From: Chlamydiales bacterium
Lineage (GTDB): Bacteria; Chlamydiota; Chlamydiia; Chlamydiales; SM23-39
Direction: 5' to 3'
Length of the DNA: 64,000 nucleotides
Assembly: GCA_028278035.1 (NCBI GenBank)
Contig: JANQFC010000065.1
Coordinates: 1,558-65,557 of the forward strand
This document shows positions 1 through 64,000 of this stretch, one piece after another (the first letter of the stretch is position 1; each line of letters starts with the position of its first letter). Position numbers and translations under genes: made by a program. The notes under the pieces are model-generated. The model saw only the letters and a program-made list of their open reading frames with translations, made no database searches and was not told where the DNA came from.

Positions 1-232
1 TCACGCAATGAGCTCTGACAGCAGAGATTTTGGTTTTGTTCCGGAAGGTAATTTAAGAGGGGGAGTGAATTTCATATTCTGGCCTCCATCTGATCAATGG
101 GGCAAGCCTTTCCAACCAAAATATAAAATATTATCTTTTCCTAAAATAACAGTATGGTCCAGTGCATTTGTACTAACTGTATTAGCGGCAATATATACAA
201 TAAGAAGAAATAAGAAAAAACTTAAGTTCTAA
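1..232 (+). CDS. lepB: signal peptidase I, C-terminal part (gene continues upstream of the window)
   Basis: SSDSRDFGFVPEGNLRGGVNFIFWPP matches the conserved C-terminal S-x-DSR-x-x-G-x-V...FWP box of type I signal peptidases. The frame is open to the window edge and a hydrophobic tail follows. Confidence 0.65.
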   Translation, partial: HAMSSDSRDFGFVPEGNLRGGVNFIFWPPSDQWGKPFQPKYKILSFPKITVWSSAFVLTVLAAIYTIRRNKKKLKF

Positions 233-235
233 AAA

Positions 236-3200
236 TTAAGTTATTTTTGTTAAAGATATAATAGTTTTCTCGGAATTGATATCAATATCAATTCCATCAG
301 TTATTTTCTCAAATATAACATCAACTGCTAAAATTTCATTATCTATATAATTTTTATGTTCTAAATAACTTGTTTTTATTAAATCAGTCGTATCAAAAAC
401 AATTTTAATTCTATCAGTCACTTCAAATCCACTTTCTTTCCGCATCAAATTAATTTTGTTTACAATTTCTCTTGCAATTCCTTCTTTAATCAAACTATCG
501 CTCAATTCTGTTTCTAATGCTACTGCAATTTCAGGATCTCTGCCTGCAGCAACTCCCTCTTTTACTCTTCTTTCTATTACAACATCATCAGAAGTCAGTT
601 TTATAGTTTCTTTATCAATTTCAATATTTACAGGCTTATTATTTAAAATAGCATCAATTTGCTCTTTATTAAATCCAGCAATCACTTTTTGAGCTAAAGG
701 AAGTTTTTTACCAATTTTCTTGCCCAATACCCTAAAATTAGGTTTCGCAGATATTGTAATAAATCTGGACTCATCTTTTAGTAAAACAACCTCCCTAACA
801 TTTAACTCTTCTGCTATCAATTTATTAGATTTTTCTAAATACGATAATATTTTGAGATCTGCTTCTATATAAGCTTTAGATAAAGGCTGCCTCACCTTTA
901 TTTTATATTCTTTTCTAAGAGCATGACCAATACTTACAGTTCTTTGTACATAATCCATCTCATTTTCTAATTCCTCATCTCTCATATTCTTATCATAAGA
1001 TGGAAAATCACATAAATGAACAGAGGCTTCCATGTCATCTGTCTTTAATTCCTGATATATAGACTCACTAATAAACGGAACAAAAGGAGATATTATTTTA
1101 GTTAGCGTTAGCAATACTTGATATAGTGTACTAAAAGCATCTTTCCTATCCTGCGTTTCCTCATCTGACCAAAACCGAGACCTCGATCTTCTAATATACC
1201 AATTTGTAAGCTGATTGATAAAATCTACAATAGGATCCACTGCTTTTGCCAAGTCATATATATCTAAAGCTTTTTCTACTTCTTTAATAAGTTTATCTAC
1301 CAAAGATAATATCCATCTATCGATCTCACACTTGGGTTTTTCAAGAGTGGACGGCTTCCAATTATAAATTTTTGCATAAGTAGATAAAAAGACATAAGAG
1401 TTCCAAAATGGAAGTAATATTTGTCTAAATACTAATGAGACTCCTTTTTCAGAAAAACAAAGGTCCTGTCCTTTTACAGCAGGACTATGGATCATATACA
1501 TCCTGATAGCATCTGCTCCAAATTTAGAAATAACAATTTCCGGTTCCGGATAATTTTTCAGTCTCTTGCTCATTTTAGTACCGTCTTCAGCAAGCAGTAT
1601 TCCATTTACAACAACATTTTTAAAAGCAGGCTCATCAAAAATAGCTGCTGAAATCACAGTCAAAGTATAAAACCATCCCCTTGTCTGATCCAAAGCTTCT
1701 GCAATAAAATCAGCAGGAAAAGATTTTTCGGTTTTTTCCTTATTTTCAAATGGATAATGATTCTGAGCATATGGCATAGAACCCGATTCAAACCAGCAGT
1801 CAAAAACCTCTGTTACCCTGGTATAAGTTTCTCCATCATGCTCAAATGACAGATCATCTACAAACTGTCTATGTAAATTGTTTACTTTTTTCCCTGTCTT
1901 CTTCTCTAAATCTTCTAATGATCCAATTACAACAATATTGTTATTCTTATCTTTCCAGATAGGAATCGGTGTTCCCCAGTATCTATTTCTGCTAATAGCC
2001 CAATCCCTAGCACTTTCCAACCATTTGCCAAATCTCCCTTCTTTTAAATGCTCAGGCACCCAGTGTATTTTTTTATTGGCTGCAATAATTTTATCCTTGA
2101 TTTTTTCAACGGCAATAAACCAGGTTTTGACGGCTTTGTAAATTAATGGAGTATCCGATCTCCAACAAAATGGATATCTATGCCTAATAGTAGCTTGATA
2201 AAAAAGTTTTTTTTCATCTTTTAATCTTCTGATAATTAATTTATCTGAATCTTTAACAAGTTTACCCGCATATTCAGGAACCTCATTAGTAAATCGTCCA
2301 AAATCGTCTACCGGACAAATAACTTCAATACCGGCTTCTTTACAAGCAAAAAAATCTACTTCCCCAAAAGCAGGGGCTGTATGAACTATCCCTGTTCCAT
2401 CTTCTGTTGTCACAAAATCATCTACTAACACTCTAAAAGCATCTTCATTTTTAAAATAATCGAATAAAGGCTCATATCTTAAATTTTTTAATTCATTACC
2501 TTTGAAGGTCTCTAAAATTTCATATCCTTCATCTTCTTTAAAATAATTAGCAAGTCTTGCTTTTGCTATAATATAAATATCATTGCTCTTATGAGTTTTA
2601 ACTTTTACGTAATCAATATCGGGCCCTACTGTCAAAGCTAAATTGGATATTAGAGTCCATGGTGTGGTTGTCCAAGCAAGAAAATAAGTATTATCCTCAT
2701 TTTTTAATTTAAATTTTACAACAACGGAAGGATCATCAACATCTTGATAATTCAAGTTAGCTTCAAAATTGGAAATCGGCGTTCCCAGTTGGTAAGAAAA
2801 CGGCATTACCTTAAAACCTTCATATACCAGCCCCAAATCATACATCTGTTTGAATACCCACCAAACAGATTCCATAAAAGTAATATCCATTGTTCTATAA
2901 GTATGGGAAAAATCTACCCATCTTCCCATACGAGTTACGGTTTTTTCCCATTCTTTCGTATATCTCAAAACAATGCCTTCACATTCTTCATTAAATTTGG
3001 CTATGCCGAATTTATGAACAAATTCTGCTCCACACAACTCTTTCCCTTTTTCAATTTCATTTTCAACAGGAAGGCCGTGACAGTCCCATCCAAATCTTCT
3101 AGGGACATGAAATCCTTTCATGGTCTTATATCTAGCTACCACATCTTTAATAGCACTAACTAATAAATGTCCATAATGAGGAAGGCCTGTAGCAAATGGA

Positions 3201-3340
3201 GGCCCGTCGTAAAAAGAAAATAAAGGACTGTCCTTTCTATTTTCTACAGACTTTTCAAAAGTATTGTTTTTCTCCCATAATTTTAAAATTTTTTCTTCTC
3301 TTTTAGAAAAATCTTTTTCCTTATCTACTTCAAACATCAC
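236..3340 (-). CDS. ileS: isoleucyl-tRNA synthetase, type 2 (eukaryote-like)
   Basis: 1034 aa. HIGH motif (PHYGHLL), KMSKS motif (KMSKRLKNYP), and an editing-domain region (TTTPWTL). Confidence 0.97.
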   Translation of the reverse strand: MMFEVDKEKDFSKREEKILKLWEKNNTFEKSVENRKDSPLFSFYDGPPFATGLPHYGHLLVSAIKDVVARYKTMKGFHVPRRFGWDCHGLPVENEIEKGKELCGAEFVHKFGIAKFNEECEGIVLRYTKEWEKTVTRMGRWVDFSHTYRTMDITFMESVWWVFKQMYDLGLVYEGFKVMPFSYQLGTPISNFEANLNYQDVDDPSVVVKFKLKNEDNTYFLAWTTTPWTLISNLALTVGPDIDYVKVKTHKSNDIYIIAKARLANYFKEDEGYEILETFKGNELKNLRYEPLFDYFKNEDAFRVLVDDFVTTEDGTGIVHTAPAFGEVDFFACKEAGIEVICPVDDFGRFTNEVPEYAGKLVKDSDKLIIRRLKDEKKLFYQATIRHRYPFCWRSDTPLIYKAVKTWFIAVEKIKDKIIAANKKIHWVPEHLKEGRFGKWLESARDWAISRNRYWGTPIPIWKDKNNNIVVIGSLEDLEKKTGKKVNNLHRQFVDDLSFEHDGETYTRVTEVFDCWFESGSMPYAQNHYPFENKEKTEKSFPADFIAEALDQTRGWFYTLTVISAAIFDEPAFKNVVVNGILLAEDGTKMSKRLKNYPEPEIVISKFGADAIRMYMIHSPAVKGQDLCFSEKGVSLVFRQILLPFWNSYVFLSTYAKIYNWKPSTLEKPKCEIDRWILSLVDKLIKEVEKALDIYDLAKAVDPIVDFINQLTNWYIRRSRSRFWSDEETQDRKDAFSTLYQVLLTLTKIISPFVPFISESIYQELKTDDMEASVHLCDFPSYDKNMRDEELENEMDYVQRTVSIGHALRKEYKIKVRQPLSKAYIEADLKILSYLEKSNKLIAEELNVREVVLLKDESRFITISAKPNFRVLGKKIGKKLPLAQKVIAGFNKEQIDAILNNKPVNIEIDKETIKLTSDDVVIERRVKEGVAAGRDPEIAVALETELSDSLIKEGIAREIVNKINLMRKESGFEVTDRIKIVFDTTDLIKTSYLEHKNYIDNEILAVDVIFEKITDGIDIDINSEKTIISLTKIT

Positions 3341-3414
3341 ATCCTCTTGAGTAAACTCTTCATATCTTATAGTATATCAAGACTTTATTTCTACTATTTT
3401 TCCAGCCTACTCCC

Positions 3415-3443
3415 TATACAAATAATAAAAAATATAGTATAAT
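3415..3443 (+). promoter_or_regulatory. candidate sigma70-type promoter of ssrA (TATACA-N17-TATAAT)
   Basis: TATAAT at 3438-3443 and TATACA at 3415-3420 with a 17-nt spacer, about 17 nt upstream of the mature tmRNA 5' end. Confidence 0.35.
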
Positions 3444-3459
3444 GTTATTAAAATTAAAC

Positions 3460-3829
3460 GGGGGTGCTCAGGTTTCGACTTATAGGATAAGTAATTATGG
3501 CATGCAGAGGTTTATCGGTTGGCCTCTTAAAAAGCCGATAACAATATAAAAGGCGAAGATAATACTTTAGCTTTGGCCGCTTAAGACCTAACAGTCTTGG
3601 TAGTCTGGTAATCTAAAACACGGACCGAGAGGTTTAGAATTACTATCATTTATCTTGGTATGACTTCTACAGAGTTTGCTATCACTTTTTAGTTGTCGAG
3701 AATTAAAGATTGCAAATCGATTCATAGCGGGGAGCCTTCCGGCAGAATCGATCACATTAGGAGGCTCTAAGCATGTAGTCATCATTATGTATTTTTATAA
3801 GGACGAGAGTTCGATTCTCTCCACCTCCA
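3460..3829 (+). ncRNA. ssrA: tmRNA (transfer-messenger RNA)
   Basis: The 5' GGGGGTG (3460-3466) pairs with the 3' CACCTCC (3822-3828), including the G3:U alanine identity pair. T-arm is GAGAG-TTCGATT-CTCTC (3805-3821), with discriminator A at 3829. The internal tag frame GGC GAA GAT AAT ACT TTA GCT TTG GCC GCT TAA (3552-3584) ends in ...LALAA-stop. Confidence 0.9.
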
Positions 3830-3839
3830 TTCGCTCTTA

Positions 3840-4184
3840 TTACTTCATTACATTAGATTCTTCTAATAGCTTTTTGACTCTAGGAATTCTTTGGGCAGGA
3901 TTCACTTTTACTCCTCGAATATTATAAGCAAAAACAAAGATATCTTCATTTTTTTCTAACCATCCAACAAACCATCCAATTTGCATGTTTGCATCATGTC
4001 CAAATCCTGTCTTTCCAAACAATTTATAGCCTGTAGATAATTCATCAACAAACAAAAGGGATTTTGTCATTTGAATAGCATTACTTGAAATGGAAATTTC
4101 TTGTCGAATCTGAGATGCATTCAATAATCTTTGAATAAAATTTTGACCAACTAAAAATTCTGAATATCTCCTTTTTTTATATAG
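3840..4184 (-). pseudogene. class D (OXA-like) beta-lactamase / penicillin-binding-domain C-terminal fragment
   Basis: Only the C-terminal ~95-115 aa are present, with the KTG box (FGKTGFG) and the WFVGW motif typical of class D enzymes. There is no N-terminal S-x-x-K part. The frame closes just beyond repeat R0. The ORF-track start is a TTG. Confidence 0.6.
4153..4177 (+). repeat. R0, degenerate copy of the ssrA-3'-like element
   Basis: AAAAATTCTGAATATCTCCTTTTTT compared with R2 AAAGTTCTGAATGCGTCTCCTTTTA. Confidence 0.45.
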
Positions 4185-4328
4185 CTAAAAATCTAATTAT
4201 TAATCATTTACAAAAAACTCAAGCTTTAATAGATCATTAAAATATCATATATCCCGGAATATAATTGACAGAAACTCTTTTTTCCAAGAAAATAGAGTCT
4301 AAGGAAACAATATATAGGAATTTGTTTT

Positions 4329-5513
4329 ATGCAATTAATCCATCGATCATTAAATAAAAAATTAGAATCCATTTTAAAAAGAGGAAAAAGTGTTTTATTG
4401 CTCGGTCCTCGTCAAACAGGAAAGACAACTTTAATCAATCAATATAAAGCAGACCTTGAAATCACTCTTTTGATTTCAAAGGTGCGTCGTCAATATGAAG
4501 CAGACCCAGATCAACTTATCCGAGAAGTCCAAGCTTTAAAGCTCGCTAATCATAGAACTCCTCTTATAATTATTGATGAAGTTCAGAAAGTACCCGCTCT
4601 GATGGATGGAATCCAATATCTAATTGATAAAAAATTAGGACAATTTATTCTAACCGGATCTTCAGCCAGAAAATTAAAACATAATAAAAACATCAATCTG
4701 CTCCCTGGACGAGTTATCCAACTTCGTCTCGATCCACTCTCATTAGAAGAACTAAAACCAATACCTGCTATTGAAAATTTTTTACTATATGGATCTCTTC
4801 CTGCTATTTTCCTTGAATCTGATGTATCTATTCGCGAAGAAGAACTCGATTCCTACGTAGACTTATACCTTGAAGATGAAATTAGAGCAGAGGCTCTTGT
4901 ACGAGATATTGGTGCTTTTGAAAACTTTCTTCGACTTGCTTCTATTGAATCGGGCAATATTGTTAACTTTGACAAAATCTCTCAGGATATAGGTGTTGCC
5001 AGAACAACAATCGCGGCATATTATCAAATTTTAGAAGATTGCCTGATCGCAGAACGTATAGAACCCTATACAACAAGTAAAACACGTAAAAAATTAATAA
5101 AATCTCCAAAATATTTATTTTTTGATTTAGGCTTACGCCGTCTTGCAGCTAAGGAACAAACAAGCTTACCTCAAAAATATTTGGGAAATCTTTTTGAACA
5201 ATTTGTAGGGTTAGAATTGATTCGATGGTCACGTTTACAAAATTCAAAAATTAGCGTACATTTTTGGAGAGATCCTTCAGGTCCAGAAGTTGATTGGGTA
5301 ATACGCCGTAATAATGAATTACTTCCTATTGAGATAAAATGGACAGATACACCTTCTTTTAGAGACACAAAGCATCTTGAATTATTTTTAAATGAGTATC
5401 CAAATGCAAAGAAAGGTTATGTTGTGTGTCAAATATCTCACAATCAAGTTTTTTCAAATAAAATAGAAGCTATATCCTGGAAAGATTTAATTAAAAAGCT
5501 ACAAGATTGGTAG
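4329..5513 (+). CDS. AAA+ ATPase of the COG1373 type (AAA_14 + DUF4143-like)
   Basis: P-loop GPRQTGKTT and Walker B IIIDEVQ. The length and C-terminal pattern (WRDPSGPEVDWV...PIEIKW, a PD-(D/E)xK-like tail) are typical of this family. Confidence 0.75.
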   Translation: MQLIHRSLNKKLESILKRGKSVLLLGPRQTGKTTLINQYKADLEITLLISKVRRQYEADPDQLIREVQALKLANHRTPLIIIDEVQKVPALMDGIQYLIDKKLGQFILTGSSARKLKHNKNINLLPGRVIQLRLDPLSLEELKPIPAIENFLLYGSLPAIFLESDVSIREEELDSYVDLYLEDEIRAEALVRDIGAFENFLRLASIESGNIVNFDKISQDIGVARTTIAAYYQILEDCLIAERIEPYTTSKTRKKLIKSPKYLFFDLGLRRLAAKEQTSLPQKYLGNLFEQFVGLELIRWSRLQNSKISVHFWRDPSGPEVDWVIRRNNELLPIEIKWTDTPSFRDTKHLELFLNEYPNAKKGYVVCQISHNQVFSNKIEAISWKDLIKKLQDW

Positions 5514-5556
5514 AAAGATTTTCTGCGATTTTTTGCATTGAAACTCCAAATTTTAT

Positions 5557-5592
5557 CCAATCAAAAGTTCTGAATGCATCCAACCTCCTCCA
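5557..5592 (+). repeat. R1, ssrA-3'-like element
   Basis: CCAATCAAAAGTTCTGAATGCATCCAACCTCCTCCA. Confidence 0.75.
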
Positions 5593-5797
5593 AACTTATA
5601 ACTTCACACGAAATATTAATGAACCTATCCATAGAATAAGCAAATAGATAATATAGGGCCCAACCCTTTGCTGGGGGGAAAAAGCGTGAAAGCCATCTAA
5701 AATGTTTCGTATACCACTTGTTTCCAAACCATACGACTAGATTACATCCAATACTATCTATCAAAAGAAGGTAAAAAATAATTTTTTCTATAAGCAT
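5561..5797 (-). CDS. small hydrophobic protein (78 aa from the ATG at 5797)
   Basis: AAAGGAG lies 7 nt upstream of the ATG at 5797. One or two hydrophobic segments. The last 11 codons and the stop are encoded by the reverse complement of R1. Confidence 0.4.
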   Translation of the reverse strand: MLIEKIIFYLLLIDSIGCNLVVWFGNKWYTKHFRWLSRFFPPAKGWALYYLFAYSMDRFINISCEVISLEEVGCIQNF

Positions 5798-5928
5798 ATA
5801 TAGCTCCTTTTTACTATAAAAACTTTTTTTTATCATTCTTGCATTTTAAATAAAATTTCTTTTTTTGCTATTTTTTAATAACTCTGATATTTGACAAAGC
5901 AAAATCTATTATCAAATATTTTCCGTTT

Positions 5929-5958
5929 AAAGTTCTGAATGCGTCTCCTTTTACCTCA
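5929..5958 (+). repeat. R2, ssrA-3'-like element (right half diverged)
   Basis: AAAGTTCTGAATGCGTCTCCTTTTACCTCA. Confidence 0.65.
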
Positions 5959-6032
5959 TTAAATCTTATATTACCTTTTATATGTCAATGACTTATATAT
6001 ATCAAAATTATTAATTTGTAATTTATTATATA

Positions 6033-6060
6033 AACCTATAATGTAGGTTATATAACCTAC
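6033..6060. promoter_or_regulatory. operator-like palindromes upstream of the wHTH gene
   Basis: Perfect 18-bp palindrome GTAGGTTATATAACCTAC (6043-6060), plus an extra AACCTA half-site (6033-6038). It ends 12 nt before the ATG at 6073. Confidence 0.5.
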
Positions 6061-6072
6061 AAAAGAGGTTTT

Positions 6073-6402
6073 ATGCTAGAAGCAATTTTTGGTGGAAAAA
6101 ATATTGAAAAAATCCTCTTTTACCTGTTAATAAATAAAACATGTTATGCTACCCAACTTTCTATTGAATTTGATGAAGCATTATCTCCATTTCAAAAAGC
6201 ATTCGACAGACTAGAAGCAGGCGGAATAATTGTAAGTTTTTTAGAAGGTAAAACTCGTATTTATCAATTTAATCCCAGATATCCTTTTCTTAAAGAATTA
6301 AAAAAATTATTATTAAAAGCATTCAATTTCTTGCCTAATGAATTTAAAAATAATTATCTTAAAGTAAGAAAAAGACCAAGAAGAAGAGGAAAACCATTAT
6401 GA
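6073..6402 (+). CDS. small winged-helix DNA-binding protein (antitoxin/regulator-like)
   Basis: 109 aa with a wHTH-like core (ILFYLL...YATQLSIEF...FQKAFDRLEAGGIIVS..GKTRIYQFN) and a basic tail. It overlaps the next ORF by 4 nt (ATGA). Confidence 0.5.
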   Translation: MLEAIFGGKNIEKILFYLLINKTCYATQLSIEFDEALSPFQKAFDRLEAGGIIVSFLEGKTRIYQFNPRYPFLKELKKLLLKAFNFLPNEFKNNYLKVRKRPRRRGKPL

Positions 6403-6947
6403 GTAAATATAATTTCAAAAATATTACTCTTGAAAACCTTGCAGCCATAATTTCAAAGCACTTGTTTAAACATAATATTGAAAATATTTTAGTTGGAGGA
6501 GCTTGTGTTTCAATTTATTCACAAAATCGATATCAATCTTATGATTTAGACTATGTAACATATGAAGATATGAAAAAAATAGCACTTGCATTAAATGAAC
6601 TTGGCTTTCAAAAAAAAGGCCGCCATTTCGTACATAAAGATTGTCAATATATTATAGACTTTATAGCACCTCCAGTTGCTATCGGCAATGAACCAATTGA
6701 AAAATATGAATATCATAAGACATCACTTGGAACTATAAAAATGTTAACTCCCACTGATAGCGTTAAAGATAGATTAGCGAGTTTTTATCACTGGAATGAT
6801 CAACAAGGATTGGATCAAGCAATAAGTATCTATCAAGAAATTCCCGATAAAATTGATATAAAAGAAATTAAAAGATGGTCTAAAAAAGAAGGTCAATCGA
6901 AAAAATATGAAATATTTTTAAAATACTTAAAAGAGAATCTCAATTAA
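6399..6947 (+). CDS. minimal nucleotidyltransferase-fold protein (AbiEii/MNT-like)
   Basis: hGG-x13-DLD signature (VGGACVSIYSQNRYQSYDLDYV). Translationally coupled to the upstream wHTH gene. The stop TAA forms the first bases of R3. Confidence 0.45.
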   Translation: MSKYNFKNITLENLAAIISKHLFKHNIENILVGGACVSIYSQNRYQSYDLDYVTYEDMKKIALALNELGFQKKGRHFVHKDCQYIIDFIAPPVAIGNEPIEKYEYHKTSLGTIKMLTPTDSVKDRLASFYHWNDQQGLDQAISIYQEIPDKIDIKEIKRWSKKEGQSKKYEIFLKYLKENLN

Positions 6948-6977
6948 AAGTTCTGAATGCGTCCAACCACCTCCATT
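6946..6977 (+). repeat. R3, ssrA-3'-like element
   Basis: AAAAGTTCTGAATGCGTCCAACCACCTCCATT. The CCACCTCCATT part is identical to ssrA 3821-3831. Confidence 0.85.
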
Positions 6978-7137
6978 AGGACTGGATTGTTAAAACTTAT
7001 TTTTTTATAAAAGGTTTGTACATATACGAAAATCTACTAAAAAATTTATCTCAAAAAATTGAAAATTACTTCTCCGAGATTGAAGCAGGATACAACTTTG
7101 ATTTAGGGTCAGAATTTGAAATGGCACTGTGCAAAAT
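6946..7137 (+). repeat. 192-bp direct repeat, copy A (R3 + promoter region + first ~39 codons of a DUF6602-like gene, start codon lost)
   Basis: Aligns base-for-base with 7546-7737 (offset exactly 600 bp), with about 7 mismatches. Confidence 0.9.
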
Positions 7138-7480
7138 AACTTTGAGCAAAAGCAATGGCTTCCTTGCGCGGATCTCCATTTTGAGCAATTAGATAACATG
7201 CATATCGGGTTAACATAAAATCTTCAATTTCCCGTTGAGCTCCACTACCTAAGGCTACCATTTTCGTAACGCCACGAAAATGGTCATTCGGATCACATCC
7301 AGTTGTTTTACAAGATTCTATTGCTTTTTGAATAGATGTTATAAAATTTTCCCATCGAACATATCCAAGCGGTTCTTGCAAATCTCTAGCAAACCAAAAT
7401 TCAATTTTTTCCTCGAAAACTGTCTGTGCCAATTTATCAAAATGGCTTTGCAATTTACCAATAACCTCTTTATTATACAT
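7109..7480 (-). pseudogene. dinD: DNA-damage-inducible protein D (DinD)-like gene, N-terminal ~117 codons only
   Basis: LTRYACYLIAQNGDPRKEAIAFAQSYFA closely parallels E. coli DinD [28 protein letters not shown]. Homology stops at the 7137/7138 junction with repeat copy A, after which the frame runs 6 unrelated codons to a stop. Full-length DinD is more than twice this size. Confidence 0.7.
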
Positions 7481-7545
7481 AACACATTCCTAGTGCAAAT
7501 ATTTTTTTTTAAAATAATAGCTAAAATTGATAAAGAGCTCCAGTC

Positions 7546-7577
7546 AAAAGTTCTGAATGCGTCCAACCACCTCCATT
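7546..7577 (+). repeat. R4, ssrA-3'-like element
   Basis: Identical to R3. It is flanked by the short inverted repeat CCAGTC (7540-7545) / GACTGG (7580-7585). Confidence 0.85.
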
Positions 7578-7737
7578 AGGACTGGATTGTTAAAACTTAT
7601 TTTTTTATAAAAGGCTTGTGCATGTACAAAAATCTACTAAAAAATTTATCTCAAAAAATTGAAAATTACTTCTCCGAGATTGAAGCAAGATATAACTTTG
7701 ATTTAGGATCAGAATTTGAAATGGCACTGTGCAAAAT
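7546..7737 (+). repeat. 192-bp direct repeat, copy B (R4 + 5' end of the intact DUF6602-like gene)
   Basis: See copy A. Confidence 0.9.
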
Positions 7738-8413
7738 TCTTCAAGATCTCTTACCGACAAAATTCGGAATTTGTAGAGGATTTATAGTAGATAAAGAAGG
7801 CAATGAAGCAGGAGATGATATAATCATATATGGTCGTTTAAGGTTCCCTTCTATACGGATGTTAGGACAAGATAATTTCGCTCAAAAAGAAAGAATACCC
7901 TTCGAAGCAGTATATTGTTATATCGAAGCAAAGCACAACCTTGAGCTAGATAAAGTTAAAGAAAGTACATTAAATAAAGCACTAAACCAAATCCAAAAAA
8001 TTAAATCTCTGAAGCGCTCAGAGCGTAGTTTATCCCAAATAACAGAAGCATGCAATCTTGGAAAAAATTTTGAATTAAAAGCTCCGAATGAGTCGTGGGC
8101 TAATAAATGGAATCCTTTATATACGGGTATTATATCGAGAAGAACATCTCTGAAGTCTGATGGGGAAAATTCTAAAAAAGGATTATTAGATCCAAATGCA
8201 ACTTACCAACTCTTGCATCGCAATATGTCTATAGAATGTATACCTGATCTATTAGTAGCTGGAAATGGAGTTCTCGGCTTACCTACATTTAATGACCAAA
8301 AACACCTAATGCCCTTTAATGAACCAAATCACTGCTCAGGATTTTGCATATTTAAGACGAAGTATAATGCACTAGCAGTAGGCCTTTGTCAGTTGCTTTG
8401 GGCCCCTAGATAG
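7622..8413 (+). CDS. PD-(D/E)xK nuclease-fold protein, DUF6602-like
   Basis: GDDIIIYG ... EAVYCYIEAKH gives a D...E-x-K arrangement. The N-terminal LGSEFEMALCKILQDLLP pattern is typical of DUF6602 (recalled from memory, not searched). The ATG at 7622 is preferred over the TTG at 7616. Confidence 0.55.
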   Translation: MYKNLLKNLSQKIENYFSEIEARYNFDLGSEFEMALCKILQDLLPTKFGICRGFIVDKEGNEAGDDIIIYGRLRFPSIRMLGQDNFAQKERIPFEAVYCYIEAKHNLELDKVKESTLNKALNQIQKIKSLKRSERSLSQITEACNLGKNFELKAPNESWANKWNPLYTGIISRRTSLKSDGENSKKGLLDPNATYQLLHRNMSIECIPDLLVAGNGVLGLPTFNDQKHLMPFNEPNHCSGFCIFKTKYNALAVGLCQLLWAPR

Positions 8414-8514
8414 AATTCAATTAGGGACTATGCCTTGGGAAGAGATTATTGTTCCAAATTTGGATCAAGCACCTTTAACATCTTCATAATCTTTTTAAGA
8501 GAATCAATATCAAC

Positions 8515-8540
8515 ATTTCTAAATGCGTCTCTCACCTTCT
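8515..8540 (+). repeat. R5, degenerate ssrA-3'-like element
   Basis: ATTTCTAAATGCGTCTCTCACCTTCT compared with R7 AGTTCTGAATGCGTCTCTCCACCTCT. Confidence 0.55.
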
Positions 8541-8629
8541 TTGATCTTCAAGAAACCAAAATAATTTACAAAAATTGACTTACTGATTATTATAAAATTA
8601 TAATCCCGTATGGTGACCCCATACGAAAG

Positions 8630-8660
8630 CCACGAGCTCCGGCTCGTGGTTACTTTTTTT
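8630..8660 (+). terminator. GC-rich hairpin + T-run (rho-independent terminator-like), preceded by a second hairpin at 8607-8625
   Basis: CCACGAGC-TCCG-GCTCGTGG followed by TTACTTTTTTT. The upstream hairpin is CGTATGG-TGACC-CCATACG. Confidence 0.5.
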
Positions 8661-8671
8661 ATGAGAATTAA

Positions 8672-9316
8672 ATGCAACGTAATCGAGTTATAAGTTTTAT
8701 TGATGGCTTCAATTTATATCATGCGATTAATAATCTTAACCAATCTCATTTAAAATGGTTAAATTTACACTCTCTTTCAAAAGCTTTCACAAAACCTAAA
8801 TCTGAAATACTATCCAAAGTATTTTATTTTTCAGCATGGGTAAATCATAGAAATAAAACTTCTCAATATAGACAAAAATGTTATATCAATGCTTTAAAAA
8901 TCATGGGCATAAATACTGTCCTTGGTCATTTTAAAAGAAAAAATAGAAAATGTCCAAAATGTTTATTCAAGTGGATAGGAAACGAAGAAAAAGAAACAGA
9001 TGTAAATATTGCTTTACATTTATTAGATCTTGCTTATCAAAATGCTTTTGATCGTGCTATTATCATTTCTAATGATTCTGATCTTGCCCCTGCAATTCGA
9101 TTAATAAAAAAACGCTTTCCTAATAAAATTATAACAACTATAGCTCCTCCAAATTGTTATCATAGTAATGAATTAATTCAAGCGTCTTCAAATAAATCTA
9201 AAATCAGAATAAGACATTTAGAAAGATGCTTATTACCAGAAGTTGTAACTGATTCATCAAAAATAATTACTGTAACTAAACCTAAAGAATATGCTTTAGC
9301 TTTAAGTAAAAATTGA
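8672..9316 (+). CDS. NYN (LabA/DUF88-like PIN-fold) domain protein with a CPKC zinc-ribbon insert
   Basis: N-terminal FIDGFNLYH, an ETDVNIA motif, and IISNDSDLAPAI are the conserved acidic motifs of NYN ribonuclease-like domains. Confidence 0.65.
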   Translation: MQRNRVISFIDGFNLYHAINNLNQSHLKWLNLHSLSKAFTKPKSEILSKVFYFSAWVNHRNKTSQYRQKCYINALKIMGINTVLGHFKRKNRKCPKCLFKWIGNEEKETDVNIALHLLDLAYQNAFDRAIIISNDSDLAPAIRLIKKRFPNKIITTIAPPNCYHSNELIQASSNKSKIRIRHLERCLLPEVVTDSSKIITVTKPKEYALALSKN

Positions 9317-9338
9317 TCTTATTCCTTGATATAAAAGC

Positions 9339-9376
9339 CCAATCAAAAGTTCTGAACGCGTCCAACCACCTCCAAT
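9339..9376 (+). repeat. R6, ssrA-3'-like element
   Basis: CCAATCAAAAGTTCTGAACGCGTCCAACCACCTCCAAT. Confidence 0.85.
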
Positions 9377-9635
9377 CCGCTATGAAAATCGTTAATCCTC
9401 TTGCGGTTTTAATCTCAAGATTTGCAAATGGGACAAAAAAGAGACACTAATTAGCTAGAATTATTTTCAGAGCTGTTTCATGCATTATTTGATAAGCCTA
9501 TTTTTGGAGCATTTGATGATTCTGCTCCTAATCGTTGAGGTGCTTAAAGCAATAAAAGAATGGGAATCTTATATCTTTATAGATTCTAAAGATAATTTTA
9601 TATAAAATTTAAGACCTTTTAAAGGAAAAGCTATT

Positions 9636-11381
9636 ATGTCGGTTCCAGATCTTTCTTTTTATACTAATCCAAGCACATTAAAGCTCCTGCGTACACGAAA
9701 AATTTTGTTAGATGAAGAAACCCCTTGTCAGCTTTTTACTCGAGTTGTTCAGGCTCTTCTAAACGTTGAAGACTATTTTCAGACGCCGGGGTTTGAAAAA
9801 GAGGTTTTAAAAAAACATGTGTTTCAAACTATAGAACAGCGACACATCGTTTTTGGATCTCCTTTATTGACCAATGCTGGTCGGGAACATATGCCTATAA
9901 GTTCATGTACGGTAATACCGGTTGATTTACAAAAATCGTTGGAGGAAATTAAAAAAACGATGCTGCCTTATTATCAGGCAGAAATGGGCAGTGGGTTTAA
10001 TTTGAGCGAGATTGCCGATCCTGTAAAAACACTGCGTGAGCTGAATCATATCTTGTTAGAAATTGAAGGAACCGTGAAAAGGCCTCCGTGCGGAATGGCG
10101 CTGCTTATGGTTGATCATCCACAGGTGTTGAATTTTATTAATATGAAACGAGAAGATGATTTTGCTTCTTGGAGATTCAATCTTTCTGTCGGTGTAACGA
10201 ATGTTTTTATGGAAGCAGTTCAACATGATGAAGAATGGACCTTTAATGATCAGACTAAAGTCCCAGCTAAAATTATATTCGAAGCAATTGCAGCTGGAGC
10301 CCATCATTGCGGTGAGCCAGGATTGATTTTTTTTGATCACTTTCAAGAAGATAATCCTCTTCCTTCATTGGTATATAAAAGTGTGGCTCCTTGTGCTGAA
10401 ATAGCTATGGCGCCTGGAGAAGTATGCCAGTTTAGTTATATTAATGTTGCTGCAATGGTTCAAGATTTACCAGATAGTTCTGCATCTTTTGATTTTAAGA
10501 CTCTTCAACATACTGCCGCTCTTCTGACGCGGTTACTAGATGATGGTGTGGAAATTTCCATTGCTAATGCCGTGTCTGATGCGGCTATTATTGCAGACAA
10601 AAGAAGAATCTCAATCGGTATTTGCGGTTTTGCAGATCTATTGATTAAGCTGAAAATGCAGTATGGTTCTGACGAGTCTTTGATTCTTTTGAAAGAAATT
10701 CTGTCAGTTGTTCAATATTACTCAAAAAAGGCCTCCGTTGAATTAGCAGCATCAAGAGGCCCTTTTCCGGCTTTTGGCCAAAGCCGTTATTGTGATTATG
10801 GCTGGGTATCTCGTTTTCAAGCATATCCTACTGAGCAAGTGTCTTCTGAGATGTGGCAAACGCTTGCTTCTAGAATAACACAGATTGGCATTCGCAATGC
10901 CGGCACTACAGCTCTGCCTCCGACTGGCGTCAGTTCCCGGATAATCCATACCTCGCAAAGCATCGAACCTTTATTTTCTCTTTTGGAGGACTCTTTTTGT
11001 CTGCGCAGAGATTTGCAAACAGAATTAATCGACATTTTTCAATCAGCTAATGTAGATGCAGAAAGGCAAACAGCAATTTTTAAGGAGATTACTGACAAAG
11101 GAACAATTCCAGAAGAGATGTTGGAAATTCCCGATCAGATAAAAAAAACATTTCTTACAGCTTCTCAAATTGCGTGGGAAAGCCACTTGCGTATATTGGG
11201 AGAGGCAAAAAACTATCTGGATGAAAGTGTTTCCAAAACAGTGCTGTTGCCAAAGATAACTCCAGCGACGACTGTTAAAAAATGTTTTCTTCAAGCATAT
11301 CGAATTAAATTAAAAGGAATAACGATATTTAGAAATGGCTGTCTTCAAGAAAAAGATAAATCGATTTTTGCTGTAGATTAG
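9636..11381 (+). CDS. divergent, short class II (adenosylcobalamin-type) ribonucleotide reductase-like protein
   Basis: RNR landmarks are present: SPLLTNAG, ISSC, APCAEIAM..EVCQFSYINV (equivalent to NPCGE...CNLGSINL), LPPTGVSS, SKTVLLP, and KGITIFRNGC at the C-terminus. The protein is only 581 aa. The Asn of NPCGE is Ala and the GGG-x-G..S-x-LRP loop is altered. Confidence 0.65.
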   Translation: MSVPDLSFYTNPSTLKLLRTRKILLDEETPCQLFTRVVQALLNVEDYFQTPGFEKEVLKKHVFQTIEQRHIVFGSPLLTNAGREHMPISSCTVIPVDLQKSLEEIKKTMLPYYQAEMGSGFNLSEIADPVKTLRELNHILLEIEGTVKRPPCGMALLMVDHPQVLNFINMKREDDFASWRFNLSVGVTNVFMEAVQHDEEWTFNDQTKVPAKIIFEAIAAGAHHCGEPGLIFFDHFQEDNPLPSLVYKSVAPCAEIAMAPGEVCQFSYINVAAMVQDLPDSSASFDFKTLQHTAALLTRLLDDGVEISIANAVSDAAIIADKRRISIGICGFADLLIKLKMQYGSDESLILLKEILSVVQYYSKKASVELAASRGPFPAFGQSRYCDYGWVSRFQAYPTEQVSSEMWQTLASRITQIGIRNAGTTALPPTGVSSRIIHTSQSIEPLFSLLEDSFCLRRDLQTELIDIFQSANVDAERQTAIFKEITDKGTIPEEMLEIPDQIKKTFLTASQIAWESHLRILGEAKNYLDESVSKTVLLPKITPATTVKKCFLQAYRIKLKGITIFRNGCLQEKDKSIFAVD

Positions 11382-11382
11382 T

Positions 11383-11420
11383 CCAATCACAAGTTCTGAA
11401 TGCGTCTCTCCACCTCTATT
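11383..11420 (+). repeat. R7, ssrA-3'-like element
   Basis: CCAATCACAAGTTCTGAATGCGTCTCTCCACCTCTATT. The TCTCTCCACCTC part is identical to ssrA 3816-3827. Confidence 0.85.
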
Positions 11421-11519
11421 TCATCTGAAGCTTTCTCAGTTTTTTATTGATAAAATATCAAAATGCAACTTATAATTTTAACTTTTATAGTAATTTATTT
11501 TTGGGAATTTATATTCATC

Positions 11520-11984
11520 ATGCTTGCTGATTTAAATACAAATAAAAATACAGTTTTACAACATCCGCGTATTGGAGTAGCATGCGTCATTCAAAAAAAT
11601 GAAAAAATTCTTCTCGGAAAAAGAAAGGAAGCTCATGGCATAGGTTACTGGGGTATGCCCGGAGGACATCTAGAATTTAGAGAAAAAGTAGAAAATTGCG
11701 CAAAACGTGAGTTATTAGAAGAAACTGGTCTAAAAACACTTTCCTTACACGTAGGACCTTGGGTAGAAAACATAATCGAGCCTAAAAAAACACATTATAT
11801 CACTATCTTTGTATTCATAGACAGCTTTGTTGGAAAACCTGCTTTGCTTGAACCTAATAAATGTGAAGGCTGGAAGTGGTTTAATTGGAAAAATTTACCT
11901 CAGCCTCTTTATCCATCCATTCCCTCAGCAATAAACAAACATCCTGATCTATTCTATCAAGTAGCCTCTGTTGAAAAGTTCTGA
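11520..11984 (+). CDS. NUDIX hydrolase
   Basis: Nudix box GGHLEFREKVENCAKRELLEETGL. The ATG at 11520 (MLADLN...) is preferred over 11463. The last four codons and the TGA lie inside R8. Confidence 0.8.
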   Translation: MLADLNTNKNTVLQHPRIGVACVIQKNEKILLGKRKEAHGIGYWGMPGGHLEFREKVENCAKRELLEETGLKTLSLHVGPWVENIIEPKKTHYITIFVFIDSFVGKPALLEPNKCEGWKWFNWKNLPQPLYPSIPSAINKHPDLFYQVASVEKF

Positions 11985-12005
11985 ACGCGTCTCTTCACCT
12001 CCATT
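11974..12005 (+). repeat. R8, last ssrA-3'-like element
   Basis: AAAAGTTCTGAACGCGTCTCTTCACCTCCATT. Confidence 0.8.
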
Positions 12006-12164
12006 GCGCTTTAAGCTCCTATTATTTTCTGGATTAACTTGCTTATATGAAAAAGAATAAAAACCTTCTTTGAACATCAAAAATTCTTAACTACTCGCCT
12101 TCTAAAACTCGAAACTCACGTTATTTGTAAGATGTAGGGTCGCATCAATACAATTTTTTACAAC

Positions 12165-12734
12165 TTAAACAGCTTTGCCCATTTCGTATGCCTCGTTCAT
12201 TTTATCTGGGTGCTTTCGAATTTCTCCAGCTTCGTGAACACCTAAACCACAAATAACACCAGCCAATTTTGCACCTTCCGGACATTTGACCCAAACACCG
12301 CTAAAATGCTTTATCCAATCTTCAATTTTTATTATCACTTTGTCAGTAAATTCGTTGCTTTTTCCTGATGAAGCTGTTAACAAATACACATCTAGAAATC
12401 TATGTGTTTGTTCAAGGTTCAACTTCCATGGGAATAGTGGATACGTACGATCTAACAATGTTTGCATTTGTCCACTTACTCCGCCAAAATAAACAGGAGC
12501 AGCAAAAACAATTACTTCTGCTTTGTGTATTTTTTTCACGATTTCATCTGCATCATCTCGAAGAACACATCTTTGTGTGTTTTGACAAATATCACAATCT
12601 ACACAAAAGTTAATTTTCTTATCTCGCAGAAAAATTTTTTCTACTTCATGTCCACTACTTATAGCCCCTCTAATAAACTCATCAGCGAGTATGTCTGTAT
12701 TGGAATTATTGCGCAAACTTGTCGATATTACCAA
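12165..12734 (-). CDS. flavodoxin-like FMN reductase / iron-sulfur flavoprotein family
   Basis: ISTSLRNNSNT (the SPR..GNT-type N-terminus), the compact Cys motif CVDCDICQNTQRC, and the APVYFGG motif. The ORF-track start is a TTG. An out-of-frame ATG sits behind an A8 run (see findings). Confidence 0.65.
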   Translation of the reverse strand: MVISTSLRNNSNTDILADEFIRGAISSGHEVEKIFLRDKKINFCVDCDICQNTQRCVLRDDADEIVKKIHKAEVIVFAAPVYFGGVSGQMQTLLDRTYPLFPWKLNLEQTHRFLDVYLLTASSGKSNEFTDKVIIKIEDWIKHFSGVWVKCPEGAKLAGVICGLGVHEAGEIRKHPDKMNEAYEMGKAV

Positions 12735-12935
12735 AATTTTTTTTACTCATAATGCTTTCTACTAGTTATTGATTTAGAAGCTGCCTATAAATAGCATGCT
12801 TCATTTGCAAATTCAAGACTTTCTTTCCAGAGTAACCTCATATCTTTCTTTTTATCAATCGTAGAAATAATTTAATTGGTTTAATAGAAAACAATAAAAT
12901 TCAATATAGAAAATATAAACAAATACCCGTCTTTT

Positions 12936-13673
12936 TTACTGAAAGCCAATATTATCTATAAAGTTTTTTAATTTACCATCGGGTAAAAGTTTATTATTTC
13001 CTATAGTATCATAATGCTCGGTCATACAGCCATTTTCTAAAAAAATCATTCTATCAAACTTTGTTTTAACAAAATTCATATCCTGACTGGAAATAATTAA
13101 CCCAATGTTTTTATCTCTTAGTTTTGTAAGAATATTAATCAATATTTGAGTATTTTCCGGATCTAAAGCCGAAGTAGGCTCATCTAATAAGAGAAAACAA
13201 GGGTTAAGCATAATCGCTCTGGCAATTGCAGCCCTCTGTTTTTGTCCTCCAGACAATTCATGAGGATAAGAATAAGCGATTTGCTCTATATCAAATACAG
13301 AAAGGATATTTTCCACTTTTAATTTTATTTCTTTTTGATTTGGAAATAAATTCAAAAGGGGCTGTACACAATTTTTATAAACATTCATGTGCGGAAACAA
13401 ATTATAGGATTGCATTACAAGCCCTACAAGCTGGCAGCGTTGTTTGGCAGAAAAAGATTTCAATGATTTATGAGCATACGTAACTTCTCCCTGATATTTT
13501 TTCTCAAGCTGCGCAATACAACGTAATAAAGAAGTTTTGCCAGAGCCGCTTTTGCCCAGCAAAAAAGTTATTTTTTTTGCTGGAAAATCGCAAGAGATAT
13601 TGTTTAAAATGAGGCGTCGTTTCTTTTGAGAACACCTTGATAAATAAAGATTTTTAACGACTAACATAACCAT
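12936..13673 (-). CDS. polar amino-acid ABC transporter, ATP-binding protein
   Basis: Walker A GKSGSGKTS, signature LSGGQKQR, Walker B LLLDEPTSALD. Confidence 0.9.
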   Translation of the reverse strand: MVMLVVKNLYLSRCSQKKRRLILNNISCDFPAKKITFLLGKSGSGKTSLLRCIAQLEKKYQGEVTYAHKSLKSFSAKQRCQLVGLVMQSYNLFPHMNVYKNCVQPLLNLFPNQKEIKLKVENILSVFDIEQIAYSYPHELSGGQKQRAAIARAIMLNPCFLLLDEPTSALDPENTQILINILTKLRDKNIGLIISSQDMNFVKTKFDRMIFLENGCMTEHYDTIGNNKLLPDGKLKNFIDNIGFQ

Positions 13674-14325
13674 ACCTTTTTTCCAGATTTTTCGTAAGAA
13701 TATTTAAAATGGCCGACATGCATAAATATATAAAGGCAATGAAAAGATAAATGGGAACAGGCTCCATTTCTCTTGAGACTAAATTCATGCCGATTCTCGT
13801 AAGTTCCAGCATTCCAATTGAAGAAATAACAGCTGTGCTTTTCAAAAGGGCATCCAGTTCATTATTTATTGCCGGCAAGGACAATCTAAAAATTTGGGGC
13901 AAAACAATATGTAGCAGAGTTTTGATTTTTGAATATCCCAATACATATGCAGATTCTTTATCCGCCATAGAAAGAGAATTGATCGAACCCCGGATAAATT
14001 GAGCGACATACCCCGAAGAACAGACACCAAGCGATATAACAGAGGCTGTAAATGTATTTATATTAAAACCTAAAAGATCAGGAATAACAAAATACACAAT
14101 CAGAAGTTGAATGAAAAATGGAATCCCCCTTGTAACAAAGGTTATTATTTCAATAATTTTTGAAAGCACGGATATTTTAAACCAGTTACTTGAAAAAATG
14201 CCCAAGCATATCCCCAAAGTCATGCTAAGGCCACCGGACAATAGAAAAACTTGAATGGTTACCAAACATCCCCTGCCAAACAAAGGCAATGATTTAATAA
14301 TGATATCAAAACAATTAGTCTCCAT
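13654..14325 (-). CDS. polar amino-acid ABC transporter, permease
   Basis: His/Glu/Gln/Arg-type permease pattern (EAA-like loop ESAYVLGYSKIKTLLHIVLPQ), about 5 TM segments. Confidence 0.85.
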   Translation of the reverse strand: METNCFDIIIKSLPLFGRGCLVTIQVFLLSGGLSMTLGICLGIFSSNWFKISVLSKIIEIITFVTRGIPFFIQLLIVYFVIPDLLGFNINTFTASVISLGVCSSGYVAQFIRGSINSLSMADKESAYVLGYSKIKTLLHIVLPQIFRLSLPAINNELDALLKSTAVISSIGMLELTRIGMNLVSREMEPVPIYLFIAFIYLCMSAILNILTKNLEKRYGYVSR

Positions 14326-15089
14326 TATTTAAGCTCCCATTTTTTTTCTAGTTCTCTTATCTTTCCTTCTTCTATTAGTTCTCCGACTGCTTTTCTGACC
14401 CTCTTTGCCAATTCCTTATTACCCTTATTAATACAGATGCCATTTCCTAAGGATTGATAGTTATTAGGAAGGTCTAGATATAAAACTTTAAGTTTTGGAT
14501 ATTTGGCTTGATAACGCGGCAAAAGCGAAGAATCTATTCCTGAAGCAAAAGATTTGCCATACTTGAGATCTAAAATCACATCAGTAATTTTTTCTAAATA
14601 CTTTAATGGAATTTTATAAGATTTCAATATCTGTTCCTGATAAGAACCCGCCTCAACGCAGATAATTTTGCTCGGATCTTTGTTCAGATCCTGAAAAGAT
14701 TTAATATCTTTTGGTATTTTATTCCAAAAGATAATAGGCATTTTATCCACTATAGCCCCTTGATAATATATCATATCAATATTTTTAAGGCGTTCTTCAG
14801 TAATGGATACAGCCCAAATAATCAAATCTATTTTCTTTTGTTTTAGTGCAAGCATAAGCCCAGGCATGCTTCCGCAATCTTTTAAGACACAAGAACTGTT
14901 TAATTTTATAGCCAACTCCTTGGCAACATCGATATCAAAACCCTCATATTCGCCTTTGTCATTCAAGCTTACAAAAGGAGCATATCCACTTGTAGTACCG
15001 ATAACAAGTTCTGGCTCTTTTTCATCCGAAGCAAAAAGCTGGATTATAAATAGTGATAATATCAAACAAACATAAATACATTTCTTCAT
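14325..15089 (-). CDS. polar amino-acid ABC transporter, periplasmic substrate-binding protein (ArtJ/HisJ-like)
   Basis: Signal peptide, then the family 3 SBP pattern (GTTSGYAPF...GFDIDVAKELA). Confidence 0.85.
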   Translation of the reverse strand: MKKCIYVCLILSLFIIQLFASDEKEPELVIGTTSGYAPFVSLNDKGEYEGFDIDVAKELAIKLNSSCVLKDCGSMPGLMLALKQKKIDLIIWAVSITEERLKNIDMIYYQGAIVDKMPIIFWNKIPKDIKSFQDLNKDPSKIICVEAGSYQEQILKSYKIPLKYLEKITDVILDLKYGKSFASGIDSSLLPRYQAKYPKLKVLYLDLPNNYQSLGNGICINKGNKELAKRVRKAVGELIEEGKIRELEKKWELK

Positions 15090-15159
15090 AAATTCCTCAA
15101 ATTATTAAATTTAAAAATAAAACTTTGGATAGCTACTCAGTAGCAGAATTCAAAAAAAA

Positions 15160-15234
15160 TTATATATGTGTATGATGATGATGATGATTGAAAGGTAAAA
15201 AGTTAAAAATAACATTATAAGAAAATGTATTCAT
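15160..15234 (-). CDS. candidate leader peptide MNTFSYNVIFNFLPFNHHHHHTHI (24 aa)
   Basis: GGAGG lies 4 nt upstream of the ATG at 15234. There are five consecutive CAT codons plus one more His within the last 8 sense codons. The stop is 70 nt upstream of the SBP gene start. Not in the ORF track because it is too short. Confidence 0.4.
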   Translation of the reverse strand: MNTFSYNVIFNFLPFNHHHHHTHI

Positions 15235-15273
15235 ATGACCTCCATTCATCATTGTTGAAAATTACTTGCCATA

Positions 15274-15302
15274 AGTATATTCTCTTTTTAACAAATAATC
15301 AA
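15274..15302 (-). promoter_or_regulatory. sigma70-type promoter TTGATT-N17-TATACT reading toward the leader/ABC operon
   Basis: On the minus strand, TTGATT is at 15302-15297 and TATACT at 15279-15274, with a 17-nt spacer, about 40 nt upstream of the leader ATG. Confidence 0.45.
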
Positions 15303-15519
15303 TATTAAAAAAATCATTTTACAAATTTAAGAGGAGATTATAATAATGGCAGCAGAAGAAGCTGCATCTATTATAATTTATTTTCTTTATAAAGATATTG
15401 AGATACATAGCTCAATAGAAGTGGTATTAAAACGTTTTTAATAAATTATCAAGAGCTATAGAAAATAACGAAACAGCTATAATTTCTAATGATAGAAATG
15501 TAACTATATTTTTTTAGAA

Positions 15520-15947
15520 GCAATATCGATACTATAGTAAATGCTAAAGATACTATGGATTATATATCAAGAAACAAAGGTTTAAAAATTAGATCCAATT
15601 TAAATGATAAATTACCGAAAAGATCTGTAGATCCAGATAAAATTAATGAGGTTTTTGTTAAATCTTTTAGATAACACCATAAAATATACAGAAAAAGGAA
15701 CTATTACAATTAACACAAATATTGATAAAAATATGATTCACATATCTGTTCAAGACACAGGAATAGGAATAAAAAAAGAAGAAAGAGAAAAATTATTTCA
15801 AAAATATGAACAGTTACGAAAACAGACTAGCGGAACAGGTTTAAGTTTAGCCATATGTAAACAAATCATTAATGCTCATAATGGAAAAATTTAGAGTCAG
15901 TTTATGGGCAAGGAACTACTATACATTTTACCTTACCTATTGAATAA
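15520..15947 (+). pseudogene. sensor histidine kinase, 3' remnant (HATPase_c) with frameshifts
   Basis: The 15646-15894 ORF carries the N box (LLNLLDNTIKYT), G1 (DTGIGI) and G2 (GTGLSLAI). The expected C-terminus ESVYGQGTTIHFTLPIE continues in another frame to 15947. The upstream VDPDKINEVF segment is also in another frame. No H-box/DHp or sensor part is present. Confidence 0.7.
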
Positions 15948-15955
15948 TCTATTCA

Positions 15956-23607: not shown

Positions 23608-24777
23608 ATGATGCAAAAGCTACTAATTACACTAACTATCATTTTATATGCAGCATTTGCATATGCTGACAACATCCCAAAATCAAAAGAAGAATTTCGA
23701 TCGTTCACAGGAAAAATCACCGGCAACAAAGTAAGAATGAGAACAGCCTCAGACTTAGACAGTCATGTAGTAAGGCAATTAAATAAAAATGAGCTTGTTT
23801 ACATATTAGAAGAATCTAATGATTTCTGGGGAATAAAACCGCCCCCCGGAATAAAAGCTTATGTATATAGAAATTATATTATAGACAATGTAGTAGAAGC
23901 TGATAAAGTAAACATCAGACTACAGCCAAATTTAGATGCTCCTGTAATTGGCCAATTAAAACTTAAAGATCAGATTTATGGTGAAATCTTGGAATCTAAC
24001 AATAAATGGATGGAAATTTCAATTCCTGAAAACGTTTGTTTTTACATAGCAAAAGAATATATTACTTACGCAGGGAATGAACATTTTTATGCAAGAATGT
24101 TGCAAAGAAAAGAAGAAGTTGACAAACTTTTAAATTCTGCGTATTTCATAACACAAGCCGAAATGAAAAAACCATATGATGAAATGACTCCTCAAGAAGC
24201 AATTGATCAATTTGATGCAATAATTAAAGGCTATTCTGATTTTACAGAACACGTTAAACAGGCTAAAGAAGGTTTAGCATTAATTCAAGACAACTACCTT
24301 CAGAAAAAAATTGCTTACTTAGAAGCAAAAGCAAGTATGAGTGAAATAGAAAAAGATGAGCTTATAACAGCAATAGATAAAGCGAATACATGTCCTGTAA
24401 ACACAAATACAAATACAAAAAAAATTGTAAGATCTTCCAATAAGAATTTAACTGATAAAATGCATTTTTGGGAGCCTATTGAAGAATCCTTATACCTAAC
24501 ATGGACAACTTTTCATCCGGAAAAGTCACTAAATGATTTTTATAAAGAACAAGAAATAAACTCTACTACAATCACAGGGGTTATTGAAAGTTATTCTCAA
24601 TCAATCAAAAACAAACCTGGTGATTATATAGTAAAAACAGATAAGACAAAAGCTTATCTATACAGTACAAAAATCAATCTTGATGAGTTCGTAGGAAAAA
24701 CAATAACACTAAAAGTATCACCTAGACCAAACAATAACTTTGCATTTCCTGCATACTACGTCAACGAAATTGAATAA
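23608..24777 (+). CDS. secreted protein with two bacterial SH3 (SH3b) domains
   Basis: Signal peptide. The pattern G-x-V-x-A/G-x-x-VN/VR-x-R..P......V..L is repeated (GNKVRMRTASDLDSHVV; ADKVNIRLQPNLDAPVI). Confidence 0.65.
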   Translation: MMQKLLITLTIILYAAFAYADNIPKSKEEFRSFTGKITGNKVRMRTASDLDSHVVRQLNKNELVYILEESNDFWGIKPPPGIKAYVYRNYIIDNVVEADKVNIRLQPNLDAPVIGQLKLKDQIYGEILESNNKWMEISIPENVCFYIAKEYITYAGNEHFYARMLQRKEEVDKLLNSAYFITQAEMKKPYDEMTPQEAIDQFDAIIKGYSDFTEHVKQAKEGLALIQDNYLQKKIAYLEAKASMSEIEKDELITAIDKANTCPVNTNTNTKKIVRSSNKNLTDKMHFWEPIEESLYLTWTTFHPEKSLNDFYKEQEINSTTITGVIESYSQSIKNKPGDYIVKTDKTKAYLYSTKINLDEFVGKTITLKVSPRPNNNFAFPAYYVNEIE

Positions 24778-24796
24778 TTTCTCCTCCCTAATTAAA

Positions 24797-24831
24797 CTAA
24801 GCTATCTGTTATCAGATAGCTTAGTTTTTTA
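24797..24831. terminator. bidirectional rho-independent terminator between convergent genes
   Basis: 12-bp stem CTAAGCTATCTG-TTAT-CAGATAGCTTAG followed by TTTTTTATTTT. There is an A-rich run on the other side. Confidence 0.7.
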
Positions 24832-25324
24832 TTTTCAAATATTTCAAAATACTAAACGATAAAATACCTCCCATGCCAGCAGTTACAAACTGATGCATGC
24901 CCATTACTGAAAAAAAATGTTTTGCAAGAAAGCTATCGGCAGCTCCTAATACAATAATAAAACCGATACAAGACAAAAATACGGCTTTAAAAAAGGCTGC
25001 AAAAAAAACAGCTTTTAAATATTCAAATTTAACAAATCCAAAAACACTTACTAAAAGAATATTTGCAAGCATAATAACAGGAATAAAAACTGCAAAATAT
25101 ACAGGAACTAATCCTGTCGACACGGCAATTAAAGAAGGAATTATTCCAACAAGCACAGCAGACCTTATTCCTAAAAAAGTTACAGATAAAAATAAAGCTG
25201 CATTAATTAGCGTCCCTACAACATATTTATTTTTCAACAAAGGACAAAAAACTGCAATACTAATAAAAAATGCAAAACATAAAATCTTAACAAGACTTTC
25301 TTTTTTCAAAAAAATTAGATTCAT
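24821..25324 (-). CDS. polytopic membrane protein (possibly an ECF-transporter S-component-like protein)
   Basis: 167 aa with 5-6 hydrophobic helices. No diagnostic motif was recognised. Confidence 0.4.
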   Translation of the reverse strand: MNLIFLKKESLVKILCFAFFISIAVFCPLLKNKYVVGTLINAALFLSVTFLGIRSAVLVGIIPSLIAVSTGLVPVYFAVFIPVIMLANILLVSVFGFVKFEYLKAVFFAAFFKAVFLSCIGFIIVLGAADSFLAKHFFSVMGMHQFVTAGMGGILSFSILKYLKIKN

Positions 25325-25336
25325 AAAAAACCTCCA

Positions 25337-26479
25337 TTATATTTCTGGGGTATTAGAACAAGTCTTGGATACTTCCAATAACTTATCCTCCTTATTATTG
25401 ATCAAGACCTTATCCTTCAATTTTTTTGCGCTTACCAAAACTCTTGTATTCAAGGATGAAATAGCCTGATTATAAGCATCTACAGCTGTAGATAAATTTT
25501 TACCGAGTTTAGAAAAATGAGCATTCATTACACTTAACCTTTCGTACATCTCTTTACCAAGCTTGGCAATCTCTTCTGAATTTTTAGATATACTGTCCTG
25601 CTTCCAAGCTTGTGCAATAGCTTTTAAAATAGCAATTAAAGTAGTAGGAGTGGCAAGTATTATATTTTTACTGGCAGCGATTTCCAATAAATTCGGATCC
25701 ACTTTAATAGCGCTTGTTAAAAAAGCTTCTGCCGGAAGAAATAAAATCACATATTCTAAAGACTCATCAAATTTCGAAAAATACTGTTTGGCAGCTAAAT
25801 CCTTAATATGTTTTTTTAAATGTTGGGTATGATTTTTTAGTTTTTCTTCTTTAATGTACTCTTCTTTGTCCTGCGCTTCCAAATAAGAGTCTAAAGGAGT
25901 TTTAGCATCAATAATGATATGCCTTTTACCAGGAAGCTTGACTATCAAATCCGGCCTGTACATCTTATCATCTACTACTTTAGTCTCCTGTTCAAAAAAA
26001 TCACAGTTATTCAATAAACCAGCCAATTCTAATACCCTTTTTAAATGAATCTGCCCCCACGCGCCTCTTACATTCGGAGATTTCAAGGCATTTACTAAAT
26101 TAGCCGTTTCTTTTCTTAAATGATTTTCACTAGCGATTAAAATATCCAACTGCTTATTTAAGGATGTATAAGAAGAATGTCTCTCTTTTTCAACATCTTT
26201 AGTAAATTTTTCAATTTTATCTAAAGATTCCTTGACCGGATTTATAACACTTTCCAGCTCTTTTTGCTTTAAATCAATATCTCCTTTTAAATTTTCCTGA
26301 TACTTATCAAATGTAGCTTTTGCCAATCCTAAAAAAGACTGATTATTTTTCTGTATAATATCAAATGACATACTTTTAAAAAGTTCGTTCATTTTAGTTT
26401 GGTTATTGCTGATAATTGTTTTTACTAAAACAAAAGCTAATAAAATTATAAAAAAGCTTATAGCTATTAGAATATACAT
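25337..26479 (-). CDS. rmuC: DNA recombination protein RmuC
   Basis: N-terminal TM segment, a long coiled coil, and a C-terminal nuclease-like core (RPDLIVKLPGKRHIIIDAKTPL). Confidence 0.85.
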   Translation of the reverse strand: MYILIAISFFIILLAFVLVKTIISNNQTKMNELFKSMSFDIIQKNNQSFLGLAKATFDKYQENLKGDIDLKQKELESVINPVKESLDKIEKFTKDVEKERHSSYTSLNKQLDILIASENHLRKETANLVNALKSPNVRGAWGQIHLKRVLELAGLLNNCDFFEQETKVVDDKMYRPDLIVKLPGKRHIIIDAKTPLDSYLEAQDKEEYIKEEKLKNHTQHLKKHIKDLAAKQYFSKFDESLEYVILFLPAEAFLTSAIKVDPNLLEIAASKNIILATPTTLIAILKAIAQAWKQDSISKNSEEIAKLGKEMYERLSVMNAHFSKLGKNLSTAVDAYNQAISSLNTRVLVSAKKLKDKVLINNKEDKLLEVSKTCSNTPEI

Positions 26480-26535
26480 AATATTTTCTCCTTAGACTTA
26501 AGGATAGAATACTAAAGAAAATGAATAAATAAAAT

Positions 26536-27372
26536 TTATTCTAAATCATCATCATCGGGCTCAAAGTCTTTTAACGTCTTGGATTTTTTACCTGCAACTT
26601 TTCTAATGATTGCAATAATTAAAGCAATAATTACATATCCCCAAGAAACAGAGACAAGCACTATAGGAAAATAATAAAAAATTCCGTATAAAACAAAAAT
26701 AGCCACCACAACGGTTAGAAAAGCCAAATTAAAAGACCTTACTTTAAAATGCAATCCTTTCATCGACGGAAATTTCCAGCGGCTAACCATTAAATAGCCA
26801 ATAAATATCATAACACAAGACAAAATAACCGCTCTTACTATATCAGATAAATCAACCCATTTTATAAAAACCGGTGATAAGAAAAATAAATTAAGAGCAA
26901 TACTGGCAGCGGCGGCTGCCGGAATAGGAAGACCTGTAAAATGCTTTTTTTCTAAGGTCATATCTACAATATGACCTTTAGCTTCTGTAGATCTCACATT
27001 AAACCTAACAAGCCTTAAAATCCCGCAGAGCGAATACACCATAGCCCCCGATGCCGCTAAAAAAGAAAGCCAGGAACCTTGATGAAGAGATAAAGTTTTT
27101 AATAATAATACAGAAGGAGCCACACCGAAAGATACAGCATCCGCTAAAGAATCAAACATGATTCCAAATTCACTTTCAGCCTTAAACGCCCTAGCCACAG
27201 CCCCATCCACGAAATCAGCCAAAGCCGCTAACAATAACAATAAAGCGGCTTTTTGAACCATTTCGAAATTACCGCTACCGGGTTCGATCATATTCACTTT
27301 AAATATAACGAATAAACCACAAGCCAGACCAAAAGCTGTAATAATATTAGGGACAAGATAAATCTGCTTCAT
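26536..27372 (-). CDS. pssA: CDP-diacylglycerol--serine O-phosphatidyltransferase (CDP-alcohol phosphatidyltransferase family)
   Basis: D-x2-DG-x2-AR-x8-G-x3-D-x3-D motif (DFVDGAVARAFKAESEFGIMFDSLAD). Multi-TM. Confidence 0.85.
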   Translation of the reverse strand: MKQIYLVPNIITAFGLACGLFVIFKVNMIEPGSGNFEMVQKAALLLLLAALADFVDGAVARAFKAESEFGIMFDSLADAVSFGVAPSVLLLKTLSLHQGSWLSFLAASGAMVYSLCGILRLVRFNVRSTEAKGHIVDMTLEKKHFTGLPIPAAAAASIALNLFFLSPVFIKWVDLSDIVRAVILSCVMIFIGYLMVSRWKFPSMKGLHFKVRSFNLAFLTVVVAIFVLYGIFYYFPIVLVSVSWGYVIIALIIAIIRKVAGKKSKTLKDFEPDDDDLE

Positions 27373-27504
27373 ATTAAAATTGCTCCAAAATTAGCCAATA
27401 TCTTAAAAAATCATTTTTAACCTTATTATAAACAATTATATTTTTTACAAATCCATTAAAAAATAATAATTATTTCATGATATAATAAAATTAAAGAGGT
27501 AAAA

Positions 27505-27783
27505 ATGAAAGAAAAAAATAATAAATCTTTTGATATCAATCATTTAGATGAAAAAAAACAAAAATATCAATTATTACAGCAAGACTTGGACGTTAACCTC
27601 GAAAAGCAAACTATTGTAACTAAAAGAATAAAGATTATAAAAGAATTCTTACAAGATTTACCAAATACGGCTCCCGAATATGCTATAATTAACACTCAGC
27701 TTGAAATGGACAGAATTGAGTTGGACGAGCTGATTAACAGAGCTGAAGACCTAAAATTTCACCTCAAAGAAAATCAACAATAA
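27505..27783 (+). CDS. small coiled-coil protein, hypothetical
   Basis: 92-aa ORF, heptad-rich, with AGAGG SD-like sequence upstream. Confidence 0.45.
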   Translation: MKEKNNKSFDINHLDEKKQKYQLLQQDLDVNLEKQTIVTKRIKIIKEFLQDLPNTAPEYAIINTQLEMDRIELDELINRAEDLKFHLKENQQ

Positions 27784-27869
27784 GTCACTAATTATAAATT
27801 ATTTACATAATTATATTTTCTTGAAATCTTATACTTTTTATGTTATAATACTAATAAAAAAGTAGCCAT

Positions 27870-27980
27870 ATGTCATTTTCATTAAAAAATTATTTAAATA
27901 GTGATACCTTCAACATCGATCTTCCCGAACCCGATGAAGAACCCATTAGAGAAGATCTTGATGATGAAATTGATGAATAA
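27870..27980 (+). CDS. possible 36-aa highly acidic peptide MSFSLKNYLNSDTFNIDLPEPDEEPIREDLDDEIDE
   Basis: Intact ATG..TAA frame in an otherwise empty 336-bp gap. No clear SD. Not in the ORF track because it is short. Confidence 0.25.
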   Translation: MSFSLKNYLNSDTFNIDLPEPDEEPIREDLDDEIDE

Positions 27981-28119
27981 CATTCTTTTGTAATTAAAAA
28001 TCATTTAAAATTAACATCTTAATTATAATTAAAACCAAAAAAACAATAACTTAATATAAATTAATTGTATTTTTTATATAATAATAATTAAGAAGATATA
28101 ATTAGTTGGAGGATTAATT

Positions 28120-28350
28120 ATGAAAAAAAAGGTAAGAAAAAAAACAGCATCCCATAAAAATCCTTATAAAATACAGCTTGTTTCGATAGAAAAAAAGATC
28201 GACAAAACATACAAAAAACTAAATAATCACATCAAAAAACATGCTAGTTATGATGTCATTGAACAAGATAATAATGAATTACTTATGCTACTTGGAGAGT
28301 GTAATTACCTAGTAAGAGAGTTCCATCAATTCCAAAAGAAAATAAAATAA
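28120..28350 (+). CDS. small basic protein, hypothetical
   Basis: 76-aa ORF with a GGAGGA SD 7 nt upstream. Confidence 0.5.
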   Translation: MKKKVRKKTASHKNPYKIQLVSIEKKIDKTYKKLNNHIKKHASYDVIEQDNNELLMLLGECNYLVREFHQFQKKIK

Positions 28351-28422
28351 GCAATTGCTTGGCAAAAATATAAAATTACCCTAATTTAGAAGGTTAATAA
28401 TCCAATAGATTAAGGTAATTTT

Positions 28423-31362
28423 ATGTCTAAATTTAATAAAAAAAATCAAAAATATAAAAATTTTACTGTAACCAAATATAAACAGATTGATGAAATAGGC
28501 TTAAATCTAATTGAGCTGGAACATGTTAATACCGGAGCTACAATCATAAAACTCGAAAATGATGATGATGAAAATCTATTTTCCCTATCTTTTAAGACAT
28601 GGCCTGACAGTTCAAACGGAGTGCCTCATATTTTAGAGCATACTGTACTATGTGGCTCAAAACGATTTCCCATAAAAGACCCATTTTTTTCTATGCTTCG
28701 AAGAAGCTTGAATACCTTTATGAATGCTATGACGGGAGCTGACTTCACATGCTATCCGGCATCATCCTGTGTTGAAAAAGACTTTTTCAATCTTCTTGAT
28801 GTATATATGGACGCAGTTTTTTATCCAAACCTCAAAAAATACAGTTTTATGCAGGAAGGTCACAGATTTGAGTTTCAGAATCCTAACGACGCTTCTAGCC
28901 CGTTAATTTATAAAGGGGTGGTCTACAATGAAATGAAAGGTGCAATGTCGTCTGCCGATAACAGGCTCTGGCATAAACTTATGGAAAAAATGCTTCCAGA
29001 TCTAACTTATTGTTACAATTCAGGCGGAGAACCAAAAGATATCCCGAATCTTACTCATGAAGGACTAATCGATTTCCATAAAAAATATTACAATCCATCA
29101 AGATGCTTGTTTTTCTTTTATGGAAACAATGATTTAAAAAAAGAATTAGATTTTATAGAAGAAAAAGTATTAAAAAATGCAGAAAAGCTGCCAAAACTCG
29201 GGATTTTAAAAAAACAACAACGTTTTTCTAAGCCTATATCTATAAAAGACCGCTATCCTGTAGCAGAAAATGAATCTACAGACAATAAAGCAATAATATC
29301 CTTTGGATATTTAACATGCTCTATTGATAATCAACTTGATCTACACGCCTTAATGCTGCTCGATAATATTTTAATGGGAACAGATGCAGCTCTTTTAAAA
29401 ATAGAACTTTTAAAATCTAAACTCTGTAAACAGATCGACAGCGTGTTAGACACAGAAATGAGCGAAGTTCCATACGCTATTATTTGTAAAGGATGTAAGG
29501 AACAAAATAAAGACAAAATCTCAAATCTGATAAACCAAACTTTAGAAAATATTATAAAAACAGGACTTCCCCAAAAATTAATCGATGCAGCCCTACATCA
29601 ATTAGAATTTTCAAGAACAGAGATCTCTTCCGATTTTGGGCCTTATGGCCTAACCCTATTCTTTAGAGCTGCACTATCAAAACAGCTAGGAATAGAACCT
29701 GAAAATGCACTCGAAATACATTCTTTGTTTAAAGCCTTAAAAGAAAAATTCGATGATCCGGGTTTTCTACCCTATTTAATAAAAAAATATTTTTTAGAAA
29801 ATACTCATAGAATAGATCTTGTAATGACGCCTGATGCCCATATTCATCAAACAGAAGAAATGGAAGAAAGAAGTAAATTAGATGAAATTCAATCTCATTT
29901 AACTCCTGAAAAAATTCATGAAATAATAGAAAATTCCCAAACTCTAAAAAAATACCAAAAAGAACAAGAACTTCAATCAATAGAATGCCTTCCTAAAATA
30001 AAAATTTCAGATGTCCCTAAAAAAATAAAAAACTATCCCCTAACAAAACAAAAGTTTGATAATTTCACCCTTTATCATCATGACAATTTCACAAATGACA
30101 TAATATATACTGACATTGTATTTGACCTTCCCAAACTGACTTTAAAAGAAATTGAAAATTTAACTCTTTTCACATCGGTACTTTCCGGACTGGGAGCTGG
30201 AACCAGGTCCTACATCGATAACTTGGAATACATCCAAGCTTATACAGGAGGAATAAGCGCTTTTCTTTCTTTAAACATACAAGTAGATGATGTTAATAAT
30301 TCCATTCCGATAATATCTTTACAGTCAAAAGCCTTATCCCGCAATTCAGATAAAATGTTTTCTTTACTAAAAGATACAATAACCAATGTTCATTTTGATG
30401 ATAAAAACAGAATCAAAGAACTGCTGACTCAGCAATATGTGTATTTAGAAAACACACTTCCGCAAAATGCTATGAAATATGCGGTTAACTTATCACAATC
30501 CTCTCTTACATATCCATGTAGTTTGGTATCTAAATGGCATGGTCTAAATTACTTTCTAAATTTAAAAAACATTATGAAAAATTTAGATAATAATTTAGAG
30601 GAATTAATAGATCTGTTTAAAACAATACATAAAAAAATATTCTCTTCTAAAAATATTGACTTGGTAATCAGTTCCTCCAATAAAAATTTAGACAAAATAA
30701 AAAAAGACAATTTTTATTCTCTTTTAGATCTCAAATTTAATGAAACTTCAAAATTCATATATGATTTTAAAAAACCACCTAAAACATCTTCCGCTAAAAT
30801 AATCGCATCTCCCGTAGCATTTACAGCGTCCTCTTATAAAACAGTAAACTTTTTACATGAAGATTCAGCCTACTTATTAGTATCTACAAATTTAATGGAA
30901 AATAAAATCCTGCATAAAAAAATAAGAGAAGAAGGCGGAGCCTACGGAAGCGGAGCAAACTACTCTCCATCTTCCGGCATTTTTACATTTAATGGTTTTA
31001 GAGATCCTCATATACAAAGAACAAGAGATGCTTTTAAACTAGCTATTAAAGAAATCTCAGAAAATACAATTACTGCACAGGAACTGGAAGAAGCAAAATT
31101 AGGTGTTATCCAAGATATCGATGTACCGATATCTCCAGGATCCAAAGCAGATGCAGCATATACCTGGCTAAGGGCCGGCAAAACTAAAGAAATCAGACAA
31201 AAATTTAGAGATAAAATTCTATCAGCAACAATTGATGATATAAAAAATGCTGTAAAAAAACATTTATTAAATCAAATTGATAATGCTCAAGATGCTATAT
31301 TTTCATCAAAAGAGCTAATAGAAAAAGAAAATATTAAAGATCTAAAAACCTCTAATATATAA
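28423..31362 (+). CDS. M16 (insulinase/pitrilysin) family metallopeptidase, PreP-like, ~980 aa
   Basis: Inverted zinc motif HILEH and downstream E (GVVYNEMKG). The length and four-domain architecture resemble presequence-protease-like enzymes. Confidence 0.85.
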   Translation: MSKFNKKNQKYKNFTVTKYKQIDEIGLNLIELEHVNTGATIIKLENDDDENLFSLSFKTWPDSSNGVPHILEHTVLCGSKRFPIKDPFFSMLRRSLNTFMNAMTGADFTCYPASSCVEKDFFNLLDVYMDAVFYPNLKKYSFMQEGHRFEFQNPNDASSPLIYKGVVYNEMKGAMSSADNRLWHKLMEKMLPDLTYCYNSGGEPKDIPNLTHEGLIDFHKKYYNPSRCLFFFYGNNDLKKELDFIEEKVLKNAEKLPKLGILKKQQRFSKPISIKDRYPVAENESTDNKAIISFGYLTCSIDNQLDLHALMLLDNILMGTDAALLKIELLKSKLCKQIDSVLDTEMSEVPYAIICKGCKEQNKDKISNLINQTLENIIKTGLPQKLIDAALHQLEFSRTEISSDFGPYGLTLFFRAALSKQLGIEPENALEIHSLFKALKEKFDDPGFLPYLIKKYFLENTHRIDLVMTPDAHIHQTEEMEERSKLDEIQSHLTPEKIHEIIENSQTLKKYQKEQELQSIECLPKIKISDVPKKIKNYPLTKQKFDNFTLYHHDNFTNDIIYTDIVFDLPKLTLKEIENLTLFTSVLSGLGAGTRSYIDNLEYIQAYTGGISAFLSLNIQVDDVNNSIPIISLQSKALSRNSDKMFSLLKDTITNVHFDDKNRIKELLTQQYVYLENTLPQNAMKYAVNLSQSSLTYPCSLVSKWHGLNYFLNLKNIMKNLDNNLEELIDLFKTIHKKIFSSKNIDLVISSSNKNLDKIKKDNFYSLLDLKFNETSKFIYDFKKPPKTSSAKIIASPVAFTASSYKTVNFLHEDSAYLLVSTNLMENKILHKKIREEGGAYGSGANYSPSSGIFTFNGFRDPHIQRTRDAFKLAIKEISENTITAQELEEAKLGVIQDIDVPISPGSKADAAYTWLRAGKTKEIRQKFRDKILSATIDDIKNAVKKHLLNQIDNAQDAIFSSKELIEKENIKDLKTSNI

Positions 31363-31430
31363 CCAAAAATATTGAGCAAAACCGATTCTATTATTATACT
31401 AAATAAAAAATGAAATTGGGAGAGTGTTAT

Positions 31431-32834
31431 ATGAAAAAATTTGTAATGGCTTTTTTGATCTTATTTGCAACAATATTACTTCCTTATTCAGTATATCCGC
31501 AAAATAAGCTTTATCTACAAGATACATCAAAAGCTTTTACATCTGTTGCAAAAAAAGCAATTCCTGCTGTTGTTTATATAAAATCAAAACATAATGGAAG
31601 GTATTCGTCCTCTTCAGATAACTATGACAATCCATATGAGTATTTCCACGATGAATTTTTTCGCCGATTTTTTGGTCAGCCCAATGCTCAACCCCAAGTA
31701 ATTTCAGGATCTGGCGCTATTGTATCTAAAGACGGCTATATTTTAACAAACAATCATATAATACAAGATGCGAATAACATTTTTGTTGTCCTAAACAATG
31801 GAGAAGAATACGAAGCTAAGGTAATAGGCTCTGATCCCAGAACAGACCTAGCAGTTATAAAAATAGAAGGAAAAGATTTTCCCTACTTATCATTTGGAAA
31901 CTCCGATGATCTAGAAATTGGAGAATGGGCAATAGCGATCGGCAGTCCTTTTCAATTTCAGGCTACTTTAACAGTGGGAGTAATCTCAGCAAAAGGAAGG
32001 CAAAATTTAAAAATCACGGACATAGAAGACTTTATACAAACAGACGCCGCAATTAACCCAGGAAATTCTGGAGGACCTTTATTAAACCTTCAAGGAGAAG
32101 TAATCGGCATCAACACAGCTATTGCATCTCAAAGCGGTGGCTATATGGGAATTGGCTTTGCAATTCCTTCAAATATGGCAAAACACGTAATGAAAGAAAT
32201 AATAGAAAACGGAAAAGTCACAAGAGGACATTTAGGAATAGTATTAGAACCTATCGATAAAGAAAAAGCAGATGCCTTAGATTTGGAAAAAGCAGAAGGT
32301 GTAATAATAACGGAAGTTTTAAAAGACTCTGCTGCTGAAAAATCAGGGCTAAAACCAGGAGACGTTATTATAGCGTACAATAACAGGCCTATCAAAAGTA
32401 TGGCCTCTTTCAAAAATGACATAGCCAATTTAAAACCAAAAGATAAAATTTCTCTTACTATCATTAGGAATAACAAAAAGAAAAATATCGATGTTATTTT
32501 AGGTCAGGACGCAGAAAGTAAAACATTATCAAAAGAAGCTCCTGAACTGGGAATTGAAGTATCTAATGTCGAAGATGTTTCTCCTGAAATTCTAAAAAAA
32601 TGGCAATATGACCCAAATATCGAAGGGGTGATAATAACTTCTATAAAACAAGGATCAATTGCCCATAGATCGGGACTAAAGCCCGGTATGATAATAATGC
32701 AGGTAAACAATCAGAAAATAAAAGATTTGTCTGATTTCAATAAAGTTATGAGCAATTTTGATAAAAAAAGACATATTCTTTTACTGGTAAAATACCAAAA
32801 TATAACAAGGTTCATAACAATAAGATTAAAATAA
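31431..32834 (+). CDS. htrA: periplasmic serine protease DegP/HtrA with two PDZ domains
   Basis: Catalytic triad context is TNNHI, DLAVIK and GNSGGPL. The start was chosen at the ATG after the GGGAGAG SD. Confidence 0.92.
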   Translation: MKKFVMAFLILFATILLPYSVYPQNKLYLQDTSKAFTSVAKKAIPAVVYIKSKHNGRYSSSSDNYDNPYEYFHDEFFRRFFGQPNAQPQVISGSGAIVSKDGYILTNNHIIQDANNIFVVLNNGEEYEAKVIGSDPRTDLAVIKIEGKDFPYLSFGNSDDLEIGEWAIAIGSPFQFQATLTVGVISAKGRQNLKITDIEDFIQTDAAINPGNSGGPLLNLQGEVIGINTAIASQSGGYMGIGFAIPSNMAKHVMKEIIENGKVTRGHLGIVLEPIDKEKADALDLEKAEGVIITEVLKDSAAEKSGLKPGDVIIAYNNRPIKSMASFKNDIANLKPKDKISLTIIRNNKKKNIDVILGQDAESKTLSKEAPELGIEVSNVEDVSPEILKKWQYDPNIEGVIITSIKQGSIAHRSGLKPGMIIMQVNNQKIKDLSDFNKVMSNFDKKRHILLLVKYQNITRFITIRLK

Positions 32835-32835
32835 T

Positions 32836-32865
32836 AAGTAGGGCTTATGCCCTACTTTATTTTAA
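32836..32865. terminator. bidirectional terminator between htrA and the M50 protease gene
   Basis: AAGTAGGGC-TTAT-GCCCTACTT followed by TATTTTAAATTT. Confidence 0.65.
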
Positions 32866-33996
32866 ATTTAAAAAATCCTTGAAAGTCTTTGAATCTCTTA
32901 CACTATCAAAAAAAGATTCTTGCACTACTTTATTGATATCTATCTTTTCAAACCCCTTAGCAGTTTTGAGCCACCCACCAGCAGGTTTTGCCTCATTTAA
33001 AATACCAAACGTCCTTGCATTTGTAATAGCAACCTCAAAACTCGGATGGAGCTTATAGCATGAAGCTGAAAGTTTCTTGACAAGTGCATAATTTTTATTT
33101 TCAAAAGCTAATTTGTGCATTATACAAATAGCGTCTTCCTGCAAATGATCTTTAATGGAAAGTAGCAAACCGTAAGCCTGTTTATTTTCTTTTTTATTAA
33201 AATAAATTAAGGCTAGATAATGAACAGCTGCTACATAAATTAAACCAGATTTGGTTTTATTTATTATCCTCTCCAAAATTTCTCTTGCTTTATCTTCTTG
33301 ATTATTTTGTAGAAGTGCTTCCGCTTTTTTAAGCTCATCAGCCAAAGATGAGTCCCTATCTGCTGCAGAAATATTTTTGGACCTTCTGTACATATCAAAA
33401 CTTTGAAAAGCAAACAGAAAAAATAAAGCTCCCATTAAATAAAACCTCATTGCAAAACAGCCTAATGCCAATAAAGCCGCTATTATAAATCCTACCAAAA
33501 GCGATATTTTAAAGCCTTTTACCCCAAAAGCACCTTCTAAAGCTATTCTAAGCAATTGTCCGCCGTCTAAAGGAAGAACAGGCAATAAATTTACAATGCT
33601 CCAAAAAAGATTCACAATCTGTAGTATTTTAAAAGTCTTTAAAATAACAGGCATTTGAAAAATACCGGACCATAAAACTACAGTTGATATACCACATAAT
33701 AAAAGGCCGAACAAAGGACCATTTAAAACAATTATAAACTGTTGCCAGTATTTCAAGTTCTTACCCTCGTAAGAAGTAAGGCCTCCTAAAGCAACCAACT
33801 GAATATGAGGATTTTGTTTAAAAATAATAGAAGTTACAGCATGACCCATTTCATGCATCAATACTGATACCAATATTATAAATATCCATAATACGGCCCC
33901 TAAAATGGTTCCTGACATTAAAAATCCTATAACAGCTGCAAATATCCAAAAAAAGGGATGTATTGATATTGGGATTCTTCCGGGAATAGTAATCAT
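32857..33996 (-). CDS. M50 family (site-2 protease-like) membrane metalloprotease with a C-terminal TPR-like region
   Basis: HEMGH and NLLPVLPLDGG motifs. Confidence 0.8.
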   Translation of the reverse strand: MITIPGRIPISIHPFFWIFAAVIGFLMSGTILGAVLWIFIILVSVLMHEMGHAVTSIIFKQNPHIQLVALGGLTSYEGKNLKYWQQFIIVLNGPLFGLLLCGISTVVLWSGIFQMPVILKTFKILQIVNLFWSIVNLLPVLPLDGGQLLRIALEGAFGVKGFKISLLVGFIIAALLALGCFAMRFYLMGALFFLFAFQSFDMYRRSKNISAADRDSSLADELKKAEALLQNNQEDKAREILERIINKTKSGLIYVAAVHYLALIYFNKKENKQAYGLLLSIKDHLQEDAICIMHKLAFENKNYALVKKLSASCYKLHPSFEVAITNARTFGILNEAKPAGGWLKTAKGFEKIDINKVVQESFFDSVRDSKTFKDFLNLK

Positions 33997-34064
33997 TTTT
34001 TACCTATTTCTTTTATTTTTTTTTATGTGCTACAATAGCTTTTCAATCAAGGATAAAATAACTT

Positions 34065-34976
34065 ATGTTTAAATTTTTTAAATCAAAGATCAAAAAAATA
34101 GGAAGCAAGTTAAAAAAATTTTCTATTGGAAAAAAATTAAAGGATTTATTTTCCAAAAAAATTGATGAAGACTTATTTGAAGAGCTGGAAAAAATCTTAT
34201 ATGAATCTGATCTAGGAGCAAAAACCTCAATCGAGCTTACAGAAAAAATAAAAGAAATATTCAAAAAAAATCCTCAAATCCAAACAGAAGAAATACTCAC
34301 TTTAATAAAACAGGAATTAAAAAAAGAAATTATTCCCATTAAAATAGAAAAAGAAAACAATCCTCAAGTAATTATGATAGTTGGAGTTAACGGCAGCGGA
34401 AAAACAACTTCTCTTGCCAAGCTTGTAAATCATTATAAAAACTTCGGAAAAAAAGTATTAATTGCAGCGGCTGATACATACAGAGCAGCGGCTGTAGAAC
34501 AAGTAGACACCTGGGCAAAAAGACTTGATGTAAACATAGTAAAATCCCAGATGAAAAGCGATCCGTCTTCTGTTGTCTACGATGCGCTAGAGGCGGCTAA
34601 AGCCAGAAAAGCAGATGTTGTAATAATAGATACAGCAGGTCGACTACATACCAAAACTGATTTAATGCATGAGCTTGAAAAAATAAAAAGAGTATCTAAC
34701 AAAGTAATCGAAGGCTCTCCTCACGAAACAATTTTAGTGCTGGATGCCACAACAGGACAAAACGCACTGGACCAAGCAAAGATATTTAATAAGTTCACGC
34801 CTATCTCTGCCATATTTTTAACAAAACTGGACGGAACAGCTAAAGGCGGTATAGTAATATCTATTCAAAAAGAGCTGAAAATACCAATAAAATGGGTAGG
34901 AACAGGAGAGACTATAGAAGATATAGATCTATTCGATCCTGAAAAATTTTTAGATGATCTTTTAGCTATTAGTTAA
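34065..34976 (+). CDS. ftsY: signal recognition particle receptor FtsY
   Basis: GVNGSGKTTS, DTAGR and TKLDGTAKGG motifs. Confidence 0.93.
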   Translation: MFKFFKSKIKKIGSKLKKFSIGKKLKDLFSKKIDEDLFEELEKILYESDLGAKTSIELTEKIKEIFKKNPQIQTEEILTLIKQELKKEIIPIKIEKENNPQVIMIVGVNGSGKTTSLAKLVNHYKNFGKKVLIAAADTYRAAAVEQVDTWAKRLDVNIVKSQMKSDPSSVVYDALEAAKARKADVVIIDTAGRLHTKTDLMHELEKIKRVSNKVIEGSPHETILVLDATTGQNALDQAKIFNKFTPISAIFLTKLDGTAKGGIVISIQKELKIPIKWVGTGETIEDIDLFDPEKFLDDLLAIS

Positions 34977-35008
34977 TTTTATTTCTTATTTCTGTTATAA
35001 AAATTAAT

Positions 35009-35785
35009 ATGCAAAAAGAATATAAATTATTACTGCAAGATACAATAACTTATCTCAAAAGTTTAGATGCATCCCACATTCATCTAGATGATAATATCAT
35101 CAATAAACTCAAAACCTACTACAAACACAAAAAACCTACTTTAAAAATAAAGCCTGCGGTTAAACAGCACATAATCAAAAAACAAACTTCGTTCATAAAA
35201 AAAGAGCAGCAACAGCCTAAACCAATAGAGAAAAAAGTTGAAAAAAAATTAAGTAAGCCTGTTGTAATAAAAGAAAAACTCCAAATCAAAATAGATAATT
35301 TTGATGATATAAAGCTTTTTATAAAAACAACATCTCCAAACACAAAAATACTAGATATTCCGATAGATGATAAATTAGCTAAAAAACTATTAATCAAATA
35401 TAAGCTAAAAGAAATCTCTTATCCTATTACAATTTTAGCTTATAAAGAAAATGAAATAGCGCATAAGTTCTTAGAAAAAATAGCAAAAGCCATAAGCGTA
35501 TATTTTTATGACTGCAGGGTGATTTCTGCATATGCAATAGAAAAAAAAGAAATGTGGGAAGAGCTGCTATCTGAAAAAGTAAAACTAATAATTACATCCG
35601 ATATCACAATATCAGAATTAAAAGGTCTTAATAAACATTACAAAAAAAATCCTATCACTTCCCAACAATTCGTAAAAAATATTCCGATATTTTTACTACC
35701 TGATATTTCCATATACTTAAAAGAACCGACATTAAAAAAATCCCTTTTTATGACACTGAAAGAAACCTTCAAAAAACTAAAATGA
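35009..35785 (+). CDS. hypothetical Lys-rich protein
   Basis: 258-aa ORF whose stop overlaps the priA start (ATGA). No motif was recognised. Confidence 0.5.
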   Translation: MQKEYKLLLQDTITYLKSLDASHIHLDDNIINKLKTYYKHKKPTLKIKPAVKQHIIKKQTSFIKKEQQQPKPIEKKVEKKLSKPVVIKEKLQIKIDNFDDIKLFIKTTSPNTKILDIPIDDKLAKKLLIKYKLKEISYPITILAYKENEIAHKFLEKIAKAISVYFYDCRVISAYAIEKKEMWEELLSEKVKLIITSDITISELKGLNKHYKKNPITSQQFVKNIPIFLLPDISIYLKEPTLKKSLFMTLKETFKKLK

Positions 35786-38007
35786 AAAAATATGCATCTA
35801 TCATCCTAGATACTAATATCGGGAAATTATTAGACTACTCAATCCCCCAAGAGCTTATAGATAAAACTAAAAAAGGAATGCTGGTAGAAGTACCTCTTAG
35901 AAACACATATCGAAAGGGTTATATTTTAGAAATAAAAGACAAAACCTTAATAAAAAAAACTCTTCCCATCAAAAGAATCGTACTAGATGAGGTAATTACT
36001 ACAGATGTTTTTTATTTAGCTCATTTCATGAGCAGATATTATCTTTGTAACATCTCAAAAATTCTAAAACAAATAATCCCCACCAGTATAAGAAAAGAAA
36101 TTGATCCCAAGTCCCAAATATTTTTAACAGCAGCCAAATCAAAAAAAGAGTTGGCCAAGTTATGTACCGATCTAATTAGAAAAAATCCCAAACAGGCAAA
36201 AGTGTTAGAGCACTTTTTAAAAGCAAAAAAAGGTCTTTTTTTATCTGAGCTGTTAAACTCTGAAAACATATCTAAAAGCCCAATAGATACTCTCATTAGA
36301 AAAAAAATCCTAACTTCCAAAAAAATAACCTTAGACCAAGTTGATTTTTTTATAAATCAAGAGTATTTTCCTACCAAGAAAAAACAATTAACCAAAGAAC
36401 AGCAAATAACCCTTCAGAAAATAAATAAAAGTATTGAAAATAATACATTTGATACCCACCTGATCTACGGTGTTACCGGAAGCGGCAAAACCGAGATCTA
36501 TCTGCAAGCAATAGAAAAAGCCCTCAATCAAAATAAAACTGCTATAATGTTGATACCGGAAATAGCTTTGACTTCTCAAACAATAGAAAAATTCAAAGCC
36601 CGCTTCAAAGAAAAAATAGCCGTTTTCAATCACAGAAAAAGTCACGGAGAAAAAAAACAGATCTGGAAAGATCTTTTAGATAATAAAATTAAAATATTAA
36701 TAGGGGCTAGATCTGCGATCTTTGTTCCTATTAAAAATCTTGGCATTATTATAGTAGATGAGGAACATGATCCTTCATATAAACAAGCAGAGGAAATGCC
36801 GACTTATAATGCAAAAAACTTATCTATAAAAAGAGCACAATTGGCATCCTGTCCAGTAGTCTTGGCTAGTGCTACCCCTTCTTTTGAAAGTTACTATAAC
36901 GCACAAAACAAAAAATACATTTTAAGCACTCTTACAAAAAGGGCGACCAAAGCAACTCTTCCTAAAGTTACGATAGTGGACATGAAAGTAGACATAGAAA
37001 AAACAAAATCTTTTACCTACTTTTCCGAAGCTTTACTAAACGGCATAAAAAAACGATATGATCTGGGAGAACAGACTTTAATATTTCTAAACAGAAGAGG
37101 TTATAATACTTTAGTTCAATGTTTAAACTGCTCTACTACATTTAAATGCAAGCACTGCGACATTGCCCTCACCTATCATAAAAAAGAAAATATATTATGC
37201 TGCCATTTATGTGCTTATAAAATACCTCTTTTTAAAACATGCCCTGAATGCAACAGCACAGAGTACATCAAATATAAAGGCTTTGGAACAGAGCATGTAG
37301 AAATAGCCTTAAAAAGAATATTTCCCCAAATAAGAGCCCTTAGAATAGATAGAGACACAACAACTACTAAGCATAGCCACGAAACCCTCTTAAAAAGTTT
37401 CAGAGCAGGAAAGGCCGATGTCCTAATAGGCACCCAAATGATTGTAAAAGGACTCCATTTTCCGGCAGTTACATTAGTTGGGGTATTAAATACAGATTCT
37501 GCTATTAATATTCCTGATTTCCGCTCTTCTGAAAACGTATTTCAGCTAATAACCCAGGTAGCAGGAAGAGCAGGAAGAGAAGATCTTTTAGGAGAAGTCA
37601 TTATCCAAACCTATAATCCAAATAATTCTACCATTAAACTGGCTGCAAAGCAGGACTACGAAAACTTCTATAACATGGAAATTGAAAACAGGAATATATT
37701 TGACTACCCTCCATTTTCACAAATGGTAAAATTCGTCTTTTCTTCAAAAGACGAAAACAAGGTTGTAAACTTTTCTAATATCTTCAGAAATGAACTTATA
37801 AAAAATCTATCTAATGAATATAAGATACATCCAATCACCCCATCCGGCAGAGCAAAAATAAAAGATAAATTTATTTATCTATTTTTGATAAGAGGTAAGA
37901 AAATCCTCCCCCTCTTGGAAAACATCAACAAAGTTAAAAACAAAATAAAGCTTCCGTCTTCTGTAAGCCTGCTAATAGATGTAGATCCCATTAGCACATT
38001 TTTTTAA
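35782..38007 (+). CDS. priA: primosomal protein N' (replication restart helicase PriA)
   Basis: GVTGSGKTE and VDEEHD motifs. Cys-rich zinc region CLNCSTTFKCKHCD...CHLC...CPECNS. Confidence 0.93.
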   Translation: MKKYASIILDTNIGKLLDYSIPQELIDKTKKGMLVEVPLRNTYRKGYILEIKDKTLIKKTLPIKRIVLDEVITTDVFYLAHFMSRYYLCNISKILKQIIPTSIRKEIDPKSQIFLTAAKSKKELAKLCTDLIRKNPKQAKVLEHFLKAKKGLFLSELLNSENISKSPIDTLIRKKILTSKKITLDQVDFFINQEYFPTKKKQLTKEQQITLQKINKSIENNTFDTHLIYGVTGSGKTEIYLQAIEKALNQNKTAIMLIPEIALTSQTIEKFKARFKEKIAVFNHRKSHGEKKQIWKDLLDNKIKILIGARSAIFVPIKNLGIIIVDEEHDPSYKQAEEMPTYNAKNLSIKRAQLASCPVVLASATPSFESYYNAQNKKYILSTLTKRATKATLPKVTIVDMKVDIEKTKSFTYFSEALLNGIKKRYDLGEQTLIFLNRRGYNTLVQCLNCSTTFKCKHCDIALTYHKKENILCCHLCAYKIPLFKTCPECNSTEYIKYKGFGTEHVEIALKRIFPQIRALRIDRDTTTTKHSHETLLKSFRAGKADVLIGTQMIVKGLHFPAVTLVGVLNTDSAINIPDFRSSENVFQLITQVAGRAGREDLLGEVIIQTYNPNNSTIKLAAKQDYENFYNMEIENRNIFDYPPFSQMVKFVFSSKDENKVVNFSNIFRNELIKNLSNEYKIHPITPSGRAKIKDKFIYLFLIRGKKILPLLENINKVKNKIKLPSSVSLLIDVDPISTFF

Positions 38008-38903
38008 GCCACATAACTTTTTATACAAAAACCTGCTAAAATTCCTGCTAGAAATATAAAAATTGTTATGACAAAATCTCTTCTAAATTGTTGAGTGAAT
38101 TGATATCTCTCAAACCGTTTAGGAGAAATTATTAAAGCTTCTCCTAATCGCCCTGAATCAATTAACTTTTCAAAAAGAATCTTTTTTATCTGGTGTTGAT
38201 CTGTTCTGCGTATTACCGGCATAATATTCATAGCTATGCCTAAATGGTTATTTTTTAATGCCTCATGACATAGCATTAATAAATGTTCATTTTTTTCATC
38301 AGTATCCTCTTCACGCATTAATGCAATTGCTTGTATAGAGTTTGCATATTCCTGCTTCTCAAAATGACGTATAAATAATAACCTTGCGGCCTTAGTTCTT
38401 CTTTGACTATCCTCAGGCATAGCTTCTATTAACGCTTTAGCTTTAGTAAAATCATTTTGATCTAAATGAAACCTAAAAAAAGCAAACAAACAATTTTCCC
38501 TTTGAGTATCATTCATATAAGTCATTACTTTTTCAGCTTCCTGTAAATTTTTGTATTGAAGGTACTTTTTACAAATAATTTCTAAATTCGTCCAATTTCG
38601 TTGAATAGAACTATCAAAATAAAACTTTCCATCAACATGCTTTAATGCTTCTAACGGTAAATCAAAAAGTTTATTCTCCGATATTCTTTTGCCTGCTCTT
38701 AAAAGAGCCCAATATACTGAATTAGGATACACCTCTAAATACTTTTTAACAGTATCGCTACTGTTTCTTAACCCCTCTAATACGATCAAGAATCTGGGAT
38801 TTTCTACCATAGCTTCATCAAATATTTTAAATTGGAGTTCGTCTGGCAATACAGATACTCTTGTAACTAGATCAATTTTTTTGGGGTGGGTATAAGTACT
38901 CAT
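38004..38903 (-). CDS. hypothetical tail-anchored protein with an F-box-like N-terminus and TPR-like helical repeats
   Basis: LPDELQFKIFDEAM resembles the F-box core LPdEll.kIf. The C-terminal TM segment is VITIFIFLAGILAGFCI. Confidence 0.45.
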   Translation of the reverse strand: MSTYTHPKKIDLVTRVSVLPDELQFKIFDEAMVENPRFLIVLEGLRNSSDTVKKYLEVYPNSVYWALLRAGKRISENKLFDLPLEALKHVDGKFYFDSSIQRNWTNLEIICKKYLQYKNLQEAEKVMTYMNDTQRENCLFAFFRFHLDQNDFTKAKALIEAMPEDSQRRTKAARLLFIRHFEKQEYANSIQAIALMREEDTDEKNEHLLMLCHEALKNNHLGIAMNIMPVIRRTDQHQIKKILFEKLIDSGRLGEALIISPKRFERYQFTQQFRRDFVITIFIFLAGILAGFCIKSYVA

Positions 38904-39085
38904 TGTTAATTTCTTATTTTTTTTATAATTACTAAATTAATAATGCTTTTTTATAATTAAAATTATAACATAATTTAAAATTTAATTTAATTATATTTAA
39001 TTAATATCTAAACAATTAATAATCAGATAATTACATAAGAAAATAAATAACTAATTTAAAGTATCTTACGATAAATTAATCAAAA

Positions 39086-40477
39086 TCAGTTACTTATAAA
39101 TTGACTCTTAGCTTGCTCTATAAAAAGCTCCAAACCGTTAATAGTCTTTAAGCCCTTATTTTTGGCTTCTTTCAAAAAAATAGTATCAATAGGCTTGGAT
39201 ACTACATCCAAAGCAATTAAGCCTTCTTTAAAAGCTTCAGAAGAGATAATCAAGTGATCATTCATACTACAGGAGGTTGCATTAATGATAATATCATAGC
39301 CTTTTTGAATATGATCGTTTAGATCGTATATTGAAAAAGATAATAAGCCCAGCTTATCTGCAAGTTTTTTTGCTTTTTGAATGTCCCTGTTAAAAATCAA
39401 TACATCCTTCGTGTATTTTCTTATCTCATGAGCTATTGCACAGGCAACGCCTCCCGCTCCAAGCAAAATAACTTTTTTATTTCTTAAATTGATTTTTCCC
39501 AAAAGCAAACTAACACACGCCTTGCCATCAGTATTGTATCCTATTAATTTGCTATTTTTTAACTCTACAGTATTTATAGCCCCCACTTTTGAAAGGTCCT
39601 TATCTACAAAATTTAATATTTCTTTTTTTAAAGGCATGGTCACACTAAAGCCTTTAAAAAAAAGATCTTTTGCATATTTGATAAATCCGCTAAGTTCGTT
39701 CTTATTAACAGAAATTTTGATATATATGGAATTTTGATCAAAGTTGTTAAATCTTTTATTATGAAAAATATGACCGATACTATGATCTACAGGCTCACCG
39801 ATCAACGCATATATTTTGGTATTACTATTTACTTTTTTGATGTCATATATAGACATCAAATCATTTATGCTGAATTGCCCTAAAGCTACCGGTTTATCAA
39901 TAAATGCATAAATAAATGAGCTGTTAAAAACGGGAGCGATAATTCTTGTAAAAGCTCCTTTTTCACCCATTGCGATACCTATTATTTTTTCTTTTTTATT
40001 TCGAATAAACTTCATAAGTCTCATAGCGTCTAAAGAGCTATTGGCATAAACCGCAATTTTATACAAATCTACCTTTTCTTTTTTTATGTTAGAAAAAAGA
40101 TCTTCCAGATCTTCAGGAGTGTTTTCAAAATTATGGTAAGACAAAATGATTTGTAAATTAGGGTATGCATTTTTTATCTCATTGATAAAAGATTCAGACA
40201 CATCATATTCCAAATCTAAATAACAAGGTCTTAAACTTAAAAGATCTCTAAGATCTTTTAATCTATTTAAGCTTGTTTTATTATAATTGCCTCCTTGATC
40301 TTCTTTTCTTAAAGAAAAAATAACCTTTTTATCCTTAGGCATTAAAAGCTTAATTTTTTCTAAATCAAGCTTTTCAAATAAATCTAATCTAAACTCCAAT
40401 ACATCAGCAGATTTTGCTTTTGCAATTTGCCTAGAAGCTGACAAATAACTAGGCCCTGTTATTACCGCTATTAACAT
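39086..40477 (-). CDS. aroDE: bifunctional 3-dehydroquinate dehydratase (type I) / shikimate 5-dehydrogenase
   Basis: N-terminal type I DHQase-like half plus a C-terminal SDH half with NTDG and the GAGGVACAIA Rossmann motif. Confidence 0.85.
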   Translation of the reverse strand: MLIAVITGPSYLSASRQIAKAKSADVLEFRLDLFEKLDLEKIKLLMPKDKKVIFSLRKEDQGGNYNKTSLNRLKDLRDLLSLRPCYLDLEYDVSESFINEIKNAYPNLQIILSYHNFENTPEDLEDLFSNIKKEKVDLYKIAVYANSSLDAMRLMKFIRNKKEKIIGIAMGEKGAFTRIIAPVFNSSFIYAFIDKPVALGQFSINDLMSIYDIKKVNSNTKIYALIGEPVDHSIGHIFHNKRFNNFDQNSIYIKISVNKNELSGFIKYAKDLFFKGFSVTMPLKKEILNFVDKDLSKVGAINTVELKNSKLIGYNTDGKACVSLLLGKINLRNKKVILLGAGGVACAIAHEIRKYTKDVLIFNRDIQKAKKLADKLGLLSFSIYDLNDHIQKGYDIIINATSCSMNDHLIISSEAFKEGLIALDVVSKPIDTIFLKEAKNKGLKTINGLELFIEQAKSQFISN

Positions 40478-41532
40478 AACCTGTATCCTTCATTGGCAAA
40501 ATCTATTGCATGCAAAATTAAGTCTTTATCTACCAAAACATCTACTTTAACTTGACCGATCTTTTTTAAAAGAACAAATAAAGCAGTATTATTAATAGAT
40601 TTTTTATCATATTTAATTGCTTGTAAAATAAGATATTTATCTAATTTAACATCAAAAAGCATCTTTTGTTTTTTAAAAAAAGACAATATCCTAAAAAACT
40701 CTTCTTTTTTCAAAAGATTCATTTTGTAAGACAAAAAACTTTCTAAAACAGTTCCTATTAGTACAGCTTTGCCGTGAGATACTTTAAAATCACTGGCTTT
40801 TTCAACAGCATGAGCAATAGTATGAGCAAAATTCAAACTTTTTCTAATGTTTTTATCACTGATGTCTTTTTCAACAATTTCTTTTTTAATAAGTATATTT
40901 TTCTCTATCAGTTTTTCAGTGCTCAAACAATCAATTTCATTTAATAACTTTTCATCTGCAATCAATGCATGTTTTATTATTTCCGCCCGGCCGTTTAAAT
41001 GTTCTTTTGCAGACAAGGTTTTCAAAAATAAATAATCAATAAAAACAGCCTTTGGCTGACAAATAGATCCTATTAAATTTTTCCCATGTCTAGTATTAAC
41101 AGCACACTTTCCGCCAATAGAGGTATCTACCATAGCAAGAAGAGTTGTGGGAATCATAATAAAAGGAATTCCTCTTAAATAAGTAGATGCTAAAAAACCT
41201 GACAGATCGGAAGTAATACCACCGCCTAAAGACATAATCAAAGTATCTTTTTTAAAATTCCTATCTAATAATCTGTCTTCGAGCTCTTCTTTTGTTTTTC
41301 TAGTTTTCTTGTTCTCTAATGCGACAAACTCAAAAGCGGTGATATCCAAATTCTTATCATCAAATTCTTTGATAATTTTTTCAGATGTTTCTTTTAAATT
41401 CTTATCATAGATCAAAACAAATCTATTAGCTGAATTTTTACAAAATTCAGATATAACATTTTGCGATATTATATCTTTACCTAAAAAAATTGGATAAGAG
41501 CTGTCTTGTAAATTAACATTGATTTTTTTCAT
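40471..41532 (-). CDS. aroB: 3-dehydroquinate synthase
   Basis: GGGITSDLSGF, IPTTLLAMVDTSIGGK and HTIAHAVE motifs. Confidence 0.9.
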   Translation of the reverse strand: MKKINVNLQDSSYPIFLGKDIISQNVISEFCKNSANRFVLIYDKNLKETSEKIIKEFDDKNLDITAFEFVALENKKTRKTKEELEDRLLDRNFKKDTLIMSLGGGITSDLSGFLASTYLRGIPFIMIPTTLLAMVDTSIGGKCAVNTRHGKNLIGSICQPKAVFIDYLFLKTLSAKEHLNGRAEIIKHALIADEKLLNEIDCLSTEKLIEKNILIKKEIVEKDISDKNIRKSLNFAHTIAHAVEKASDFKVSHGKAVLIGTVLESFLSYKMNLLKKEEFFRILSFFKKQKMLFDVKLDKYLILQAIKYDKKSINNTALFVLLKKIGQVKVDVLVDKDLILHAIDFANEGYRLC

Positions 41533-42593
41533 AACATAGCCGATCTATTTAGTAATATTAAATCAGATATGACTATTGAACACATAGCTTCTACTATCGG
41601 AACTGCTCTAATAGCTGCACACATATCGTGCCTTGAAGTTCTATTGATTTTATATTTTTTAGTGTTGCCTTTAATATCTACTGTAGTCTGCTCTTTATCA
41701 ATTGTAGAGATCGGTTTAAAAGCAATCCTTCCATTTACGTCCATTCCATTAGAAATTCCGGCCAACACTCCACCTTCATTATTTGTTTTGGTATAAAAAT
41801 TGTTATTTTCATATCTGAACAAATCATTTCGGGTAGATCCTCTTTTTTTCACTGATTCAAATCCATCCCCCATTTCAAAACCCTTAACAGCAGGAAGCGA
41901 CATTAAAGCATAAGACAAGTAAGCATCTAGTTTATTATAAATAGGCTCACCAAGACCCATTGGAGAGCCTTTTATGATAAATTCAACAACTCCTCCAATA
42001 GAATCTCCTTCTTGTTTTATTTGACTCAGGAGATTTAACATTTCTTTTTCTCTTGTCTTATCAGGACAGTAAATTTTGGATTTATATATCCTTTTTAAAT
42101 CGATGTCTTGAACAGCAATACTACCTATTTGTTTAACATATGCAAAAACTTCAATCTTATAATGAGATAATATCTTTTTTGCAAAAGCGCCGGCTATAAC
42201 TCTAGCCACCGTTTCTCTAGCGGAAGCCCTGGAAGATCCTCTATGATCAAAAACCTTATATTTTTGCAAATATGTAAAATTGGCATGAGAGGGCCTTAAA
42301 ACATCTTTTATTTCATCATATGCACTGGAATCAATATCTTTATTTTTTACAATCACGCATATGGGAGCACCGGTTGTTATATTTTCATAAATGCCCGATA
42401 AGATCTGCACTTTATCTATTTCTTTTCTCTTAGTAGTAAAATCGTTATCTAACATTCTTCTTGTTAAATCCTGATTGATCTCAGCTTCTAATATCAAAAT
42501 ATTAGAAGGACAACCATCGATGACCACTCCAATATATGGTCCGTGCGATTCTCCAAAAGTAGTTACTTTAAAAATATTTCCCAAACCGTTCAT
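41529..42593 (-). CDS. aroC: chorismate synthase
   Basis: FGESHG, RPSHA and GRSSARETV-like (GSSRASARETVARV) motifs. Confidence 0.93.
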   Translation of the reverse strand: MNGLGNIFKVTTFGESHGPYIGVVIDGCPSNILILEAEINQDLTRRMLDNDFTTKRKEIDKVQILSGIYENITTGAPICVIVKNKDIDSSAYDEIKDVLRPSHANFTYLQKYKVFDHRGSSRASARETVARVIAGAFAKKILSHYKIEVFAYVKQIGSIAVQDIDLKRIYKSKIYCPDKTREKEMLNLLSQIKQEGDSIGGVVEFIIKGSPMGLGEPIYNKLDAYLSYALMSLPAVKGFEMGDGFESVKKRGSTRNDLFRYENNNFYTKTNNEGGVLAGISNGMDVNGRIAFKPISTIDKEQTTVDIKGNTKKYKINRTSRHDMCAAIRAVPIVEAMCSIVISDLILLNRSAML

Positions 42594-43084
42594 AATTTTT
42601 TTAATCTTTTTACAATGTCTTCTATATTTATTTTTTCTACATCAATTTCCATATCCGCTATCTCCTCATAAATATCCAGTCTTTCAAAATAAGTACTTTC
42701 AATAGATTTTATAGGATCGTTATTATCTGTATGTAAATTATTATCATCTTTTAAAATCCGGTTTTTCAAAGTATCTAAAGCAGCTTTTAGGTAAATAATA
42801 AAATTGTTTTTTCTCAAAAAAATAAGATTATTCTCATTTATTATAGCACCTCCTCCTACCGATATGATTGCATTATCAATATAGGTAATGCTCTTAATGA
42901 TTTTACTTTCAATCTTCCTAAAAGCATCCGTGCCCAATTTTTTATAAATTTCATAACAGGTCATTTTATTTTTTTTCTCGATAAGATCATCAGTATCAAT
43001 AAAAATTCTGTTCATTTTTTTACTCAAAGCTTTTGCAATAGATGTTTTACCGACTTTTTTAAATCCTATTAAAATTATATTCAT
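42590..43084 (-). CDS. aroK: shikimate kinase
   Basis: P-loop GFKKVGKTS, a DTD motif, and ISVGGG. Confidence 0.85.
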   Translation of the reverse strand: MNIILIGFKKVGKTSIAKALSKKMNRIFIDTDDLIEKKNKMTCYEIYKKLGTDAFRKIESKIIKSITYIDNAIISVGGGAIINENNLIFLRKNNFIIYLKAALDTLKNRILKDDNNLHTDNNDPIKSIESTYFERLDIYEEIADMEIDVEKINIEDIVKRLKKL

Positions 43085-44343
43085 AAAATATTCGCCCCCA
43101 AAAATTTTAAATCTTTCAGAAAATCAGGATAGCTTTTTTTTATGCAGTCAATGTCCTCTACTTTGGTGAGTCCCTTTATATTTAATCCTGCAACAAAAAG
43201 CGCCATTGCTATTCTATGATCTTTATGAGATGAAACCACCGCTGGCTTTAAAAAAGACTTTTTAATAATCAGCCCATCTGTCCGCTCTATTACATAGGCA
43301 CCCATTTTTTTCAGTTCTTTTGTTATACATCCTAGTCTGTCAGACTCTTTTTTCTTTGCAACCGATGCATTTTTTAAAATTAGCCCTCCATCTATAAAAC
43401 AGGCCAAAACTGCCAAAATAGGAACGCTATCGATAAAGTCGTTTACATCAATTTCAATCCCGCCTTTTAAACAAGATTTTTTTATTTCAATAAAATCTTG
43501 TCCCACCTCAATATTGGCACCAAGTTTTTTTAACAACCCAATTACTTTAAAATCTCCTTGATATTCATCAAAAATTACATCTTTGATTATAATATCGCTT
43601 TTAGTTATCAACGCAGCCGTTATCGGAAACAACATAGAGCTGAAATCGCTTGGAACTGTATATTTAAACCCTTGAAAATAATTAGGCCCGAATATCTTAT
43701 ATTTATTATAACCGTCGTTTTCATATTTAATATCTAACCTTTTAAGCCAGTCAAGCGTCATATCCACAAAAGGTTTTTCTCCGGGATTTTGAACGTTTAT
43801 CTCACTATCTCCATTTACTAAAGATAGAGCTATCAACAAAGAAGATACAAACTGGGAATCTTCTCCATTTACCATAACATTGCCTGAAGTTATCGGTCCT
43901 GTTATGCCAAGAGGTGCAAACCCATTATTAGATGTGATATTAGCTCCTAATTTTTTCAAAGCACCTATTAATGAACCCATGCTTCTATTGCAGCAAATAG
44001 ATGTATCTCCCGTAATATTAATTTTTTGATTCGTCAAAGCAAAAACAGAACTTAAAAATCGAAGGGCAATCCCTGAATTACCAACATTAATAGTGGTTTC
44101 TTTTTTAATATTTATTTTAGAGCCTGTAATTTTTAAATTATTACTATCAATCTCGACTTCAGCACCTAATTTTCTGCAGGCTTCTATCATCGCAAAAACA
44201 TCGCTAGAGGGTAAAAAATTAAAAATCTTTGATTTCCCTTCTGCAATAGAGGCAAACAATACGGCCCTCATAGTTTGTGACTTCGAAGAAGACATAGAAA
44301 TAACGCCTTTAATATTTGATTTTTTTATAAAGTAACCAGCCAT
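43081..44343 (-). CDS. aroA: 3-phosphoshikimate 1-carboxyvinyltransferase (EPSP synthase)
   Basis: SSKSQTMRAVL, GNSGIALRFL and DHRIAMA motifs. The start was chosen at the ATG at 44343. Confidence 0.9.
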   Translation of the reverse strand: MAGYFIKKSNIKGVISMSSSKSQTMRAVLFASIAEGKSKIFNFLPSSDVFAMIEACRKLGAEVEIDSNNLKITGSKINIKKETTINVGNSGIALRFLSSVFALTNQKINITGDTSICCNRSMGSLIGALKKLGANITSNNGFAPLGITGPITSGNVMVNGEDSQFVSSLLIALSLVNGDSEINVQNPGEKPFVDMTLDWLKRLDIKYENDGYNKYKIFGPNYFQGFKYTVPSDFSSMLFPITAALITKSDIIIKDVIFDEYQGDFKVIGLLKKLGANIEVGQDFIEIKKSCLKGGIEIDVNDFIDSVPILAVLACFIDGGLILKNASVAKKKESDRLGCITKELKKMGAYVIERTDGLIIKKSFLKPAVVSSHKDHRIAMALFVAGLNIKGLTKVEDIDCIKKSYPDFLKDLKFLGANIL

Positions 44344-44433
44344 ATATAATTTAATTTTTATCTTTAATTGCAAAAAAGAGCCCTAATTATATAAAATTAA
44401 ACAAAAAATGTCGTCAAAATAGGATATATTAAC

Positions 44434-45993
44434 ATGAATAAATCAGAATACCATCAAATCGAAGAATTTCAAAACAGATCCAAAAAATTAAATGAACTAA
44501 AAGAGCTTGAAATAGAGCCTTATCCGCATAAGTATGCGCCTACACATATAGCAAAAGAGCTTCATGCCCTATTCGACGAAAAAAATATCGGCCATTCAGA
44601 TGATGCTGCTTCAGGGTCTACAGAATCTGTTAAGTTCGCAGGAAGATTAGTACTTTTTAGACCTATGGGTAAAAACGCCTTCGCCCAACTTCAAGACGAG
44701 ACCGGAAGAATTCAAATAATGATTAACAGAGATATTACAAAAGTAGAAGGCTATGATCCAGAAAAATCAAAAGACAAACAATCCCATATTAAATTTTTAG
44801 AAAAAAAAATAGATTTGGGTGACATAATCGGAGTAGAGGGAAATTTATTCCACACACAAAAAGGCGAACTTACAATTTTCGCAAAAAAAATAACTGTCTT
44901 ATGTAAAACGCTTCTTCCTCTTCCTGATAAACATAGCGGCCTTGCTGATCTGGGTGTTAAATACAGAAAAAGATGGTTAGACCTAATAACCGATAAAGAT
45001 GTCGTAGACAGATTTATTTTAAAAACCAAGATCTTAAAAATAATAAGAAACTATTTAGATGAATCTGACTTTTTAGAAGTTCAAACACCTATTTTACAAA
45101 ATACTTATGGTGGAGCCGAAGCAAGACCCTTTAAAACACACATCAATGCCTTAAATCAAGATATGTACTTAAGAATATCTCTAGAAATAAGCTTAAAAAA
45201 ACTACTGATCGGCGGACATAACAGGGTTTATGAGATCGGAAAAGTATTTAGGAATGAGGGTATAGATAAAACGCACAACCCTGAATTCACTTTATTAGAA
45301 GCATATGCTTCATATTGGGATTACAATGACCTAATGGAATTTACTGAAAATATGTACGAGCATATCGCCTTAAAATTATTTAATACAACAAAAATCAAAT
45401 ATCAGGACAAAGTAATAGATGTTAAGACTCCCTGGAAAAGGCTTACTATGAAAGAAGCTATAAAAGAATACGGCAAACTAGACGTTAATGAACTTACAGA
45501 CGAACAAATGATAAAAGAGCTTGAAAAAACAGATACAGATAGAAAAAAAATGAAAGGAGCTACAAGAGGAAAACTAATAGCCCTTTTATTCGAAGCTTTA
45601 GCAGAAGATAAACTGATCCAACCTCACCATATAACTGACCACCCTATAGAAACAACCCCTCTTTGCAAACCTCATAGAGATCCTTCTTTGAATAAAGAAA
45701 CAATAGTAGAAAGATTTGAAAGTTTTATGTTAGGCCATGAAATCTTAAATGCATATTCAGAACTAAACGATCCAATAATACAAAGAGAACTTTTAGAAGA
45801 GCAGGTGCAGAAAAAAGAACAAGGTGACGAGGAAGCACATCCTTTAGACGAAGAGTTTCTGGAAGCACTTTGCCAGGGCATGCCACCGGCAGCCGGTTTC
45901 GGAATAGGGCTCGATAGATTAATAATGTTATTTACTAACGCCCCGTCTATCAGAGACGTTATTTACTTCCCTATTATGAGACCAGAAGAATAG
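44434..45993 (+). CDS. lysS: lysyl-tRNA synthetase, class II
   Basis: OB-fold N-terminus, and motifs 2/3 (FRNEGIDKTHNPEFTLLE; GFGIGLDRL). Confidence 0.95.
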   Translation: MNKSEYHQIEEFQNRSKKLNELKELEIEPYPHKYAPTHIAKELHALFDEKNIGHSDDAASGSTESVKFAGRLVLFRPMGKNAFAQLQDETGRIQIMINRDITKVEGYDPEKSKDKQSHIKFLEKKIDLGDIIGVEGNLFHTQKGELTIFAKKITVLCKTLLPLPDKHSGLADLGVKYRKRWLDLITDKDVVDRFILKTKILKIIRNYLDESDFLEVQTPILQNTYGGAEARPFKTHINALNQDMYLRISLEISLKKLLIGGHNRVYEIGKVFRNEGIDKTHNPEFTLLEAYASYWDYNDLMEFTENMYEHIALKLFNTTKIKYQDKVIDVKTPWKRLTMKEAIKEYGKLDVNELTDEQMIKELEKTDTDRKKMKGATRGKLIALLFEALAEDKLIQPHHITDHPIETTPLCKPHRDPSLNKETIVERFESFMLGHEILNAYSELNDPIIQRELLEEQVQKKEQGDEEAHPLDEEFLEALCQGMPPAAGFGIGLDRLIMLFTNAPSIRDVIYFPIMRPEE

Positions 45994-46167
45994 TACTATT
46001 CACTAAAATTAATATGGAGTAAGAAAATAGCAGTTTTTGCATACTAAGAATATAATGCTAATGGTGAATTGAGCCCTTTTCAAACTCAAACAAAAAGGCA
46101 AGCTGCTTTACATGAAGAAATTCCCTTCTTTTAAGTAACATTTTCTTGTTAGTTTATTACTACTGAA

Positions 46168-46839
46168 TCAGGATAACAACTCGTGTTCAATATTAAACTG
46201 CATAATTGTATTTTCTAATATTTTCAACTGCCCTTGCAGCTTAACTAACATCACTTTAAACCCATCAATATAAGACCTGGAATCTAAACTTCTAGCTTCT
46301 ATCTGATTTTTTACTGATAAAATCTCTGCTTCTAAAATTGTTTTTTCTAATTCAAGTTTTGGTAAAAATATAGCTTTTAAAACTAAGATCTGCGATTGCA
46401 GTGCAGCCAATCTTTTTCCCATTTTTCGAAGCATCTTATCTTTTAGCTTTACATCAGTTTCCGATAAATTATACTTTTCCTGAAGAATATCTATTTCACT
46501 TATATCATCAGCACTATCATTGTCTGATACTAATGGACTATCAGAATCACTATTACTATCCGCTTCCTCTTCTATTTGAGGTGTTTTTTCTAATTGCTTT
46601 TCTTCTAATTGCCTCTGAACACTTTGAGCTGCCAAGGAACTCACAACAACTACTCCAATTGCCATAGCAGAGGATGCTGCCGGCATAGTTTCAAATGCTG
46701 CTCTACTTACCACGGCAGATACTGCTCCTAATAAAACAGGCACTGATGCTATAGAACTAAAAACACTATGAATAGGTTTTATAATATATTTTTTAAAGAA
46801 ATCATCTGATTTTAAAAGATTTAAATTTGCAATTATCAT
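46168..46839 (-). CDS. Inc-like membrane protein: bilobed hydrophobic domain + acidic linker + coiled coil
   Basis: IASVPVLLGAVSAVVSRAAFETMPAASSAMAIGVVVVSSLAA is followed by a Ser/Asp-rich stretch and heptad repeats. Confidence 0.5.
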   Translation of the reverse strand: MIIANLNLLKSDDFFKKYIIKPIHSVFSSIASVPVLLGAVSAVVSRAAFETMPAASSAMAIGVVVVSSLAAQSVQRQLEEKQLEKTPQIEEEADSNSDSDSPLVSDNDSADDISEIDILQEKYNLSETDVKLKDKMLRKMGKRLAALQSQILVLKAIFLPKLELEKTILEAEILSVKNQIEARSLDSRSYIDGFKVMLVKLQGQLKILENTIMQFNIEHELLS

Positions 46840-47369
46840 TACTACCTCTAATTATTATTATTTACAAAGATAATTATAAAATATTTTATATTAAATGTTA
46901 ACCTTTAATTAATATTTAAAATAATTATTATATTAATTAATAATATAAAATATTTTATAATTAATTAATAATTAATTTTTTAAAATAAAAGATAGAACAA
47001 TGACAGTAATAGAAGACCGACCTTTGATTCAGTTCCCCTATTACCACAACCATTAGCAGAAACACAAAAAAAATAAGCAAAGCGATAGAGCAATTAATAA
47101 AAGATCAACAAGAGCTAGAAAGAAGAATAGCTCTTATATAACAAGGCACAAAAACTCCCCAATCAACAAGAATATGCCTTGGGAAGCAAAACTTTTTTCT
47201 CTGGCTTTTGTAGCAAATGAAATAATAGAAGCTACCATTTTAAAATTAAAAGTTAATGCAAATAATATTTTGAAGGGCCTCAAAAGAGAAACCAATAAGT
47301 CTAGAACAAGTTACTTAACACAATAGTTCTTGCTGCAACTACTACCAGACACTCATAACAGCTAAAAAA

Positions 47370-48788
47370 CTATTTCTTCTTAAGCCGGGCGCCTTTTGGG
47401 GAATCTTCTATCACATAACCTTTGGATAAAATAAGATCTCTAAGCTCATCTGCCAGCTGCCAGTTCTTGTTTTTTCTAGCTTCTTGTCTTTTTTCTAAAA
47501 CCTGCATTACATCCGTGGGAATATTTTCATCTAATTTTATAAAAATAAAGCCCAGGACCTTATCTATTTCCTTTAGATAATCTAATACTTCTCTAGCATC
47601 TTCTGTGCCTAATTTATCTTGATCACATAAAATATTTATATCTTTTATAAGATCGAACAATGTTGATAAAGCCTTGGAAATATTTAAATCATCCTGCAAA
47701 GATGCAATAAAACTTTTTTTGGCTTTAGATATGATTTCATCTATTTGTCCCTTTGCCTCTTTACTATCAATAGATTCTAATCTATTGATAAAATCTTCTA
47801 TTCTTTCAATAGATTTTTTTGCAGCCTTCAAGCCTTCGAAAGTAAAATTCAGCTGAATTCTATAATGGGTATGCATCAGCATATATCTTACTTCTCTTCC
47901 GGAATACCCCATTTTAATTAAGTCTTTCAAAGTAAAAAAATTACCTAAACTTTTAGACATTTTTTTACCCTCTACAATTAAATGCTGAGAGTGAGCCCAG
48001 TGTTTTACAAATTTCATATTTGTATAAGATTCGGACTGCGCTATTTCATTTTCATGATGAGGAAATATGTTATCTACACCACCGCAATGTATATCAACCG
48101 TATTACCAAGTATCTTAAGGGCCATGGCCGAGCATTCTATATGCCAACCAGGCCTCCCTTTTCCAAAGGGGCTGTTCCAATAAATATTGCCGTCTCTTTT
48201 TTCATCAAAAGCTTTCCATAAAACAAAGTCCGATGCATTTTCCTTATCATATTCATCTGAAGAAATCCGCTCTGAAGCTCCTTTTTTTAATTCATTTAAA
48301 TTTAAATGAGACAACCTCCCATAATCTTTAAACTTATCGATAGCAAAATAAATACTACCGTCCGCTCCCTTATAGGCAATTCCTTTTTTTATCAAATGAG
48401 AAATAATGTCTATCATCATCTCAATGTATTGTGTGGCTTTAGGAAAATGTTCGGCCTTGTCGATATTCAAAACATTCAAATCATCAAAAAAAGCCTGCCT
48501 GAAAGGCTCTGTATATTCATGAAGGGTTATACCTTTTTTTATAGCACCTTTAATCGTTTTATCGTCTATATCAGTAATATTCATGACCTGAGTTACCTCA
48601 TAGCCAAAATACTTCAAACATCTTCTTAAAAGATCTTCAAAAACATAAGTCCTGAAATTTCCGATATGGGCAAAATCATAAATAGTAGGTCCACATGTAT
48701 ACAAAAGAACTTCTTTGTTGTTAGAAGGTTCTATTTTTTCTTTTTTTCTGCTTTCAGTATTATAAAGCTCGAGATAATTTTTAATCAT
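47370..48788 (-). CDS. cysS: cysteinyl-tRNA synthetase
   Basis: HIGN (AHIGNFR) and KMSKS (KMSKSLGN) motifs. Confidence 0.95.
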   Translation of the reverse strand: MIKNYLELYNTESRKKEKIEPSNNKEVLLYTCGPTIYDFAHIGNFRTYVFEDLLRRCLKYFGYEVTQVMNITDIDDKTIKGAIKKGITLHEYTEPFRQAFFDDLNVLNIDKAEHFPKATQYIEMMIDIISHLIKKGIAYKGADGSIYFAIDKFKDYGRLSHLNLNELKKGASERISSDEYDKENASDFVLWKAFDEKRDGNIYWNSPFGKGRPGWHIECSAMALKILGNTVDIHCGGVDNIFPHHENEIAQSESYTNMKFVKHWAHSQHLIVEGKKMSKSLGNFFTLKDLIKMGYSGREVRYMLMHTHYRIQLNFTFEGLKAAKKSIERIEDFINRLESIDSKEAKGQIDEIISKAKKSFIASLQDDLNISKALSTLFDLIKDINILCDQDKLGTEDAREVLDYLKEIDKVLGFIFIKLDENIPTDVMQVLEKRQEARKNKNWQLADELRDLILSKGYVIEDSPKGARLKKK

Positions 48789-48791
48789 AAT

Positions 48792-51479
48792 TTACTCTAT
48801 CATTGTTTGCAGATATCTAAAGTCAATTTTACCGGTCCCCATAAGAGGAATCTCATCAACTTTTTTAACATCTGTAATTTTTACAAGTCTGCTGAAGCCA
48901 GCTTCTTTTAAAATCAAGTTAACTTCCTGCTTATCTATTTCTTCTGTAGTAAATAATACTAACAATGGTCTTCCACTGAAAGATTCGTCTGCTACAATTG
49001 CAACGATCGGACCTTCATATGTTTTTTTAGTTCTCTGTGTCAATTCATCTGTTATCACTTCTTCAATTCCGCCTAAACTGACCATCTCTCCTGCAACTTT
49101 AGCAAAACGCTTGAGCCTGCCTGATAAGAAAAGATTATTATCTTTATCTACATAACCTAAGTCTCCGGATCTATACCATTTTTCATTATCAATTTCAATG
49201 AACGGATTTTTATCTTCCGCTAAGTACCCGCTAAAAATATTATCTCCTTTTATGCAAATTTCGCCTTCTTTTCCTTTTTCTAAAGGAGTGTCTGTTTCCG
49301 GATCTACCGTACAAATTTCAACCCCCTGAATAATTTGCCCGACTCCTTTGGGTTCTGCTCCAACTTTATTTAAACTTACAACAGGTGAACATTCTGTTAT
49401 TCCATAACCTTCGATTATTTGTTTACCATCCAAACTCTTAACCTTCTCAAAAATCTCTTTAGACGTCTTTTCTGCTCCCGTAACAAAAACCTTGATAGAT
49501 TTTAGCTCTTCTTTAGAAGCCGCCTGTAAAAGTCCTCTCAAAAAGCTTGGGGCTATACATATCCAAGAAGCTTTCCATCTTGAAATACCTTCGGCCAGAG
49601 CGTACCCGTCCGTCGGATCCGGATAATATGCTACTTTCAGACCTGCCAATATCGGCAGTATTCCAACCAAAGAAAATCCAAATGAATGAAAAGGAGGTAA
49701 GACTCCATAAAAAATATCATCTGCTTGTAGATCAACGCATTTCAAAGCAGCTCTCTGATTAGAAAGCAGGTTTTTATGAGATAAAGGAACTCCTTTAGGA
49801 TTCGATTCTGTTCCTGAGGTGAATAATACAACTGCTGTATCATTTTCTGAAATTTTATCAAGGCCTAAAGCTTTTATTAATCCTTTTGTACTCTTAAAAG
49901 ATTTAAATAACCCAGCCAGTTTTTTCTTTTTGGAAATCTGTTTTTTAATATCTTCCAAATAATGAATTTTTTTAGTTAAATGTCCAAACTCAACATTTGA
50001 TAATTTTTCTAAAAACTTCCAAGAACTTATTACATGTTCGGAATGAGTCACCTGCATCATATGATTTAAATATCTAGGTCCCAGAGTCCAATTGAGCATA
50101 ACAGGCACCTTGTTAGCTAATAAGGTAGCTAATATAACTAAATAAGCACCAACAGATGCCGGCAATAAAATTGCAATATGATTTCCCGGATATTTCTTTA
50201 TTTCCTGAGTTAAAACTAAAGCTGCCAGTTTTAATTTTTTATATGTTAATATGCCGGAAACATCATCTCCTACAGCTGAATGTTTTTTCATCTTGTCGCA
50301 AGCTATTAAAAAAGCTTCCTGAATAGTTTTTCCTTCAGGAAGAAAAGGCTTCGGTCTTTTCTTATCTTCAGGCCAAGCGTTCAAAGATGTTTCTTCAACT
50401 GGTTTTCTTTGTAGTGCTTTAGTGCCTTCTGCTATTTCCAAAACATCCTGCACTGTTTCTATATCTTCCGGATGAATAGCAGGAATATCATAGTTCACGG
50501 ATAAAAAAGTAACTACTTCTGCAATATCCAAAGAATCAAGACCAAGGTCCATAGCTAAATCCATATTAGATCTAATATTTGATTCCGGCATTTTAGATAT
50601 CTTTGCCAATTCCATATAAACGTTTTGTTCAAGCTTAGAGGCAAATTCCCTTCCTTTGTCTAGTTTTTTTTGATCTTTATGCTGAACCTTTAAAAACTTT
50701 TCAGTAAATGGGCTATAAGACACAGTATTAATCGGTTCTACAGCAGCACAACCTTCTTTTGTAGGATATTTATTATACCATTGTTCTAAATATTTATTAA
50801 TTTCCAGTCTTGTACCATGTCTTGGAAAAGACTCGTCTGCTATTTGCATTTCAATTAAGATCTTTCTTCTTGGAAGAAAAAATAAGAATGCCTTTAAACA
50901 GTATTTTATTCCTCTTATGACCATAGCCTTAAAATCAGGAGATCTTCCTGTATATGCTCTTGAAAAACTACTGCCCCAGAGGCCTGTGGTCCTAACTAAA
51001 ACCACATTAGCATTAGGGCATGCCTGCAATATAGTATGGGTAGCTGAAGCTCCTCCTAATATTTCTTTCCCTGTATGCTTTAATCTTCCAGCCGGATATA
51101 TCAAATAATTTTCTTTTTTTTTGACTCCCTGAATAATCTTTTGTATTGCAGCTTTCGCTTTTTTTAATTTGATTTCATTTAATGAAGTATCGAAGTTCGG
51201 CATTGCGATCGCCTGAACGCCTTTCATAACAAAATTAATCCCGCCTTGACGGTAGATATACTCTACCACTATTGGATGCAGCCTAAATTTAGGCCACAAA
51301 TAAATAGATAATAAAATCGGATCAATGTGAGCTGGGTGGTTTGGCAAAATTAAAGTTCCAACATCTTTGTTCAAAAATTTCTTTTTTATTTGTTTAATAC
51401 CTTTAACTTTTACTTTATATCTAAGACGCATAATGCATCTAACCAAAAGGCACGATAAACTAACAATAAACCAACGCAT
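48792..51479 (-). CDS. aas: tri-domain lysophospholipid acyltransferase / carrier-protein / acyl-ACP (AMP-forming) synthetase, Aas-like
   Basis: N-terminal PlsC-type HX4D (NHPAHIDP). A central carrier domain has LGLDSLD (Ser codon at 50532-50534). The C-terminal adenylate-forming domain has TSGTESNPKG. Confidence 0.8.
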   Translation of the reverse strand: MRWFIVSLSCLLVRCIMRLRYKVKVKGIKQIKKKFLNKDVGTLILPNHPAHIDPILLSIYLWPKFRLHPIVVEYIYRQGGINFVMKGVQAIAMPNFDTSLNEIKLKKAKAAIQKIIQGVKKKENYLIYPAGRLKHTGKEILGGASATHTILQACPNANVVLVRTTGLWGSSFSRAYTGRSPDFKAMVIRGIKYCLKAFLFFLPRRKILIEMQIADESFPRHGTRLEINKYLEQWYNKYPTKEGCAAVEPINTVSYSPFTEKFLKVQHKDQKKLDKGREFASKLEQNVYMELAKISKMPESNIRSNMDLAMDLGLDSLDIAEVVTFLSVNYDIPAIHPEDIETVQDVLEIAEGTKALQRKPVEETSLNAWPEDKKRPKPFLPEGKTIQEAFLIACDKMKKHSAVGDDVSGILTYKKLKLAALVLTQEIKKYPGNHIAILLPASVGAYLVILATLLANKVPVMLNWTLGPRYLNHMMQVTHSEHVISSWKFLEKLSNVEFGHLTKKIHYLEDIKKQISKKKKLAGLFKSFKSTKGLIKALGLDKISENDTAVVLFTSGTESNPKGVPLSHKNLLSNQRAALKCVDLQADDIFYGVLPPFHSFGFSLVGILPILAGLKVAYYPDPTDGYALAEGISRWKASWICIAPSFLRGLLQAASKEELKSIKVFVTGAEKTSKEIFEKVKSLDGKQIIEGYGITECSPVVSLNKVGAEPKGVGQIIQGVEICTVDPETDTPLEKGKEGEICIKGDNIFSGYLAEDKNPFIEIDNEKWYRSGDLGYVDKDNNLFLSGRLKRFAKVAGEMVSLGGIEEVITDELTQRTKKTYEGPIVAIVADESFSGRPLLVLFTTEEIDKQEVNLILKEAGFSRLVKITDVKKVDEIPLMGTGKIDFRYLQTMIE

Positions 51480-51748
51480 ATCTATCCTTTTTATGATTTT
51501 GTAATACTCTATTTTACTATGAAATGAATTTTGAGCCAGAGTTTTCTATAGCTTTAAATAATTATTTATACTTATGAAATGTATCAATAATTGTAATCCT
51601 GCTAAAATGCTTCCCTACCTCTCCTCCCTTAATTATATCTTAATATAAATTAAACTACCTAATATTAATAGGTTAATTAAACTAAATAAAAACTAAATTG
51701 CTTTTTTAATTTAAAATAATTAAATATTAAAACAAGAGGAAGATAAAA

Positions 51749-51943
51749 ATGAAAATAAAAAAAACACCTAAGCAGCCATCTCCTTCAGACAAGAGTGACA
51801 AATGGCAGGAGCTGGCAAATTTAGTAAGCTCAACTTACAGAAGAAAATTCTCTTTGATCGAGGAAGTAAAAGATCCTGCCTTAAAAAAAATCCACGAGCA
51901 AAGAGAAAAGATCTTTTCAAAAATTCCAAAAACAAAAAAATAA
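51749..51943 (+). CDS. small basic hypothetical protein
   Basis: 64-aa ORF with a GAGGAAG SD upstream. Confidence 0.4.
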   Translation: MKIKKTPKQPSPSDKSDKWQELANLVSSTYRRKFSLIEEVKDPALKKIHEQREKIFSKIPKTKK

Positions 51944-52034
51944 TATTTACAATTTTTTTATAAAATTTTCTTGATTTTTTAAAAAATATTTATGCATACT
52001 TAATAATAGTTGGAACCAAATAACGGAGGTTAAC

Positions 52035-52313
52035 ATGGCAATTCAGCCCCCAGATCCAAGAAGAATTTTAGATAATCATAAAGTAACAGAAAAAAATAAA
52101 ATTCCCCAAGAGCAGAATCCTACACTAAAAGATATGACACCTGCTATACCTACTATCCAGTTAGTCGGCCGATATGCTAATACTAAAGAAGTAGATTATC
52201 AATACCAAAAAGGCAGAACTTTCCAAAACAAGCCGCCAAAAAATAATACGAACAAAATAAACCCACAAGCTATTATTACAACTTCTTTGCCGGCAAATAC
52301 TACAAAAGCATAA
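52035..52313 (+). CDS. hypothetical Pro/Asn/Thr-rich protein
   Basis: 92-aa ORF with a GGAGG SD upstream and low-complexity composition. Confidence 0.4.
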   Translation: MAIQPPDPRRILDNHKVTEKNKIPQEQNPTLKDMTPAIPTIQLVGRYANTKEVDYQYQKGRTFQNKPPKNNTNKINPQAIITTSLPANTTKA

Positions 52314-52321
52314 AAAGGCTA

Positions 52322-52861
52322 TTAAATAGCCTTTTTATAGACTTTAGCAATAGCTATAGTCTTTATTATATCTAATGGAATAAACGGCAATAAGCCTAAT
52401 AATATTGCTTTATTTATACCTACAAAAATGCTGAACCATAAAGATCCTGTGATCAATACAATCAAATGAGCTAATAAAACAACATAAGATATATTCTTGG
52501 TTGTTTTATTTTTTAATCTGTCAAATAACGCTTTAGCAATATAACAAGCAAAGAAATACCCAAAAATATAACCGCCTGTAGTAGAGGCTAAATAAGAAAA
52601 TCCATAATTGCCATTAGAAAAAAACGGAAATCCTATAGCTCCCAAAAATATAAAAAGAAGTACTGAAGCAGCCGCTTTTTGTTTTTTAAAAAATAATGCA
52701 TATGAAATAGCTAGTGAATTTTGTAAAACCAAAGGAACCGGAGTGAAAAATAAAGGGATCATTATTTTAGCAAAAAACCCAAGAACAATACTTCCAGCTA
52801 TTACTTCAGCTATATCTTTTACTATTGAAAAATAACTTTTTTTTAAAATCGTAACGAACAT
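52322..52861 (-). CDS. bioY: biotin transporter BioY
   Basis: TGGYIFGYFF motif and a 5-6 TM profile. The start was chosen at the ATG at 52861 (MFVTILK...). Confidence 0.8.
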   Translation of the reverse strand: MFVTILKKSYFSIVKDIAEVIAGSIVLGFFAKIMIPLFFTPVPLVLQNSLAISYALFFKKQKAAASVLLFIFLGAIGFPFFSNGNYGFSYLASTTGGYIFGYFFACYIAKALFDRLKNKTTKNISYVVLLAHLIVLITGSLWFSIFVGINKAILLGLLPFIPLDIIKTIAIAKVYKKAI

Positions 52862-52892
52862 ATAAACCTCAAAAAATTTTTGATAAAACAAC

Positions 52893-53312
52893 TTACAGCT
52901 TTTGCAAAATAATATCAACTTGCTTAGCTATTTCTTTTGATTGAGGATAGGTTATTTTATCAGCTGCTTTTTTTATATCAATCCAGCATCCGTCCAAAAT
53001 TTCATTTGGATGAATTTTAGCTTCATTTTTAACTTCTGCTAAAAAATAATATGCTTTTTTGATAACTACATCATTATTTTTTTTAAACTGATACTGCTCA
53101 ACTATAGGCTCATCATACAAATACCTGATTACTTCTAAATCAGTTTCTTCTTTTAATTCTCTTTGAGCTGTTTGTTGAGCTGTTTCGGATAAATTAGGAT
53201 GCCCCTTGGGAAACCCCCAATGATTGCCACTTTTTAATTTTACTAAAAAAGTAAGCCATGAATTATTTTCTTTTTTTAAAGCAATTGTGCCAAAACTTTC
53301 TTCGTATAACAT
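52893..53312 (-). CDS. NUDIX hydrolase (Ap4A-hydrolase-like)
   Basis: Nudix box GFPKGHPNLSETAQQTAQRELKEETDL. Confidence 0.8.
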   Translation of the reverse strand: MLYEESFGTIALKKENNSWLTFLVKLKSGNHWGFPKGHPNLSETAQQTAQRELKEETDLEVIRYLYDEPIVEQYQFKKNNDVVIKKAYYFLAEVKNEAKIHPNEILDGCWIDIKKAADKITYPQSKEIAKQVDIILQKL

Positions 53313-53314
53313 AT

Positions 53315-54568
53315 TTAACCTTTATATGAAGCAAACGCAACTGCAGAATTATGCCCACCAAATCCGAAAGAAAAGGAAATTGCAGCTTTTACTTTATGTT
53401 CTTTCGCTTCATTTGCTACTGGATCTAAATCTTTTAATTCACTTTCGGGATTTTTTAAATTAATTGTCGGATGAAGCATATTTGTATTGATAGCTTTAAT
53501 CGTTGCTATAGCTTCAACACCGCCGGCAGCTCCTAAACAATGACCTGTCATTGACTTAGTGGCATTCATTTTAATATTTTTGGTATGACCGTCAAATACC
53601 TTATGAATAGCTCTAATCTCACATAAGTCCCCTGCTATTGTTGAAGTAGCATGAGCGTTTATATAATTGATATCAGAAACAGATAGGTCTGCATCTTTAA
53701 TCGCACCTTCAATACATTTAGCAACTATAGAACCGTCTTCTCTGGGCTCTGTCATATGAAATGCATCACAATTTATATCCCCGCCTAAATACTCAGCAAA
53801 AATAGGAGCTTTTCTAGCTATAGCATGATCTAAATCTTCTAAAACTAAAACTCCTGCACCTTCCCCCATCACAAAACCATCCCTTGTTTTGTCCCAAGGC
53901 CTCGATGCTTTTTTAGGTTCATTATTTCTCTGTGATATTGCTTTGGCTGCTATAAATCCGGTAAGTCCGATCGGCGACATAGGAGCTTCCGAGCCCCCGC
54001 ACAACATTAAATCGGCCCTACCCTGTCTTATTTGTTCTGCAGCTGCATGAATACAGTAATTAGAAGTAGCGCATGCAGTAGAAATAGAATAGTTTGGCCC
54101 TTGAAAACCTAAATCAATAGCAAGCAGGGCTCCTGCCATATTTGTGATGATTACAGGAACAAAAAATGGAGTTAATCTTTTATATCCTGATTTTTCAATT
54201 GTATTTACCCCGTCAAAAAAGCTTTTCATACCTCCCATACCGGAACCAACAATAGCTCCATATCTTAAATGATCATCTATCATATCAGGAGTAAACTTGG
54301 ACATCTCCAAAGCTTTTTTACCAGCTACCATAGCATATCTGATAAAAGGATCTGCTCTTCTAGCTAACTTCTTCGGCATATATTCACCGACATCAAAGCC
54401 TCTTATTATCCCGGCTATTTTAGTCGGATATTCAGAGCAGTCAAATTCAGTAATAGTACTAACACCGCTTTCACCATTTAGCAAAGAATTATAAAACTCG
54501 TCAACATCGTTTCCAAAACAGGAAACAAGTCCCATCCCTGTAACAACTATTCTTCTTTTTTTAGTCAT
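53315..54568 (-). CDS. fabF: 3-oxoacyl-ACP synthase II
   Basis: Active-site ACATS, the HATST/HMTEP His residues, and a GFGGHN C-terminus. Confidence 0.95.
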   Translation of the reverse strand: MTKKRRIVVTGMGLVSCFGNDVDEFYNSLLNGESGVSTITEFDCSEYPTKIAGIIRGFDVGEYMPKKLARRADPFIRYAMVAGKKALEMSKFTPDMIDDHLRYGAIVGSGMGGMKSFFDGVNTIEKSGYKRLTPFFVPVIITNMAGALLAIDLGFQGPNYSISTACATSNYCIHAAAEQIRQGRADLMLCGGSEAPMSPIGLTGFIAAKAISQRNNEPKKASRPWDKTRDGFVMGEGAGVLVLEDLDHAIARKAPIFAEYLGGDINCDAFHMTEPREDGSIVAKCIEGAIKDADLSVSDINYINAHATSTIAGDLCEIRAIHKVFDGHTKNIKMNATKSMTGHCLGAAGGVEAIATIKAINTNMLHPTINLKNPESELKDLDPVANEAKEHKVKAAISFSFGFGGHNSAVAFASYKG

Positions 54569-54942
54569 ATATTTTCTACCTGGGGTTCTACTTTGATATT
54601 CAAGTCAATTATTTTGCTATCAGGAAATAATTTTTCTATATCGTACTTTATTCGATAGTCAGGCTTGAAAATATGAACCATAATATTCATGTAGTCCAAC
54701 ACTACCCAGTCAGGCTCTTTCATTCCTTCCGTATAAATCGGTCTTTCGTTTTGTTTTTTCATTTCATCAATTACTGTATCTGCAATTGCTTTAACATGTC
54801 TATCAACACTGCCTTCAGCAATTATCACATAATCAGTAATTGACGATAAGCCTTTAACATCCAAAGCTAAAATATTAAAGCCTTTTTTGTCATAAATAGC
54901 TTGTGCAATTGTATTTAAAATATCAAAAATATTACTTTTCAT
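54565..54942 (-). CDS. rsfS: ribosome silencing factor RsfS (Iojap family)
   Basis: Size and the DYVIIAEGSVDRHVKAIAD...DWVVLDYMNIMVHIF pattern. Confidence 0.85.
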   Translation of the reverse strand: MKSNIFDILNTIAQAIYDKKGFNILALDVKGLSSITDYVIIAEGSVDRHVKAIADTVIDEMKKQNERPIYTEGMKEPDWVVLDYMNIMVHIFKPDYRIKYDIEKLFPDSKIIDLNIKVEPQVENI

Positions 54943-54971
54943 TTAAATTTAAAATTCTAAAATTTAACAAG

Positions 54972-55568
54972 TTAATAATATAGCTTATGAAAATATATGT
55001 AGTCCAGCACTTCTTTTGGAGTTAAATGACAACAATATTTTTTATCCTGTATTCTCTGTCTTATTGCAGTAGAAGAGATTTCTAAAATTTTAGTTTTCAC
55101 AAATTGATGTTTTTTCAAAGAAAAATTTGAGCTCTCAAACTTATCAGTAAAATTTTTTCTTACCCCTACAATCAAAGGTGCTAATTCAAGTATTTTTTTG
55201 TAGTCTTTCCATAGATGGAATTTATGCAGCATATTCTCTGTTACAATTAAATGCAGATCAACATCTTCTTTTTTTATTTTTTCAAGCGTATCAATTGTAT
55301 AAGAAACATTTTTAAATTTAGTCTCTATGTCAATTATAGAAAATCCTTTTATTCCATGAATTGCTTTTTTTAACATGACAAGTCTGTCTTTAGCTGAAGC
55401 AATAGGCGGTTTTAACTCTTTAAAAGGAGATATATATGCGGGGCAAAAAACTATCTCATCTAAACCTAAATTTTCTTTTATTTCTATTGCTAAATTGATA
55501 TGCCCAAAATGAATAGGATCAAAGCTTCCACCTAAAAGACCGATTTTTTTTTTCATAGAATCTTCCAT
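54972..55568 (-). CDS. nadD: nicotinate-nucleotide adenylyltransferase
   Basis: GGSFDPIHFGH motif and ISSTAIR. The true start may be the ATG at 55556. Confidence 0.88.
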   Translation of the reverse strand: MEDSMKKKIGLLGGSFDPIHFGHINLAIEIKENLGLDEIVFCPAYISPFKELKPPIASAKDRLVMLKKAIHGIKGFSIIDIETKFKNVSYTIDTLEKIKKEDVDLHLIVTENMLHKFHLWKDYKKILELAPLIVGVRKNFTDKFESSNFSLKKHQFVKTKILEISSTAIRQRIQDKKYCCHLTPKEVLDYIYFHKLYY

Positions 55569-56191
55569 TTCTCCATTTTAGCTTTGTCAAGCAGTTTATC
55601 TTCTGGATTAACAGCTATTTTAATGCCGGCTATTTCAAATAAGGGCAAATCCCAAATGCTGTCAGAATATACAGTAACATCTTCTTTTTTCAAAGACAGC
55701 TCTTTTATTAACTGTTTTGCATATTTAGCCTTAGCATTTCCGTCCATAATGCTATCTATTTCAATGAGTCTATTTTCTTTATCTAATCTATAAGAGCTGG
55801 CTTTATACTTAACTTTTAAGATCTTGGCTATAGGCCTTACCAAAAACTCCGGTGAATTAGATAAAATATAGATTACATGTCCCTGACATATTGCTTTTTG
55901 ACATGCTTTTAAAGCTGGCATATAAAAAATACTGTCTAAATATTTTTCCAAGTACATATCTACATATTCTGAAATAATATTTAAATATCTTCCTTTTAAG
56001 AAATTATTAAAAACTATACTGTGCAAATCTTCCGGACTTAAATCCAAAAACTGATATTTAAAATAATGTTTGGACAATTTCAAAATGGAAGATTTGGGGA
56101 AAATTTTATGTTTATATAAAAAAATATAATAATGAAAACTAGAATTTAATCTAAGAAGCGTACTATCGAGATCAAATATACTTAAATGCAC
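55553..56191 (-). CDS. HAD-superfamily (subfamily IB-like) phosphatase
   Basis: DLDSTLL (DxDxT) motif I, SNSPEF (motif II), and a C-terminal DS..D. Confidence 0.7.
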   Translation of the reverse strand: MHLSIFDLDSTLLRLNSSFHYYIFLYKHKIFPKSSILKLSKHYFKYQFLDLSPEDLHSIVFNNFLKGRYLNIISEYVDMYLEKYLDSIFYMPALKACQKAICQGHVIYILSNSPEFLVRPIAKILKVKYKASSYRLDKENRLIEIDSIMDGNAKAKYAKQLIKELSLKKEDVTVYSDSIWDLPLFEIAGIKIAVNPEDKLLDKAKMEKWKIL

Positions 56192-56193
56192 GA

Positions 56194-57705
56194 TTAATTA
56201 TTTTCTATTTCTAAGATTTTTTCTTCAATTTGTTCAATTGAATCATTTACTTTTTCTAATCTATTTTTTTCCGCATCAATGATTTCTCTATAAACAATCG
56301 CTTGTTCGAAATCAAAGCCTGAACCACTAAGTTCTTTTTTATAATTTTCTAATTTTACTTTAATTAAAGTTCTTTTTTTCTTTTTATTTTCGAAAACAGA
56401 TTTCAAATCTTCTAGTTTTTCAACACCTGAATTTATGATAGATTCTTCTTGTTTGTCATCCATTAAATCCTCAACCAGACTCATCTGTTTTTCAAAAATA
56501 AGATTTTCTATTTTAGAAATATTTAATTTTTCTATTTCTTCTAATAAAGCTTCTTTTTCTTGAGCCAGCTCTTCAATAGAAAGTTCCCGGTTATTAGCTA
56601 ACTTTTCAGCAGCATCTTTTAGCTGTTGAACTTTTTCTTTTGCCTTAGCTTTTTCTTCATTAAACTTTTGGCGTTTTTCTTCTTTTTCCCTATTTTCTTC
56701 GGCAAACAAAGGCATTTTTGCTTCTTTAATTAAATATCTTATTTTACTGATATCATTTTTTTTCAAACCTAAATTATTAGCATAAGACAATATCTCCTTT
56801 TCTATTTTAGAAGCTTCACTTTTATCGATACTGCCTTTGCATTTTTCTTTAAATTCTTCTACTTTCTTTTCAATTAAATAAACATTCTGTCTGATAGCTT
56901 GCCTTTCTTTTTTGTAATTTTTTTCCGCTCCCTTTACTTTGTCCCAATATTCACTTAATTTAAGCCTGGTCTGGGTAAAACTGTCTGTATTTAATGTAAA
57001 TAATTTTGCCAGATTTTGCAGATTCTTAATCTCATCTCTTAACACATAATAAGGAGCTTTTGTAACATCAAAATCACCGGTAAATCTATCTATCGATTCT
57101 ACAAATTCTTCACTCATTTGCTTAATGTAATGTTTTCTTTTGGGAAAAACTATATCTCCTATTAAAGCAAGTCTTTTAAAAAACTTGTTTTTAGTTCCTA
57201 TTCTCATATTTGTTTTAATAATTTCCTTTCTCAAAGAATTTACTCTTACTGCAAAAGAATTCAAAATAGTTAATTCTTTTTGGGTATTGATATAAAAATT
57301 CTTTTTATCCAATAAAGCTTTAAAGTTTTCAGGAAACCTAATCTCACTTATCTGACTTAACATATTATCGTAATTTTCAATGTCCTGTTCTAAAGAAGTA
57401 ATAGCAATATCAATTTGTTCAACAGCAAACGATGTTTGCTCGTCCAAAATATCTCTTAATCCTTTAGCTTCTTGTGATAATTCAACATACTCCTGCCAAT
57501 ATTCATTTCTCAAATTCGTCGGAATATTTTCTTTAAAAAAATTAAGACAAAGGTTTTTAATTTCCCAAAAAAGTTTAAAATTAGGGTTTTCAGATGCAGC
57601 TATAGCTTCTTTCATTAAGACCAAAGAAACCCTAATCTTTTCTTCAAACAATTCCACTTCATTTATTTTATCTTGATGTGTACTTTTACTATCTTCATTT
57701 TCCAT
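56194..57705 (-). CDS. large coiled-coil protein, hypothetical
   Basis: 503 aa, Glu/Lys-rich, heptad-like throughout. Confidence 0.55.
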   Translation of the reverse strand: MENEDSKSTHQDKINEVELFEEKIRVSLVLMKEAIAASENPNFKLFWEIKNLCLNFFKENIPTNLRNEYWQEYVELSQEAKGLRDILDEQTSFAVEQIDIAITSLEQDIENYDNMLSQISEIRFPENFKALLDKKNFYINTQKELTILNSFAVRVNSLRKEIIKTNMRIGTKNKFFKRLALIGDIVFPKRKHYIKQMSEEFVESIDRFTGDFDVTKAPYYVLRDEIKNLQNLAKLFTLNTDSFTQTRLKLSEYWDKVKGAEKNYKKERQAIRQNVYLIEKKVEEFKEKCKGSIDKSEASKIEKEILSYANNLGLKKNDISKIRYLIKEAKMPLFAEENREKEEKRQKFNEEKAKAKEKVQQLKDAAEKLANNRELSIEELAQEKEALLEEIEKLNISKIENLIFEKQMSLVEDLMDDKQEESIINSGVEKLEDLKSVFENKKKKRTLIKVKLENYKKELSGSGFDFEQAIVYREIIDAEKNRLEKVNDSIEQIEEKILEIENN

Positions 57706-57898
57706 AAAACCCTAAACCTTGTAAGAAATAAACAGATTTTGAAATGCATGCTAAAAATTCTACATAAAACCTATCTTTAGTGCAAAATTTTTTTCTTTTT
57801 AACATGCGCTTGATTGTAAATTAGTTTCTAATTATGAATTTTAAAAGTATATTATGGAAAAAGCAAGAAAAATTTAGTACTTATTATTAAAAAAAGTA

Positions 57899-58918
57899 TT
57901 AATCATTTTGTTCATAATCTTGAAGAATGTACTCTTTTGCTTTTTCTATAGAAATTTTAGATAAGTCAAGCCATCTGAAATTAGGCTCTTTTTTAAACCA
58001 CGCGAACTGTCTTTTTACATATCTTTTAGAAGCTTGTTTAAATTCATTTATAAAAGCTATCTCATCTTCTTTTGTCTGCCCGGTATTGAGATAGTTCAAT
58101 GTTTGTCTATATCCAATAGCCTGAGATGCCGAGTAGTTATCCAAAAGGCCTTCTACTTTTAATTTTTTCACTTCTTCTATAAGACCACTTTTCAACATCT
58201 CATCACAGCGCTTATCAATTTTCGCATAAAGCACTTCTTTAGGATAGTGCAAAAACCACAGCCTAAAATTATACATGTCGCTTTCTATCACTTTCGGTTT
58301 TGGTATTTCACTTACCTTCTTTTTCGTAAGCGTTATTATTTCCAGCGCCCTTACAATCTTATGTCTATCATTAGCAGTAATGGTTGTAGCATACTCAGGA
58401 TCCAGCATTTCCAATTTTTCATATAAGGCCTCAGGCCCCATCAAATCCATTTGTTTTTCAATTGTTTTTCTAATGTTTGGATTAGAAGGCGGTCCTAGTG
58501 GCGGCCCATATAAAAAAGCATGAATATAAAAACCAGAACCTCCAACTACAATAGGTACTTTCCCATTTGTAAATATCTGCCTGCAGGCCTTATGGGCCTC
58601 TCTAAAATACTCTGATACATTGAAATTGTCTTTGATATTTCTAATATCAATTAAATGATGGGGAATCTGTTTTCTCTGTTCAACACTTGCTTTAGCAGTT
58701 CCTATGTCCATATTCTTGTATATTTGCATAGAATCTGCAGATACTATCTCTCCAGCCAAGATCTTAGCAATATCAATAGACAAATCCGTTTTACCGACAG
58801 CTGTGGGTCCTGCTATCACAATAATTTTTTTTCTTTTATTAGCTTGAGGGATTTTTTTCCTAAGCGGCAGGTACAAATCTACCAAATCCTCAATGTGTTT
58901 TGCTTTATATATACTCAC
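57899..58918 (-). CDS. miaA: tRNA dimethylallyltransferase
   Basis: GPTAVGKT P-loop, SADSMQIYK, and GGSGFY. Confidence 0.93.
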   Translation of the reverse strand: MSIYKAKHIEDLVDLYLPLRKKIPQANKRKKIIVIAGPTAVGKTDLSIDIAKILAGEIVSADSMQIYKNMDIGTAKASVEQRKQIPHHLIDIRNIKDNFNVSEYFREAHKACRQIFTNGKVPIVVGGSGFYIHAFLYGPPLGPPSNPNIRKTIEKQMDLMGPEALYEKLEMLDPEYATTITANDRHKIVRALEIITLTKKKVSEIPKPKVIESDMYNFRLWFLHYPKEVLYAKIDKRCDEMLKSGLIEEVKKLKVEGLLDNYSASQAIGYRQTLNYLNTGQTKEDEIAFINEFKQASKRYVKRQFAWFKKEPNFRWLDLSKISIEKAKEYILQDYEQND

Positions 58919-59265
58919 AAAGGCTTCTCTAACAGCGCTTCTTTTTCTTTATTATAAATGTTTAAAATCTTTTCAAAACCTGTCATTTTTATAATTTGCA
59001 TAACCTCTTCAGATATTGCAAAAATGCCAAGCCTACCGTTTTGTTCATTAAATTTTTTGGTAGAAGATAGTAAAACCCTCAAACCTGCACTGCTCAAATA
59101 ATCTATATTAGAAAAATCCAAAAATACATTTTTATGATTTTCCTGCAGCAAAACATCTATTTTATTTTGCAGAATCGAGCATGAAGAAGCATCAAGCCTA
59201 CCTATTAATCTTAAAATTATTCTTCCGTTTATTTCTTCAATATTAATTTCCAAACCTAAAACCAC
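58915..59265 (-). CDS. STAS-domain anti-sigma-factor antagonist (RsbV/SpoIIAA-like)
   Basis: DYLSSAGLRVLL phospho-Ser motif. 116 aa, with a GTG start. Confidence 0.8.
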   Translation of the reverse strand: MVLGLEINIEEINGRIILRLIGRLDASSCSILQNKIDVLLQENHKNVFLDFSNIDYLSSAGLRVLLSSTKKFNEQNGRLGIFAISEEVMQIIKMTGFEKILNIYNKEKEALLEKPL

Positions 59266-59425
59266 AATTACACCGTTTTTTATTAAATAATTTACAATAA
59301 TATTATTTTTTTAAATACCAAAAAATAAAATCATAATAACTTTCATAGATAATCTTTTATAAAAAAAATATTTTACATTATCTCAAACATTCATATATAT
59401 TGAATTTTATGGGGGGTAGTAGATA

Positions 59426-60007
59426 ATGCAGGATAGAAATATTAATGAATCAATATATTCATTTTCTAATAATGAAATTATTAATATTTCAGAAAGATTT
59501 TATTTAATGATCATTGAATCCAATTTTCTGCATGATTTGAAAAAATACAGTAAAGTATTTAATTATTTAAGCCTATTTATCAAATTAGCTAAATCAAATG
59601 TACTTTCAACAGAACAAGAAAAAAAAATTACAACGAGATTAAATCTTATAAAAGAAAAATATAAATCCAAAGGTCTTAAACTAGAAGTATTAGAAGATAA
59701 ACTAAAAAATGCTTTAAAATATCTAAAAAATACCAATGCCCATATAGCAATTATCTGTTCACTAATAGATATAGAAAATATTTATCAATCTAATAAAAAA
59801 AACAACCATCATGAAATAGTAAAGCCTCATTTACTGGAAATAGAAGAAAAAATGAAAAAACCTAACTTTTCGTACAGGTACTTAGATAATTTATTAAAAG
59901 AATTAGAATACATTAAAAAACTCATTACTCAAAAAAATATTTCTATACAGATATTAATAGATAATTTAACAAATATAAAAACAAAATTCTTTACTTTTCA
60001 TCAATAA
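59426..60007 (+). CDS. hypothetical protein
   Basis: 193-aa ORF with a GGGGGG/GGTAG SD-like sequence upstream. No motif was recognised. Confidence 0.45.
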   Translation: MQDRNINESIYSFSNNEIINISERFYLMIIESNFLHDLKKYSKVFNYLSLFIKLAKSNVLSTEQEKKITTRLNLIKEKYKSKGLKLEVLEDKLKNALKYLKNTNAHIAIICSLIDIENIYQSNKKNNHHEIVKPHLLEIEEKMKKPNFSYRYLDNLLKELEYIKKLITQKNISIQILIDNLTNIKTKFFTFHQ

Positions 60008-60881
60008 AAGCAAGCTTGGAAATTCTAAGGTCTATAACTTTGGTATCAAATACAATATTATTTTCAACATCTTTAATGCTTTCTATCTGTGTAAGATAGT
60101 CTTTCTGCATCTTGTCTCTCAAAGACAAATAGTTGCTGAGCTGATCCATATAATTTTTAATACCTAATCTTAAAATTCTTGGGAAAATACATAAAACCTG
60201 CTTTTGATTTTTATCTACCAACAGCTCTTCTTCGATGGTCAATATTATTTCTTTTTTTCCATAACTGTATAAAAAAGCTCTGGAAATATCAATATTTTTT
60301 AAATTAACCAAATCTGAAAAACCGCTCGTTTTAAAAATATTGATAATATCTATAGCTAAATACAATCCTTGATTTTCAATAGGTTTATTAAAAAAAGACT
60401 CATCCATTTCCTCTAAATTCAAAAATATCTCAGGTAGATTTTCACAAGATAAAAAAGGTTGCACAGGAAAAATAAACCCTTCGTTATCTACCGCTAGATT
60501 CTCAAAATCATATATTAAAGCTAAAGGCTTTCTAATTTCATAATCTATATAAAGAGTAGATGGTTTAATCTTTTTAACAGTAGCGGTTTTAATAATAGGA
60601 CAATTTAATAATTTTTCTTCCGCCTTTTCGCAGTCAAAAGAAAATAAATTATGAGGTTTATCAACAGATAAATCCAAAATTTCTATTAAAGTCTCCGTTT
60701 TCAACTGTTCTTTTTCCGGTCCTGTTTGCACTACCATACTAATATTGAATTTTTCATTATTAATTCTATTTTTTTTCCATTTTTTAAAATGGGTATATCC
60801 ATAATAGTTCATTCCAGAAAAAATCATTGTAGATGAGATGATCCAAAATATAGCATGGGACAATTTTAATTTCTTTTTCAT
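59991..60881 (-). CDS. ftsQ: FtsQ-like cell-division protein (N-terminal TM + POTRA-like domain)
   Basis: It sits directly downstream of murC-ddl, with a single N-terminal TM segment and a beta-rich periplasmic part. Confidence 0.55.
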   Translation of the reverse strand: MKKKLKLSHAIFWIISSTMIFSGMNYYGYTHFKKWKKNRINNEKFNISMVVQTGPEKEQLKTETLIEILDLSVDKPHNLFSFDCEKAEEKLLNCPIIKTATVKKIKPSTLYIDYEIRKPLALIYDFENLAVDNEGFIFPVQPFLSCENLPEIFLNLEEMDESFFNKPIENQGLYLAIDIINIFKTSGFSDLVNLKNIDISRAFLYSYGKKEIILTIEEELLVDKNQKQVLCIFPRILRLGIKNYMDQLSNYLSLRDKMQKDYLTQIESIKDVENNIVFDTKVIDLRISKLAFIDEK

Positions 60882-63253
60882 GTACTTTTTTCTAGTTTTT
60901 TTATTTTTCTCTTTTTATGATTTGCAGATATCAAAAACAAATCTACAATTTCAGCTTTAGTATACCCTTGTTTTTCAATCATTTTAATAAACAGGCTGTT
61001 AGCTGATGAAAATCCAGGAATTGGATTTATTTCATTGAAATAAATTTTGTTATTTTTATCTATAAAAAAATCAATTCTTGCAAATCCGTTTAACGAACAG
61101 GCCTTATAAAGAATCTTAGAATACCTAATTATCTTCCCGTGCATATCGTCAGATATTTCAGCAGGTACTTGTGAAGTCACATTTGATTTAAGATATTTTT
61201 TTTCATAATCAAAAAAGTCTCCCTTTGTAAAAACTTTTCCTATCAGTCCAATTTTTATAATATCACTTCCAAAAACAGCTGTTTGAAGTTCATTTGGATA
61301 AATATTTTTTTCACAAATAATTTTATTGTCATATTGAAAACAATAGTCAATACTGTGCGTCAGCTCTTTTTTGTCTTTAGCAAATTTAATAGCAATAGAA
61401 GAACCTAAATGAGCAGGTTTTATACATATAGGAAACTCTATTTTTTTTATAATATTATCAATAAAAACTTCTTTATTATTTTGATATTCATAAACATCCA
61501 ATTCTACAAAATCAATAATTGGAATTTCATGGTATTTGGCAATTTTTTTAGTAACAATTTTATCCATTGAAATGGAAGAGCCGAAAAAATCCGATCCAAT
61601 ATAAGAAACATTTAAAGTATCTAAAAAACCTTGAACAGATCCGTCTTCTCCAAAAGGACCGTGAAAAATAGGAAAGACAAAATCACATTTTTTTAGCTTC
61701 AGGATAAAATGGTCCGTTTTTATTTTGCCATTATCTGAGTCTATCAAATCCTCGTTCCCGTAAAGCCATCTGCCGTCTTTTGTAATTTTAAAAAACTCCA
61801 ACTTAAAAATATCTCTATCAAATAAAGTAATATAATTCCTGCAAGACCTAATAGATATCTCATGCTCATTTGATCTGCCTCCAAACATAATGGCTATTTT
61901 AATTTTTTCTTTTTCTGCAGCAAATCTATCAGCTATTTTTCTTATTCTATTAGAAATATCTCCAGCTCCCAAGGCAATAACAACATCATATGGCTGTATA
62001 TTGTTAATAACATAATCTTCTAAATTTTCATTTTTTACATATTTGACATTTAAATGTTGTATAATCTCTACAATTTTATCTGCACTAATTCCTTTTACAG
62101 GCTGTTCTCCGGATGAATAAATATCAGTCACTATTACTTCGTCTGCTTGTTCAAAACAATTTTTCAGATCATAGATAACATCTTTCATTCTAGAATATCT
62201 ATGCGGCTGAAAAACAGCTGTTATCTTTTTTTCCTCTACAGCTTTTCTTAACGATGCAAGACATGCCTTTATCTCGGTTGGATGATGAGCATAGTCATCA
62301 ATAAAAAGTGTTTTTCTATGCTCCAAGATCTGTTCCAATCTTCTTTTGACTCCTGAAAATTTAAAAAAAGACCGTCTTATCACCTGTTCGTCAATATTCA
62401 AATTAAGACAAAGGCCAAACACAGCAGAAGCATTTAAAACATTGTGATTACCAACTAAATTCAAACAAATATCTTTGTATTCTTTTTTTTCAAAATGAAT
62501 ATCAAAATATGTTTTAAATCCCCTAATTTTTATATTAGAACATCTAAGGTCAGCTTTTTTTGAAAATCCATAAGAAATCCCTTTAGGATTTATTTTGTTT
62601 AAATTTTCATCGTCTCTGCACCAAAAAATATGCCTTTTGGACTCAGCCTTTTTAAAAAAAGAAACAAAAGCATTTTCTAATGCGCTATAATCTTTCCAAT
62701 AAGACATATGCTCTTCTTCTAAATTCGTAACAATCGCTCCATAAGAATTAGACTTAATAAATGACCCGTCACTTTCATCTGCTTCAACAACAAAATAATT
62801 GCCGCTACCCAAATATCCGTTAGTATTCAAAGAATTCAATATTCCTCCTATTACAAAAGAAGGATCTTTTTTAGCTTCTAATAAAACACTTGAAAGCAAA
62901 GCTGTGGTTGTTGTTTTACCGTGAGTTCCTGCAACTAACAAAGGGTCATGTCCTTGAACTAGCTGATCCAAAAGTTCTGATCTATGAATGGCCTTTAGAT
63001 TATATTTTTGAGCCTGCAAAAATTCTTCATTATTTTTTTTATCAATAGCAGTGGAATAAACAACAATATCATCTTTTTCGACGTTTTCTTTTTTATGTCC
63101 GATCCGAATTTTCGCACCTTTTTCTTTTAACCTTTTTAATGCATCATTAGTTTGAACATCACTTCCTTTTACTTTTTGTTTTTTTTTCAAAACAATCTCG
63201 GCAAGAGCGCTCATTCCTATACCACCGAGACCTATAAAATGATATTTATTCAT
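60878..63253 (-). CDS. murC-ddl: fused UDP-N-acetylmuramate--L-alanine ligase / D-alanine--D-alanine ligase
   Basis: The N-terminal MurC half has GIGGIGMSALA and GTHGKTTT. The C-terminal ATP-grasp Ddl half has FGGRSNEHEIS ... FNEINPIPG. This fusion is characteristic of Chlamydiae. Confidence 0.93.
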   Translation of the reverse strand: MNKYHFIGLGGIGMSALAEIVLKKKQKVKGSDVQTNDALKRLKEKGAKIRIGHKKENVEKDDIVVYSTAIDKKNNEEFLQAQKYNLKAIHRSELLDQLVQGHDPLLVAGTHGKTTTTALLSSVLLEAKKDPSFVIGGILNSLNTNGYLGSGNYFVVEADESDGSFIKSNSYGAIVTNLEEEHMSYWKDYSALENAFVSFFKKAESKRHIFWCRDDENLNKINPKGISYGFSKKADLRCSNIKIRGFKTYFDIHFEKKEYKDICLNLVGNHNVLNASAVFGLCLNLNIDEQVIRRSFFKFSGVKRRLEQILEHRKTLFIDDYAHHPTEIKACLASLRKAVEEKKITAVFQPHRYSRMKDVIYDLKNCFEQADEVIVTDIYSSGEQPVKGISADKIVEIIQHLNVKYVKNENLEDYVINNIQPYDVVIALGAGDISNRIRKIADRFAAEKEKIKIAIMFGGRSNEHEISIRSCRNYITLFDRDIFKLEFFKITKDGRWLYGNEDLIDSDNGKIKTDHFILKLKKCDFVFPIFHGPFGEDGSVQGFLDTLNVSYIGSDFFGSSISMDKIVTKKIAKYHEIPIIDFVELDVYEYQNNKEVFIDNIIKKIEFPICIKPAHLGSSIAIKFAKDKKELTHSIDYCFQYDNKIICEKNIYPNELQTAVFGSDIIKIGLIGKVFTKGDFFDYEKKYLKSNVTSQVPAEISDDMHGKIIRYSKILYKACSLNGFARIDFFIDKNNKIYFNEINPIPGFSSANSLFIKMIEKQGYTKAEIVDLFLISANHKKRKIKKLEKST

Positions 63254-64000
63254 ATTGGTTTCCTACTTCCAAAACTAAATCACATAATTCTTTCTTATTT
63301 TGATTTTTTTCTAAAGATTTAAATTTTTGGATATTAGATTTTAATTGAATCATTTGATTCTTATTTTTTAAAACCTTGTCCAACACTTGAAATAAACCAC
63401 CTGTTTTTAATTCATTTTCCTCTAATACATACGATCCTTTAACTGTCTCTTTCATAAAAACAGCATTTTTCAGCTGATGATCGTTTTTAGCCTGTTCAAA
63501 AGGAATTACAATTGAGGGAACTTCAAAATGGATCATTTCTGCAATTGAGCAGGCTCCCGCTCTTGAAATTACAAGATCTGCATTCATATAAAGCTGATGC
63601 ATATCCTTTTCAAAAAAAGAAACATACGCTGCAATATTTTTCTCTTTATAAAATTTTTTAAAAAAATTGATATTTTGATCCCTTCCTATTAAATGAATAA
63701 CCTGAAAACTGACATTTTCTAATCTCTCGATACTTTTTAAAAAATGATCATTTATAACTTTAGCTCCCTGAGATCCACCGAATATTAAAATCGTAAAAAG
63801 ATTTTCTTTAAAAAAAGAAATATAACTTACCTTTTTGTCTTCAACCCAAGGAAGTCTTTTAACATATGCTATATTACCATATTTTTTTTCTAGTACAGGA
63901 AACTGCACGGCTACTTTTTTAGACACTTTAGCAAAAATCTTGTTTACCAAACCTAGGCTGCTGTTAGAATCAAATAAAACAATTTTTTTTCTTAAAAAAT
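63246..64000 (-). CDS. murG: MurG glycosyltransferase, C-terminal ~250 aa (gene continues beyond the window)
   Basis: FGGSQGA motif and the C-terminal EQ/NDHQ..NA region. The frame stays open upstream of the track's TTG to the window edge (..DSNSSLGLVNKIFAK). Confidence 0.85.
   Translation of the reverse strand, partial: FLRKKIVLFDSNSSLGLVNKIFAKVSKKVAVQFPVLEKKYGNIAYVKRLPWVEDKKVSYISFFKENLFTILIFGGSQGAKVINDHFLKSIERLENVSFQVIHLIGRDQNINFFKKFYKEKNIAAYVSFFEKDMHQLYMNADLVISRAGACSIAEMIHFEVPSIVIPFEQAKNDHQLKNAVFMKETVKGSYVLEENELKTGGLFQVLDKVLKNKNQMIQLKSNIQKFKSLEKNQNKKELCDLVLEVGNQYE

Follow-up and report, generated by a model that had tools for sequence, protein, structure and literature searches.

In a 64,000-nt stretch of DNA from a Chlamydiales bacterium (GCA_028278035.1, contig JANQFC010000065.1; hereafter the window, within which all coordinates are counted), an array of about ten mostly single-gene modules, each closed by a repeat, lies 3' of the tmRNA gene ssrA. 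The 38-nt repeat is quite probably an attR-type site belonging to a family of integrative elements that target ssrA by means of a large serine recombinase (LSR). Because the window itself holds no recombinase, its modules are most readily taken as cis-mobilisable cassettes without an LSR, which visiting LSR elements of 6-10 kb left behind.

The ssrA locus and its repeats

The ssrA gene has ileS as its left neighbour, an order seen again in at least 17 related loci. Its 3' end, identical in 25 other loci, is the attB-type target, with B-left (..GAGAGTTCGATTC..) and the core TCTCCACCTCCA.

236..3340, minus strand: ileS, a 1034-aa ORF, context outside the array
3460..3829, plus strand: ssrA (tmRNA gene), by ARAGORN; Rfam RF00023 at 3460-3832, E 7e-56
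3816..3829, plus strand: block common to ssrA and the repeats, TCTCTCCACCTCCA, by alignment

Downstream are nine direct repeats, seven solid and two degenerate, every one on the plus strand. The core scan, a profile search and the edges of homologous modules bear out the nine co-oriented copies described in a first-pass annotation of this DNA.

4146..4171, plus strand: R1, decayed, CCAACTAAAAATTCTGAAT..ATCTCC, read from the sequence
5555..5592, plus strand: R2, CAAC variant with 3 mismatches, nhmmer 26.6 bits
5920..5957, plus strand: R3, P-left intact and core decayed, by nhmmer profile and alignment
6938..6975, plus strand: R4, nhmmer 40.0 bits
7538..7575, plus strand: R5, nhmmer 42.9 bits
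8504..8541, plus strand: R6, decayed, weak nhmmer match at 8517-8533, placed at the end of the homologous module in locus L053
9337..9374, plus strand: R7, nhmmer 40.2 bits
11381..11418, plus strand: R8, TCTC variant, nhmmer 43.1 bits
11966..12003, plus strand: R9, nhmmer 37.9 bits

Matches to the core AAGTTCTGAAYGCGTC with at most 3 mismatches number 11 in the 64 kb, against 0.63 expected, and 0 of 100 shuffles reached 11. Nine of the 11 fall within 5.5-12 kb, on the plus strand throughout, and the match at 8079 lies within an ORF, at chance level. An nhmmer profile made from 140 copies recovers R2, R4, R5, R7, R8 and R9 as strong copies, and also detects R3 and, as a weak copy at about 8504-8541, R6. 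R1 is too decayed for the profile search, which finds no match there, and was accepted as a boundary because homologous modules in the related loci L015 and L040 predict a module edge at this position. Neither core scan nor profile finds a copy in the 64-kb window outside 4.1-12.0 kb. None occurs after 12005, where the motif had been said to end, yet positions 12004-12860 form a tenth module that has lost its distal repeat. Decay is most advanced in the repeats nearest ssrA, the reverse of what plain accretion followed by neutral decay would give. Which variant (TCTC or CAAC) a repeat carries is independent of the modules on either side, a pattern also compatible with homologous recombination between repeats.

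The right half of the repeat, TCTCCACCTCCA (ssrA 3818-3829) followed by A or T, is identical to the ssrA 3' end in alignment, and the sequence to its right differs in each copy, both as originally described. The left part had been taken for a diverged copy of the T-loop; it is instead a P-type half-site (P-left, TCCAATCAAAAGTTCTGAATGCGTC) that is not ssrA sequence, encodes an alternative C-terminal tail of the LSR, and is kept in at least 140 copies at 117 loci. Its likeness to the T-arm results from a 5-bp register shift between attP and attB: the RGTTC block lies 5 bp farther from the 3' end in the repeat (AGTTC + 22 nt) than in ssrA (+ 17 nt), and a related recombinase lineage beside tRNA-Asn has the same 5-bp shift (25 vs 20 nt from the block to the 3' end). 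In attP of the LI integrase the zinc-ribbon motif is shifted 5 bp outward relative to attB (PMC3783163), and, as far as the sequences go, the offset between repeat and ssrA matches this attP/attB shift, which is typical of serine integrases. On the alignment of the shared block and this register argument, the crossover is predicted to occur near the CC at 3824-3825, 4-5 nt from the ssrA 3' end.

The modules of the window

Each repeat closes one of the following modules, except that the distal end and distal repeat of the tenth are lost.

3830..4145: module 1, class D beta-lactamase-like, a truncated C-terminal fragment (3840-4124, minus strand), by Pfam Transpeptidase
4172..5554, plus strand: module 2, AAA_14/DUF4143 ATPase gene (4329-5513), candidate defence gene (PDC-S01)
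5593..5919: module 3, small, with a 91-aa ORF (5561-5836, minus strand) from the ORF list
5958..6937, plus strand: module 4, two overlapping genes (6073-6402 and 6399-6947)
6976..7537: module 5, a duplicate of the start of module 6 and a truncated DinD/Bro-N gene (7109-7480, minus strand)
7576..8503, plus strand: module 6, DUF6602 / PD-(D/E)xK NucC-like nuclease gene (7616-8413)
8542..9336, plus strand: module 7, NYN-domain protein gene (8672-9316), candidate defence gene HEC-09
9375..11380, plus strand: module 8, B12-dependent (class II) ribonucleotide-reductase-like gene (9636-11381)
11419..11965, plus strand: module 9, NUDIX hydrolase gene (11463-11984), by ORF and Pfam
12004..12860: module 10, FMN reductase/flavodoxin-like gene (12165-12734, minus strand), by Pfam FMN_red

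Homologues in related loci define several of these units. Module 1, whose NCBIfam class D matches are under the cut-off, aligns at 94% identity with the first part of an L040 module of 810 nt, which there comes after a repeat. Identity is 82% between module 2 and L067 5230-6579, and also 82% between module 3 and a region of L088. The two genes of module 4 have no Pfam match, and repeat-bounded homologues of the module occur in L077, L113 and L100 (65-75% identity). The first 160 nt of module 5 (6976-7137) duplicate the beginning of module 6 at 95% identity, and module 5 is 85% identical to L040 1184-1627; its gene matches Pfam Bro-N, and the NCBIfam DinD match spans 115 of 288 positions. A homologue of module 6 lies between two repeats in L053. 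Module 8 has the highest G+C content of the array (38%), and the stop codon of the NUDIX gene in module 9 falls within R9. Module 10 is 92.9% identical to L078 3523-4373, where it is repeat-bounded, and 91.5% identical to L075.

Like cis-mobilisable elements (CIMEs), all ten modules lie between att sites of an integrative element and carry no integration or transfer genes. A tblastn search of the 64-kb window with the cognate LSR finds no recombinase, no recombinase domain was found in 20 window ORFs scanned against Pfam, and the remaining ORFs are housekeeping-like, as judged by eye only. The window likewise contains no remnant of the LSR or of an element backbone. The earlier claim that there is no recombinase thus holds for the window, but not for the system, as relatives carry the LSR on 6-10 kb elements. 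Lacking an LSR gene antisense at attL, the window therefore holds only the non-autonomous part.

Repeats and modules in other genomes

Scanning 185,579 species genomes for the exact pattern yielded 117 loci as 8-kb pieces, nearly all from Chlamydiota. The ssrA gene is present in 25 of the 117 pieces, always 5' of the repeats and on the same strand, at offsets of 216 nt to 6.5 kb, and in complete genomes the copies are limited to one region each. Users of the ssrA array include Parachlamydiales, Simkaniaceae, Rhabdochlamydiaceae, Waddliaceae and Anoxychlamydiales. Conservation of the repeat ends exactly at the mature tmRNA 3' end. Rfam has no match for the repeat, and single-stranded folds of six copies (-0.3 to -4.6 kcal/mol, z-scores +0.35 to +1.13) give no structure; the consensus has no GTTRRRY/RYYYAAC pair, no palindromy and no R''/R' boxes.

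We considered whether the repeat might be a generic dispersed element (REP-like, a terminator or a small RNA) clustered here by chance, as a terminator-like hairpin follows 61% of the copies in other lineages. This is hardly credible given a repeat that is always co-oriented with ssrA, has no Rfam match and no structure, loses its conservation at the tmRNA 3' end, and sits at a single locus both in the window and in each complete genome, a restriction in keeping with the first-pass annotation. A generic scattered repeat, the outcome which that annotation had set against its own reading, is not what we see in the 64-kb window or in the complete genomes. There, a REP, MITE or terminator repeat is contradicted by the lack of copies at unrelated intergenic sites, and no copy is in the opposite orientation to ssrA.

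The modules were rightly called cassette-sized: the complete ones (n=122) have a median length of 1.35 kb. Their longest ORFs run equally in both directions (57 plus vs 57 minus). Modules start exactly after ..CCA across different genomes, and a canonical P-right stands at the start of only 12 of 230 unique right flanks. A comparison among related loci, which had been put forward as a check, finds the same modules with different neighbours. In L040 bla comes after Bro-N, while in the window bla follows ssrA and Bro-N is followed by DUF6602; FMN_red is preceded by different modules in L078 and in the window. One 205-nt module (99.5% identical) occurs in two contexts of a single MAG. The identities of the window modules to one other MAG spread from 72 to 94%, which argues for repeated independent arrival. 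The cargo is largely of defence type (Fic, RhuM, AbiE, NucC-like nucleases, NYN and class D beta-lactamase-like genes).

A serine recombinase gene overlapping the site

Clustering of ORFs from the related Chlamydiota loci identified an LSR gene that is antisense to ssrA and whose 3' end crosses the att site, in both forms of the site: in L018, L005, L039 and L045 the tail reads as ssrA antisense, and in L112 it reads as the repeat antisense. Assignment to the LSR family follows from Pfam domains, with Resolvase PF00239, Recombinase PF07508 and Zn_ribbon_recom PF13408 all above cut-offs in a composite L046+L112 protein; a single-sequence search of the PDB gave no match. The genes of L005, L018, L039 and L045 are pseudogenes with internal or 5' deletions. 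In such decay products the 3' end of the LSR gene is invariably retained at the core, whereas about 95% of module boundaries are without it. Backbone remnants are seen in only about 12 of the 117 loci, and most modules show neither recombinase nor backbone remnant.

A metagenome scan yielded 195 LSR relatives. Ten that are 67-95% identical to the query are antisense, with the 3' end overlapping ssrA; they include L121, L123, L124, L126, L127 (Ga0070741_10004104), L133, L134 and L140. An LSR 3' end overlapping the att site is seen in L018, in L046/L127 and in the other seven just named. In four of the ten ssrA-overlapping elements, a repeat 6-10 kb off forms the attR, and the interval holds a primase gene along with further backbone genes. 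It is also evident from relatives that an ssrA gene already trailed by foreign sequence still receives elements. Sister LSR lineages, for which Neochlamydia pS13 is among the evidence, adjoin tRNA-Asn, tRNA-Arg, tRNA-Met and tRNA-Tyr and share both P-left and the FR(T/N)F tail. Arg in the tail is encoded by AGA in some of these lineages and by CGC in others, a variation that suggests selection on the LSR protein.

An integron or CALIN array, or an island array built by a tyrosine recombinase (IntI, Xer or a P4-type tDNA integrase), would also stack small modules at a single site, and tDNA islands are usually the work of tyrosine integrases (PMC4383910). We judge this very improbable, however, as no tyrosine recombinase recurs beside the arrays in 117 + 80 loci, the repeats lack single-strand folding, R''/R' boxes and palindromy, and the repeat physically belongs to the LSR gene. 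The comparison with an integron-style array made in the first-pass annotation is apt for function, in that small modules are stacked at one site, but it does not extend to an IntI, attC-like folding or co-oriented cargo.

How the array may have formed

In our reading the repeat is P-left joined to the last 12-14 nt of ssrA. Autonomous elements, 6-10 kb long in related Chlamydiota, carry the LSR gene antisense to ssrA with attP inside its 3' end; with attP so placed, the free form ends ..PTNWRWR-DAFRTFDW.. (antisense of the repeat), and the integrated form ..PTNWRWR-ESNSRP (antisense of ssrA). Every integration would restore ssrA and shift older content downstream behind a fresh repeat, so that repeated integration would generate a co-oriented array. 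Our proposal keeps the original view that the repeats are what site-specific integration into the 3' end of ssrA left behind.

The cassettes were most likely delivered and reshuffled by visiting LSR elements in a hit-and-run fashion. An LSR element would insert at ssrA, excise together with adjacent cassettes by using a distal repeat as attR, integrate with them in a new host, and finally exit alone via its own attR, so leaving the cassettes precisely beside ssrA. A point against our reading is that the circle of a single cassette would be attR-like, and canonical serine integrases do not recombine such a site with attB; the route by which LSR-less cassettes gain their precise left ends is therefore inferred. 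Neither an excised circle nor an empty site was seen.

A more direct route would be a true "serine integron", in which an LSR acting in trans excises single LSR-less cassettes as circles and re-inserts each at ssrA, each cassette needing only P-left and the core. Several observations are in its favour: the modules are cassette-sized with precise ends, single modules are the unit of reassortment, P-left is strongly conserved in modules no longer encoding a recombinase, the 205-nt module occupies two contexts in one MAG, and elements integrate although foreign sequence already trails ssrA. Yet the cassette circle would be P/B' (attR-like), whereas synapsis by known serine integrases is limited to attP with attB and, given an RDF, to attL with attR (PMC3783163). 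Circular contigs of single cassettes were not observed, and the random orientation of the cargo is unlike that of integron cassettes. We consider this route unlikely.

The modules might instead be inert fossils, deletion leftovers of full LSR elements that homologous recombination between the 38-bp repeats reshuffles, a recombinase no longer taking part. The LSR pseudogenes of relatives, the decayed repeats R1, R3 and R6, the independent assortment of the TCTC/CAAC variant and a 600-bp duplication at 6941-7737, possibly a product of homologous recombination, would all fit. Decay products, however, keep the LSR 3' end that nearly all boundaries lack, backbone remnants are rare, modules start at exactly the same point in different genomes, and the range of divergence from one other genome argues for repeated arrival, so that decay alone also seems an improbable origin.

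Delivery by visiting LSR elements may form part of something broader: a phylum-wide, tmRNA-anchored cassette system based on a serine recombinase, with LSR-less single-gene cassettes and a tail-swap switch, and an independent analogue of the integron. We offer this joint reading tentatively, as possible although on balance doubtful. Under it, single-gene cassettes ending in the 38-bp site would be the main currency, they would be moved between hosts by small hit-and-run LSR elements, or even singly in trans, and exchange of the C-terminal tail, between the site-encoded DAFRTFDW.. (free) and ESNSRP (integrated), would set the LSR to integrate or to excise.

Significance

Chlamydiae are bacteria that live obligately inside cells, and the ways in which they gain genes are little understood. 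The ssrA 3' end offers one conserved entry point for accessory, largely defence-type genes in this group. The arrays extend the ssrA-island design of Dehalococcoides to a second phylum and to the scale of single genes, and the LSR family retargets among tRNA and tmRNA genes while retaining one half-site. More speculatively, the 38-bp site and its recombinase might serve as a site-specific integration tool for chlamydial genetics. If the joint cassette-system reading is true, the system would be an independently arisen functional analogue of the integron and a ready-made integration tool for the conserved ssrA of chlamydiae.

Comparison with known systems

In the literature we found no description of such an ssrA cassette array for Chlamydiae. 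The closest known system is that of the ssrA genomic islands of Dehalococcoides with the serine integrase DsiB, and the architecture here repeats at the scale of single genes what Dehalococcoides has, ssrA islands in tandem with cis-mobilisable ones among them. There too the islands lie in tandem 3' of ssrA, a serine recombinase of about 500 aa is encoded on the reverse strand by attL with its 3' end overlapping ssrA/attL, and about half of the islands are without an integration module and have been discussed as cis-mobilisable (McMurdie et al. 2011, PMC3146451). The phylum differs, however, as do the repeat and motif sequences. The Dehalococcoides insertion lies in the mid T-loop with a 20-bp repeat (PMC3146451), whereas the shared block in Chlamydiota is the last 12-14 nt. 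Dehalococcoides also has a second, small serine recombinase (DsiA), none of which is seen beside the chlamydial LSR. The chlamydial modules are mostly single genes (median as above) rather than multi-gene islands, and their site, unlike that of Dehalococcoides, is conserved phylum-wide.

The CIMEs of Streptococcus thermophilus (ICESt1/ICESt3) lack integration and transfer genes while retaining att sites (PMC5704250). Like the modules here, they adjoin autonomous elements in tandem where a tDNA or gene ends, and co-excision is a CIME feature (PMC5704250). For the chlamydial modules, their reassortment between genomes gives indirect support for such joint movement. CIME/ICE systems use tyrosine integrases, whereas the chlamydial elements are of the serine type. 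CIMEs are defined as decayed ICEs or IMEs (PMC5704250), whereas most chlamydial modules have no backbone remnant. The tycheposons of Prochlorococcus arise by successive integrations beside tRNA/tmRNA genes, leave partial tDNA copies between elements and include decayed integrases, and some carry large serine recombinases and primases; 910 of 937 elements, however, use tyrosine recombinases, and the paper describes neither a conserved motif on the element side nor arrays of single-gene cassettes (bioRxiv 10.1101/2020.12.28.424599).

Integrons and CALINs resemble the array in that co-oriented sites bound modules of one or two genes at one chromosomal site, often with no recombinase nearby and with cargo rich in defence or toxin-type genes. 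Their recombinase, IntI, is a tyrosine rather than a serine type; their attC sites are palindromic and defined by structure, not by a conserved 38-nt duplex sequence; their cassettes are mostly promoter-less and co-oriented, as opposed to the random orientation seen here; and their anchor is attI with the Pc promoter instead of an RNA gene, ssrA, with ileS upstream.

In the SCC elements of staphylococci, the serine recombinases CcrAB or CcrC insert cassettes at the 3' end of rlmH/orfX, and composite tandem arrays include recombinase-less pseudo-SCC units between direct repeats. Large serine recombinases, the 3' end of an essential gene and tandem recombinase-less units are thus common to both systems, although SCC has a protein-coding target, units of 3-60 kb and an attP outside the recombinase gene. 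An attP inside the integrase gene, with proteins that differ between the free and integrated states, is found in intP of the Myxococcus phage Mx8 and int of the Sulfolobus virus SSV1; those are tyrosine recombinases, whereas the chlamydial LSR swaps only its last 10-30 codons.

The tmRNA gene and the repeats downstream of it

The ARAGORN call of the tmRNA gene, ssrA, agrees with the match to Rfam family RF00023 at 3460-3832 (E 7e-56), and the 3.3-13 kb part of the window contains no match to any Rfam family other than tmRNA. At a tolerance of up to three mismatches, the core AAGTTCTGAAYGCGTC has 11 matches in the 64 kb where 0.63 are expected, and nine of the 11 lie between 5.5 and 12 kb, every one on the plus strand. 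The features considered here, with repeats located by a profile derived from 140 copies, are as follows.

Features of the ssrA-proximal part of the window
3460-3829 (+): ssrA, the tmRNA gene (ARAGORN)
3840-4124: class D beta-lactamase-like gene, C-terminal fragment, in the first window module
about 4146-4171 (+): R1, the first copy of the first-pass annotation, too decayed for profile detection
5555-5592, 6938-6975, 7538-7575, 9337-9374, 11381-11418 and 11966-12003 (+): strong repeat copies (profile)
5920-5957 (+): repeat copy with a decayed core (profile)
near 8504-8541 (+): weak repeat copy (profile)
12004-12860 (-): tenth module, FMN reductase; 92.9% identical to a module of locus L078 that has repeats on both sides

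The decayed copies at ~4146 and ~8504 coincide exactly with the ends or starts of homologous modules elsewhere (L015, L040, L053). Together with the core matches and the profile copies, this establishes that the repeats proposed in the first-pass annotation are real. In the alignment, TCTCCACCTCCA at the right of the repeat is indeed the ssrA 3' end, and the sequence further right is unlike in each copy. The array had been thought to stop at 12005; the last repeat does end at 12003, but the array runs on for one more module, the homologue of the L078 module. That tenth module is without its repeat and its distal ~160 nt; the next feature is an amino-acid ABC transporter operon.

Decay is strongest in the copies nearest ssrA (R1-R3, 4146-5957), and the distal copies (R7-R9, 9337-12003) are the best kept, the opposite of what accretion with the newest unit next to ssrA, followed by neutral decay, would predict.

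The repeat in other genomes

The pattern AAGTTCTGAAYGCGTCNNNNCACCTC, scanned over 185,579 genomes (one per species), gave 117 matching stretches; nearly all come from MAGs of Chlamydiota, spanning several orders and families, and arrays of 2-6 copies are common among them. These stretches are arbitrary 8-kb pieces, 25 of which include ssrA; in each of the 25 the gene lies upstream of the repeats, 216 nt to 6.5 kb away, and reads in the same direction. Conservation covers ~26 nt to the left of the ssrA-identical block and ends exactly at the mature tmRNA 3' end; the sole biased position beyond it is the base right after the repeat, which is A or T in 94% of copies. Scattering over unrelated genomic sites, the alternative raised in the first-pass annotation, is not what the complete genomes CP073762.1 and CAWIWQ010000001.1 show, as the copies in each are confined to one region. 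Because it is found in a single region, is linked to ssrA and ends at the tmRNA 3' end, the repeat is no dispersed element, and is tied to the ssrA locus across the phylum.

The repeat is also present in loci labelled as Verrucomicrobia(e), Acidobacteria(ota) or "Chlamydia trachomatis" MAGs (L008, L010, L018, L030, L036, L052, L070, L094, L107). Where ssrA or ileS is in view (L018, L052, L094, L107), the ssrA 3' end is of chlamydial type and ileS is the neighbour, so the labels of these four probably reflect errors in binning or naming.

In other lineages, 61% of copies have a strong hairpin within 50 nt to their right, in many cases followed or accompanied by a T-run, compared with 8% for shuffled sequence (230 flanks, L001-L117), while none of the window repeat flanks has one. 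The modules may each bring a terminator for ssrA.

A large serine recombinase with the attachment site inside its gene

One idea, that a long gene on the minus strand has its 5' end in the repeat, was ruled out, since most copies keep the frame W-R-W-R-D-A-F-R-T-F-D-W open for only ~20-30 codons. This antisense frame pointed instead to the tail of a recombinase. Clustering of all ORFs of the 117 loci revealed a protein, MKALLLARVSSKEQ..., encoded opposite the ssrA strand, with the Pfam domains Resolvase, Recombinase and Zn_ribbon_recom, the set of the large serine recombinases (LSRs). Its gene passes through the attachment site at the 3' end: LSRs adjoining ssrA (L018, L005, L039, L045) end in ..PTNWRWRESNSRP, the antisense translation of the ssrA 3' end, and the LSR behind a repeat (L112) ends in ..PTNWRWRDAFRTF.., the antisense translation of the repeat. 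Since the tail is antisense either to ssrA or to the repeat, we read the repeat as the element-side attP arm (P-left) plus the shared core. P-right is ATTGGTTGGATG (antisense HPTNW), the preceding stretch of the recombinase gene.

Scanning metagenomes with the LSR protein gave 195 relatives. Ten of them (67-95% identity to the query; including L121, L123, L124, L126, L127, L133, L134 and L140) are antisense to ssrA with the 3' end overlapping it, and in four of the ten (L124, L127, L134, L140) the repeat is found as attR 6-10 kb away. The genes between LSR and attR encode a primase-like protein, a conserved 172-aa protein, a SpoVG-like or AlbA_2-type protein and a small MerR-like HTH protein. 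The last, of 70-86 aa in L121, L126 and L134, is a candidate directionality factor. In L127 (Ga0070741_10004104) the LSR gene occupies 6844-8334, and its full-length form would be extended by a 27-codon tail, read from the attR. The first-pass view of the repeats as integration scars at ssrA is upheld. The array was also said to be integrase-less, which is correct for the window, where we found no trace of the LSR or of these backbone genes, but not for the system, as the cognate LSR exists in relatives.

Sister LSR lineages (45-73% identity) lie antisense at the 3' ends of tRNA-Asn (L149, L152, L156), tRNA-Arg (L168, L183), tRNA-Met (L131) and tRNA-Tyr (L144, L201) genes, and in their free or tandem form have the same P-left, with the tail ..(D/E)FR(T/N)F... 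The tail arginine codon is AGA in some relatives and CGC in others, which argues that the free-form tail (DAFRTFDW.. or NDFRTF..) is conserved as protein across lineages, beyond the DNA site. The family appears to retarget among tDNAs through changes in core and P-right, and the T-loop RGTTC may be its common recognition element. Free and integrated elements have two alternative LSR C-termini (L112 6864-6915; L127 8302-8334; L151, L147, L173), and it is possible that this swap serves as an integration/excision switch.

A phage origin of the LSR was ruled out, as IMG/VR holds a single relative at 35% identity and GenBank phages reach at most 38%. So was a plasmid origin: the sole close match is a degraded copy (65% identity) adjoining tRNA-Tyr on pS13 of Neochlamydia sp. 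S13 (L201, NZ_AP017978.1, 12001-13409). The pS13 record, 231 kb and labelled a plasmid, carries the housekeeping genes surE, queG, ttcA and mgtE. A PDB sequence search with the LSR gave no match at E <= 0.001.

Half-sites and crossover

When the ssrA side, GAGAGTTC-----GATTCTCTCCACCTCCA, is aligned with the repeat side, AAAAGTTCTGAATGCGTCTCTCCACCTCCA, the inner 10-11 bp are nearly identical and the RGTTC block is shifted by exactly 5 bp. An equal offset is seen in the tRNA-Asn lineage. LI integrase has its zinc-ribbon-domain motif at bp 16-24 in attP half-sites and at bp 11-19 in attB half-sites, again a 5-bp shift (PMC3783163). Read mechanistically, ssrA would be the B-type and the repeat the P-type half-site of one enzyme. 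The left half had been taken for a diverged copy of the T-loop; the resemblance is there, but given the 5-bp shift shared with the tRNA-Asn lineage and LI integrase we read it as a P-type half-site, 5 bp out of register with ssrA.

GCGTC and CACCTCCA are separated by four bases that read TCTC, as in ssrA, or CAAC, and both occur within one array. For homologous modules the variant differs between genomes (window repeats; L040, L067, L078, L113). It assorts with neither the left nor the right module and was thus discarded as a crossover marker. The half-site geometry, together with the point at which the identity block begins on its left side in the tRNA-Asn lineage, places the predicted crossover near the CC at 3824-3825, 4-5 nt before the ssrA 3' end. 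The four bases lie to the left of that point and would accordingly be part of P-left, without ever passing into ssrA.

Other kinds of site were considered as well. The inverted repeat TCCAATCAA / TTGGTTGGA was dropped as a pair of attP arms, being absent from the tRNA-type attPs and from the one LSR-adjacent attP-like site compared (L112). A Xer/dif-like site was ruled out because the consensus, by inspection, is without dyad symmetry, and an attC-like or other ssDNA or RNA structure because the repeats show none and Rfam yields only tmRNA.

Modules and their cargo

Across all loci, 122 modules are bounded on both sides, with a median of 1.35 kb (range 205-7036 nt), shorter than the LSR gene alone. 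Their cargo includes RhuM (23 loci), Fic, AbiEi/AbiEii, APH, PIN-PhoH and a class D beta-lactamase-like gene fused to Cass2. The last is a fusion to a Cass2 "integron-associated effector binding" domain at L070 4197-5483.

The window cargo comprises, in order, the class D beta-lactamase fragment, an AAA_14/DUF4143 ATPase (PDC-S01), a two-gene unit, a truncated DinD/Bro-N, a NucC-like PD-(D/E)xK nuclease, an NYN protein (HEC-09), a class II ribonucleotide-reductase-like protein, a NUDIX hydrolase and the FMN reductase. Module G+C is 26-38%, against 31% for the window. The B12-dependent ribonucleotide-reductase-like gene has a cassette of its own (9375-11380) with the array maximum of 38% G+C; it scores under the NCBIfam equivalog cut-offs, and no homologous module turned up in the other loci.

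Two segments, 6941-7137 and 7541-7737, form a 197-nt duplication (95% identity, starts 600 nt apart), at which a Logan assembly of the same organism breaks. The duplicated unit, made up of a repeat and the initial 160 nt of the DUF6602 module, flanks the 5'-truncated DinD/Bro-N module, and looks like the product of inserting a circle (Bro-N'-repeat-160 nt) from a diverged donor. Two contigs of one MAG (L033 402-606, L048 51-255) share, at 99.5% identity, a 205-nt module without an ORF of at least 80 aa. It stands behind ssrA in one contig and behind a repeat in the other, and its right neighbours differ too; it is either a tandem duplicate or strain heterogeneity.

Reassortment and the origin of the array

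Elements do decay: LSR pseudogenes occur in L005, L018, L032, L039, L045, L063, L080 and L107, and the piece kept is always the 3' end by the core. By contrast, the canonical P-right begins only 12 of 230 unique right flanks, and only about 12 of the 117 loci have backbone gene traces. In different genomes, modules start exactly after ..CCA. Their order varies: L040 has Bro-N followed by the beta-lactamase module, while the window has ssrA followed by beta-lactamase and Bro-N followed by DUF6602; the FMN-reductase module is behind NUDIX in the window and behind an unrelated module in L078. Eight more clusters of homologous modules have neither neighbour in common. Against a single MAG (binchicken_co129_128), window modules are 94%, 85% and 72% identical, which argues for separate histories.

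We infer that the array was built by accretion and mobilisation through visiting LSR elements. An LSR element would integrate at ssrA (attP x attB); with a directionality factor it would excise via the attR of a downstream cassette, carrying cassettes along; once integrated in a new host, it would leave via its own attR; and the cassettes would stay behind, joined precisely to ssrA. Every proposed step would be a canonical serine-integrase reaction. This scheme would yield precise LSR-less modules, reassortment, a kept P-left and many arrays without a recombinase. It is also possible that single cassettes are mobilised directly in trans, or that fossil repeats are reshuffled by homologous recombination alone. 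Accretion-mobilisation, the reading we prefer, has been described for cis-mobilisable elements (CIMEs; PMC5704250) and discussed for Dehalococcoides (PMC3146451).

Exact-protein look-ups for strain polymorphism returned only contigs of the same sample (SRR20820740), broken at repeats. The 7757-nt contig L115 was rejected as an excised circle for want of terminal overlap.

Comparison with known systems

The first-pass annotation had likened the array to an integron. That likeness is one of function only, and the array is not an integron: IntI is absent, the repeats form no single-strand fold and lack attC boxes, and the cargo is not co-oriented, the longest module ORF being divided between the strands 57 to 57. 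We class the array as ssrA-specific LSR islands with cis-mobilisable members. Full-text searches of a literature collection with few subscription journals turned up no prior description of such arrays in Chlamydiae. The array is of moderate to high interest for its phylum-wide spread and its cassette scale, and for a site and an enzyme now open to direct testing.

Among known systems, the nearest counterpart is the Dehalococcoides ssrA genomic islands, which lie in tandem behind ssrA, with a 20-bp ssrA repeat and an adjoining conserved 15-bp element motif (PMC3146451). Their serine recombinase DsiB (~540 aa) is encoded on the reverse strand and overlaps attL, and 15 islands are without an integration module (PMC3146451). 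All of these design features are common to the chlamydial system, which differs in phylum, in site sequence and in having no second small recombinase by the LSR. The main difference, however, is one of scale, as most chlamydial units are single genes.

Follow-up and report, generated by a model that had tools for sequence, protein, structure and literature searches.

The RNR-like gene and its island

The window, i.e. the whole 64,000-nucleotide stretch of Chlamydiales DNA that was analysed, carries at 9636–11381 on the forward strand an open, full-length reading frame for a 581-residue protein related to ribonucleotide reductase (RNR). Judged from its sequence, the gene is intact and belongs to a large clade of RNR homologues derived from class II, here called RNRL. 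The ten-stranded alpha/beta barrel with its central finger loop, which the initial annotation had read from short motifs, is borne out by a Pfam match to PF02867 (1.7e-74, residues 89–564), by an AF2 model that is confident throughout (pLDDT 94.2) and by Foldseek, where the NrdJ of T. maritima is the best match of the model (3O0Q/1XJE, TM 0.85). The best HMM is TIGR02504 (NrdJ_Z; 2.2e-104), with a score of 350.2 bits that misses the equivalog cut-off of 399.95. All of the motifs first listed are found, and in the order given: SPLLTNAG at residues 75–82, ISSC at 88–91, GSGFNLSEIADP at 118–129, APCAE at 251–255, EVCQFSYINV at 262–271, LPPTGVSS at 427–434, SKTVLLP at 533–539 and KGITIFRNGC at 560–569. 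The last of these contains the intact class II C-terminal motif KGITxFRxG; aligned class I sequences mostly read ..KT.YY.R, and the class I Tyr-Tyr radical-transfer dyad (KTxYY) is absent from the window protein in the alignment with canonical sequences. The product is indeed shorter than typical NrdJ enzymes, as the canonical NrdJs of co-occurring genomes have 650–1135 residues.

The same strand carries, 81 nt further downstream, a gene for a 173-residue NUDIX hydrolase (11463–11984; PF00293, 1.2e-20). Its closest PDB entries are AtNUDX1 (9e-28) and NUDT15 (6e-21), and by homology it is an NTP diphosphatase of the MutT/NUDT15/AtNUDX1-like type. The RNR-like gene had been described as sitting alone, but it and the NUDIX gene form a two-gene module that is conserved in other genomes. 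A NUDIX gene also adjoins RNRL in chlamydial relatives, and the one beside the orthologue at locus L121 encodes a protein 43% identical to that of the window.

The two genes lie in an island anchored by the tmRNA gene, ssrA (3460–3829, forward strand; ARAGORN, Rfam RF00023 with 140.7 bits). The repeats noticed at first reading on either side of the gene are real. They are 37-mers that resemble the 3′ end of ssrA, as seen in repeat searches and alignment with ssrA, and all are on the forward strand: one is upstream of RNRL (9339–9375, repeat families D3/D4), one lies between the two genes (11383–11419) and starts 2 nt past the RNRL stop codon, and the third, at the end of the NUDIX gene (11968–12004), is the last copy in the island. 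At four other RNRL loci, tRNA genes are found about 0.2 to 3 kb upstream.

The impression that the gene is rich in G+C was correct: its 39.2% compares with 31.4 ± 3.5% for 884 long reading frames of the genome and ranks 7 among them. GC3 gives a weaker signal (29.9% against 23.5 ± 4.6%, rank 68 of 884). Of 60 genomes from the same family or order, only one has an RNRL orthologue, and this, with the location in an ssrA-linked island, makes it probable that the RNRL/NUDIX pair was horizontally acquired. The raised GC and the RNRL family tree, in which taxa are scrambled, also support this part of the initial annotation. The suggestion of a phage origin was not supported. An RNRL-specific scan of 2.9 million viral contigs (IMG/VR) gave one true member, on a 9.1-kb terminase-bearing element that carries PfkB-RNRL-NUDIX; the other 12 matches have 25–28% identity, which is in the range of canonical RNRs and not of RNRL.

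As its surroundings in the island are mobile or foreign genes, one can ask whether the window copy was transferred and is now decaying, with no function left. A change of Asn537 to Leu is unique to this copy, the site being Asn in 192 of the 194 family members as well as in aligned class II sequences, and might be taken in this sense. This is nevertheless extremely improbable, as the frame is unbroken, the model shows no weak region, the partner NUDIX gene is intact and adjacent, and the protein departs from the family at two of 61 conserved columns, which is typical (the family median is one).

Residues kept and features lost

Conservation was counted over 194 RNRL family members. The finger-loop codons A251-P-C253-A-E255 (10386–10400) correspond to the canonical N-P-C-G-E, and the loop retains the thiyl Cys and the Glu but has Ala in place of Asn. 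C253 and E255 align with C322 and E324 of T. maritima NrdJ and are present in 194/194 members, while position 251 is A in 175, P in nine, V in six and S in four, and is never N. The loss of the Asn, already remarked on in the first reading, holds in pairwise, profile and multiple alignment. A misalignment that conceals the Asn is excluded, as pairwise phmmer, hmmsearch against the PDB and a MAFFT L-INS-i alignment that took in 17 canonical enzymes are concordant.

Both cysteines of the redox pair are present. Cys91 (9906–9908), the counterpart of T. maritima C134, aligns with the SACF/SSCF of canonical enzymes and is kept in 192/194 members. The second is the first residue of C264-Q-F-S-Y (10425–10439), where canonical enzymes have CNL[GA]S; C264 aligns with T. 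maritima C333, and both it and F266 occur in all 194 members, with Q265 in 169 and Y268 in 187. The CQF.Y signature co-varies with the loss of the Asn among 150 representatives. The PPTG phosphate-binding loop is near-invariant in the family. In E. coli RNR, substitutions of the equivalent residue, Asn437, inactivate the enzyme. The Asn is a conserved ligand of the substrate ribose in class I and II RNRs (PMC4493059), and because it is missing, ordinary 2′-reduction by RNRL may be impaired. Retention of both reducing cysteines, on the other hand, favours a reductive chemistry.

Three structural features are also reduced or gone. The segment G118-SGFNLSEIAD-P129 (9987–10022) comprises strand betaB and what is left of loop 1, as seen by alignment and in the AF2 model, which has betaB at residues 118–122 and alphaB from 129. 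The remnant is about six residues long as against about 20 in T. maritima NrdJ, and the altered nucleotide loop of the initial annotation is thus a 14-residue deletion relative to T. maritima residues about 171–184. Loop 1 is the betaB-alphaB insertion that forms the allosteric specificity site, and its four-substrate specificity switch has been described as important in all RNRs (bioRxiv 10.1101/2022.04.23.489257). With loop 1 deleted, RNRL lacks this switch. The long beta-hairpin that follows betaH appears truncated, in that its turn and second strand are missing in comparison with 17 canonical sequences and residues 446–457 have no strands of three or more residues (AF2 DSSP); as the basis is an alignment and a model, confidence in this loss is moderate. 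The beta-hairpin has been implicated in class II cofactor binding. The RNRL tail has a median length of 14 residues, and in 177 of 194 members (91%) it has no Cys beyond the RDG[SC] position. Canonical NrdJs of the same genomes end in CxxC-rich tails, and the Cys-rich C-terminal domain (CRD) of NrdJ has been described (PMC5704485).

These properties had seemed to be oddities of the window gene, but they hold without variation in a large family. Private decay of the window copy is ruled out as their origin, since the same substitutions are invariant across the 194 homologues.

The loss of four features that are considered important for catalysis or turnover in RNRs raises the question of whether RNRL is a non-catalytic pseudoenzyme, i.e. 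a nucleotide-binding sensor or regulator that acts on the canonical RNR or on the phosphohydrolase or kinase with which it is paired. Many carrier genomes have no identifiable radical source, the fusions to NUDIX or HD domains described below could represent a regulatory domain, and inactive betaherpesvirus R1 homologues that were recruited to other roles (e.g. PMC5469499) offer an analogue. Pseudoenzymes normally lose their catalytic residues, however, and RNRL shows little or no variation at the thiyl Cys, the Glu and both redox cysteines over more than 100 clusters at 50% identity. Such conservation argues for selection on catalysis, and a pseudoenzyme appears very unlikely.

The RNRL clade, its partners and its hosts

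RNRL is monophyletic and nested inside class II (SH-aLRT 100). The clade is found in CPR bacteria, DPANN archaea, Chlamydiota, Dependentiae, Legionella and actinomycetes, including cultured ones (Nocardia, Amycolatopsis and Streptoalloteichus tenebrarius DSM 40477). Among the best 150 representatives at 50% identity, about 110 have a triad of a non-Asn finger loop, CxF.Y and a short loop; roughly 35 other classifiable representatives have NPCGE, CNLGS and a canonical loop, and no convincing intermediates between the two types were found in this set. RNRL is here defined by [APVS]PC[AGS]E, C[QHV]F[GSA]Y and a short G[ST]G[FY]x[LF]...[DN]P loop, together with a length of about 550–620 residues and a tail without Cys. 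The window protein has the triad, the length and the Cys-less tail. RNRL proteins are currently annotated as ‘ribonucleoside-diphosphate reductase’ or ‘hypothetical’, and no description of the clade was found in the literature searched.

The initial annotation held that the gene would be a conventional if foreign enzyme should its catalytic residues prove intact after correct gapping and the protein cluster with ordinary NrdJ. Neither was seen, because the Asn is truly absent and the protein falls in a separate clade. For the same two reasons the other possibility raised there, in which a protein of RNR fold has been taken over for some other nucleotide-directed function, is the more likely of the alternatives.

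The neighbours of RNRL point repeatedly to nucleotide metabolism. In 41 of 75 loci the gene next to RNRL encodes an NTP phosphohydrolase (NUDIX, HD or CYTH), and a NUDIX gene is adjacent or nearby in 32. Of the 75 loci, 54 have a nucleotide partner within four genes and 30 have both a kinase and a hydrolase, the kinases being nucleoside or nucleotide kinases of the PfkB, Tmk-like and AAA_18 types. At least seven proteins are fusions of RNRL with a phosphohydrolase; both RNRL-NUDIX and RNRL-HD types exist, and the NUDIX domain is fused in P0055, P0102 and P0117.

RNRL is accessory to a canonical RNR. A class I, II or III enzyme is also encoded in 27 of 30 RNRL genomes, including all complete ones. 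In the host genome of the window both nrdA and nrdB were found, as expected from the class I NrdAB known in chlamydiae; the only nrdB adjoins nrdA on contig C7 and not the RNRL locus. The idea that RNRL is the sole RNR of small genomes is mostly rejected on these counts. The three exceptions are small CPR MAGs of unknown completeness in which no other RNR was seen and which have an adenosyltransferase. If another RNR is truly absent from them, RNRL could be the general RNR there.

The source of the radical is a further problem. No PduO- or CobA-type adenosyltransferase was found in the host genome, which is 100% complete, nor in 11 of 20 other RNRL carriers; these were the two types covered by the search. 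No cobalamin riboswitch or other regulatory RNA was found near the window gene or in ten related loci. Among 123 further RNRL neighbours there were no genes for NrdB-like proteins, a radical-SAM activase, NrdH/thioredoxin or B12 functions, and none of the RNRL loci examined has a ferritin-like neighbour. That AdoCbl generates the radical, as homology would indicate, is somewhat doubtful.

These findings bear on a conventional interpretation, in which RNRL is a foreign but ordinary AdoCbl-dependent NrdJ that gives the bacterium another means, independent of oxygen, of making all four dNTPs. The profile and structure matches to NrdJ fit with this, as do the intact Cys3-Glu core and KGITxFRxG motif, and the three CPR MAGs are suggestive. 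Many bacteria carry several RNR classes. Also, a class III RNR manages without the Asn and Glu contacts (PMC4493059). But the TIGR02504 score is below the equivalog cut-off (350 vs 399.95 bits), the Asn is absent in all members, loop 1 is deleted, the hairpin truncated and the redox tail missing, a PduO- or CobA-type adenosyltransferase was often not detected, and the clade is separate from the NPCGE enzymes. A conventional NrdJ is thus a distinctly unlikely reading of the gene.

Possible functions and comparison with known systems

The initial annotation also raised a defence or anti-defence context. Locally there is something to be said for this: the island neighbours of the window gene match candidate-defence models (PDC-S01, 2.8e-69; HEC-09, 8.9e-55), one encodes a NucC-like PD-(D/E)xK nuclease, and the adjacent NUDIX matches PDC-S07 (1.8e-12). 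RNRL itself has no PADLOC-DB 2.0 match at E ≤ 0.01. Elsewhere in the family, Tmk-like partners match PDC-M51B (1.9e-32) and VakA (9e-15), which are model names only, and a kinase-CYTH partner matches the kinase part of a defence dCTP deaminase model. As only about 10 of the 123 other neighbours examined throughout the family match any defence model, a family-wide defence-island context is unsupported, and the association is local to this window.

Perhaps RNRL makes a non-canonical nucleotide that is used in defence against phages, in interference or in conflict between microbes; this would be the equivalent, in an RNR fold, of antiviral nucleotide synthesis of the viperin type. The product could be, for example, a dehydrated 3′-keto-2′-deoxy or didehydro nucleotide, a chain terminator, or a decomposing compound that depletes NTPs. 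The kinases would supply the substrate, and a NUDIX, HD or CYTH enzyme would either bring the product to its mature form or shield the cell that makes it. The ribose pocket has been reshaped (Asn to Ala/Pro, CNL to CQF, SxCF to SxC[TAVS]) with the radical Cys and the Glu kept; the missing redox tail would fit redox-neutral chemistry and the missing allosteric site a single substrate. The mobile and patchy distribution, the candidate-defence genes around the window copy and the kinase matches are also in keeping with it. Against this are the absence of a PADLOC match, the scarcity of defence genes family-wide, and the many RNRL loci that resemble ordinary chromosomal operons. The strictly conserved reducing cysteines are easier to explain by a true two-electron reduction, and RNR chemistry of this kind has no known biochemical precedent in a physiological role. 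Synthesis of a non-canonical nucleotide is thus possible but, on balance, unlikely. Unlikely as well is a broader version, in which RNRL would be a new functional class of single-substrate radical enzymes in phage-host and symbiont-host conflicts, the RNR-fold counterpart of viperin. Such a class would have given up allosteric control and the thiol-shuttle tail, and perhaps also its need for cobalamin. With its kinases and phosphohydrolases it would produce a non-canonical nucleotide or destroy a nucleotide pool, and it would have spread horizontally among CPR, DPANN, intracellular bacteria and actinomycetes.

The catalytic core that is kept, the four features that are lost and the mobility in company with kinases and pyrophosphatases together suggest that RNRL is probably dedicated to a nucleotide conversion rather than to housekeeping synthesis of DNA precursors. 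A fuller explanation, to which we give about an even chance, is that RNRL is a single-substrate radical enzyme within a mobile ribonucleoside conversion module. The enzyme would retain thiyl-radical and dithiol chemistry at C2′/C3′ of a ribonucleotide and would act on one dedicated substrate with no allosteric switching. The kinases would supply this substrate, and the phosphohydrolase would convert the product to a monophosphate or nucleoside. The result would be a self-contained, mobile ‘ribonucleoside to (deoxy)nucleoside-phosphate’ module, which may supplement or bias the nucleotide pool and would not be a source of all four dNTPs. It should be pointed out that several findings count against parts of this explanation. 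The lost Asn, the truncated hairpin and the PduO- or CobA-type adenosyltransferase that often went undetected weigh against the mechanism, as does the lack of a conserved alternative radical generator near RNRL. Turnover as a reductase is made less plausible by the missing C-terminal thiol shuttle and the lack of a conserved thioredoxin/NrdH neighbour. In addition, actinomycetes, which have complete nucleotide metabolism, also keep the module.

Class I and II RNRs are regarded as having, almost without exception, the finger-loop Asn, loop 1 and the thiol-delivery tail. RNRL discards all three, as well as most of the cofactor-linked hairpin, and strictly conserves the residues of the radical and dithiol chemistry. 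As a working enzyme it could be the most minimal RNR known, and would then show what ribonucleotide reduction cannot spare; alternatively, it could be an RNR-fold enzyme with a new chemistry. As there are members in cultured actinomycetes, both possibilities are directly testable. Metabolic reconstructions of CPR, DPANN and Chlamydiae may also take RNRL wrongly as evidence that dNTPs are made by a B12-dependent route.

T. maritima NrdJ (1XJE, 3O0O, 3O0Q) is the best match in sequence and structure, and RNRL branches inside the class II radiation. The two share the barrel, the finger loop with PCxE, both reducing cysteines, the PPTG phosphate loop, and the SKT and KGITxYRDG-type C-terminal motifs. 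RNRL differs in having Ala, Pro, Val or Ser for Asn320, CQF[GS]Y for CNLGS and RP for the RRG of loop 2; it has no loop 1 (about 171–184), Lys158 is not conserved, the hairpin is truncated, a Cys-rich C-terminal domain or tail is missing, and the score is below the TIGR02504 cut-off. Unlike NrdJ, it is often present in genomes with no detectable PduO- or CobA-type adenosyltransferase.

The class O (clade Ø) alpha subunit of Synechococcus phage S-CBP4 (7URG) resembles RNRL in being small and cone-less with few barrel insertions. It has been viewed as the minimum of shared features, namely the dimer interface, the loop 1 specificity site and the beta-hairpin (bioRxiv 10.1101/2022.04.23.489257). 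RNRL goes further, as it has neither loop 1 nor most of the hairpin, and whereas class O uses a ferritin-like beta subunit, no beta-like neighbour is conserved beside RNRL.

Other RNR-like proteins with different roles are known. The betaherpesvirus proteins M45/UL45 are inactive homologues of the RNR large subunit that act in host cell-death signalling, and show that an R1-fold protein can be retained for purposes other than dNTP synthesis; however, they have lost the catalytic residues, whereas RNRL keeps the Cys3-Glu core and is embedded in operons of nucleotide enzymes. NF005401 (PRK06948), ‘ribonucleotide reductase-like protein’, is another curated RNR-like group without an assigned role. 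The window protein matches it weakly (1.6e-51), and as the score of 175.7 bits is far below the cut-off of 906 bits, it is not a member.

Prokaryotic viperins (pVips) are radical SAM enzymes that act on the ribose of NTPs; they are found beside nucleotide kinases and are recognised defence genes. RNRL is similarly associated with kinases and, by analogy, may likewise be a ribose-acting radical enzyme, but it differs from the pVips in fold, in radical source and in its genomic setting, which is not in general that of a defence island.

A divergent clade of class II-derived reductase homologues

The open reading frame at 9636–11381 (+) encodes, as initially annotated, a protein of 581 aa, and all the motifs quoted for it are found in its sequence. 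A PF02867 ribonucleotide reductase (RNR) barrel extends across residues 89–564 (Pfam, 1.7e-74). Among NCBIfam models, NrdJ_Z, a class II equivalog, matches best, at 350 bits and under its cut-off of 399.95, and Thermotoga maritima NrdJ is the closest solved structure in both sequence and predicted fold (AF2 model: pLDDT 94.2, pTM 0.93). A conventional NrdJ of foreign origin, a reading to which these matches lend themselves, is considered improbable; the atypical features of the protein recur throughout a family.

The initial annotation drew attention to a finger loop that lacks the conserved Asn (APCAE for the canonical NPCGE) and to an altered nucleotide loop. Both the Asn-less finger loop and the shortened nucleotide loop are real, and both are family-wide traits. 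The finger loop is [AVS]PC[AG]E in 120/120 best database homologues, almost all having APC[AG]E, and a short loop, MG[ST]G[FY]x[LF]S..DP, is common to all 120. The 79 relatives from named genomes display the same features without exception, with the motif APC[AGS]E or PPC[AGS]E. Across 194 aligned members the thiyl cysteine C253, E255 and the redox cysteine C264 are invariant, and the other redox cysteine, C91, is present in 192. The position of the finger-loop Asn is occupied by Ala in 175, Pro in nine, Val in six, Ser in four and Asn in none. In the same alignment, the second redox cysteine is followed by CQF.Y, as opposed to CNL[GA]S in canonical enzymes. It should be pointed out that codon 537 (window 11244–11246) specifies Leu in the window protein, against Asn, within an SKT[IV]N motif, in 192/194 members. 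Asn is also found there in the aligned class II sequences and in most class I ones, and this is the sole unique departure of the window copy from family-invariant positions.

The family was also compared in one alignment with 17 canonical enzymes of classes I and II drawn from the carrier genomes and with T. maritima NrdJ, whose numbering was verified by the correct placement of C134. A 14-residue deletion in the family corresponds to T. maritima residues of about 171–184. Loop 1, the betaB–alphaB insertion to which specificity effectors bind, makes up, with the dimer interface and a beta-hairpin, the minimal features that classes I and II share (Burnim et al., bioRxiv 10.1101/2022.04.23.489257). 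In the AF2 model of the window protein betaB lies at 118–122 and alphaB starts at 129, so that loop 1 is reduced to about six residues. The beta-hairpin following EPxF is likewise truncated across the family. Past the class II RDG motif the tail is short (median 14 residues), and it is free of cysteine in 177/194 members. Canonical NrdJs in the carrier genomes end in Cys-rich zinc-finger-like tails, a domain that Loderer et al. demonstrated to mediate turnover in NrdJ (PMC5704485) and that was not found among the 194 aligned members. The Cys3–Glu core and the phosphate loop persist in this family, here termed RNRL, from which the finger-loop Asn, loop 1, the beta-hairpin and the redox tail have disappeared.

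A set of 1.84 billion representatives (50% identity) was searched exhaustively with phmmer, and the best 150 matches were classified. About 110 have the triad of non-Asn finger loop, CxF.Y and short loop, about 35 have NPCGE, CNLGS and the canonical loop, and there are no convincing intermediates among the 150. Maximum-likelihood analysis of 47 members alongside 18 canonical enzymes places the family on a single branch nested among class II sequences and separate from class I (SH-aLRT 100 with a wrong-frame sequence excluded). The window protein clusters with metagenomic and Parachlamydiales sequences (47–62% identity). Across the clade taxa are scrambled, Legionella clustering with Babeliaceae and Saccharibacteria, and gammaproteobacterial MAGs with Roizmanbacteria, which implies frequent horizontal transfer. 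The Nocardia proteins form a sister group to the Saccharibacteria ones (support 97), with other actinomycete copies nearby; this placement would be consistent with an exchange of genes between Saccharibacteria epibionts and their actinomycete hosts. Cultured actinomycetes make the function of RNRL directly testable. The clade was not found described in the literature searched, which includes two large phylogenetic studies of RNRs and the paper on the NrdJ C-terminal domain, and members are currently labelled ‘ribonucleoside-diphosphate reductase alpha chain’ or ‘hypothetical protein’.

Could the window copy be a decaying one? The protein does differ from the family, but at just two of 61 conserved columns, one of them residue 537; it therefore looks intact, and decay is highly improbable. 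The clade, derived from class II, is large and mobile, and the window protein is one of its intact members.

Accessory status and radical source

In the genome containing the window (1.79 Mb; completeness rated at 100%), contig C7 carries a canonical nrdA–nrdB operon. A higher-scoring class I/II barrel or NrdD is also present in 27 of 30 other carrier genomes, and every complete chromosome among the 30 has a second, canonical RNR; the three exceptions without another RNR are all small CPR MAGs. RNRL is thus accessory to a canonical RNR. Two CPR genomes, those of loci L023 and L034 (G011:C16:59800-68000 and G015), have several tandem canonical class II RNR cores in one region, and the RNRL gene is located elsewhere in the genome. 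In a MAG labelled ‘Candidatus Peribacteria’ (G020, locus L055), TGA occurs in frame 12 times in the family gene (C2:27081-28391) and 13 times in the NrdD gene (C1:889289-891031), which points to TGA being read as a sense codon.

On sequence grounds, AdoCbl would be the radical source by default. No PduO- or CobA-type adenosyltransferase was found in the window's genome or in 11 of 20 other carriers, and where such enzymes occur in carriers they tend to accompany or adjoin a canonical NrdJ. No cobalamin riboswitch was found near the module, and no recurring ferritin-like subunit, radical-SAM activase, thioredoxin/NrdH or B12 gene is present among 123 further neighbours.

Gene neighbourhood and mobility of the module

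Neighbours in 75 loci were clustered, and representatives were annotated with Pfam. RNRL genes are linked to those for NTP phosphohydrolases and for nucleotide kinases: neighbours include NUDIX (32 loci), an AAA_18-kinase/CYTH fusion (20), a GreA/Rnk-like protein (18), a Tmk/dNK-like kinase (15), a PfkB kinase (12) and HD (six). At least one of these types lies four or fewer genes away in 54/75 loci, a phosphohydrolase is immediately next to the RNRL gene in 41, and 30 have both kinase and hydrolase. There are also fusions of RNRL with NUDIX (P0055, P0102 and P0117) and with HD (P0100, P0105, P0109 and P0118). In the window, the NUDIX gene (11463–11984, +) had been considered a separate cassette and the RNR-like gene as standing alone. 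This is not so, as NUDIX adjoins the family gene in the closest chlamydial relatives (L118, L121 and L003; 43% identity between the window and L121 NUDIX proteins), and this adjacency and the fusions indicate one conserved two-gene module. The closest solved relatives of the window NUDIX are the NTP diphosphatases AtNUDX1, NUDT15 and MTH1.

The G+C enrichment noted by eye is borne out by computation. Relative to 884 ORFs of at least 250 aa from the same genome, the gene has 39.2% G+C vs 31.4 ± 3.5% (rank 7), with a more modest third-position excess (29.9% vs 23.5 ± 4.6%, rank 68). The module lies within an 8-kb stretch downstream of the ssrA tmRNA gene (3460–3829), punctuated by 37-nt copies of a sequence like the ssrA 3′ end; copies flank the RNR-like gene (9339 and 11383) and another ends the NUDIX gene (11968). 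Among 60 genomes from the same family or order, a single one carries an orthologue. Horizontal acquisition, as first proposed, is well supported by this repeat island and the scarcity of orthologues. In four other genomes tRNA genes precede the module by about 0.2 to 3 kb (L118 5719-5790; L016 4505-4822; L003 2283-2588; L049 2977-3048), a parallel to the tmRNA linkage in the window that suggests integration at tRNA-type sites. No integrase was found in the island upstream of the RNR-like gene (3830–9316). A 197-nt direct duplication (6941–7137 and 7541–7737; 95% identity, 600 nt apart) contains one ssrA-like repeat and flanks a Bro-N gene.

The suggested phage origin is unsupported, since the 13 viral matches include a single family member. 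The viral contig of locus L105 (IMGVR_UViG_3300020195_001307, 1-11746) has an exact repeat unit of 9,117 bp and is thus a small element, circular or concatemeric. Genes for a ParB-methyltransferase, a second DNA methyltransferase, TerL and a TerS-like protein are present, no capsid genes were seen, and the cargo comprises an APCAE RNR-like protein together with a PfkB kinase, a NUDIX and two unknown proteins. The element may be mobile and satellite-like.

A defence context had also been raised, and it holds for the window island but not for the family. Four candidate-defence-like genes, with an ssrA-like repeat between each neighbouring pair, occupy the island: an AAA_14/DUF4143 ATPase (4329–5513, +; PADLOC PDC-S01, 2.8e-69), the Bro-N protein (7109–7480, −; PDC-S13, N-terminal part), a NucC-like DUF6602 PD-(D/E)xK nuclease (7616–8413, +) and a NYN protein (8672–9316, +; HEC-09, 8.9e-55). 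RNRL itself has no PADLOC match, about 10 of 123 other neighbours across the family match PADLOC models, and there is no family-level defence-island signal. That RNRL makes a non-canonical or suicide-type nucleotide used in conflict, a reading for which the island provides a setting, is unlikely.

Possible chemistry of RNRL

There is perhaps an even chance that RNRL still acts on the ribose of a single dedicated nucleotide by thiyl-radical/dithiol chemistry. Both reducing cysteines are strictly retained, which favours reduction, and the absence of loop 1 is in keeping with a single substrate. A regulatory pseudoenzyme, which the lost features might bring to mind, seems very unlikely beside this retained core. 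The kinases and phosphohydrolase would bracket RNRL to form a self-contained conversion module. More speculatively, such a module might serve the pyrimidine branch, in which a U or C nucleoside would be converted to the NDP/NTP, then to the deoxy form and then to dUMP or dCMP, with the Tmk-like kinase acting downstream of thymidylate synthesis.

The finger-loop Asn is a ribose ligand conserved across classes I and II, but in a class III enzyme main-chain and water interactions stand in for those contacts (PMC4493059). As that enzyme copes by way of other contacts, the loss of the Asn weakens the case for a reductase but does not exclude it.
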